The notes: generated from the sequence alone by a model not told the origin. Numbered from the stretch's first letter, positions 1 through 64,000 are shown. The stretch: DNA of 64,000 nt from an uncultured Chlamydiales bacterium (GCA_963826935.1 CAWGYH010000009.1:79922-143921), one strand, 5' to 3'. Numbers and translations are program-made.

Positions 1-1
1 C

Positions 2-382
2 GTCTACTTAGCCTCCGGCCTTATCCTCTTTATCGTAGCTATTAAAATTATATTTCCAAGTTCTGATCCCGATGAGCTCCAGGTTCCCGAGGGCGAGCCC
101 TTTATTGTACCTATGGCTATACCGATGGTTGCAGGGCCGGCGCTTTTAGCTACCATCATGCTCTATGCCGAGTCTGAAACTCGCATTATGCCGATGCTTT
201 TTGCCATAATCTTTGCATGGATTGCCTCCTGCATTATCTTGATTAATTCTAAGCGTATATTAGCCCTTCTTGGCTCAAGCGGTGTTACTGCCTGTGAAAA
301 GCTTATGGGCATGGTCCTTGTACTTATCTCTGTACAGCGGCTCGCAGCAGGCATCCTTTTGCTCTTTGGTCGCCATGCGTAA
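2..382 (+). CDS. marC: MarC family inner membrane protein (5'-truncated by window edge)
   Basis: Frame open from position 2: ...GLILFIVAIKIIFP...EPFIVPMAIPMVAGPA..., ending ...EKLMGMVLVLISVQRL; the PxAIPxxAGP motif is typical of MarC. Confidence 0.85.
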   Translation, partial: VYLASGLILFIVAIKIIFPSSDPDELQVPEGEPFIVPMAIPMVAGPALLATIMLYAESETRIMPMLFAIIFAWIASCIILINSKRILALLGSSGVTACEKLMGMVLVLISVQRLAAGILLLFGRHA

Positions 383-1172
383 CATTATGATGCAGCTTGC
401 CTATGATGGAACAAACTATCTAGGCTGGCAGAAGACAAACCTCGATCCTACAGAGCCCAGTGTTGAGTATGTTGTTGAAACTACCCTCAGCAAGATTTTG
501 CAGTCCCCCATCTCCCTGCAGGCTGCAAGCCGCACAGATAGAGGCGTGCATGCCCTTGGCCAGGTTATAAACTTTACGACAGAAAATGAGACGCTAACGC
601 CTGAGCGCCTGCAGCACAGCCTCAACTGCCTTTTGCCGGAAGATATTCGCGCTCTATCCTGTTCTGAGCAAGCCCTTGACTTTCATGCAACTGTCCATGC
701 AAAGGGAAAGCAGTATGTCTACCGCATCTTTACAGGCCCCGTAATGCTGCCCTGCCTGCGCTTTACCCACTGGCATATGTCTGAACCGCTCGATCGCGAA
801 AAGATGCTTTCAGCCTCCCACATCCTTGTAGGCGAGCATGACTTTGTGGCTTTCCGCAACCACCGTAAAGGCATAGACTATAATGACACCGTCCGCGATG
901 TGCATAGCATCGACCTCAAGTACAAAGAGACAAATATCATCGAAATCAGGGTCACTGCAAACAACTTCCTCTACAAAATGTGTCGCAACATCGTAGGCAC
1001 CCTCGTCTATGTAGGCCTTGGTAAAATCTCGCCGGGAGCGGTCGCCAAGCTCCTCCAGGGAGAAGCCTTGCGCGCCGAGGCAGGCATCACCGCACCCGCC
1101 CAAGGCCTTACTCTAAACAAAGTTTTCTATGGCCAGCTCCAGCTATCGACGGATCAGCCTGATATAATGTGA
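375..1172 (+). CDS. truA: tRNA pseudouridine(38-40) synthase TruA
   Basis: LAYDGTNYLGWQ, ASRTDRGVHALGQ with catalytic Asp, FLYKMCRNIVG, TAPAQGLTL; ATG at 375 overlaps the marC stop. Confidence 0.95.
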   Translation: MRNIMMQLAYDGTNYLGWQKTNLDPTEPSVEYVVETTLSKILQSPISLQAASRTDRGVHALGQVINFTTENETLTPERLQHSLNCLLPEDIRALSCSEQALDFHATVHAKGKQYVYRIFTGPVMLPCLRFTHWHMSEPLDREKMLSASHILVGEHDFVAFRNHRKGIDYNDTVRDVHSIDLKYKETNIIEIRVTANNFLYKMCRNIVGTLVYVGLGKISPGAVAKLLQGEALRAEAGITAPAQGLTLNKVFYGQLQLSTDQPDIM

Positions 1173-1213
1173 TTGGTAGAGCCTTTAGGCCCTAAAGTTT
1201 TGAGAGAGCATGC

Positions 1214-1933
1214 ATGTTTACCCAAGAAATGTTCGTAAGCCTTGCTAACGCAGGCTGGAAGTTTACCCCTTTTGAAGAAAGTGAGCAGGGGCGATGCGCC
1301 GCCCTTGCAAAGCGTACAGCCCTTCTTCGCTTAGACAAATTAGTAAATCCATGCGCTGCTAAAGTAACCGCATGCGCCCTCACTGCCCTTGCAGGGTTAA
1401 TCGAACCGCTTTTCTTTGTTTTTAGCGGATTTTTTGGAACCTTTGCCGTAAAATCCCTCTATCGCTACAAAAAGCTTCAACGGCAAATTGATGCCATTTA
1501 TTCTTTAAAAACTCAGTTGCATTATCTCTACGAGGTACGCAAGGTCATTTACCATCAAAACTATACCCTCATGCTTTCCCGCAGCCAAACAAAGACTAAA
1601 AAAATTGCCCAGCAGATTGCAAAAGCTTGGCTCTCATTTCCGAATATGCTTGTAAAAGAGTTCCCGATTGACGTTGTAGAGCCCTTTATAAAACAGAAAA
1701 AAGCTATCATTTGCCATCTCTCTACCCTGCAGATTGCTTCGGCAAACCCAAAAGTCAAAAGAAAAGTATCTGGCAGCTTGCAAAGCATAGCAGAAGTCGG
1801 CAGCAATCAAGGCCCCTTAGCCGCACTCATCCTGGACTTGCAAAGATCAATAGAGCGCTTGCAGATGGCTGTAGAATCTAGCCCGAGTTTACAAGTTATG
1901 GAACGCCGCTTGATGCAATCTTTTGATCCATAA
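1214..1933 (+). CDS. Hypothetical membrane protein with bilobed hydrophobic segment
   Basis: 239-aa ORF; hydrophobic stretch VTACALTALAGLIEPLFFVFSGFFGTFAV followed by helical/coiled-coil-like sequence. Confidence 0.65.
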   Translation: MFTQEMFVSLANAGWKFTPFEESEQGRCAALAKRTALLRLDKLVNPCAAKVTACALTALAGLIEPLFFVFSGFFGTFAVKSLYRYKKLQRQIDAIYSLKTQLHYLYEVRKVIYHQNYTLMLSRSQTKTKKIAQQIAKAWLSFPNMLVKEFPIDVVEPFIKQKKAIICHLSTLQIASANPKVKRKVSGSLQSIAEVGSNQGPLAALILDLQRSIERLQMAVESSPSLQVMERRLMQSFDP

Positions 1934-2634
1934 TGACTTAAAGATGGGGCAGTTTACCGAGGTAGGGGCCTTGTTCACCTTTTCGGTCACGCTATGGGTC
2001 GCAACACCGTAGGTTCTGGAGTGCGACGATCATTCGTCGCTTTCACTTTGACCACACACCCTGATAGCCTCACCGCTCAAGCCACAAATCACCTAAAGCC
2101 TTGAATGACAAACTTTAAGACATAGAATTAAAGCAATTTTTAAGCCCCGAGCGGTTTTGTTATAAGGGTGCTAGGTCAAAGTGAAAGCGACGAATGATCG
2201 TCGCACTTCTAAGTAACTCAAATTGGTTTCCATGTGCCCTTACAACATGTTGTGAGCAGGTGTGTATATAAATTATTTGGAGCCAGAAAAACAGCGTAGC
2301 TAATGGCATCCTATGATTAAAAAAACCGAGTAGAGGAAAAGTGCAGATTTATGAATCACTCTTCTAAACGGGATAGCTAGGCTTCCCAATGGTATTATCG
2401 CCAACTTTTCCGACCAAACTCCAAAACAGGTATAAAACACTATTGTGCGGACGGCCAATTTTTTCCACTCTGGAGAAATTATATCAGGGTGAAATATTAT
2501 TCACCCCAGTTACTTTTCGGTATCAGCGACCTTGTCGCTTGGATACTCCAAAGGCTTTCGCCGTTGACCGAAATTTCTCTGAGAAAAGGTGAATAAGGCC
2601 GAGGTAGGTAATACGGCCCCGTCTTTAAGCCATT
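1932..2634. repeat. Nested MITE/REPIN-like element (repeat family A)
   Basis: Imperfect ~53-bp terminal inverted repeats at 1932-1984 and 2583-2634; inner perfect 34-bp inverted repeat at 2020-2053 and 2174-2207, each arm containing the hairpin GCGACGA-N4-TCGTCGC. Confidence 0.75.
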
Positions 2635-2684
2635 CTGAATCAAAATCTTGCATCAATCGACATTCCCTAACTTGTAAACTCGGG

Positions 2685-3149
2685 CTAGCAAATCGCACTA
2701 AAATCCCGGCTATAGTAGGCTGCCGTTTTACCGACCCAAGCGCCAAGTGATAGCGCGATAATCGGTACAAACACAGTTGCATGATGGTCAATATGGCAAA
2801 CCGTCATGGCTACATTTGCAGCAAGGGAGATAGCAGGTGGAAGCTTAACTTGTGTCAGCTGCTCAATCAAGCCATATGCACAGGAAGATGTGCGATGGGT
2901 GATATCTACTGCATTTTTATTTTGCATATAGCTATAAATGCCTGTGAGTATGCCCCCGATAAAAAATGGGACAAATAACTCAAAATCCGTGCAGGCAGAA
3001 AAAACACCAAGCCCAATGGCTGTTATTTTTTCGATAAGCGGCAGTAACGAATCAAAGCGCGCTTTGAGGGAATTGGTTGATCGTGATACGTGTTCATGCT
3101 TATGAAGTTCGCAACCTGAATTGCAACGTGTTAGGGAGGGGCTGGACAT
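2685..3149 (-). CDS. Hypothetical membrane protein
   Basis: 154-aa ORF with several hydrophobic segments (ITAIGLGVFSAC, LFVPFFIGGILTGIY, VFVPIIALSLGAWV). Confidence 0.6.
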   Translation of the reverse strand: MSSPSLTRCNSGCELHKHEHVSRSTNSLKARFDSLLPLIEKITAIGLGVFSACTDFELFVPFFIGGILTGIYSYMQNKNAVDITHRTSSCAYGLIEQLTQVKLPPAISLAANVAMTVCHIDHHATVFVPIIALSLGAWVGKTAAYYSRDFSAIC

Positions 3150-3409
3150 GATATTTTCCTTGTAAAGGGAGTTAACTTAGGTGAATTTTTCCAGAAACCC
3201 CGATACAATATTGCAAATGCAGATTCATTTGCAATAAGTAAACGAAAATCGGGTTGGAGTCCAGGCCCCAATGGTGTCAACTTAAGAAAATTTATATTAG
3301 TTCTGAAAAGGTTGTGAAATACCATCTCTCCCTTCGGGAGAAAACTCGAGTTTGGATAAGGTTCGACGGACACCGTTCTTGTATGCTTAACGTACATATT
3401 GGTGATCCA

Positions 3410-3522
3410 TTCGGTCTCGGTCTCGGTCACGGTCTCGGTCTCGATTGTTACGAAGTATGCTTAGTTAAAGGCGAAGCTTCGCCTGCACAACGTCTACAGT
3501 CGAGACCGAGACCGAGACCGAA
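3410..3522. repeat. Inverted hexamer-array element (CGGTCT)5...(AGACCG)3 with central palindrome
   Basis: Five CGGTC[T/A] units at 3412-3441, three AGACCG units at 3503-3520, perfect palindrome AGGCGAAGCTTCGCCT at 3469-3484. Confidence 0.8.
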
Positions 3523-3595
3523 CGGTTTACCTCCAAGATGTTATGCGCAAGCTACAAATTAGAATTGAAGCACTCAAGGGGGCAAACAGTTAAAA

Positions 3596-4039
3596 CTATT
3601 TCTTTTTTTGGGAAATGGTGCTTAGATGGCCATACCAGGTAAATGTATAGGTTGTTTTGTTGCACAGTTTGATTGAAAAGTTATTGCCGTCTAAGAATGC
3701 GAGGTCTTGGATGGGAAGCGAAGCTTTTGAAAAAGCATTTTGCCAGTGATTTATATGATACTGCATAGTGCGGGTGCGATGTTCTATGCTTTTTGATTTA
3801 AGGTAGAGAACCGGGAGGATTACGGGGGCGAAAATAACAGTTACTACAATCGCAGTTACAAGAAGTGCGATTTTTTGCGGCCTGTCGCGAGTTTCGTAGT
3901 TTCCATCTTGCAGCAAGACTACTTTGCGCATGCCAAGGACGATGTTGAGCGGCCTTAAAAAAAAGTCATAACTTTTGCAGGCAATCGATTTATTATAGCT
4001 ATGGGGATCCTCTATTTCACAAATGGCCGCTTCAATCAC
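3596..4039 (-). CDS. Hypothetical protein with long hydrophobic segment
   Basis: Open frame with IALLVTAIVVTVIFAPVILPVLYL; the start is uncertain (GTG 4039 overlapping the DUF368 stop, or TTG 4075). Confidence 0.5.
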   Translation of the reverse strand: MIEAAICEIEDPHSYNKSIACKSYDFFLRPLNIVLGMRKVVLLQDGNYETRDRPQKIALLVTAIVVTVIFAPVILPVLYLKSKSIEHRTRTMQYHINHWQNAFSKASLPIQDLAFLDGNNFSIKLCNKTTYTFTWYGHLSTISQKKK

Positions 4040-4958
4040 ATGCGCCTCGCCTTTTTGCCATATGCTCAATTGCAAATACAGATGCTACGCCCATTGCAAA
4101 AAATAGGGCAGCATACATAAATGCTACAGATGCAACATCCGGCAGGATAGGGGAAACCGGCCTGAGATTAGGCTCGAAGGCATAGCTCCAAAATGGCCAG
4201 ACAGAGCGAAGGGCGCCAAGCATAAACCCGACAAGAAGGGCTATTGTCTCTTGACGATATCGATTAAAGAGAAATTTTATTATGCGAGCAAAACAGACAG
4301 CACCAAGCACAATGCCAACTGCCATGCAGCCCACAATGCGAAAGGAGCTAAGATCAAATTCGCCAAGCTTTAAGTGGTGTACAAAACGTAAGAGGGCATG
4401 CAGAATTTGCTCATAGACCCCTAAAATATTGAGGATATAGCTTCCTGATATGCCAGGAAGAAGCATAGCAGAAATGGCCATGGCGCCGCACAACACAATC
4501 CAGAGGCTGTTTAATGACCCTTCCTCCCCTTTTGGGGTAACATTTGGGTCCGTTAACAAAAAGGCTGCTACCACTCCACAACAAAGTGTAAGCGCACTTT
4601 TTATGGTAAATCCATTCATAAGGCGCGCCAAGAAGATGCTAGAGCCCACCACAAGACCCATGAAGGCCGAATAGAGAAGGGGCCGCAAGTTTTCATCTAA
4701 AAGGCAGTGCTGAATTGCCTTTGCAAGAGACAGAAAGGATATGGCAACGCCCGCTATAAAGGGCAGCAAAAACTGCCAGCGAAGTTCCCGAAAAAAGGCT
4801 CGAAACTGCAGGGTACAAAGAAGTTTTAGATTTGCGCTGCTGATCGCTTGAAGGAGCTCTTCGTAGATGCCTATAATAAAAGCAACTGTCCCCCCGGATA
4901 TGCCGGGGACTATATCTGCTGCTCCGACACAAAGGCCGGAAAGCAAACGTTTGAGCAT
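4032..4958 (-). CDS. DUF368 family membrane protein (putative undecaprenyl-phosphate translocase)
   Basis: Duplicated signature GAADIVPGISGGTVAFIIGIY and AMLLPGISGSYILNILGVY; multiple TM helices. Confidence 0.9.
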   Translation of the reverse strand: MLKRLLSGLCVGAADIVPGISGGTVAFIIGIYEELLQAISSANLKLLCTLQFRAFFRELRWQFLLPFIAGVAISFLSLAKAIQHCLLDENLRPLLYSAFMGLVVGSSIFLARLMNGFTIKSALTLCCGVVAAFLLTDPNVTPKGEEGSLNSLWIVLCGAMAISAMLLPGISGSYILNILGVYEQILHALLRFVHHLKLGEFDLSSFRIVGCMAVGIVLGAVCFARIIKFLFNRYRQETIALLVGFMLGALRSVWPFWSYAFEPNLRPVSPILPDVASVAFMYAALFFAMGVASVFAIEHMAKRRGACD

Positions 4959-5363
4959 CTAGACAACCTCGAGCATTTTAGCAGCATAGTAGGCAATAAC
5001 CATTAAAACAAAAAAGGCAGCAATCCAGAATGACCCCGGCATCCACTTTACCCCGGCTCCATGGTTGCCGCGAGGCTCTAAGGTGCCTATGCCATAGGCA
5101 AAATCCTGCTGAATGTTCTTTTTAAAGATATCTTGGCTATCTGCTATAAGCCTTTCGCCATCAAGGCCCAAAAAGATTGCATACTGCTTTGCAAAACCTT
5201 GCGCGTAGATGGGCGATATAAGCCGCTCCATCTGCCCCTCTTCAATGGCCTGGAGATAGCCTGACCGGATAGAGGTAGAATTTTCTACGTCTTTAAGCGA
5301 CAGGTTCATTTCTTTTCGTCTGGAACGGAGCATATCCCCAATTCCCTTCAGGTCTTGAGCCAT
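4959..5363 (-). CDS. rodZ: RodZ-like XRE helix-turn-helix membrane protein
   Basis: IGDMLRSRRKEMNLSLKDVENSTSIRSGYLQAIEEG...YAQGFAKQYAIFLGLD plus C-terminal TM; divergent from rnhC as in Chlamydia. Confidence 0.8.
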   Translation of the reverse strand: MAQDLKGIGDMLRSRRKEMNLSLKDVENSTSIRSGYLQAIEEGQMERLISPIYAQGFAKQYAIFLGLDGERLIADSQDIFKKNIQQDFAYGIGTLEPRGNHGAGVKWMPGSFWIAAFFVLMVIAYYAAKMLEVV

Positions 5364-5429
5364 AAAAAGTATCCTTGTTAAGTACTTTTGATTATAGTAC
5401 ATGCTGACAAAAATTGGCACAAAATAATG

Positions 5430-5643
5430 AATCTCGACTTTGTAACTTTTTGGTGAGCGATTTCTCCTCAGAGGGCCTTCAGCTTTAATTTAATTTCTCC
5501 GGATCGGCTTAAACAAGCATGGGGCCCCTGCCCCATCCGCGGACTTAGCCCGAAAGGGCGAAGCCCGCCTTCCGGAGAAATTAAATTAGAGATGGGGGCC
5601 CTATGTGGAGAAAGCGCCACCAAAAAGTTGCAAAGTCGAGATT
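5430..5643 (+). repeat. Long inverted repeat (~73-bp stem) capped by three hairpins; candidate structured RNA
   Basis: Arms 5430-5503 and 5571-5643; loop hairpins at 5507-5518, 5519-5536 and 5539-5568 (the last with a GAAA tetraloop). Confidence 0.85.
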
Positions 5644-5663
5644 AATCAGGTATTCTGATTGCC

Positions 5664-6572
5664 ATGACAGATAAAACCCCAACAAAGCCATTCGTGGCAA
5701 CATTAGATAAATCCAAAACTGAACTCTTGCGGCAAGAGCTTCAAGACCAGGGGTTTGAGTTTTCAACGCCTCCCTACACAATCTTTGCAGCAAAGAAAAA
5801 AGGGATTGCAGTTACCCTCTATACATCACTAAAGCTCACTGTGATGGGAAAAGAGATGGGTGAATTTATTGAATTTTTCTTAGAGCCAAAAATTCTTGGT
5901 ACCTTTAGCTTTTCGCATCCCGTTGCAGCTCGCGAGCTTGACCTGACAGCACGAATCGGCGTTGACGAGGCTGGAAAGGGCGATTTTTTTGGCCCTCTCT
6001 GCATTGCAGCGGTATATGCTCACGGTGCAGAGATTGAGAAAATGGCAGAATTGGGAGTTCGAGACTCAAAAAATTTAAGTGATCCTGTAGCTCTTAAGCT
6101 TGCAGATATAATTAAAAAGAATTTTGCACATGAAGTGATACGCATAAGCCCTATCAAGTACAACGAGATGTACGCAAACTTTGGCAACCTCAACAGCCTG
6201 CTTGCCTGGGGCCATGCGACGGCAATAGAACAGCTTGTCCTTCGCACACACTGCAAAAATGTGGTGATCGATAAATTTGCGCATGAGTTTGTAGTGGAGC
6301 GAGCTGTAGCGAGAAAAAAGCTGGAAATAAATCTGACTCAAAAGGTGCGAGCCGAAGAGGACCTTGTTGTAGCTGCAGCCTCAATCCTTGCCAGAGCTGC
6401 CTTTTTAGACGGCATGAAAAGGCTATCTGACGAATATGGCTTTGAGCTGCCAAAGGGAGCCTCTGATAAAGTAATCCAAGCGGGTAAAAAGGCAGTAGCT
6501 ACCTTTGGGCGCGATGTGTTACAAAAGATCGCAAAAACACACTTTAAGACAACATGCTTCATAGACTCCTAA
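5664..6572 (+). CDS. rnhC: Ribonuclease HIII
   Basis: N-terminal TBP-like domain; RIGVDEAGKGDFFGPL, GVRDSKNL, VVIDKFA, VAAASILAR, ELPKGAS. Confidence 0.95.
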   Translation: MTDKTPTKPFVATLDKSKTELLRQELQDQGFEFSTPPYTIFAAKKKGIAVTLYTSLKLTVMGKEMGEFIEFFLEPKILGTFSFSHPVAARELDLTARIGVDEAGKGDFFGPLCIAAVYAHGAEIEKMAELGVRDSKNLSDPVALKLADIIKKNFAHEVIRISPIKYNEMYANFGNLNSLLAWGHATAIEQLVLRTHCKNVVIDKFAHEFVVERAVARKKLEINLTQKVRAEEDLVVAAASILARAAFLDGMKRLSDEYGFELPKGASDKVIQAGKKAVATFGRDVLQKIAKTHFKTTCFIDS

Positions 6573-8170
6573 TTAAAAATCTTGTGCTCGTAGAATCCTC
6601 TGAAGTAACCTTTCAGCCGGGCTTTACAGCAATTACAGGTGAAACCGGCGCCGGAAAGTCGATCCTTCTCTCCTCCCTTAGCCTGCTTTTAGGAGGAAGG
6701 CTTGACAGCTCCCTTATCCGCCAGGGGGCCTCTTCCAGCATTGTTGAAGCTACATTTTCTGTTCCAAAAATCCTTCCCGAGTTAGATCTTGCGGGCATTT
6801 CTTACGATGAAAGCGGCGAGGTGACCATCCGTCGCGAGCTTTTAGCATCCGGAAAATCGCGCGCCTTCATTAACGACCAGGCAGTCCAGCTTACCCTCCT
6901 CAAAAAGCTCTCAGGCTATTTAATAGAGGTTTCGGCCCAGCATGCCCACATAGAGCTTACCCAGCAGGGAGCGCCGCTTGATATCCTAGACAGCTTTGCT
7001 GCAAACTTTGACCTTCTGGCATCCTTTCAAGCCTCTTATAAAGAGCTCTTATCGCTCATGAAAGCAAAAACTGACTTTATCGCACTGCAGCAAGAGCGCA
7101 TGCGCAAGATGCAGGCAGCCCAGCGCGAAATTGAAGAAATTGACTCTATAGAGCCGCATGAAGGCGAAGATGACTCCCTCTATAGCGAATATTCGCAGCT
7201 TGCAAAGGCAACAGAAAGCAGCGAAGAGATCTCAAAGATTCTTGCCATCATGGATGGCCAGGATGGAAGCTGCCTTTCACAGCTTGGGGGCTGTAAGAGC
7301 CACTTTGACAAGCTTATTCAGAAAAATGACGCCCTAAAAGAGCAGCAGGAGAGCTTTAAGTCAGCATTTTCAACGCTGCAAGATGTAGCCTTTGAGCTTA
7401 CAAAGCTTTTAGAGTCGTCCCAAGATGCCCAAATACGCTATCAAGAGATCGACGATCGCCTAAAAAAGCTGCATGAGCTAAAGAAAAAATATGGTCCAAC
7501 ACTTTCGGAAGTTATCAGCTGGAAAGAGAGCCAAAAAAACCACCTCAAAAAGCTTGAATGCGCATCTTTTAGCGAAGATGAACTCGATGAAAAGCTAGCT
7601 CTTTGCAAAAAAGAGGTCGATGGGCTGGCTAAAAAGCTAACAGACGCACGCCAAATCGCTGCTAAAAGCTTCTCTTGCGGCGTTACACAAGAGCTCCAGC
7701 AGCTCAATATGCCAAGTGCGCTCTTTGAAGTTGAACTTGCAGCTCAAACACGCTCACATCTTGGCGACGAGGCTATACACTTTTTCCTTACCCCAAATAG
7801 GGGCGAGCCAAGAGTGCTTGTACAAAATGGTGCAAGCGGCGGCGAGCTTGCGCGCCTCTCTCTTGCCATAAAATGTCAGATGATGGACAAAAACCCTGTC
7901 GGCACCATCCTCTTTGACGAAATAGATGCAAACATCGGCGGCGAAACCGCCACTGTCGTTGGCAAAAAACTTGTCGAACTAGGAAAATGCTGCCAGGTGC
8001 TCACCGTCACCCACTTTCCCCAAGTGGCCATGCATGCCGACAGCCACTTCAGCATAGAAAAGCAAGAAACTGAAGGAAGAACCACCTCCCGCATTCGCCT
8101 CCTTTCCACCGAAGCCGAACGCCATGCCGAGCTTAACCGCATGGTCGGCGGCATCCATATCCCCAAATAG
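6554..8170 (+). CDS. recN: DNA repair protein RecN
   Basis: Walker A ITGETGAGKS, coiled coil, ASGGELARLSL signature, Walker B ILFDEIDANIGG, VTHFPQVA. Confidence 0.95.
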   Translation: MLHRLLIKNLVLVESSEVTFQPGFTAITGETGAGKSILLSSLSLLLGGRLDSSLIRQGASSSIVEATFSVPKILPELDLAGISYDESGEVTIRRELLASGKSRAFINDQAVQLTLLKKLSGYLIEVSAQHAHIELTQQGAPLDILDSFAANFDLLASFQASYKELLSLMKAKTDFIALQQERMRKMQAAQREIEEIDSIEPHEGEDDSLYSEYSQLAKATESSEEISKILAIMDGQDGSCLSQLGGCKSHFDKLIQKNDALKEQQESFKSAFSTLQDVAFELTKLLESSQDAQIRYQEIDDRLKKLHELKKKYGPTLSEVISWKESQKNHLKKLECASFSEDELDEKLALCKKEVDGLAKKLTDARQIAAKSFSCGVTQELQQLNMPSALFEVELAAQTRSHLGDEAIHFFLTPNRGEPRVLVQNGASGGELARLSLAIKCQMMDKNPVGTILFDEIDANIGGETATVVGKKLVELGKCCQVLTVTHFPQVAMHADSHFSIEKQETEGRTTSRIRLLSTEAERHAELNRMVGGIHIPK

Positions 8171-8228
8171 CTTGCATTTTTTTACTGCAGTTTAGTAAGG
8201 TGCAGTGAAATATCATCGGAGGAAAATA

Positions 8229-9104
8229 GTGAAATACCTGATTTTTGTTACTACTCTTTTTGCTTGCACTTCGCTTTTTGCGGAAGAAAAAATGCCCGAC
8301 ATAGAGGTGAAGGCAGCATATAACAATATTAACCGCGCAAAGTTTAATCGCACACGCTCACAAAGGCATCACCACTTTAGCTTTAAGGAAGGCTATGTGG
8401 TAGGAACCTATACGCATCTGATCCCTCGGGCAACTGAGCTTGAATTAGGTGTGGGTTTTATGCGTACGACGTATGACTTTACACATCATCCTAGAAAGAC
8501 AAGCTTTCATGAGCATCATTTCAACAACCTGCTTTTGAACTTTGGTGCCGCTACAGAGGCTTTTGAAAAGTGGGAGTGGGATGCCGGCGTTGGCCTTCAG
8601 ATCAATACTGAGCATTTTAGCCTTTCGCGCTACACCTTCGTCTCCGGGGTCTTGCATGGCAAGCATCAATATAGAGACAACTGCAAGCTCCACGTCGGTA
8701 TTGTAGGCAATACAGGCATGCGCTACACGCGAGTGTTGCCGGTTATTGGCTTTGACTATAAGTTTTCAGAAAAGTGGATGCTGAATGCAGTCTTTCCCCT
8801 TGATATGTCGCTTGAGTATACTATCGACAGCAACTGGTCGCTTGATGCAGCCATTCGCTACATCCTTTCTCGACAGAGGCTCAATGACCATGGGCACTAT
8901 CCACGAGGGCTTGTAGCCTATCGCAACTGGGGTGCTGAAGTTGGCTTAAACTATAAGTTTAAAAAATATGTCGATATAAACCTTCATATTGGTGATGCCT
9001 TTGCCGGAAGAATGCGCATCTCTAACCGTCATGATAAACATAGAAAGCATTTACGGCTTGACTCGGCCCTTTACTACGGCCTGCAAGCTACTGTTGCCTT
9101 TTAA
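8229..9104 (+). CDS. Putative outer-membrane beta-barrel protein
   Basis: Signal peptide MKYLIFVTTLFACTSLFA (GTG start after GAGG), amphipathic beta strands with aromatic girdles, C-terminal YGLQATVAF. Confidence 0.7.
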   Translation: MKYLIFVTTLFACTSLFAEEKMPDIEVKAAYNNINRAKFNRTRSQRHHHFSFKEGYVVGTYTHLIPRATELELGVGFMRTTYDFTHHPRKTSFHEHHFNNLLLNFGAATEAFEKWEWDAGVGLQINTEHFSLSRYTFVSGVLHGKHQYRDNCKLHVGIVGNTGMRYTRVLPVIGFDYKFSEKWMLNAVFPLDMSLEYTIDSNWSLDAAIRYILSRQRLNDHGHYPRGLVAYRNWGAEVGLNYKFKKYVDINLHIGDAFAGRMRISNRHDKHRKHLRLDSALYYGLQATVAF

Positions 9105-9119
9105 CGATAAGGAATCTAT

Positions 9120-9611
9120 ATGAAAAAATTACTGTTTTGTTTTGCCCTCATGGGTAGCGTACTTTCTGCTGAAAATGAACCACCGCCAGCAGAATTTAGC
9201 ATGCCCATGCAGCCTGCAAAGGTACAGCTCGAAAAGGCCATGCGCATCAAATTCGAGGTAAGTGAAGAGGATGTGACAACATATGGGCTTTCCAAGCCGC
9301 AAATATACAATGAAATCACCACGCGCCTTGCTCTTGCCGGCGTTCAGATCAAAGAGAATCAAAAGCTGCCGGAGTTAGTGCTGCGCATCAAGGTGATCCA
9401 AGCTGATCGAGCTGTCGCGGCCTTTGTGCAGATGGGCTTTATGGAGCCTGCATCCCTTCTTCGCAATCAGAGCATTGTCCAAGCACTTACTTGGTCACAG
9501 GCTACCATGCTCTCTTGCGCCAAAGAAGACCTCCAAAAGCAGGTGCAGCAGGTTGTAGTTCAAATGATCAACAGCTTTATCCTCGATTACCAAAAAGCAT
9601 TCGTTTCGTAA
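9120..9611 (+). CDS. Hypothetical exported protein
   Basis: Signal peptide MKKLLFCFALMGSVLSA; AAGGA RBS; 163 aa. Confidence 0.7.
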   Translation: MKKLLFCFALMGSVLSAENEPPPAEFSMPMQPAKVQLEKAMRIKFEVSEEDVTTYGLSKPQIYNEITTRLALAGVQIKENQKLPELVLRIKVIQADRAVAAFVQMGFMEPASLLRNQSIVQALTWSQATMLSCAKEDLQKQVQQVVVQMINSFILDYQKAFVS

Positions 9612-9616
9612 AATAG

Positions 9617-9827
9617 ATCACTCCTGAAAGGAGTGATGGCAATTACCCCAGGTCACCGCAGGTGCCCTGGGAACGATGTAGAGAAAAAGTCGCACGCCCG
9701 AAGGGTGTGCTGGAAAAACAATCGATTCCAGCACACCCTTCGGGCGTGCGAATTATTTTTTGCCTATAAATCCCCCAGGGCACCTTCGGTGACCTGGGCT
9801 AATTGCCAACACCCCTTTCAGGGGTGT
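9617..9827. repeat. Nested palindromic REPIN-like element built from six triloop hairpins
   Basis: Outer ~55-bp imperfect inverted repeat; inner perfect 26-bp inverted repeat at 9690-9715 and 9726-9751; sub-hairpins with GAA/TTC/GCA loops. Confidence 0.9.
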
Positions 9828-9901
9828 CTAGTATGATTGCGCATGGCATAACGGTTTATTTAAGTTGACAGGAGAGTTCAGATAGGTGATTATATTTGCC
9901 T

Positions 9902-10936
9902 ATGAACCAGAATTTTGCCAAAATCCCTCTTGAATGGGTAGGCCCCATTTTACTTAGCGGTCCAGAAGTTGAAGGAGAAGTAGAGGTGCCTCTTGCTACC
10001 TTTGAAGCTCCACTATGGCCCTCTACAAACCGAGGAGCAAGCCTCTGCAATAGAGCCGGCGGCATTCGAGTTGCCATACTGGATGAGCGCATGACACGCT
10101 CCGTCGTTGTTCAAGTAAAAGATATAACTGTAGCTCAAAAGGTCTACCACGCCCTTTTTCAAAGAAAATCTGATATTGCGAAGGTGGCTGAATCTACAAG
10201 CCGCCATCTTACATTTTTAGACCTCCACATTCAGGTTGTAGGCAATCTTATCTACATTCGCCTTGAGATGAAGACCGACGATGCTGCCGGCCACAATATG
10301 GTGACAAAGGCAAGCGATGCTGTGCTTAGCTGGATCTGCACAGCCTATCCGGAAGTAAGCTACGTCTCGATTTCCGGCAATTTCTGCACAGATAAAAAAG
10401 TGTCGTGCGTAAATGGCATATTAGGCCGCGGAAAGCTTACAGTTGCCGATGTGCTTATTCCTCGAAAGCTTATAGAAAAATATTTAAAGACAACGCCAGA
10501 AGCTATAGTCCAGCTGAACATCAAAAAAAATCTCATAGGCTCAATTCTTGCCGGAAGCATACGATCTGCAAATGCCCACTTTGCCAACATGCTTCTTGCC
10601 CTCTATCTTGCCACCGGCCAAGATGGTGCCAATATTGTCGAAGGCTCGCAAGGGATAGTGCACGCAGAAATGCAGGGCGATAGCCTCTACTTTAGCGTAA
10701 CCCTGCCAAATATTATCATGGGCACAGTAGGCGCGGGAAAAGAGCTAGACTTTGTTCAAGAAAATTTAACGCGGCTTGGCTGCAATAATCGCCATCCTGA
10801 GGCTAAAAATGCGCGGCGCCTTGCAGCTATTATGGCAGCCACCTGCCTTTGTGGAGAATTATCGCTGCTTGGTGCCCAAACAAATCCTGGAGAGCTTGTA
10901 GATACCCACATGCGACTAGAAAGAAAACCAACATGA
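9902..10936 (+). CDS. Hydroxymethylglutaryl-CoA reductase (class I, bacterial type)
   Basis: PLATFEAPLWPS, DAAGHNM, GNFCTDKK, NAHFAN, GELSLL and C-terminal His (HMRLER). Confidence 0.92.
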   Translation: MNQNFAKIPLEWVGPILLSGPEVEGEVEVPLATFEAPLWPSTNRGASLCNRAGGIRVAILDERMTRSVVVQVKDITVAQKVYHALFQRKSDIAKVAESTSRHLTFLDLHIQVVGNLIYIRLEMKTDDAAGHNMVTKASDAVLSWICTAYPEVSYVSISGNFCTDKKVSCVNGILGRGKLTVADVLIPRKLIEKYLKTTPEAIVQLNIKKNLIGSILAGSIRSANAHFANMLLALYLATGQDGANIVEGSQGIVHAEMQGDSLYFSVTLPNIIMGTVGAGKELDFVQENLTRLGCNNRHPEAKNARRLAAIMAATCLCGELSLLGAQTNPGELVDTHMRLERKPT

Positions 10937-12105
10937 ACGGAATTGAGAGTTTAAGCTTTTACACTTCTCGCTACTATCTAGACCTTGCGACGCTTGCCCA
11001 GGCTCGCGGCATAGATCCTGACAAGTATGCAGTAGGCCTTGGTCAGCATAAGATGTCCTGCCCGCCTCCTGATGAGGATGTTGTGACGCTTGCTGCAAAT
11101 AGCGCAAAGCAGGCGCTCGTTGGAATCGATCCTCAAGATATTTCTATGCTACTCGTAGCTACAGAGTCTGGCATCGACCAGTCAAAAGCACTTGGCATTT
11201 GGGTGCATCACCTCCTCAACCTTCCCAAAAGCTGCCGCGTTGTAGAACTAAAACAGGCATGCTACGCAGGCTGTGCCGGCCTGCAGCTTGGCCTTGCCCA
11301 CCTTGCTCTTCGCCCAAACAAAAAGATACTTGTTATTGCAACAGACATTGCGCGCTACGGCCTAAACAGCCCCGGCGAGCCGACTCAAGGCTGCGCTGCT
11401 GCAAGTTTTGTCCTCTCAAATACCCCAAAGCTTGTCGCCTTCGAGCCGGAACATGGCGTCTACACCTCCCATGTGATGGATTTTTGGAGGCCAAACTACT
11501 CAGACACCGCCTTTGTCGACGGCAAATTCTCTACTAAAATCTACATAGAGGCTCTAGAAGAGTGCTGGAACGCTTATGTCGCCGAGTCAAAAAGAAGCTA
11601 CCACGACCACCATCGCTTCTGCTACCACCTCCCCTTCATCCGCATGGCGCAAAAAGCGCACGAGCGCCTTGCAAAGCTCAACGGCGCCCCCCCTCTATCA
11701 GAGCTTGTGGAAAACTCCTTTGCCTACAGCCGCCAGGTTGGCAACAGCTACACCGCCTCGCTCTTTATCGGTCTTGCATCGCTTCTTGAACAAGATGAGA
11801 GCGACCTTGCAGGCAAGCGCATAGGCTTTTTCAGCTATGGCTCCGGCTGCGTTGCCGAATTTTTCAGCGGCTGCGTCCTGCCCGGCTACAAAGAGAATCT
11901 CAACAAATTGCTCCACGAAGAGCTCATAGAAACGCGCCAGCCCCTGGCTATTTCAGAATACGAAAACTTCTTCCGCTTCAAGCTGCCGGAAGATGGCTCA
12001 TCCCATACAATACCCCCCCACAAAACGGGCGGTTTCAGACTTACCGGCATCGCCAACCACGAAAGGCTTTATGAGTCTGTTAGTTTAAAGCCTCGTAACT
12101 CTTGA
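10933..12105 (+). CDS. mvaS: Hydroxymethylglutaryl-CoA synthase
   Basis: ATESGID (Glu), ELKQACYAG (Cys), FCYHLPF (His), GNSYTASLF, FSYGSG; ATGA overlap with the reductase stop. Confidence 0.95.
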   Translation: MNGIESLSFYTSRYYLDLATLAQARGIDPDKYAVGLGQHKMSCPPPDEDVVTLAANSAKQALVGIDPQDISMLLVATESGIDQSKALGIWVHHLLNLPKSCRVVELKQACYAGCAGLQLGLAHLALRPNKKILVIATDIARYGLNSPGEPTQGCAAASFVLSNTPKLVAFEPEHGVYTSHVMDFWRPNYSDTAFVDGKFSTKIYIEALEECWNAYVAESKRSYHDHHRFCYHLPFIRMAQKAHERLAKLNGAPPLSELVENSFAYSRQVGNSYTASLFIGLASLLEQDESDLAGKRIGFFSYGSGCVAEFFSGCVLPGYKENLNKLLHEELIETRQPLAISEYENFFRFKLPEDGSSHTIPPHKTGGFRLTGIANHERLYESVSLKPRNS

Positions 12106-12211
12106 TATAAAATAGCAAATTCTTGTAATTTAGATATTATGCGCCATTACGCAACGAAACATTCCGGACTTGCCCGTGGTGTCAAATTTGGTACTGTTAC
12201 CAATATATATT

Positions 12212-12426
12212 AAGACGTCAGGAAAAATGCGTTTTTTTCCGACCGCAGGTCCTTCGGAGTGCGGCGATTCTTCGCCGCTTTTACTTGCGACCACGGACCT
12301 TTACTTCCTTACCGCCCAAGCTTACAAAACAGCTCTACATGAATCGGTAGAGGTGCTTTGTGAGCCTTAAGCGATCTTGCAACTAAGGTGTGTGCAAAAG
12401 TAAAAGCGGCGAAGAATCGCCGCAGT
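12212..12426. repeat. Repeat family A element, left part (interrupted by IS481)
   Basis: Arm 12222-12286 is an imperfect inverted repeat of 14144-14208; it carries GCGGCGA-TTCT-TCGCCGC, with an inverted copy at ~12395-12425. Confidence 0.85.
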
Positions 12427-14046
12427 GCAAAGGTCCGAGTAGGCACATCCTTTACACTTTAGGGAAGGCACATCATTTACACTTTCAGGTATAATATCTT
12501 TTTTAATAAAAGGATGTTCATGGCATGGAAGGAAGTACAGGTTTTGGAACAAAGAAAATTATTTATTAAGCTATATCTTGAAGATAAATTAGATATGGCT
12601 ACGCTTTGTAATCAATTTGGGATTAGCAGGCCAAGTGGTTATAAATGGGTAGAAAGATATGAGAAAGAAGGGTTCGAAGGGTTGGCTGATAGGAGCAGAG
12701 CTCCTATAAATCAGGCGCTAGCAATCGATCCTGTTCTTGTAGAAGAAATCTTGAGCTTAAAATTAGAATGGCCTGAATGGGGCCCGAAAAAGTTGAGGGG
12801 TGATTTAGTTGCCAGGAACCCAACAATAATATGGCCTTCTACCAAAACTATAGGACACATCTTAGCAAGAAACGGTTTTATACGTGCTCGGAAACTTCGG
12901 AAACGTTTTCCCGTAAAAACAGATCCACTATCTCATGCCACCGAATTTAATAGAGTTTGGTCTGTGGATTTTAAAGGCTGGTGGCTTACAAAAGATGGGC
13001 ACAAATGTGAACCACTGACACTTGTAGATAATTTTAGCCGTTTTTTACTGCGCTGTATAAAGCTAAATAAAAATGACGGAGATCATGTCTGGGCTATTCT
13101 AGAGGCAACATTTCGTGAATATGGGTTACCCGATTATATGCGAAATGATAATGGACCTCCTTTTGCAACATCGGGTGTGGGAAGGCTTTCAAGGCTTTCT
13201 ATAAACCTTATTAAGGCAGGGGTAATACCTGAATGGATAGATCCAGGCAATCCCCAGCAAAATGGCCGACATGAAAGAATGCATGGCACGCTGCAGCGAG
13301 AGGGTGTTTTTCCTGAATTAGATTTAGTGGATCAACAAAAGGAATTAGCTAAATTTCAGAATTATTACAACTTTAGAAGGCCTCATGAAGCATTAGGTCA
13401 AGTGACCCCAGGAAGCATCTACAGTCCATCTTTGAGAATTTGGAACGGGTGCCTGAAGGCACCCGAATATGCCGATGAATTTAGAGTGGGGAGGGTAAGG
13501 AGCTGCGGAAAGATGCCTTGGAAAGGTGGTGATGTATATATAGGAAGAGTATTAGCTGAAGAATTAGTAGGGTTATTAGAAACAGAAGAAGGGCTGAAGA
13601 TGTATTTTGGACCTGTATTTCTGGGGACAATCAGACACAAAAACGAGTTGGAAGTCCTTAGACGGCCTGGAAGAATTAGGAGAAAAATACCGGTAAAAAA
13701 GGTGTAAAAAGCAGGACAACAAAGCACTGATAGAAAAAATAGACGGGCAGTGATAAAATATTAGGCACAGAAAACAGGTTGCTTCCGAAACTGATCGATA
13801 CGTGACGTTAGACGGATGTAAGCTGAGGGATAAATTGGGGGCTCTGCCCCCAAACCCCGGACAGAAAACAGGTTACTTCCTCTACTTCACTCAAACGATC
13901 AAAAACCGGATATAAACTTGATATGTTAGGGAAAATCAGTATACTATTATTTATATTTAAACAATTTATCATGCCATAGGCACCGATAAAAAGTGTAAAT
14001 GATGTGCCTTCCCTAAAGTGTAAACGATGTGAGTTCCGGACTTGCA
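12426..14046 (+). mobile_element. IS481-family insertion sequence
   Basis: 42-bp inverted repeats with one mismatch at 12444-12485 and 13990-14031, each with two CACATCNTTTACACTTT sub-repeats; outer ends (TGCAA...TTGCA) are approximate. Confidence 0.85.
12520..13707 (+). CDS. IS481-family transposase (DDE integrase core)
   Basis: MAWKE...FGISRPSGYKWVERY HTH; DDE residues in WSVDFKG, RNDNGPPF and NGRHERMH; intact frame. Confidence 0.93.
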   Translation: MAWKEVQVLEQRKLFIKLYLEDKLDMATLCNQFGISRPSGYKWVERYEKEGFEGLADRSRAPINQALAIDPVLVEEILSLKLEWPEWGPKKLRGDLVARNPTIIWPSTKTIGHILARNGFIRARKLRKRFPVKTDPLSHATEFNRVWSVDFKGWWLTKDGHKCEPLTLVDNFSRFLLRCIKLNKNDGDHVWAILEATFREYGLPDYMRNDNGPPFATSGVGRLSRLSINLIKAGVIPEWIDPGNPQQNGRHERMHGTLQREGVFPELDLVDQQKELAKFQNYYNFRRPHEALGQVTPGSIYSPSLRIWNGCLKAPEYADEFRVGRVRSCGKMPWKGGDVYIGRVLAEELVGLLETEEGLKMYFGPVFLGTIRHKNELEVLRRPGRIRRKIPVKKV

Positions 14047-14055
14047 CAACTTACT

Positions 14056-14236
14056 TTACCGCCCAAGCTTACAAAACAGCTCTACATGAATCGGTAGAGT
14101 GCTTTGTGAGCCTTAAGCGATCTTGCAACTAAGGTGTGTGCAAAAGTAAAAGCGGCGAAGAATCGCCGCAGTCCAAAGACCTACGGTCGAAAAAAAACGC
14201 ATTTTTTCACATCCTCTACGGATGACGAAACGTCTT
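14056..14236. repeat. Repeat family A element, right part
   Basis: 14056-14172 is a direct repeat of 12309-12426 (one 1-nt indel); ends with the right arm 14144-14208 and ACGTCTT at 14230-14236. Confidence 0.85.
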
Positions 14237-14270
14237 GATAATCAAGAATATAGGAGATTATTTTTTGAGC

Positions 14271-14825
14271 TTAGTCCGGCTTTGCCTTAGGACAGAATGC
14301 ATTGTATGCTCCCAAAGCAATGGCACCCATTACGAGCGCGGTGACGACAAGCCCTGTAGGGGTGCTTATGTAGCTAATTCCATGCTCTGCATAGGTGGAA
14401 AGGGTTTCTAATATTGACGGAGCCTGTTCCTCTACTATCGCTTTCTTAAACACTTTGTCAGCACTAGCTTCAGCAGTAGAATCTGCTATATCAAAAGCAT
14501 TAACTCTACTTACAAGTTTCATTCCCAAAAAATTGTCAGGAAGTACCGGCGTTCTTTCTGCAGGAGATGGAATAGGTGGTAACCCTGACATTTTTCGTAT
14601 GCATCCAACTATAAATAGATTGTCTTCTTGAATAAGTTTTTCAAGTCTATTTCCAACGTTTCCAACTTCTTTTGGGAACGATTTGTGTTTAAGTAACTGA
14701 GATGATTCAGCAACTCTTTTCATTGCATCTTGTATATTTTCATGATTGCAAGCTTTCGACGTAGCTGCTACCGCAGAAGTACAAAAAGCAAATGCAGAGT
14801 AGAGCGCTGTTTTAACGGGATTCAT
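14271..14825 (-). CDS. Hypothetical protein with C-terminal TM helix
   Basis: 184-aa ORF, hydrophobic N-terminus and C-terminal GLVVTALVMGAIALGAY. Confidence 0.6.
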   Translation of the reverse strand: MNPVKTALYSAFAFCTSAVAATSKACNHENIQDAMKRVAESSQLLKHKSFPKEVGNVGNRLEKLIQEDNLFIVGCIRKMSGLPPIPSPAERTPVLPDNFLGMKLVSRVNAFDIADSTAEASADKVFKKAIVEEQAPSILETLSTYAEHGISYISTPTGLVVTALVMGAIALGAYNAFCPKAKPD

Positions 14826-14954
14826 TTTTCGATCCTTTTTGGTTCATTTTTTTCGGGGCATAGTACTTTACAAAACAATAAACTTCAAGAATCATTAAGT
14901 CGCGTGAGCAACGGATTTTACTTTCCATGGTGACACGGCTAAGAATCCCAATAC

Positions 14955-15407
14955 TTAACGTGACGGCAAAAGAAGAGGATGATGCTTTTGTAGCCAGTGT
15001 AAAATGTCATTTCTAAATTCTTTGACTTCTTTGATAAGTTCCGCTACTTCAGAGTCTGTGATGTGTCCTGCGTAGTCGTAGTCTGTGGTATTGCGTTTTT
15101 CGCGGCATGTATTAAAGTAGCGAGACTGAGCAACCTTGTTTTTGCCCATAAACTCCGGAATAAGAATTATCGTTATCCAGTGATGCCCCACTTTTGATTT
15201 TGCTCTGTAGCCTGATGCGTGCATGACTATTGTTGCAAGCTGCAATGCAGCATTATAGGCTGTAGCATGTCGCCGATCTGCGGAAATTCCGGTCGCTGAC
15301 GCATCTGATAAATCGCGATCAACGATTCGCAATAACTGTTCGATTTCCTGCTTAGAGGATTTGTGGTGACATATTTTGTCATCATCTACATATTTTTTTA
15401 AATTCAT
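14955..15407 (-). CDS. HEPN-domain protein (putative toxin of an HEPN/MNT pair)
   Basis: Helical HEPN pattern AYNAALQLA...GYR...GHH and KRNTTDYDY (Rx4Y); overlaps the upstream MNT gene. Confidence 0.75.
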   Translation of the reverse strand: MNLKKYVDDDKICHHKSSKQEIEQLLRIVDRDLSDASATGISADRRHATAYNAALQLATIVMHASGYRAKSKVGHHWITIILIPEFMGKNKVAQSRYFNTCREKRNTTDYDYAGHITDSEVAELIKEVKEFRNDILHWLQKHHPLLLPSR

Positions 15408-15984
15408 GCTCGTTACCAAATATCCAGATTTTGGGATTGTGAATCACTTCAGTAATAAATGTATTTTGTTCTTTGATTTTTTTTCTAAAGTCCTTAAGAG
15501 TGTATACTACGGTATTGACCTCTCTTCCTAATTCGATACTCAACGGATAGGAAAGATGTCCTGCCTCTTTAAGAGTAAGATTACCAATGAGAAAAAGGTC
15601 TACGTCACTTGAAGGATTGTCAGTATTACAAGCAGTTGATCCAAAGATGAAGCCATAATCGATCTTATTTTTTATCAAAGATAGCTCGCGTTCAAGTTTA
15701 TCGCTAAAGATTATGGTTCTTATAAGGACTTGCTTGAGATCTTTAAACACAGAATGTGCTGTATTTGCCTGGTAATAGGCTTTATTGCCCCGAAGTATTT
15801 TTGTAACAAGCCCCGCCTCTTCCAGCCGCTTAAGGGCGCGCTGCACCTGGATAAGCACTTTGCCGCTGGCACGAACAATTCTAGCAAGGTAGGTTTCTTC
15901 TTGTGGATGCAATACGAAAAAAAGCAGCACGTCGACAAACGCTCTGTTAGGAAATATTTTTTCTAAAGAAGTTGTTAAAGTCAT
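15382..15984 (-). CDS. wHTH plus minimal nucleotidyltransferase (MNT antitoxin)
   Basis: N-terminal winged helix (YLARIVRASG...VQRALKRLEEAGLV) and FIFGSTA...SDVDLFLIG Pol-beta motif. Confidence 0.85.
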   Translation of the reverse strand: MTLTTSLEKIFPNRAFVDVLLFFVLHPQEETYLARIVRASGKVLIQVQRALKRLEEAGLVTKILRGNKAYYQANTAHSVFKDLKQVLIRTIIFSDKLERELSLIKNKIDYGFIFGSTACNTDNPSSDVDLFLIGNLTLKEAGHLSYPLSIELGREVNTVVYTLKDFRKKIKEQNTFITEVIHNPKIWIFGNEHEFKKICR

Positions 15985-16088
15985 GCTTGCGTTATCACTC
16001 CATTTTGTAGTAAACCACTACATTTCGTTCTAAGATTAAATCTAGCACATAAGGCTATTTTTGTTAACCTAAAACGGGAGGCTTCTAT

Positions 16089-17288
16089 TTACAGGGTACC
16101 CGCAAGCCAGGCTGTGGTCCAGGCGTTTTGGAAGTTGAAGCCGCCGGTTACGCCGTCGATGTCGAGCACTTCGCCGGCAAAATGGAGGCCTTTTATTTTT
16201 TTGCTTTCCATAGTTTTGAAGTTGACTTCGTCTAGTGTTACTCCCCCGCAGGTCACAAATTCGTCTTTGTTTGTGGTTTGGCCCTCTATTTTGTAGAGGT
16301 CGCGATGGAGTGTTTCCAGCAGGGCAAGCATTGCCTGCTTGCTTAGGTCTCTATAGCGATGCTGGGGATCGATGGCCGAGCGCGTAAGGAGCGCTTTCCA
16401 GAGGCTTTGAGGGAGGCTAAAGGGGCAGAGGGTCGATATCTGCTTGTTTGGGTGCTCTTGCTTTGCCTGGATGAGCAGCTGCTGCTTTTCATCGTATGAG
16501 AGCTCAGAGAGCCAGTTGATGGTAAGATCAGCTTTATAGGCTGCCTCAAAAAGCTTTCTTGCACCCCATGCCGATGCTTTAAGGATGGCAGGGCCGCTAA
16601 AGCCCCAGTGGGTAATAAGAACGGGACCTGTTTGTTCTACCCCTAATACATTTACGCGAGCTTTTGGCACGCTTACCCCTGCGATCTCCTTATGGGGAAA
16701 CTTTGCGATGTTAAAAGTAAAAAGCGATGGGACGGGCGGCTGTATAGTGTGGCCAAGCGTCTGCAGCCAGGTAAATACGCGTCTATTTGAGCCTGTTGCG
16801 ACGATCAGTTTTTTTGTCCGGAGAGATTTGCTATTGGCAAGCTGCAGGGTAAAGCATTCCGAATCAATTTCTACCTTGTCAACGTCTGATTCAAGAAAAA
16901 TCTGTACGCCAACCTTTTCAGCCTCTTTTACGAGGCACTGAATAATCGTTTCTGAGCTATCAGTGATGGGAAACATCCTGCCGTCAGCTTCAGTTTTAAG
17001 CCTTACTCCCCTCTCTTCAAACCAGCTGATCGTATCTTTTGGCTGAAAGCGGCTAAATGGGCCGCGAAGGGCATCTTTTCCGCGCGGGTAGTTTAAAACG
17101 AGCTGGGCTGCGTCAAAACAGGAGTGGGTAACATTGCAGCGCCCCCCGCCCGATATGCGCACCTTGGCCAGAAGCTTGAGTGTCTTTTCAACGATTGCAA
17201 CACGCAAGCCAAAGCTTGCCGCCCGAATCGCCGCAAAAAAGCCGGCAGCTCCGCCTCCAATTACAACTACATCAAAAATTTTATCCAT
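16089..17288 (-). CDS. HI0933/YhiN (BaiN-like) NAD(P)/FAD-dependent oxidoreductase
   Basis: VIGGGAAG, KVRISGGGRCNVT, GPVLITHWGFSGPA, TCGGV, GEVLDIDGVTGGFNFQNAW. Confidence 0.92.
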   Translation of the reverse strand: MDKIFDVVVIGGGAAGFFAAIRAASFGLRVAIVEKTLKLLAKVRISGGGRCNVTHSCFDAAQLVLNYPRGKDALRGPFSRFQPKDTISWFEERGVRLKTEADGRMFPITDSSETIIQCLVKEAEKVGVQIFLESDVDKVEIDSECFTLQLANSKSLRTKKLIVATGSNRRVFTWLQTLGHTIQPPVPSLFTFNIAKFPHKEIAGVSVPKARVNVLGVEQTGPVLITHWGFSGPAILKASAWGARKLFEAAYKADLTINWLSELSYDEKQQLLIQAKQEHPNKQISTLCPFSLPQSLWKALLTRSAIDPQHRYRDLSKQAMLALLETLHRDLYKIEGQTTNKDEFVTCGGVTLDEVNFKTMESKKIKGLHFAGEVLDIDGVTGGFNFQNAWTTAWLAGTL

Positions 17289-17299
17289 TATGAATACTA

Positions 17300-18100
17300 T
17301 TATACTCGAACTCTGTATTTTTTGAGGAGAGAGAGTGGATGGTAGGAGTGTTTGGCATGGCGAAGTTCGGGTTTTCCGAGGTCTTGCTCCATGTTGATGT
17401 ACTTGTAGCGGTCGTTCAGGGACTGGATGAAGACTTGGTAGAGGTACTGGTAGATGCCCTTGTACTGTATGTCTGCCTTTGCAAAGTGGATGACGTAGGT
17501 ATCATCTCGAAGCGCCTCCCCTATGCCAATTGCTACCATTTTGGAACCATCGTAGAGAGCCATGCCGGAGAGGTTTAGCTCGTTAAAATGCTGCAAGCCA
17601 ACTATAAAGGCGGAAGTGTCGCCTACTTTTTGCCAGATGGACAATAGCTCTAAAGCTTCCGGGATTTGGCTTTTGTCGAAGGGCTTTTCCACAACCTGAT
17701 ACTGCTCTAAAAACTGTTTTACGAGGTTGCGCTTTTTGCTGAGGTGGCGGCCGCTGTAGTGCTCAAGCTTTTGCGCATCAAAGAGGTAGTCGCTATCTGC
17801 ATCGTCATAGCCAGCTTCGGAACTTACCCACTCTTCAGGAATGGGAAAGAGCATGTCGACCCCTTCCATGCGATCTTTGAGAGCTGCTTTAAAACCAGGC
17901 TGAGATGTGGGCATCAAAAATGTGAGGCCGTCGTAGGTTTTGCCTTTGATGAAGAGATGCTCGCCTTTTACAAGCTTGTAGTCATGTACTTCACGGAACA
18001 TGAAAAGATTTGCAAAGCTATATTCTGAAAGCTGCAGGTTGCATGCCCTTAAAAGCGGATCTAAAAGAGGTTTATGGGTAAGATCGAGGTTTTCAATCAT
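17300..18100 (-). CDS. DUF2156 (phosphatidylglycerol lysyltransferase C-terminal/GNAT-like) protein
   Basis: SEYSFANLF, DYLF...YSGRHLSKKRN, IHFAKAD...GIYQYL, INMEQDLGKPELRHAKHSYHP. Confidence 0.88.
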   Translation of the reverse strand: MIENLDLTHKPLLDPLLRACNLQLSEYSFANLFMFREVHDYKLVKGEHLFIKGKTYDGLTFLMPTSQPGFKAALKDRMEGVDMLFPIPEEWVSSEAGYDDADSDYLFDAQKLEHYSGRHLSKKRNLVKQFLEQYQVVEKPFDKSQIPEALELLSIWQKVGDTSAFIVGLQHFNELNLSGMALYDGSKMVAIGIGEALRDDTYVIHFAKADIQYKGIYQYLYQVFIQSLNDRYKYINMEQDLGKPELRHAKHSYHPLSLLKKYRVRV

Positions 18101-37686: not shown

Positions 37687-37811
37687 ATATTAAATATTTT
37701 TATACTACCATATCATTTTTAAGATTATTTGTCTTCATTTTTCTTCTTTTTTCTAGGAAAAAAATGGGGAATTTGGTATTCTACTCCTTTTATTTTTAGG
37801 AGAGATTGACA

Positions 37812-37967
37812 ATGGCATCTAAGCGCGAAAACATTAAGCTCAAGAGCACAAAAAGCCCATTCTGCTACTACACCAAGAAGAACAAGACGAAAACGCCTGA
37901 TCGCATCACGCTTCGTAAGTTTGACCCAACAATTCGCGAGCACTGCGAGTTTAAAGAGACAAAATAA
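37812..37967 (+). CDS. rpmG: 50S ribosomal protein L33
   Basis: [51 protein letters not shown] (51 aa; not in the ORF track). Confidence 0.95.
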
Positions 37968-37972
37968 CGTTC

Positions 37973-39382
37973 ATGTTTGAACTCTCTGTCGCACGAAAGT
38001 ATTTAGTTCCTCGAGTGCGACAGCTTTCTGTATCCATAATCAGCCTTATATCAGTATTTGTCATTGCCACAGTCGTCTGGCTAAGCATCGTCTTTTTCTC
38101 GGTACAAGAGGGAATAGAAAGAAGCTGGACTGAGAAGATGGTAGCTATCACCTCCCCTGTACGGCTTACGCCTACTCCAGAGTACTACAAAAGCTACTAC
38201 TACCAGGTCGATGCCTACTCTCAAGCCTCAAACTACGCCTACAAGACTCTTCGTGAAAAGTTAAATAGTCCTGCAACTGACCCATACGATCCAGACCATG
38301 ATCCAAGCCTTCCCCTCTCTTTGCCTAAAAAAGAGGCTGTAGATATTGTCAAGAGCACGATGAAGGCTCTGCAGGCAATTAAAGGCACCACTTCAAAAGT
38401 CTTTGAAACAGCTCAAGCAACCCTGCACATACGGCTTGTGGAAGAGTTTTCAGAGCAAGAGATCAGTATAAACACGGTCCTAATGAGTGTTAAGGATGTA
38501 AGCGACAGGCTCGCAAAATCTATCGAGGGCTCTCACTTTGATCGAACAAGCATTATCCTTCCAAAGGGCTTTAAAGAGGCGGGTGTAAAGATTGGCGACT
38601 CCGGCTACATAGCCTACCATGGATTTGGGGCCATAACTCCTCAAGAAAACCACCTGCAGGTGCATGTTGCAGGATTTTATGACCCGGGCATCTTGCCTCT
38701 TGGCGCGAAAATTGCTTTAGTCCCCCCTGAAATTCTTGCCCAGGTAGAATCCAGCAGCCTTTCTGAAAATAGAAACCTTCCTACAGGCATTTCTGTCGAC
38801 TTTCCCGATATTAAAAACGCCGAAAAGATCAAGCACACCATTCTAGAGGCGCTTGAAAAGGCGCATCTTGCCAAATACTGGGATGTAGAGTCCTATAATG
38901 ACTATGAGTTTACTAAGGATATTTTCCAGCAGATGAGAAGCGACAAAAACCTCTTCTCGCTGATCTCTATTATCATCATGGTTGTAGCCTCATCAAATAT
39001 CATCTCCATGCTGATCATCTTAGTACATGACAAAAGAAAAGAGGTAGCTATCTTGCGAGCGCTAGGGGCATCAAAGGCGAGCATCGGCTTGATCTTTGGC
39101 CTTTGCGGGTTTCTTTTAGGCGCGGTTGGAAGCATTATAGGGACAATTTTTGCCATCCTTACGCTCAATAACATCTCTGCAATTTTGGCCTTTTTCGGCA
39201 AGCTTCAAGGCTTTGAAGTGCTCTCTTCTGCATACTATGCAAATACCTTGCCAAGCCAGGTGCATGTAACAAGCCTTCTCTTTGTTGTAGCTATGGCAGC
39301 TGTAGCCTCATGCCTTGCCGGCCTAATCCCTGCAATTCAAGCAAGCCGCATCAACACATCGGAGGCGCTTCGCAATGAATAG
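37973..39382 (+). CDS. lolE: LolC/E-type (MacB/FtsX) ABC transporter permease
   Basis: MFELSVARKYL...ISLISVFVIA; VHDKRKEVAILRALGAS; [17 protein letters not shown]. Confidence 0.85.
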   Translation: MFELSVARKYLVPRVRQLSVSIISLISVFVIATVVWLSIVFFSVQEGIERSWTEKMVAITSPVRLTPTPEYYKSYYYQVDAYSQASNYAYKTLREKLNSPATDPYDPDHDPSLPLSLPKKEAVDIVKSTMKALQAIKGTTSKVFETAQATLHIRLVEEFSEQEISINTVLMSVKDVSDRLAKSIEGSHFDRTSIILPKGFKEAGVKIGDSGYIAYHGFGAITPQENHLQVHVAGFYDPGILPLGAKIALVPPEILAQVESSSLSENRNLPTGISVDFPDIKNAEKIKHTILEALEKAHLAKYWDVESYNDYEFTKDIFQQMRSDKNLFSLISIIIMVVASSNIISMLIILVHDKRKEVAILRALGASKASIGLIFGLCGFLLGAVGSIIGTIFAILTLNNISAILAFFGKLQGFEVLSSAYYANTLPSQVHVTSLLFVVAMAAVASCLAGLIPAIQASRINTSEALRNE

Positions 39383-40055
39383 GTTTGTCCTTCAAGCAGA
39401 AAACATTACTAAGTCCTTCACACAGCCTGCTCCCCTAGAGCTGTTAAAGGGCATAAACTTGACAGTGGAACGAGGCGAAAGCGTAGCTATAGTGGGAAAA
39501 TCAGGCGAAGGAAAGACCACCCTTCTGCATATTCTTGGAACATTAGATGAGCCAACCACGGGAAGCCTCTTGCTTCTTGGCCAAAACGTAACATCGGCCA
39601 ATAAAGACCTCTTACGAAAGCGCCATCTAGGCTTCGTCTTTCAGGCATTTCACCTGTTAGAAGATGCAACAGTACTTGAAAATATCCTCCTGCCCTTAGC
39701 GATCGATCGGCAAGCTATCCACCCTAAGTCAGAAAACTACGATAAAGCCTGTGCATTGCTTCAAAAGCTAAAACTCTACGATAGACGCCATCTTCACGCC
39801 CTAAAGCTCTCAGGCGGCGAAAAACAGCGCCTAGGCATAGGCCGCGCCTTCATCACCAACCCCGACATCATCTTCGCCGACGAGCCCACCGGCAACCTCG
39901 ACCACCAAACAGCCGCCGAAATTCAATCCCTGCTCTTCACCTGGGTTAAAGATGAACAAAAAACCCTTATCACTGTTACACATAGTCTAGACTTGGCAGG
40001 GCGATCAGACCGTAAGCTTTTACTTGAATCAGGCCTTCTTTTTCAAAATAAATAG
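39375..40055 (+). CDS. lolD: LolD-type ABC transporter ATP-binding protein
   Basis: [39 protein letters not shown]. Confidence 0.9.
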
Positions 40056-40200
40056 TTTAAATAATTTAAGAATTGCATTGTTTTGCATTGTAATAATTAC
40101 CCGCCTTTTGTATGAATGATCCCTACGCCAATCGACACCGCAGTCCTTATCGCATCTGATCCTTGCATAATGCTCAATAATAACGAGATTAGGTAACGCT

Positions 40201-43200
40201 ATGTATAGAGTTGTCATATTTCTACTCTCGATTTATCTACTGCAGCCCCTTGCAGCCGAACGCCATGAGCTGCCCTCAGAAGTGCATGAAAACGCTGTTC
40301 CATCACTCGTAAACCTAACCTCTATGCCGTCTGCAATGGTAAATGGCTGTGTAAACGTCATCACGGGCGATCTCTGCATTCTAGACCAAGATGACATCGT
40401 TTCGGGCGGTCCTGATCCCTATATTCTTGGACATAGCTACTGCAGCTCAAGCCTTGAAGAGGGCAACCTTGGCGATGGCTGGAACTTTTTGCATCATCAC
40501 TTTTTGGAGGTGTATCAGCCTGGGCGCATATCGTACGTAAAAAAGGATCTGGATTTTGACACGCCCTATCTATATCCAATTGAAATGACAGACTTTTACC
40601 AGCAGCATATGGGCAATAAGACTACCTTTGGCGGTGATGCGCTTGAGTTTTTGTCTTTGGGCGATAGCAGCCTTACATATGATGATGAACCCTTAAGTAG
40701 CTTTAGCGACAATTCCGCCTGGACAGATGCTTGCTCATCTTCTCATGCTCTAGAGCTTTTTTCGCAGCCCGTCCACCCCTTAGACCTTCTCCATGGCCGT
40801 TTGGTAGAAAAAGGCAGCCGCCCAAACGATACAATCATGTCAGGATATGAAGACCCTATCTTCTTATCGCTCTTTGAACCTTCAGGCGGAAGGCTTCTTT
40901 ATAAGACCGTTTTTGATGAGGAGTACGCCGAAAAATCGCTTCGCCATTTTGAGCTTGTCACTAAAAATTCCGGTTTTACAAATATCTCTCAGGGCATGAT
41001 GTCCGCTCACTCGAACATCAAAAACATCTCTGTAAAATGGAATAAAAAAGAGGACCGTTTTACCGCAACTTTAGGCGACGGCACGCGTCGCATATACGAG
41101 CGGCAGTGGAAGCACAAAGATATGAAGCATAAGCGCGGCCACCATGCAACCTACTATCGCGACTATCAGCTCTATAAAGAAAAAAAGCCGAACGGCAACT
41201 ACACTCTCTACGAATACAATAATAAATTTGAAATTACTAAAGTTCGCGCATATAACAAAGACAACCAGCTCATGCACTGGGTTGAGTTTAACCAAAAAAA
41301 ACCTGGGGATTTTGCAAAACGTCCCTCCCTGCATGTAAAAACAAGCGACGGAAAGGAACTGGTGTACCGTTTTGAGCGAGTAAACGGCAGCCACATGCAT
41401 GGCACCTACTGCGTGTCAGAAATTGAACGCCCAGGCTACCCCAAAACAGCATTTACCTACAGCGACAAAGATCACAATCACAAAATACGCGTAAAAGGCC
41501 AGAGGTCTGAAGATGGTTTTTACATAAAGACAAAGTACTACCGCGAAAAACGAAACGACATGGGCAGCCACTATGTAAAACCCAGCCATAGCAAGGGTAA
41601 GTTTCTTAGAAATCGGGTCCGCATGCAGCTTGCGCCCGTTGGCCCCAATGGCGATGAAATAACCACCCACAAATACTACTACTACCGAGATGGCGAAGAA
41701 GGATCCGGCCACACTACGGTCAGCGATGCCTATGCAAATAAAACACGCTACCGCTGGAATAAAGACAAACGCCTCACACATATCTCTTGCTTCGACAATC
41801 AGAAAAAACGGCTCAAAACTGAGGAGTTTTGCTGGGGAAAAAAGGGTACTGATAACGAAGGCAGGCTCCGCGCCTATATTTTGCGCGATGAAAACAACAA
41901 AGCGCTTCTCGTACACAAGTACAGCTACGATGCTCGCGGCAACGTGACTGAGGATATGCTCCTAGCGCGTATTACTGAAGGTTCCGGAGATGTAAAATTT
42001 AATAAAAAGAACCTCAGACATTACGAAACCTGCGATAAGTCCATCACAACCTATACCTACTCAAAAGATACATTTAACCTCAAAGAGAGCGAATGCGACC
42101 CCCTTGGCAACTACACCTACTACAGCTATAAACCCGGCACAAACCTGCTTGAGGCCACATATATTTGCGCAGGTAAAGATATAAAAAAACGTGAGTTTTT
42201 TGAATATGATGCAAGCGGCATCTTAGTGCTCCACACCGTTGACGACGGCCGCAGCAAAGATATAAACGACCTTAAGGGAGCAACCGAACGGCACATCACC
42301 CGCATCACTCCCCGCTATGAAAGCCCACATTTCGGAGAGCCGCAACAGATCGACGAATTTCACTACGACTTCAAAAATAATAAGAGAAAGTGGTTTAAAA
42401 AAGTAGTTAACTACTTTAACGAAAAGGGCCACATCGTCAAAAAAGAGTGCCAAGCCAAAGGTGAGAATAGCGTATGGTACGCTTACGCCTACGATGAAGC
42501 AGGCCGCATCACCTACTCTGAAGACCCTGAAGGCCGCATAGAAACTTATACATATGACAAAGCTGGCCATCTCATCCATAAAACGGGCCCAAGAGATGAT
42601 GCAACCCAAGATTATATCTATGATAAAGCCGGCCGCCTCATCAAAGAAATCGAAAACCAGCCGGACGGCCTCATACTTACTACAGAATATGGCTACGACA
42701 ATCTAAGCCGCAAAACTTGGGTAAAAAATCCTCAAGGTAATGTTACTAACTATACCTACGATGCCTTAAACCGTGTCACAAGCATCACCTACCCCGACAT
42801 CTATGACCACCAAGGCAACAAAAAAACTCCTAAAAAAACCTACAGCTACGAACAGCTCGGCACAATCGTCACCGAAAAAGATGAACTGGGCCAGATTTCA
42901 AAAACCACCTACAACGCGCTAGGCAAAATTTGCAGCCAAACCCTGCCTGATGGCACTACTTTATCCTACTTCTACGACCTAAAAGGCAACTGCATTAAAG
43001 AGGTCAGCCCAAATGGCGCTGAAACCCACCTCTCTTACGACGCATTTAACCGCCTCACAAAATCACGCGTAAAAGCTGCTGAAAAGACCCTTTCCAAAAG
43101 AAAAACCATCTACAACAGCTTTCACCCTATTAAAGAAATAGGCCCAACAGAAGAGACTGTCACCTACGCCTACGACATAGCAGGAAGAAAAATTTCCCAG

Positions 43201-45978
43201 CAGCAAGATGAGCGCAAAACCCTCTTCACGTACAACTACAACAACCTCTTACGTAAAGAAAAAACCTCACTAGATAACGATGGATTTATTGCAAAAACTT
43301 ACAGATACGACGCACTACAGCGCCTCACCTCTGAAACCCTATCTGATCACAAACAAAAAGTACGCACCTTTATAGCCTATGGCTATGATGCTGAAGACAA
43401 CCTCACCACCACAACCCAAAATATTGACGGCCAAGAGGCAATAACCGACACCCGCTACCATCCCCACAGCCTTCCTGCACTCCAAACAAATGCCGAAGGC
43501 CATCAAACCCTCCACAAATACTACCATAACCATATCAACGAATATGGCCAAACAGTGGTTCGAAAAGAGACCATCGATGCCCGGGGCTGTACGTTGGAAG
43601 AGATTTTTGACACAAGAGGCAACCTCTCCAAAGTCTCGCGCTTCGACCCCACACATGCCCTCATCGCCAAAAAAGAGCTCTACTACGACAAGCTAAACCA
43701 CTGCATCCGCATCCACGAAAGCGCTATCTCTCAATCCGAAATTAAAACTATTATCACCCTATTTGAATATACCAACAACCATCTCACCGCAATTACAGAA
43801 GCGCATGGCACACCGGAAGAAAAAACAACAAAATATATCTACAACAGGCGTGGCCAACTTGAAACCATCATCCATGCCGACAACACAATCTTAAATCACC
43901 GCTACGACACTAAAGGCAGGCTCTCACACTTTTATTCCAGCGACTACACGATAGACTACAGCTACTACTACGACGCCTCCGACAGGCTGTTAGAAGTTAC
44001 CAACAACTCCACAGGTAAAAAAACAACCAGAACCTATAACAAACATGGCGAGCTCACCTCAGAAACCCTAGAAACCGGACTCACCCTTACCTACAGCTAC
44101 GATAACGCCGGAAGGGTAAAAGAACTAACCCTCCCCGACGGCTCCAAAGTAGCCTACAACTACTCCGCCTACCTCGACTCAATACATCGTCTAAATCCCC
44201 AAGGTGAAGAGCTCTATAAACATGAGATCCTCGAGCGCGACCTCTCGGGCTTTACCAAAAAAACAGCCCTTGCGGCCTCTTGTGGCACCCTCACCTTCAA
44301 CCGCGACAAACTTGGCCGCAACACCAATATCTTCCATGCCCAGTTTGAGCAAAAAGCCACAAGCTTTGATCCTGTTGGCAACTTATTATCTTTACACACC
44401 AAAGACCCCGAAGGATCCTCCGACCGCACCTTCACCTACGACTTCCTCTCGCAGCTTACCTCAGAAACAGGCCCCACAAGCCACTCCTACAACTACGACT
44501 CGCTTTATAACCGCCTTAAAAAAGATGAAGCTGCCTACACCGTAAACGACCTCCACTCCGTGCTGTCAGATAGCAACCACTCTTATAGCTACGACAAAAG
44601 AGGCAACCGCCTAAGCCAAGACAACATCACCTATAAGTACGACGCCCTTGACCGCCTCACCGAGGTTATCGATAACAACGTCCGCTACACCTACAGCTAC
44701 GACGCCTTTAACCGCCGCCTAAAAAAAGAGATCTCTACCTTCGGCTACATAGCTTGGAACAGCCCTGAAATCTCCCAGCTCTACCTCTATGCTCCAGAAA
44801 GTGAAATTGGCGCCCTAAATAGCTCTAACAACATCACAGAACTTCGCATCCTAGGCGAAGGCCTAGGCGCCGAAATAGGCGCAAGCATTGCCCTAGAACT
44901 TAATGGCACCACCTATATTCCCCTTCACGACCGCCAAGGCAACATCACCCTTCTTCTAGACAGTAACGCCGCCCCCATCGAAACCTACCACTACGACGCC
45001 TTCGGTCAAGAAACCACCCCAGAAGTCCCAAAAAGCCCCTGGCGCTTCTCCAGCAAACGTGTAGACCCCGAAACCGGCCTCGTTTACTTTGGCCGTCGCT
45101 ACTACGACCCAACCCTTGGCAAATGGCTCACCCAAGACCCTCTTGGCCTGAAGGCGGGGCCTAACCTTTATGCTTACGTGCTCAATGGCCCTATGACGAA
45201 GTTTGATCTGTATGGCTTGAACACCTCCCAGCAAGCTCGTCAGGGGATTTTTGGCATTATGGGCATTATCTTTGTGGATGAACAAGAGGAGTCATCACAG
45301 GAGATTACAATCCATGCCTTAACAGATCCCCATCAAATACTTACGAATATAATTGCAGACGTGCAAAGAATAACGGGTAAAGGTGTTTCTACTGATGAGC
45401 TTATGTGTTTGGGAAAAGAAATGATCGAAGACTACCGTTCTCCTGGTATTCCCGGGAAAGCCCTCGGGGTAATCATTGCTCGAAACACAATACAACGCAG
45501 CCCAATTCTAAAGCGAATTACCTCATTTGTTAAGGAATTATTTAAGGCAAACCCCACCACTCCTGAGAGCAGCTTACCAAAGAACATTGTACAAAAAAAT
45601 ATTACAACTCACGTTCCTCAAAATGTTTCACCACATGCTCCGCCTCCTACTCCACCAAAACAACATGTTGATTTTATTGCGGGTGAAAATGGCGTAATTT
45701 TACCAAAAAGTCGTTCCGTTATGCAAAACGGATTTCAAAAAGCAGGATTTCCTTCTTCTCCAACGAGAAGTCCTGGGGTGCAATATGAGCTTCCTGGTAT
45801 GAATGTAAGAGTTATGGAGCCGTCAGGACCAGCACCTTTGCGAGCATCATTTGAGCATCCAAAGGGTGGACATATTAACCCTATTACTGGAAAGCCGGTG
45901 CAGCCTAAAAAAGGCTTAACTAAAGAACAAAATAGAATAAATGAAAGACAACAAACCCACCTGGATTTAGAACCATGA
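40201..45978 (+). CDS. RHS/YD-repeat polymorphic toxin
   Basis: Signal-peptide-like N-terminus, DUF6531-like VNVITGD...LGDGWNF, many YD repeats, core RYYDPTLGKWLTQDPLG...NLYAYV...DLYGL, then a ~252-aa variable C-terminus. Confidence 0.93.
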   Translation: MYRVVIFLLSIYLLQPLAAERHELPSEVHENAVPSLVNLTSMPSAMVNGCVNVITGDLCILDQDDIVSGGPDPYILGHSYCSSSLEEGNLGDGWNFLHHHFLEVYQPGRISYVKKDLDFDTPYLYPIEMTDFYQQHMGNKTTFGGDALEFLSLGDSSLTYDDEPLSSFSDNSAWTDACSSSHALELFSQPVHPLDLLHGRLVEKGSRPNDTIMSGYEDPIFLSLFEPSGGRLLYKTVFDEEYAEKSLRHFELVTKNSGFTNISQGMMSAHSNIKNISVKWNKKEDRFTATLGDGTRRIYERQWKHKDMKHKRGHHATYYRDYQLYKEKKPNGNYTLYEYNNKFEITKVRAYNKDNQLMHWVEFNQKKPGDFAKRPSLHVKTSDGKELVYRFERVNGSHMHGTYCVSEIERPGYPKTAFTYSDKDHNHKIRVKGQRSEDGFYIKTKYYREKRNDMGSHYVKPSHSKGKFLRNRVRMQLAPVGPNGDEITTHKYYYYRDGEEGSGHTTVSDAYANKTRYRWNKDKRLTHISCFDNQKKRLKTEEFCWGKKGTDNEGRLRAYILRDENNKALLVHKYSYDARGNVTEDMLLARITEGSGDVKFNKKNLRHYETCDKSITTYTYSKDTFNLKESECDPLGNYTYYSYKPGTNLLEATYICAGKDIKKREFFEYDASGILVLHTVDDGRSKDINDLKGATERHITRITPRYESPHFGEPQQIDEFHYDFKNNKRKWFKKVVNYFNEKGHIVKKECQAKGENSVWYAYAYDEAGRITYSEDPEGRIETYTYDKAGHLIHKTGPRDDATQDYIYDKAGRLIKEIENQPDGLILTTEYGYDNLSRKTWVKNPQGNVTNYTYDALNRVTSITYPDIYDHQGNKKTPKKTYSYEQLGTIVTEKDELGQISKTTYNALGKICSQTLPDGTTLSYFYDLKGNCIKEVSPNGAETHLSYDAFNRLTKSRVKAAEKTLSKRKTIYNSFHPIKEIGPTEETVTYAYDIAGRKISQQQDERKTLFTYNYNNLLRKEKTSLDNDGFIAKTYRYDALQRLTSETLSDHKQKVRTFIAYGYDAEDNLTTTTQNIDGQEAITDTRYHPHSLPALQTNAEGHQTLHKYYHNHINEYGQTVVRKETIDARGCTLEEIFDTRGNLSKVSRFDPTHALIAKKELYYDKLNHCIRIHESAISQSEIKTIITLFEYTNNHLTAITEAHGTPEEKTTKYIYNRRGQLETIIHADNTILNHRYDTKGRLSHFYSSDYTIDYSYYYDASDRLLEVTNNSTGKKTTRTYNKHGELTSETLETGLTLTYSYDNAGRVKELTLPDGSKVAYNYSAYLDSIHRLNPQGEELYKHEILERDLSGFTKKTALAASCGTLTFNRDKLGRNTNIFHAQFEQKATSFDPVGNLLSLHTKDPEGSSDRTFTYDFLSQLTSETGPTSHSYNYDSLYNRLKKDEAAYTVNDLHSVLSDSNHSYSYDKRGNRLSQDNITYKYDALDRLTEVIDNNVRYTYSYDAFNRRLKKEISTFGYIAWNSPEISQLYLYAPESEIGALNSSNNITELRILGEGLGAEIGASIALELNGTTYIPLHDRQGNITLLLDSNAAPIETYHYDAFGQETTPEVPKSPWRFSSKRVDPETGLVYFGRRYYDPTLGKWLTQDPLGLKAGPNLYAYVLNGPMTKFDLYGLNTSQQARQGIFGIMGIIFVDEQEESSQEITIHALTDPHQILTNIIADVQRITGKGVSTDELMCLGKEMIEDYRSPGIPGKALGVIIARNTIQRSPILKRITSFVKELFKANPTTPESSLPKNIVQKNITTHVPQNVSPHAPPPTPPKQHVDFIAGENGVILPKSRSVMQNGFQKAGFPSSPTRSPGVQYELPGMNVRVMEPSGPAPLRASFEHPKGGHINPITGKPVQPKKGLTKEQNRINERQQTHLDLEP

Positions 45979-46721
45979 TTACAGAAATTCAAACAAAAAT
46001 CAAAGAGCATTTGCCGCTGCATATTGATGAAATACATTGGAACGGCGCTTCACTATTATTCCGGGGCACAAATTGGCATTTTGAGGCTATTACAGCATGG
46101 AGACTTATTTCAAATAACAAAATTCTATGTGGATCGGATACAGACACTCAAAATGTAATTAAATTTATAAAAGATGCTTCAGTTGTTCGCATAGAACCCC
46201 AAAATCCAGCTTTTCCTGTAGATCCAAGCTTACTTTTAGACAATGGTTGTATATTAGAAATATTTTCAGATACCAGTTATGATACATGGACTTTTCGCGT
46301 CCCTAATGCTCCAATATATGATTTTTCACCATATGATGAGGTTTATAAAAATATACAACAAATTGGTGTATTTCCAGATATCAAAAATTTTTTGCCGCTG
46401 CATATTCGAAGGCTCTCATCAGAGAACAATAAGCTAATTCTTCATGGTAACAAGTGGAATCTAACAATTCCACATTCGTGGAGACTTATAGATCAAAATA
46501 ATTATATACATGGGATGCTCGAAGAGGAGACTAAAAAGAATCTTGATGAATTAATAGACATAAACATTGATTCTGTTCAGTTTCAATCAAAACATCTACC
46601 AATTGACCCTGTGCTCAATTTATCGAATGGATTTCGATTAGAAATCTTCTCAGTAAAACAGCACGAACTTTGGGTAATAAAGTTACCTAATGGGAAAGAA
46701 GTTTATGGGGCAGCAGGATAA
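45975..46721 (+). CDS. Putative cognate immunity protein with two tandem repeats
   Basis: ATGA overlap with the RHS stop; AT-rich; LPLHI...WRLI...DP.L.L.NG..LEIFS occurs twice, 127 aa apart. Confidence 0.75.
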   Translation: MITEIQTKIKEHLPLHIDEIHWNGASLLFRGTNWHFEAITAWRLISNNKILCGSDTDTQNVIKFIKDASVVRIEPQNPAFPVDPSLLLDNGCILEIFSDTSYDTWTFRVPNAPIYDFSPYDEVYKNIQQIGVFPDIKNFLPLHIRRLSSENNKLILHGNKWNLTIPHSWRLIDQNNYIHGMLEEETKKNLDELIDINIDSVQFQSKHLPIDPVLNLSNGFRLEIFSVKQHELWVIKLPNGKEVYGAAG

Positions 46722-46796
46722 CAAGTTATAGAACCGAACTTCGTTCATTTTTTATGTGTGCCCAATACCGTCCATGTACCTCTTTTTTACCGTTTT

Positions 46797-47666
46797 TTAT
46801 GTTTTAGCTTTAGTAAGCTGAATAATAGCGTTTTCTACATCGTCATCGCACATAATTTCTTCAAAACACTGTTCACATGCAACGGGAAAGTTCATCTGGG
46901 CGATGCGAACTTCTCCTTCAGGCCATCCTACTATTGCCGACTCATCATAGGCATCAAGCCAGCCGAGTTTTAAAAAACTCTGAAACTCCTTAACTGTAAA
47001 ACGATCCTTATTAGCTTCAAATAACGAAAGGATATCGTTTATAGCGTCGAAACAATAGTCAATGATATCTTGAGAAGGATCCAGCCGGAAAGTTTCTAGT
47101 GCCTCCACTAAAGCACAGTGAATGATTGCAACAACGTGCTTGCCATTATAATTCTTATGACCAAATTCTTCCTGAATGGAATCGACAATCATTTCGATGC
47201 AGAGGTTTGGATTATCTTTTAATTTCGGTAGGGGTACATACGCTCTTCGTTTTGTGACCTTTTTCTTTGGCCCATCAACGAGCGCGCAAGAAACGGATTT
47301 TTCCAGAATGCCTGGAGAATAAATATTATACTTTTTTAACATGGTCTCAGTATTAAATGTCAATTTTCTGGCAGAAATTGTTTTGAGCACGCTCCGGGCA
47401 TCCTCATACGCTTCATCGTCTTCGTAATTACTAATTACGCAAGAAAAGGCATGGCGAAAGCGCTCTATCTCTTTAGACGAAACAACGCTACAGTCTTGAG
47501 ATAAAATGTTTCTCACATGCTCTACGACTTTATTTAAGCCGCTTTTTTTGTGAGTAGCGTCTACGTGGCGTAGGGTATCGCCTACATGAAGATAGCTGCC
47601 ATGGCCATCAAGCTCAAGTGTATCAGCTACGGAAATGAAATTACGAATTAAAGAAATAGCAGTCAT
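46797..47666 (-). CDS. Hypothetical protein
   Basis: 289-aa ORF; no family recognised. Confidence 0.65.
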   Translation of the reverse strand: MTAISLIRNFISVADTLELDGHGSYLHVGDTLRHVDATHKKSGLNKVVEHVRNILSQDCSVVSSKEIERFRHAFSCVISNYEDDEAYEDARSVLKTISARKLTFNTETMLKKYNIYSPGILEKSVSCALVDGPKKKVTKRRAYVPLPKLKDNPNLCIEMIVDSIQEEFGHKNYNGKHVVAIIHCALVEALETFRLDPSQDIIDYCFDAINDILSLFEANKDRFTVKEFQSFLKLGWLDAYDESAIVGWPEGEVRIAQMNFPVACEQCFEEIMCDDDVENAIIQLTKAKT

Positions 47667-47739
47667 ATTTATTATATTAAATTAAAAACTGCAATTATTT
47701 TATCAAAAACACAAATTAAAGTGTAAATTAATTATATAT

Positions 47740-47955
47740 TTAACGGCTTCTATCTTTAAGAATGGATTGTGCAAGGCTTGCGTTTTCTTTATTTATCATA
47801 ATCCCTACACCATTGGTCACTGAAAGATAGGGGAGCGCTCCACCGGCATTGTCTGTTCGTAAAAAACAGTTGATTCCGTTAGCTTCAAATTGGGATTTAA
47901 TGAGATCAGCCTCTGTTGAATCGTTGGTATTGTAAATGCAGATTATTTCATCCAT
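47740..47955 (-). CDS. DUF2007-type small putative signal-transducing protein
   Basis: EADLIKSQFEANGI.C...GVGIMI....A..A..IL pattern; 71 aa. Confidence 0.7.
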   Translation of the reverse strand: MDEIICIYNTNDSTEADLIKSQFEANGINCFLRTDNAGGALPYLSVTNGVGIMINKENASLAQSILKDRSR

Positions 47956-48131
47956 GATAGTCACCCGGGTTTCTTTCAAATTTTATACCAGTAAAACAAA
48001 AATGTGAAGCACTAAACGTAATGAGGTTTGCGACTTGGTGCCGGGAACAAGAGATGTTTTCCCAGATAATTGACTAAATAGGCTCTTTTTGTTACCTTTC
48101 GGCAAAGCATTGTTTGAAAAATGAGGGTAAC

Positions 48132-50399
48132 ATGTTCCATAGCGTCTTGCACACGGGTTTATTGCTATTTATCTGCTGCCATATTCCGCTCCCCTCAGCT
48201 ACTATTTTAGTCACTACTACTGATTCCTATTCAGATGGGTCGCTTCCGAGCGCTATTTTAGCGGCAAATGACGGCGATATTATCGACTGCTCCCCAATTG
48301 CAGGAGAGACAATCTTCTTATCTCCTGCCATGCCAGCTATTGGCCATAATTTCACCTCGAGCTCTTCATCAATTACCATTCAAGGCGCAGGCGTTATTCT
48401 TGATGGAGGGGGCAATCGTTCAGCATTCTCTTTGGCCTACGGAAGAGCTAGCATAAATGGGTTCACCATTCAAAATGGGCTGTCGGCTGGCGGTGAAGGT
48501 GGCTTTGGCTTCACGGGCGGCGGCGGTGGAACCGGAGGCGGCGGTGCTCTTTACGTACATGCAGGTACTATCATGACAATTTCTACTATGGCTCTTATTG
48601 ACAACCAGGCAGTTGGCGGCGCGGGTGGTGCCGGCAACTCCACTGGCGGCTCAGGTGGTGGTGGAGGCGGGTTTGGCGGTGGCCACGGGGGCTTTGCCAT
48701 TGCAACAGGTTCTGGCGCCGGCTCCGGCGGCGGGGGCGGTGGCAATAACGGCGGAGCCTCTGGCGGAAGAGATGGAGGAATTGGCATTCCCAACTCCTTC
48801 TCAAACTTTGCAGGCGCAGGCGGGGGCGGCGAGGTTCCCGGAACAACAGGAGCAAAATACGGAGGCAACAACGCCTCAATACCTGCCAAAACCGGTGGAA
48901 GAGGAGGAATAGGCACAGTAAGTAATGGTGCCGGAGCTGGGGGTGGTGGAGGAGGTGCCACGGTCTATCCTCCCACTCCCCCAGGAGGCGGAGCTGGCTT
49001 TAGTGGCTTTGATGCGATCAACGCCTCACCGCCAGGAAGTGGCGTAGGCGGCGCTGGCGGCTTTGGCTTTGGAGTGAACTATACGTATGGTGCAGGCGGC
49101 GGCGGAGGAGGCGGCAATGGAGGCGGCGCAGGCTATGGCACAAGCGGTGGCGGCGGCGGCTTGAATGGTCCCGGAGGCGCTGGGGGTGATTTTGGCGGAG
49201 GAGGCGGTGCATCTAGCAGCAGCCCATATATTGCGCATATTGGCGGTAATGGCGGCTTTGGAGCAGGCGGAGGAGGAGGCTACGTAGGCGGTACTGATGC
49301 ATATGGCGTTGGCGGCAGCGGAGGATCAGCCACAGACGAGCCGGCAGCAGGCGGTGGAGGTTCTGGACTTGGAGGAGCTATCTACATTCAACAAGGAGGC
49401 CTTCTCGTTCTTAAAGATCCTATGAGCTTTTCCGGCAACAGCACAACAGCCGGTGCCGGCGGCACGGCAGCAGGAGGTGGCAGTAGTGGAGAAAATGGTT
49501 CATCTCTTGGTCAAGATATCTTTATACAATCTGGAGGGGCTGTCACCTTTCAGATTGCCAATACACTCACTCTTTCTAATCCCATTGAAGGGGCCGGCCT
49601 CTTATCAGAGGCTACTGAGCCCGGAGTCGTTATGTCCGGCTTAGGGACGCTCACCCTAACCGGAACTAACAGCTATCTTGGCGGCACCCTCATTGAATCG
49701 GGAAAGTTGATCCTGAATGGCTCTATAAGCGGAGATCTCTCTATAGAGTCAGCCGGCATACTATCGGGAAGCGCCTCAGTTAACGGCAATATCAATTCCA
49801 GCGGAACAATTGAGCCCGCTTTTCCCATCAGCACAATTGCCGCGACTGATGTTTACTTTTCCCCTACAGCTAGCTATAGCGTCGAAATTGATCCTGCAAA
49901 TGCCAGCTTGTTACTTGCATCAGGCTCTTGTACTTTGGGAGGAACCCTTCAAGTAGTCCAAAATCCTGGTAGCTACCCAGAAACGGGCCGCTACCTCATC
50001 ATACAGGCAGCGGACGGTATTGTGGATGCATTTTCAGGTATATATATTCAGCCTCTTCCTAATTTTCTATTCACCGTAGAAAATGATGGCAATAACTTTT
50101 ATCTTACCTATACGCTACTCCCAAGCGCTCCAATAGATGTAAAATGCTCTCGATGCAAGCACAAGATAGTGCTGGAATGGAGTGCGCCCACTCAAGGCTC
50201 CAACCCTATTTCATACCAAATTTACCGAAACAGCCTCAACAATTTGATAGGCGTGGTCTCTGCAAGCGATGAATTAAAATTTGAAGACTCTATATGCTCA
50301 AACAGCAAGGGCTCCATCACCTACTATATCGTGTCAGTTGACCAGCAAAACCTTACATCACCTCCAGCATCAACCACACTGCACAGGCGGGCAGGATGA
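48132..50399 (+). CDS. Gly-rich autotransporter-passenger-like surface protein with C-terminal FN3-like domain
   Basis: Signal peptide, GSLPSAILAAN, long Gly repeats, GGAIY motifs, LTLTGTNSYLGGTLIESG repeat, C-terminal LEWSAP...YQIYRN...YYIVSV. Confidence 0.75.
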   Translation: MFHSVLHTGLLLFICCHIPLPSATILVTTTDSYSDGSLPSAILAANDGDIIDCSPIAGETIFLSPAMPAIGHNFTSSSSSITIQGAGVILDGGGNRSAFSLAYGRASINGFTIQNGLSAGGEGGFGFTGGGGGTGGGGALYVHAGTIMTISTMALIDNQAVGGAGGAGNSTGGSGGGGGGFGGGHGGFAIATGSGAGSGGGGGGNNGGASGGRDGGIGIPNSFSNFAGAGGGGEVPGTTGAKYGGNNASIPAKTGGRGGIGTVSNGAGAGGGGGGATVYPPTPPGGGAGFSGFDAINASPPGSGVGGAGGFGFGVNYTYGAGGGGGGGNGGGAGYGTSGGGGGLNGPGGAGGDFGGGGGASSSSPYIAHIGGNGGFGAGGGGGYVGGTDAYGVGGSGGSATDEPAAGGGGSGLGGAIYIQQGGLLVLKDPMSFSGNSTTAGAGGTAAGGGSSGENGSSLGQDIFIQSGGAVTFQIANTLTLSNPIEGAGLLSEATEPGVVMSGLGTLTLTGTNSYLGGTLIESGKLILNGSISGDLSIESAGILSGSASVNGNINSSGTIEPAFPISTIAATDVYFSPTASYSVEIDPANASLLLASGSCTLGGTLQVVQNPGSYPETGRYLIIQAADGIVDAFSGIYIQPLPNFLFTVENDGNNFYLTYTLLPSAPIDVKCSRCKHKIVLEWSAPTQGSNPISYQIYRNSLNNLIGVVSASDELKFEDSICSNSKGSITYYIVSVDQQNLTSPPASTTLHRRAG

Positions 50400-50406
50400 T
50401 TACAAT

Positions 50407-51663
50407 TTAACCCTGCGCCTGCATCTTCTTTTGATAAGCGACCTTGCGTATGATAACTTCGATGAGCTTTTTCATGCCGCCTTTGTTGTATATCCAGTCC
50501 GTGAAGCCAGTACTCGCTTTGTCGCAGAGACGCTGGAGGTAGGCGGGGTCGGCGTTGTCAAGCTGGTTGGCGTCTTCCTTGTCGAGGTTAATCTGAATGC
50601 GGAGGTAGGTTACCAGGCCGTCGGAGTGTTCAGAGAGCTGTATCATCTGGTTGTCGGTGTCAATCTCTTTAGAGCCCATGATGACGTCGATAAGGTTTGG
50701 AACCCACTGCAGCCAGCCCCAGTCTACGCTCTCTTCTGTGATTACGGGCTGGGTTTTGCTTCTGCCTGTGCCCACAGATAGAACAAAAATCTTCTGCCCT
50801 TTTGGCACCTCATGCAGGGCAAGCTCAGTAGCTAGCATAGCGGGGTTATTTTCTGCTATTCCCCCGTCAATAAGGTTGAAGATCTTGTCGGCTATTTTTA
50901 GGATGAGCGAACGAAAGTATGTAGGGGCGGCAGTACTTGCAGTAACCGCATCTAGGATAGAGATGCTGCCCGGCAAGAATTCAATTTTCTTTTCGTGGGG
51001 AAGCTTTGGAGGTTCTTCTTTATTTTGAAAACATACGGTGCTGCCCGTTCTTAGGTCGTAGCTAGTTATGAAAAGACTTTTTGCCTTAGTGCTTGAAAGG
51101 GGTCTATCGCCGATAATGTTTTTAAAAATGGCCGTGGGGGTCTCATATTTCGGACCAATTGCGCCCCAAAACGACCAGAGCCGTCGCCAGAGTGAATTTG
51201 CAAAGACCTCTTTGGCAAGTTGGGTATAGAGTGTCATAATCTCTTCTGCACTCTTTCCATCTGCCAAAAGGGTTGCAATGAGAGATCCTGTAGATACTCC
51301 ACCAAATTTGTCAGTAAACTGATGAAAGCGAGCGCGAGTTAGCTCTTCAATTATCATTGCGATCTTAAGTGCGACAACTCCCCTTGTCCCGCCGCCATCC
51401 CAGGTTGCGATGATGTGCGGATTATCATCTAAGTCACTTTGGATCGGATGTTCTGTTACTCGATAGGTTGCTTTTGTTGGTAGCGGCTCGATCTTTCTGC
51501 TCGTCCCGGCGATCGTCTGATAAACATAAAAAAAAGGATTGGCAATGGGTGCGAGTATTTGCTTAACAAAGTTGGATACTTTGTGGACGCAGCTGCTCAC
51601 AGCCTCTTCAATAGGCTGCAAGGGCAGATGTATCGAATAATCTTGTGTTATGGGGCGTACCAT
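50407..51663 (-). CDS. Patatin-like phospholipase
   Basis: DGGGTRG oxyanion hole, GVSTG nucleophile, IDGGIAENNP catalytic Asp, VLSVGTG. Confidence 0.92.
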   Translation of the reverse strand: MVRPITQDYSIHLPLQPIEEAVSSCVHKVSNFVKQILAPIANPFFYVYQTIAGTSRKIEPLPTKATYRVTEHPIQSDLDDNPHIIATWDGGGTRGVVALKIAMIIEELTRARFHQFTDKFGGVSTGSLIATLLADGKSAEEIMTLYTQLAKEVFANSLWRRLWSFWGAIGPKYETPTAIFKNIIGDRPLSSTKAKSLFITSYDLRTGSTVCFQNKEEPPKLPHEKKIEFLPGSISILDAVTASTAAPTYFRSLILKIADKIFNLIDGGIAENNPAMLATELALHEVPKGQKIFVLSVGTGRSKTQPVITEESVDWGWLQWVPNLIDVIMGSKEIDTDNQMIQLSEHSDGLVTYLRIQINLDKEDANQLDNADPAYLQRLCDKASTGFTDWIYNKGGMKKLIEVIIRKVAYQKKMQAQG

Positions 51664-51795
51664 AGGATCTCCTTTAAAGAAAGGCTAATCCTACTACATG
51701 CGCCTTTTATTTTTCAAACAATCGAATGCAAGAAAGATAGCGGTTGTGACTTAAATATTGTGAGCCGGGCCCGCCGACCATTATAAAGTATTTAT

Positions 51796-51823
51796 TTGAC
51801 ATTTTTGTGTTAAAAGATATAAT
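51796..51823 (+). promoter_or_regulatory. Consensus sigma70/sigma66 promoter
   Basis: TTGACA (51796-51801), 16-nt spacer, TATAAT (51818-51823); AGGAGG RBS at 51848-51853. Confidence 0.75.
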
Positions 51824-51858
51824 AGAAAATGAGAGGAAAAGTAGAAAAGGAGGCCCAT

Positions 51859-52539
51859 ATGGCTATTGAATTCAACCCTGTTTCATGGTTTCAGAGCGTA
51901 GCAACTGCGTTTAGCTCTGTACAAAAGAAAATAAAAGAGGGGCAAGCCCCCGATTCTTTAAAAAATGTAATTGACAAAGCTCTTGCCGACCATACTGCCG
52001 CACAAAACAATGAACTCAGAAATAAAACAGTTAGGTACGAACCCCTTGAAGGTCCTGCTATCGGAAGAGAAGTCGCCACAGAAGATCAAATAGATCACAA
52101 GCTAGAGAAGCTTGATAGTGATAGTAGTCGCATCAGCCAGCTAAAAAAAGAACGTTTTGCAAGTGCATTGTTCTCAATTCTTTCCGTCTTTTCCAAGCCA
52201 CACCTTATCCATACCTGGAATGCAGAGATGAGCCAGGTTAGCAACGATATTGCCTATAAAGAGCATATTCCTGGTTTGCAAAAAGAGTTAACTGAGGCCC
52301 AATATACCATCTGCAGAACCCTTAAAGACCCCAAACTTGCTACAGACGCCAAAACCAGTACAGAAACTTTCATGCTCTTCACCAAAAATGATAGCTATAG
52401 CATCAAGATGGATGAAAGAAGAGGAATTGTGTCGTTACAAAAGGGAGCTGAACCTGAAAAAGAGTTTACTTCCTATTCTGATATGCTGCAGTCTTTAAAG
52501 CTTAACGGCAAACCGGAATTTAAAAAAGTCCTCATATAG
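51859..52539 (+). CDS. Hypothetical protein
   Basis: 226-aa ORF from ATG 51859 with strong RBS and promoter. Confidence 0.75.
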   Translation: MAIEFNPVSWFQSVATAFSSVQKKIKEGQAPDSLKNVIDKALADHTAAQNNELRNKTVRYEPLEGPAIGREVATEDQIDHKLEKLDSDSSRISQLKKERFASALFSILSVFSKPHLIHTWNAEMSQVSNDIAYKEHIPGLQKELTEAQYTICRTLKDPKLATDAKTSTETFMLFTKNDSYSIKMDERRGIVSLQKGAEPEKEFTSYSDMLQSLKLNGKPEFKKVLI

Positions 52540-52588
52540 AAAGGAGAAGTTAAGACCTAAAATGCCTTAGCTTCTCTATCAACAACGA

Positions 52589-53029
52589 TTACTTAGCGGC
52601 TGCAATCTGGTCAATGCGCTCTCGGGCTTCAATCTGTCGCACAGGGATTGTGAGCTCGGCAGCTAATTCAAGAGCCATTTTTTGGTTGTAAATTGCTACA
52701 ATACAGGCCGCTTTTAGTATACCCATTTCAACTTTAGGCGATTGGAGTTTATCTTTGACCACCGTAAACAGTCGAGCCAATTGTAGAGCCTCAGATGCTT
52801 GGCCGTTAGCGGCTAATTGAATGAGATTTCGTTTTGAAGAAGAACATACTTCATCTATTTCATGAGGCTTAAGGCTGTCAAGATCTAATAAGCGATGGGT
52901 CAGCTTTAACATGTCTTCAGTTCGTATACAATCTTCTTTTGGCGGAAGTGCTAGCTCAGTTTTCTTTGCAGATGCGACTGCAAAATAAGCGATCATTCTA
53001 TTTTTTGGATGACGAACACGTGGCACCAT
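52589..53029 (-). CDS. Hypothetical helical protein
   Basis: 146-aa ORF; no family recognised. Confidence 0.55.
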   Translation of the reverse strand: MVPRVRHPKNRMIAYFAVASAKKTELALPPKEDCIRTEDMLKLTHRLLDLDSLKPHEIDEVCSSSKRNLIQLAANGQASEALQLARLFTVVKDKLQSPKVEMGILKAACIVAIYNQKMALELAAELTIPVRQIEARERIDQIAAAK

Positions 53030-53199
53030 CTGGAGCGCAACCCTAATGTTTGAACTTGCTATCGAGTTTTGAATATCGGCCAGTGCACGCTCGTCATTTT
53101 TATCATATGCAGCCTTGCGCTTTGCGGCGGCTTGTGTAACCTCTTCGTCTTGGAACCACTCTGCTTCCTTCGGGAACTTACTAAAACAATAGTTTCAGT

Positions 53200-56100
53200 T
53201 TATTTAACTTTGGCGCTCTTCTTGCTGGGCAAGAATGAGGTGAATGAGGTGAGTACGTTGAAGACGCCGGTTGAGCCTTTGATGGCTTTGGTGCGTTTGG
53301 TGAGGGTGGGAAGTTGGCCGGCAAGTTCGGTAAGATCGGGCCAGTAGTGGCGGTATTTGTCACAAAGCCAGGCAATGTCCTGGCCCTCTTTGCTGGTGCG
53401 CACCTTTTCTATCCACTTTGTCTCTTTTTCGTTAAGGTATCTCTCGCCTGTGTAGATCTTGGCAATGATTCCTACTCGGGCAAGGTCATCTCCTTGCAGC
53501 ACTTCATCAATGGTTTTGCCTGTGATGCCCTTTGTTACATGGTAGCTTAACACATCGCGCCCAGACATCAGGTAGTAGCTTGTGCCCTTGGAAAGAGAGT
53601 CTTGGTTTTTGGCCATCTTTTCAAGTACCGCTGCTGCATCCAGAATATCAAGCGGCATGATGGATAGGGCGCCTTTATCGGTCACTGACAGCACATACTG
53701 AAAGGCAGGTTTATGTACGGGCTGCTTTCCTTCGACATCTCGTTTCCAGTTTGGTGAGGGATTTATGCTAATGCCTACTACTTCGCGCTTTTGCCTGCCT
53801 GCATCATAGCGCATGTAGTTGCCATCCCAGTTCTCTCTAGGAAGGGGTTGTAGAGAAAGAGTTCCAAGCGCTCGTGCGGTTTGCTGCTCGATGTCAAGTG
53901 CGATATCCTTGGCTGCCTCAGCCTCAGCCTCGGCTTCTGCCGCTTCTGCTTCAACAACAGCATCTTCTGCTCCTGTGAGGCTTGATGCAAGGGTTTCAGG
54001 GGGCAACTTGGCAAGGTCGACATACTTGTCAAACTCTGCTTCAACTGCCTGCATGTTGATGAGACGCAAGAGCGCGCGATCTGCCTTAATAGGCTCTAAT
54101 AGCTGATCTTTTATCCTTTGGACCGCCTCTTTTGGTTTAAGAGGCTCGAGGGTTGTGCGCAGCTCCTTAAGAGGGTCTGACTCGGTGCTGGTTATAATCT
54201 GGCTTTCTAGTTTCTTAAAAATTTCCTTAATATTCCCGGGCTTGTAGAGGTTCTGTTCGATTAAATTTGCAAGGTATTGACTAAGGCTTGAGGAATAGTC
54301 AAGACCACGCTCATTTCCCTCTTCGATTTTGCTGTAGAGGAGCAGGTCTTTAAGCTTGAGTTTGTCTGATTTTACACACCTCTTAACTACCCCAGCTTCA
54401 GACTCTAGTACAATAACTCCTGCAACTTGTCCCTCATTTAGTTTTCTCATCCTGCCTAGCCCCTGTTCAAAGAAGGTTGAGGTGACGTTAAGTCCTCCTG
54501 TGATCAGCCCCTTGCAGGTAAGCGGCATCGGGGTATCGGTACCAATAGATTTACCTTTGCGGATGAAGATAAAGGTCTCCTCAGGTAGCAGCTGGCTCTC
54601 TTCGCGAAGAATGGGTTCCGGCTTTCCTCGTTCGCAAATCATAGAGCGCCCTGCTTCATCGTAGTAGACTACTCCCTTGCACTCAGGGCGGCTCGAGAAG
54701 ATACGCTCACTTATTTGTTCGGGGCTGAGGTCGCCAAATAGCCCGCGTGAGTCGGTGATCTCCTGATACTCCGGATATTTGCTTAAAATATGGCTTAAAA
54801 GCTCTGGGGGCTTGAGATCCGGCACTACAAATACTTTATCTTGCGAGTTTTTCCACAAGGCAAGCAGGTTCACAATGGGCGCTGCAGGCTGCTCGCGCGT
54901 TGTCATAGAGGGGGGCAATGTGTCAGGATTTGTCGTTCCGGATGCCGCCTGACAGTGATGTAAGGCGCTGAGAAGCGAGTAGCTTGAAGCTGAAATTTTT
55001 TGAGTAAAAATAGAAATTTTTGGAAGCACATGGACTTGAGTAAGTTCCAGGCGGTCTATAAGCCCTTTTGGGCTATTTATAAAGCTTGCTATCTTCTCAA
55101 AATCTGCCTCCTTAAGATCGAGAAGTTCAGGAAGCTGCAGCTCTTTTTGGAGCTTGAGAAATAGCTTGAACGAGGGTGCCTGGCGGGCTGCTTCACCGCG
55201 AGCCTCTTGCAGCTCTCTTAAATCGCTTACAAAAGAATGAATATCGGAAGGGGCAAATGGAACCCGGAGATTTCCTTGGATGGTAAAGTCTAGTAGATCA
55301 TCAAGTGTTGCAAATTCTGAGTTTGGCCGCGCATTTCCCTGCCTTGCAGGGATCGCCATTCTGCCCGGACCTAAAAGGTATCTTCCCTGATAGTCCCTGC
55401 GCAAGGTTCTTGGAAGGTTTGTCGCAAGCTGGCGGCGCAAACGGGCAAAGCGCTGCAGATCTGCAGGCTCCATTTTTTTAAAGAATTTTTCACAGTCTTT
55501 TGAGTATTTTCCCATCAGGTTATCATGAATTGCTTTCCGATACTCTTCAGGCACCTGAAAGAGCGCAAGCGCTTTTGTGGCAAGCTCTGATTTAAGCACA
55601 TTGAAATTATCTTCAGTAAGAACGCGCTTGTTTGGATCAAAATGGTCGGGAAGAAAATTAAAATTCCAGCGAGCAAGGATCTCTGGATCTAAGATGAGCT
55701 TGCCAAAGAGCTCGCCAGTCTCGTTGCAGCGCTCCTTTGAGACAGGCTGTTTTTTGCCCACAGCAAAGTCAAAGCGCTGCCTATTGTCTAAACATTCTGC
55801 TGATTCGTCGATGAAGTTAGAGATGCGGGTTGAAAGTGTTTGGCGAATCTTCAAAAGCTCCTCTGTCTTCTCAGGCTCATCCTTTGTCAGCGACTCTTTG
55901 AGGGCAAGCCCTGCCAGGTTCTGAAGGCTGTTGATACTCATGAGGATGATTCTTCCCTCTTTTTCTGCCAGGTCCAGCTGCTCATTTAGCCAGTGAAGGT
56001 ATGAAAGGTTGTTTGCCTGCGCTCTATTGACATCGATTCTCTGGATGCCGAGTGAAAAAAGATCTCCCAGAAGCTCTCGAAGGTGCTTTGTCTGATCTTC

Positions 56101-59100
56101 TAGAAGCGACTGGGGCACTGTCATCATCGTCAGGCGCCCTTTTTGCCTTGTAAGGAAAAGCCAGAGGGGTATAAAGAGCTTGGACTTTCCAAAGCCGGTG
56201 CGAGCTTCAAGCTCAATATTTACAAGAGCTTCTCCTGTCATCTCTTTGAGAGGCTTTACCTGATCTTTTCTAAGGCGCATATTTGTCATGGCCTCAAAAG
56301 TAAGGAGCGTGTCTTCTGTTGCCGGGTCATAGGCGCGCTCTTGAGTAAGCGCTCCAATAAGTGCCTGCACCTCACTTTTCACAGACTTATCCTCCCAGCC
56401 ATTTTGAGCTGCAGCCTCAATCACCTGTCGGACATTGCCAAAAGCGCGCTCAAGCTTCTGTATTTCGGTCTTTTGGACAAGATATTCGCGAATCATCCCC
56501 TTAAGCTGACCAAGCTTTGGCTTGAGGCCAGGATTTGACTGAATAATAGCCTCATCATCGCCGCACCCAAAAGAGAGGATAAGCTCTTCAAAGCTCATCT
56601 TCTCAAGAAGGCCCGCCTGAAGGCGCAGTTTGACCTCAGCAGAATAGTCGCGCGCCACATCAGTTATTGCCTTGCGCTGCTGGGAAAGCCGCTCATTTGC
56701 TGTCTGGATGCCAAATGTAAGATGTCCTGCAATGCTTTCGATATCTTCTTTATTTTGGATTGAAAAAGAGAGCGTTGTGCTTTTTTCAAGCTTGCGGATC
56801 ATCTCGTCGATACCCTTTTGTGTGCGCATGCATGAGCGCTCAGCAAGAGGGTTAGCAACAGCTTTAGGCAGGTTGTATGCCCCTCGGAGCTCTTTAAGAT
56901 AGGCAACCTCTTTTTGCAGCCTCGCGTCATGCTCTTGCTTGGTCTCTTGTACCAGCAGCTCCTGGTTTTGCAAAATTTGCACGATGTCTGTGCCTATTGG
57001 GGCATAGTATGCAGGGATCTCCTTTTGCGCCGATTCGGCAGATCCCCAGCCGGAAAAGGCGCTAAAGAGCTGTCCAAGCATGCCCTGCTGGGCCTTGGCT
57101 GTGGCTTCTTCTTCCTTGGTCTTAAAGAGCACAGCTCTTTGTGGGTTAAATTGCATTACCTCAAGGTTGCCCTTAGTAATGCGCGCTAAAAAGCCCCAGT
57201 CATCCATCTCTACGGGAAGCTCAGAGGTAAATAGGGGCGCAAGGCAAACTCCTAGCGCTCCCTTGCTTGCTTCAAGCAGAAGCGACTCATACTTGGGATA
57301 GGCTCGTGGATCTGAAGCTACAGCAAGAAGAAAGCGGCGAAGCGATTCTGCCTCCCTGTCTTGTCCGCGTCGACCAACTCGCAAGAGCCTTACAACTGCT
57401 TTAAACTCTTCAGAAGAGGCATTCGCTGTGGTTAAAATTTTGTAGTAATGTAAAAAATTATGCACAAACGCCTGGCCTGGCCGTGTTTCACAGCTAATTT
57501 GTTCGGGCAGGTTCGCGCATTCCACCATCTTCTTTGCCATGAGAGCATCGATAAAGCCACATGTTGGTATAAGGGATGGAAGTTGGGGTGGAAAGGTTGG
57601 TTCATAATACCTAAGCTGCGCGACACCCATTGGCTCTCCAAGAAGCATCGCTTTGCGCTGGGCGATTATCGCTTGGCTCTCTTCACTCCACACATTCCCC
57701 TCGAGCTTCGCAATAATTTTTAGCTCTTCTCGCTCTGACAGCCTATAGTTAGCAAGGGCGTTGAGCTGATCGAGGTAGTTTATATAGTCTGTTTCTAAAA
57801 CTGCCCTCTCTTCGTTGGTTAGCTCTTTTTCAGGCTCTTGTGCCCACCGTATAGAACGAAGCTGCAGGCGCAAGGCGCAAGCTCTTGGATGTTCATCGCG
57901 AGCCTCGGCATTCTCTTCCATCCAGCCGGCTGTCTTTTTCATCGCCTCATTCCAGCCGGCAGGATGGAGTTTGAGCCTGCGGATCAGCTCTCGAGCCTGG
58001 TTGTAGCGGCAGAAGCTAAGTTCTACACAGGTTTGATAGAGCAGTCTTTCAGGATCAAGGGCCGGCATGAGGCGGTTTGTCTTTCTATCTATTTTGTAGG
58101 TATAGAGCTTGGGGTTTTCAAGGCGCGTGGTAGGAGGTTTTTCAAAGCCTTTGCCCGTCGTAACGGGCTCTAAGGTAAGGGCGCGATTTGTAGCAATTGC
58201 TCGCCGGCCGGCTTTAGGATGCTCTAATACAAGGTAGTGGCTGCAAGGCTCAAACTCTGATACAACAGCCTCTAAAACGACGTAAAAACCGGCATGTGTA
58301 AGGCTTATCCATTTGTCCTCTTTGCTTCGGACAAGCGTAAGCTCTAAGGCCGGATACTCAACTCGTTGTAATTTGTTTTGTGCATCTACCCATGCCAGCA
58401 CCTCTTTGTCATCATCAAGGCCCATCAATCTTTCAGCAAGGCCATCTGGTGGATAGGTACTTGCAAGAAAGAGTCCGGCAATTTGAGGATGCACTACCTT
58501 ACCATCTACAACCCTGTAGGAGATCTCTTTTGATTTTGTGAGGACAATCGCTTCAAGCGGCTCCTTTTCTGATACCCACTGGGTATTTTCACGGCCAAGG
58601 ACCCCTTCAACACTACAGGGGTGATTAGCATTTTCAAACAAGGGCTCAGTGTCCTGTCTAAACCAGCAACGCATGCCATCACTTGCTTCAAGCTCATAGT
58701 AGGATGTGAAGGTCAATCCCTTGATTGTTACTGCACACTTTCTTCCGCTTTTATCCAAAAAGAGGTACTTGTCGCCCTCTTTTGTGACTACCGGGTTATC
58801 TACATCAAATAAAAACTTATCGTTTGCAAGTAGCCATGGGGGAAGCTTTCCTGTAGGAGTGGTTGGACTTCCCAGGCTATCGATAGCCTTAGTAAACTCT
58901 TCTTTGATCATCCACCTTTTCTCGAAAGTGCAGCTGCCTCCAATCTTTGACAGCTGCTCTTTTGCTTCAAAACAGCGCCTGGCAAGCTCTGGATGAGAAG
59001 CAACATAGGGATAAAGCGCCACCTCCCAATACAGCAGGGTGCAGCGTTCCTGTTCAGACAGGGTTTTGCCTTTATCCAGCAAATCAAATGCTTTGAGAAG

Positions 59101-64000: not shown

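Follow-up and report, generated by a model that had tools for sequence, protein, structure and literature searches.

An IS481-like insertion sequence between two direct copies of its palindromic target in a Chlamydiales genome

In the genome of an uncultured Chlamydiales bacterium an IS481-like insertion sequence (IS) has on each side a direct copy of part of its own target, a palindromic repeat called family A. The IS has its left end at one preferred insertion position (hot spot 2) and its right end at another (hot spot 1) of the same repeat copy. We propose that one transposition into a single family A element, aberrant in that its two joining steps were uncoupled, may have given rise to this arrangement; judged from the sequence, this reading has about an even chance of being right. 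All coordinates without a contig name refer to the window, the whole stretch of 64,000 nucleotides that was analysed (C9:79922-143921 of the 3.71-Mb, 14-contig assembly).

The insertion sequence and its copies

The IS occupies 1,610 bp on the plus strand (12432-14041). Its limits are taken from the comparison of four full copies. An earlier note on this DNA had placed them at about 12426 and 14046, but homology among the copies stops at 12432 and 14041 instead. Terminal inverted repeats of 42 bp (12444-12485 and 13990-14031) are 98% complementary, and each of them contains two repeats of about 20 bp (CACATCnTTTACACTTT), 25 bp apart. A single intact open reading frame without frameshift (12514-13707, plus strand) encodes a transposase of 397 amino acids.

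Pfam finds rve, rve_3, HTH_32, HTH_28 and LZ_Tnp_IS481 in the transposase, the last with 29 bits against a cut-off of 22.2. The best NCBIfam model is IS481 (NF033577), with a score of 191.9 bits (E = 1.7e-56) that is below the curated cut-off of 224. The match covers profile positions 2-282 of 284; the IS3 model reaches 91.4 bits. Members of the IS481 family in ISfinder make a short target duplication of 4-15 bp. Two IS481-type traits are present in our element, terminal inverted repeats and, in the canonical copies, target duplications of 4 bp; the window copy is without any such duplication.

A BLAST search of the IS against the assembly yields three further full copies (C12:29628-31237, C5:743394-745003 and C4:105203-106812), a left fragment of 308 bp (C5:756423), a solo right end of 52 bp (C4:61803), an internally deleted mini-IS of 131 bp (C2:101703-101833) and a fragment that is 87.5% identical to the window IS (C2:284355). 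The four full copies, the left fragment, the solo right end and the mini-IS make up seven independent loci. Among themselves the three other full copies show hardly any differences; they are 97.6% identical to the window IS, and their transposases differ from that of the window at 7 amino acids. The lineage of the window IS has no second member in the genome. The window IS differs from the canonical lineage in 43 alignment columns that are distributed over the whole length, which rules out a chimera of the two lineages.

The window IS runs GGTCCGAG...GAGTTCCGGAC, followed by T, while the canonical ends in the other copies are GGTCCGGAG...GAGTTCCGGACC. Relative to the other copies and to the congeners, one G is deleted in the left repeat, and the right terminal C is missing or changed. 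In relatives from other genomes the IS starts with GGTCC and finishes with GGACC or GAACC. The right terminus of the window copy is damaged, so that this copy is probably now immobile. The IS lies in a convergent intergenic region, and an effect on the neighbouring genes is not evident.

Targeting of family A hairpins

Family A elements are palindromic repeats of about 247 bp with arms of about 65 bp. With a rebuilt empty element as the query, BLAST finds 136 loci, 78 of which are at least 200 bp long. Identity to the window copy ranges from 80 to 91%, and all copies together make up 23.9 kb, or 0.64% of the genome. An 18-bp GC palindrome (GCGGCGAnnnnTCGCCGC) is found in each arm and thus occurs twice per element of about 247 bp. 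The repeats do not appear to be moved by a RAYT-type mechanism: the genome contains 13 matches to Y1 transposases, and none of them adjoins a family A copy.

The earlier note had suggested that the IS targets these repeats, and had proposed to collect all IS copies together with their flanks. The collection supports the suggestion without exception, since all seven independent loci lie inside family A elements, at two fixed positions and in one orientation. Counted in the 3' direction from the palindrome, hot spot 1 (TTTTACTY^) is 8-9 nt and hot spot 2 (ACTCCAAAGAC^) 10-11 nt away; if both strands are counted, each element contains four equivalent sites. At hot spot 1 we find the C12 copy (...GCCGCTTTTACTTC / IS / CTTC GACCAC), the solo end at C4:61803 (IS / CTCC GACCAC) and, in the mirror arm, the copy at C5:745003 (...GCCGCTTTAGATT / IS / GATT TTGCAC). 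Hot spot 2 holds the copy at C4:106812 (...CGCCGCACTCCAAAGAC / IS / AGAC CTGCGG), the fragment at C5:756423, whose left flank is identical to that of C4:106812, and, again in the mirror arm, the mini-IS at C2:101703. The three other full copies each have a target duplication of 4 bp (CTTC, GATT and AGAC).

At every junction in the genome for which the left flank is present, the left end of the IS points toward the palindrome. The same is true for both copies of an IS in a congener that is 74% identical at the DNA level. These two copies have 4-bp duplications (TTGA and ATTT), and in both the left end is 7 nt 3' of a GC hairpin, one of them REP-like and the other terminator-like. The GC-rich hairpin hence acts as a target cue for this IS481-like DDE element: the left, transposase-proximal end is joined 7-11 nt 3' of the hairpin, and the normal product is a 4-bp target duplication. 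Apart from the duplication in the window, this is an ordinary IS that homes to a repeat family. Other REP-specific IS, among them IS1397 and ISKpn1 of the IS3 family, also insert only in one family of extragenic palindromes and at fixed positions. IS1397 and ISKpn1 insert into the loop of the palindromic unit, however, whereas our IS, whose transposase is of another family, inserts 7-11 nt 3' of the stem.

More distant relatives show less of this preference. A relative with 71% identity in another congener has no hairpin at five left junctions, and a relative with 44% identity in another family makes 4-bp duplications next to which a hairpin is not obvious. The 4-bp duplication is therefore general in the clade, and homing to hairpins is specific to a lineage. 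Five other insertions of relatives (two in G003 and three in G249) are all ordinary, which indicates that the event behind the long duplication is rare. Exact-match scans of metagenome and genome collections with a 31-mer from the flank returned no empty site and no other allele, and protein-based scans for either also found nothing. At only about 72% identity in the neighbouring gene, the congeners are too distant for a comparison of the intergenic regions.

The duplicated target and its source

The left arm of the family A element in the window (12219-12288, plus strand) holds the GC palindrome hpL (GCGGCGATTCTTCGCCGC, 12261-12278), which is followed by TTTTACTTGC. Hot spot 1 of this arm is the TTGC at 12285-12288, on the plus strand directly 5' of GACCAC. 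Its register is that of the C12 copy (CTTC / IS / CTTC GACCAC) and of the solo end at C4:61803 (IS / CTCC GACCAC).

A direct-repeat search of the window finds two matching blocks: 12309-12352 is identical to 14056-14099 (44/44), and 12353-12432 matches 14099-14178 at 79 of 80 positions. The blocks are shifted by one base, hence one indel and one substitution separate the copies over 123 bp. The long direct repeat around the IS, which the earlier note had given as 118 and 117 bp, is therefore real, and its coordinates can be refined. The 14 bp between the IS and the right repeat copy (14042-14055) do not repeat the left side exactly; if three small gaps are allowed, they can be aligned to 12285-12308 (TTGC GACCAC...TTACT), at a score that 0.12% of shuffles reach (p about 0.001). 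With this alignment the duplicated target spans 12285-12431 (147 bp) on the left of the IS and 14042-14177 (136 bp) on the right, both on the plus strand. The left copy abuts the IS; the first 14 bp of the right copy match only with the three small gaps.

The left copy consists of hot spot 1, the loop, the palindrome hpR (12406-12423) and AGTGCAAA. In the right copy, which contains hpR at 14152-14169, positions 14042-14055 (TTGC ACAACTTACT) are a degraded version of 12285-12308, and positions 14056-14177 are nearly identical to 12309-12431. The remainder of the right arm of the family A element (14178-14211, plus strand, GACCTACGGTCGAAAAAAAACGCATTTTTTCACA) occurs only once. It runs on seamlessly after the duplication, without an additional 4-bp duplication. 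The whole block is bounded by the inverted 65-bp arms of family A, which confirms the earlier note: 12252-12286 pairs with 14144-14178 (94%) and 12223-12254 with 14175-14206 (91%).

The 4-mers next to the window IS are CAAA on the left and TTGC on the right, thus there is no 4-bp duplication. The left flank ends with ...GCGGCGAAGAATCGCCGC AGTGCAAA, which is hot spot 2, 3 nt short of the canonical joint. The right flank starts with TTGC ACAACTTACT TTACCGCCC, and hot spot 1 in the left half of the window element reads TTTTAC TTGC GACCACGGACCTTTACTTCC TTACCGCCC. The right joint hence agrees exactly in register with hot spot 1; of the next 20 bp, three small deletions have left 10. In the BLAST search of the genome with the IS, no IS sequence is placed at this locus outside the block, so there are no outer IS copies. 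The window copy therefore matches a layout known as Dup-IS-Dup: two direct copies of host DNA, no short duplication and no outer IS.

A 12-mer from the right end of the IS (TTCCGGACTTGC), which covers the right junction with 8 bp from the IS and 4 bp from the flank, had been reported to recur upstream. It does so exactly, at 12162-12173 on the plus strand, and positions 12162 and 14034 are its only two occurrences in the 3.7-Mb genome. There is no similarity on either side of the upstream 12-mer (0/13 bases upstream), and the 146 bp around it are unique in the genome. About 0.15 12-mers common to the block and its flanks are expected. We reject an IS remnant because extended similarity is missing and the surroundings are unique; the match is probably due to chance, though it spans the junction of IS and flank.

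Where do the two halves of the duplication come from? Over the well-conserved 123 bp they are 98.4% identical. The best other family A copy in the genome reaches 94.3%, and the median pair 80%. Six non-consensus bases are common to both halves, one of which (the G in CGCCGCAGT) occurs in 0 of 87 other copies. The halves are each other's nearest relatives and have a unique variant in common; by this sequence evidence a single repeat copy was the source of both, and a recombination between two different repeat loci is ruled out. The earlier note had proposed such a recombination, between IS copies that sit at different positions in two REP copies. The junctions do fit two insertion positions, which such a recombination needs, but the two REP copies are incompatible with the close kinship of the halves. 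Recombination between IS copies is weakened further because the window IS is the sole copy of its lineage, with differences from the others throughout. The alternative offered in the same note, an unusual mechanism of duplication, fits better and has a published precedent (PMC11708052).

Three other routes to the structure can be judged from the same evidence. If exchange between the GC palindromes had produced a tandem duplication into which the IS then inserted normally, the left flank would consist of the hairpin and TTTTACTTGC; observed are the hairpin and AGTGCAAA. It also speaks against a pre-existing tandem duplication that no other family A locus in the genome carries a partial tandem copy.

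Alternatively, a donor IS at hot spot 1 could have been mobilised together with 136 bp of its right flank by means of the end-like CTCCAAAGACC of the right arm (compare the IS end TTCCGGACC) and then been inserted at hot spot 2. The motif CTCC(N0-3)GACC, present in both hot spots, does resemble the IS ends CTCCGGACC and TTCCGGACC. In this case the repeats of donor and target must differ, yet the halves are closest relatives with a unique variant. Nor is there an extra 4-bp duplication where the right arm continues. The junction TTGCACAACTTACT has one occurrence in the genome and was not found at a second locus. The close kinship of the halves and the seamless right arm speak strongly against movement through a pseudo-end, and we give this route hardly any chance.

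Lastly, the assembler could have merged two strains that carried the IS at different hot spots (1 in one strain, 2 in the other). With a completeness of 91.6% and a contamination of 3% the genome looks like a metagenome bin, and the divergence of 1.6% between the halves is within the range of strain variation. However, the 3.7 Mb are assembled in 14 contigs, of which two are longer than 1 Mb (1.6 and 1.1 Mb), and several near-identical IS of 1.6 kb are resolved. This contiguity indicates long reads, which would span the block of 1.9 kb. Such a merger also needs two independent insertions in one repeat copy, and we consider it improbable.

Origin of the duplication

In a normal insertion by a DDE transposase, the 3' end of the right IS terminus is joined to the top strand and that of the left terminus to the bottom strand, 4 bp further right. 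The repair of the two gaps then yields the target duplication. For the window copy we propose that hot spot 1 received the right end, on the top strand, and that hot spot 2, which lies 147 bp downstream, received the left end, on the bottom strand. One duplex could have taken both joints, or each joint could have been made on a different sister duplex behind a replication fork. The polarity of each half-reaction would be that of a normal insertion at its site; the only change would be a spacing of 147 bp instead of 4 bp. Repair synthesis over two 147-nt gaps would then lead to Dup-IS-Dup. The fill-in synthesis would meet the 5' ends of the IS, and it is there, adjoining both junctions, that the small deletions cluster. 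Against the proposal, the left junction is 3 nt off the canonical site, and the three deletions near the start of the right copy need an extra assumption, either error-prone processing of the joints or later decay.

Ends that are joined at separated target positions are known from retroviral half-site integration and from the alternative (sister-chromatid or reversed-ends) transposition of maize Ac/Ds. These reactions create host duplications or deletions with the element at the junction. Retroviral integrases and Ac/Ds are viral or eukaryotic, and no homology is implied, so the likeness to the window locus is a lead only. We know of no experimental link between non-concerted integration or Ac/Ds transposition and IS481-like elements.

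The same junctions are predicted if two alleles of this repeat copy, the first with its IS at hot spot 2 and the second at hot spot 1, recombined by a crossover within the IS; the structure alone does not separate this history from a single uncoupled event. The second allele would carry its IS in the same orientation on another chromosome, a sister or one from another cell, and the left part of the first allele would be joined to the right part of the second. Such a crossover accounts exactly for the observed junctions and for the absence of a 4-bp duplication. Both hot spots have been used repeatedly and in one orientation, which makes double hits on one repeat possible, and the two differences between the halves could be allelic. 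The crossover requires, however, two independent insertions into one of about 100 repeats by a lineage that is now single copy, and it leaves the deletions that cluster at both junctions without a reason. Two insertions on one chromosome would not help, as they should give a deletion or an array of three IS rather than the observed structure. We regard the allelic crossover as unlikely, though as the strongest rival of the uncoupled transposition.

A third possibility is that the IS was captured by pre-existing breaks. The palindrome would stall replication and break, and the IS would be joined in during sister repair at positions that the transposase has not chosen. Long palindromes are prone to breakage, and the fold computed for the rebuilt empty family A element is a long rod (-82 kcal/mol, z = -14). 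Small sequence losses are present at both junctions, and insertion into a break is also the model favoured for a 60-kb case in another bacterium (Ngan et al. 2024; PMC11708052). Yet the joints in the window are within 0-3 nt of both normal transposase sites and have the right polarity, and random breaks in a palindrome of 247 bp would rarely coincide with both. Hence capture by breaks seems to us quite unlikely, only a little less so than a fault of the assembly. We infer that the duplication has its origin in a single event and that the transposase, not a pre-existing break, made the joints.

The 60-kb case concerns an IS481-family element of Pseudomonas fluorescens SBW25 (pflu2158, pflu4347 and pflu5832), each copy of which adjoins a REP with its 5' end and is flanked by a 4-bp duplication (Ngan et al. 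2024, mBio; PMC11708052). In the laboratory mutant SBW25-Dup-IS, which arose de novo, a new IS copy lies between two copies of a 59,943-bp segment without a target duplication, a structure that the authors call "not readily explained" and for which they favour insertion into a break (PMC11708052). The two elements are alike in several ways. Both have a DDE transposase in a single ORF, ends that consist of two ACATCnTTTACA repeats about 25 bp apart, a 4-bp duplication and a REP or hairpin beside the left (5') end in every copy; in SBW25 the left end abuts the REP. In both, one exceptional copy separates two direct copies of host DNA and lacks a 4-bp duplication as well as outer IS copies.

There are also differences. 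The transposases are about 35% identical, a value based on an SBW25 sequence that was read from a PDF and is fragmented and contains errors. The termini are GGTCC...GGACC in the window element type and TGTA...TACA in SBW25. The duplication is 147 bp long and fixed in a natural genome here, but 59,943 bp long and from a laboratory mutant in SBW25. Finally, the right joint is in unique coding sequence in SBW25, whereas in the window it is on the second preferred site, so that here both joints are on preferred sites. To the kind of element described in SBW25 the window locus thus adds a new and distant member, which behaves alike and gives one further mechanistic clue. An IS between direct copies of a segment can also result from tandem amplification by unequal sister exchange, as for IS1 and the arn operon (PMC11253626). 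There, two pre-existing flanking IS become three, whereas the window locus has no outer IS.

The window locus provides a second Dup-IS-Dup that is small, natural and resolved at the sequence level, in a distant relative of the SBW25 IS subgroup. Both of its joints are on the element's own preferred sites and have the correct polarity, which points to the transposase rather than to random breakage. Tentatively, and with less confidence than in the uncoupled event itself, we suggest that in the IS481-like subgroup with two ACATCnTTTACA repeats the transposase may first dock at a hairpin foot with the left IS end and may then complete the other strand transfer at another site, either on the same duplex or on its sister, independently of recA. 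A target of 247 bp with two hot spots 147 bp apart makes a simple test system. If true, the transposase would catalyse, without recA, the formation of tandem duplications of any size that have an IS at the joint, and docking of this kind would explain both the 147-bp case described here and the 60-kb Dup-IS-Dup of SBW25.

Apparent mobility of the family A element

Family A, the palindromic element of about 247 bp that houses all seven loci of the window's IS481-like insertion sequence (IS) in its genome (G000), has the look of a MITE that moved recently, not of a static REP. The likeness lies in its sequence: across the genome, the central 123 bp are 100% identical among several copies at separate loci (for example, at C5:520118, C8:296, C2:1100384 and C5:178227, where C denotes a G000 contig), and the element has the termini TGTG...CACA. 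A related second repeat family (TGGGTAGCCACACCGTAGGTTTTGGAGTGCGACGATCATTCGTCGC...) has a core in common with family A. The Y1 transposase domain (IS200/IS605/RAYT type) has 13 matches in G000, among them C5:245713-246057 and C3:204415-204756. No family A copy lies within 2.5 kb of any of the 13.

Rearranged, truncated and internally deleted IS copies

Among the seven IS loci in family A, three are rearranged. One is the window copy, a Dup-IS-Dup structure in which the IS (window 12432-14041) lies between duplicated target halves. At C5:756423-756730 there is a truncated left part of the IS (308 bp), which is ended by a stretch of repeated AAACGGGGTCAG motifs. The third locus holds a solo right end of 52 bp (C4:61803-61854). 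Here the left side has been swapped for unrelated AT-rich DNA, and the replaced portion includes the left arm of the family A repeat.

A mini-IS of 131 bp, present in one copy (C2:101703-101833), consists of the left 54 bp and the right 87 bp of the IS fused by an internal deletion. It lies in a family A element that is inverted, at hot spot 2, and is flanked by the imperfectly matching 4-mers AAGT and AGAC.

The final 8 bp of the window IS and the initial 4 bp of its right flank form a 12-mer, TTCCGGACTTGC, which occurs only twice in the genome. The exact second occurrence (window 12162-12173) is about 60 bp upstream of the family A element, and its flanks show no further similarity to the junction between IS and right flank. 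This 12-mer is probably a chance match but may be linked with the IS, since in Pseudomonas fluorescens SBW25 the 4 bp adjoining the IS are reported to have moved along with it (Ngan et al., PMC11708052).

Target choice

Hot spots 1 and 2, the two IS insertion positions in family A, both contain the motif CTCC(N0-3)GACC (for example, at window 14170-14181 and in the C12 flank). The motif is similar to the IS termini, that is, to the reverse complement of the left end, CTCCGGACC, and to the right end, TTCCGGACC. Besides the hairpin, mimicry of the IS ends may be involved in target selection.

In the congeneric genome G002, a relative of the IS, 71% identical to it, occupies five sites (L019-L023), and at none of the five is there a hairpin beside its left end. 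Hence, hairpin homing seems to have been acquired or lost inside the genus.
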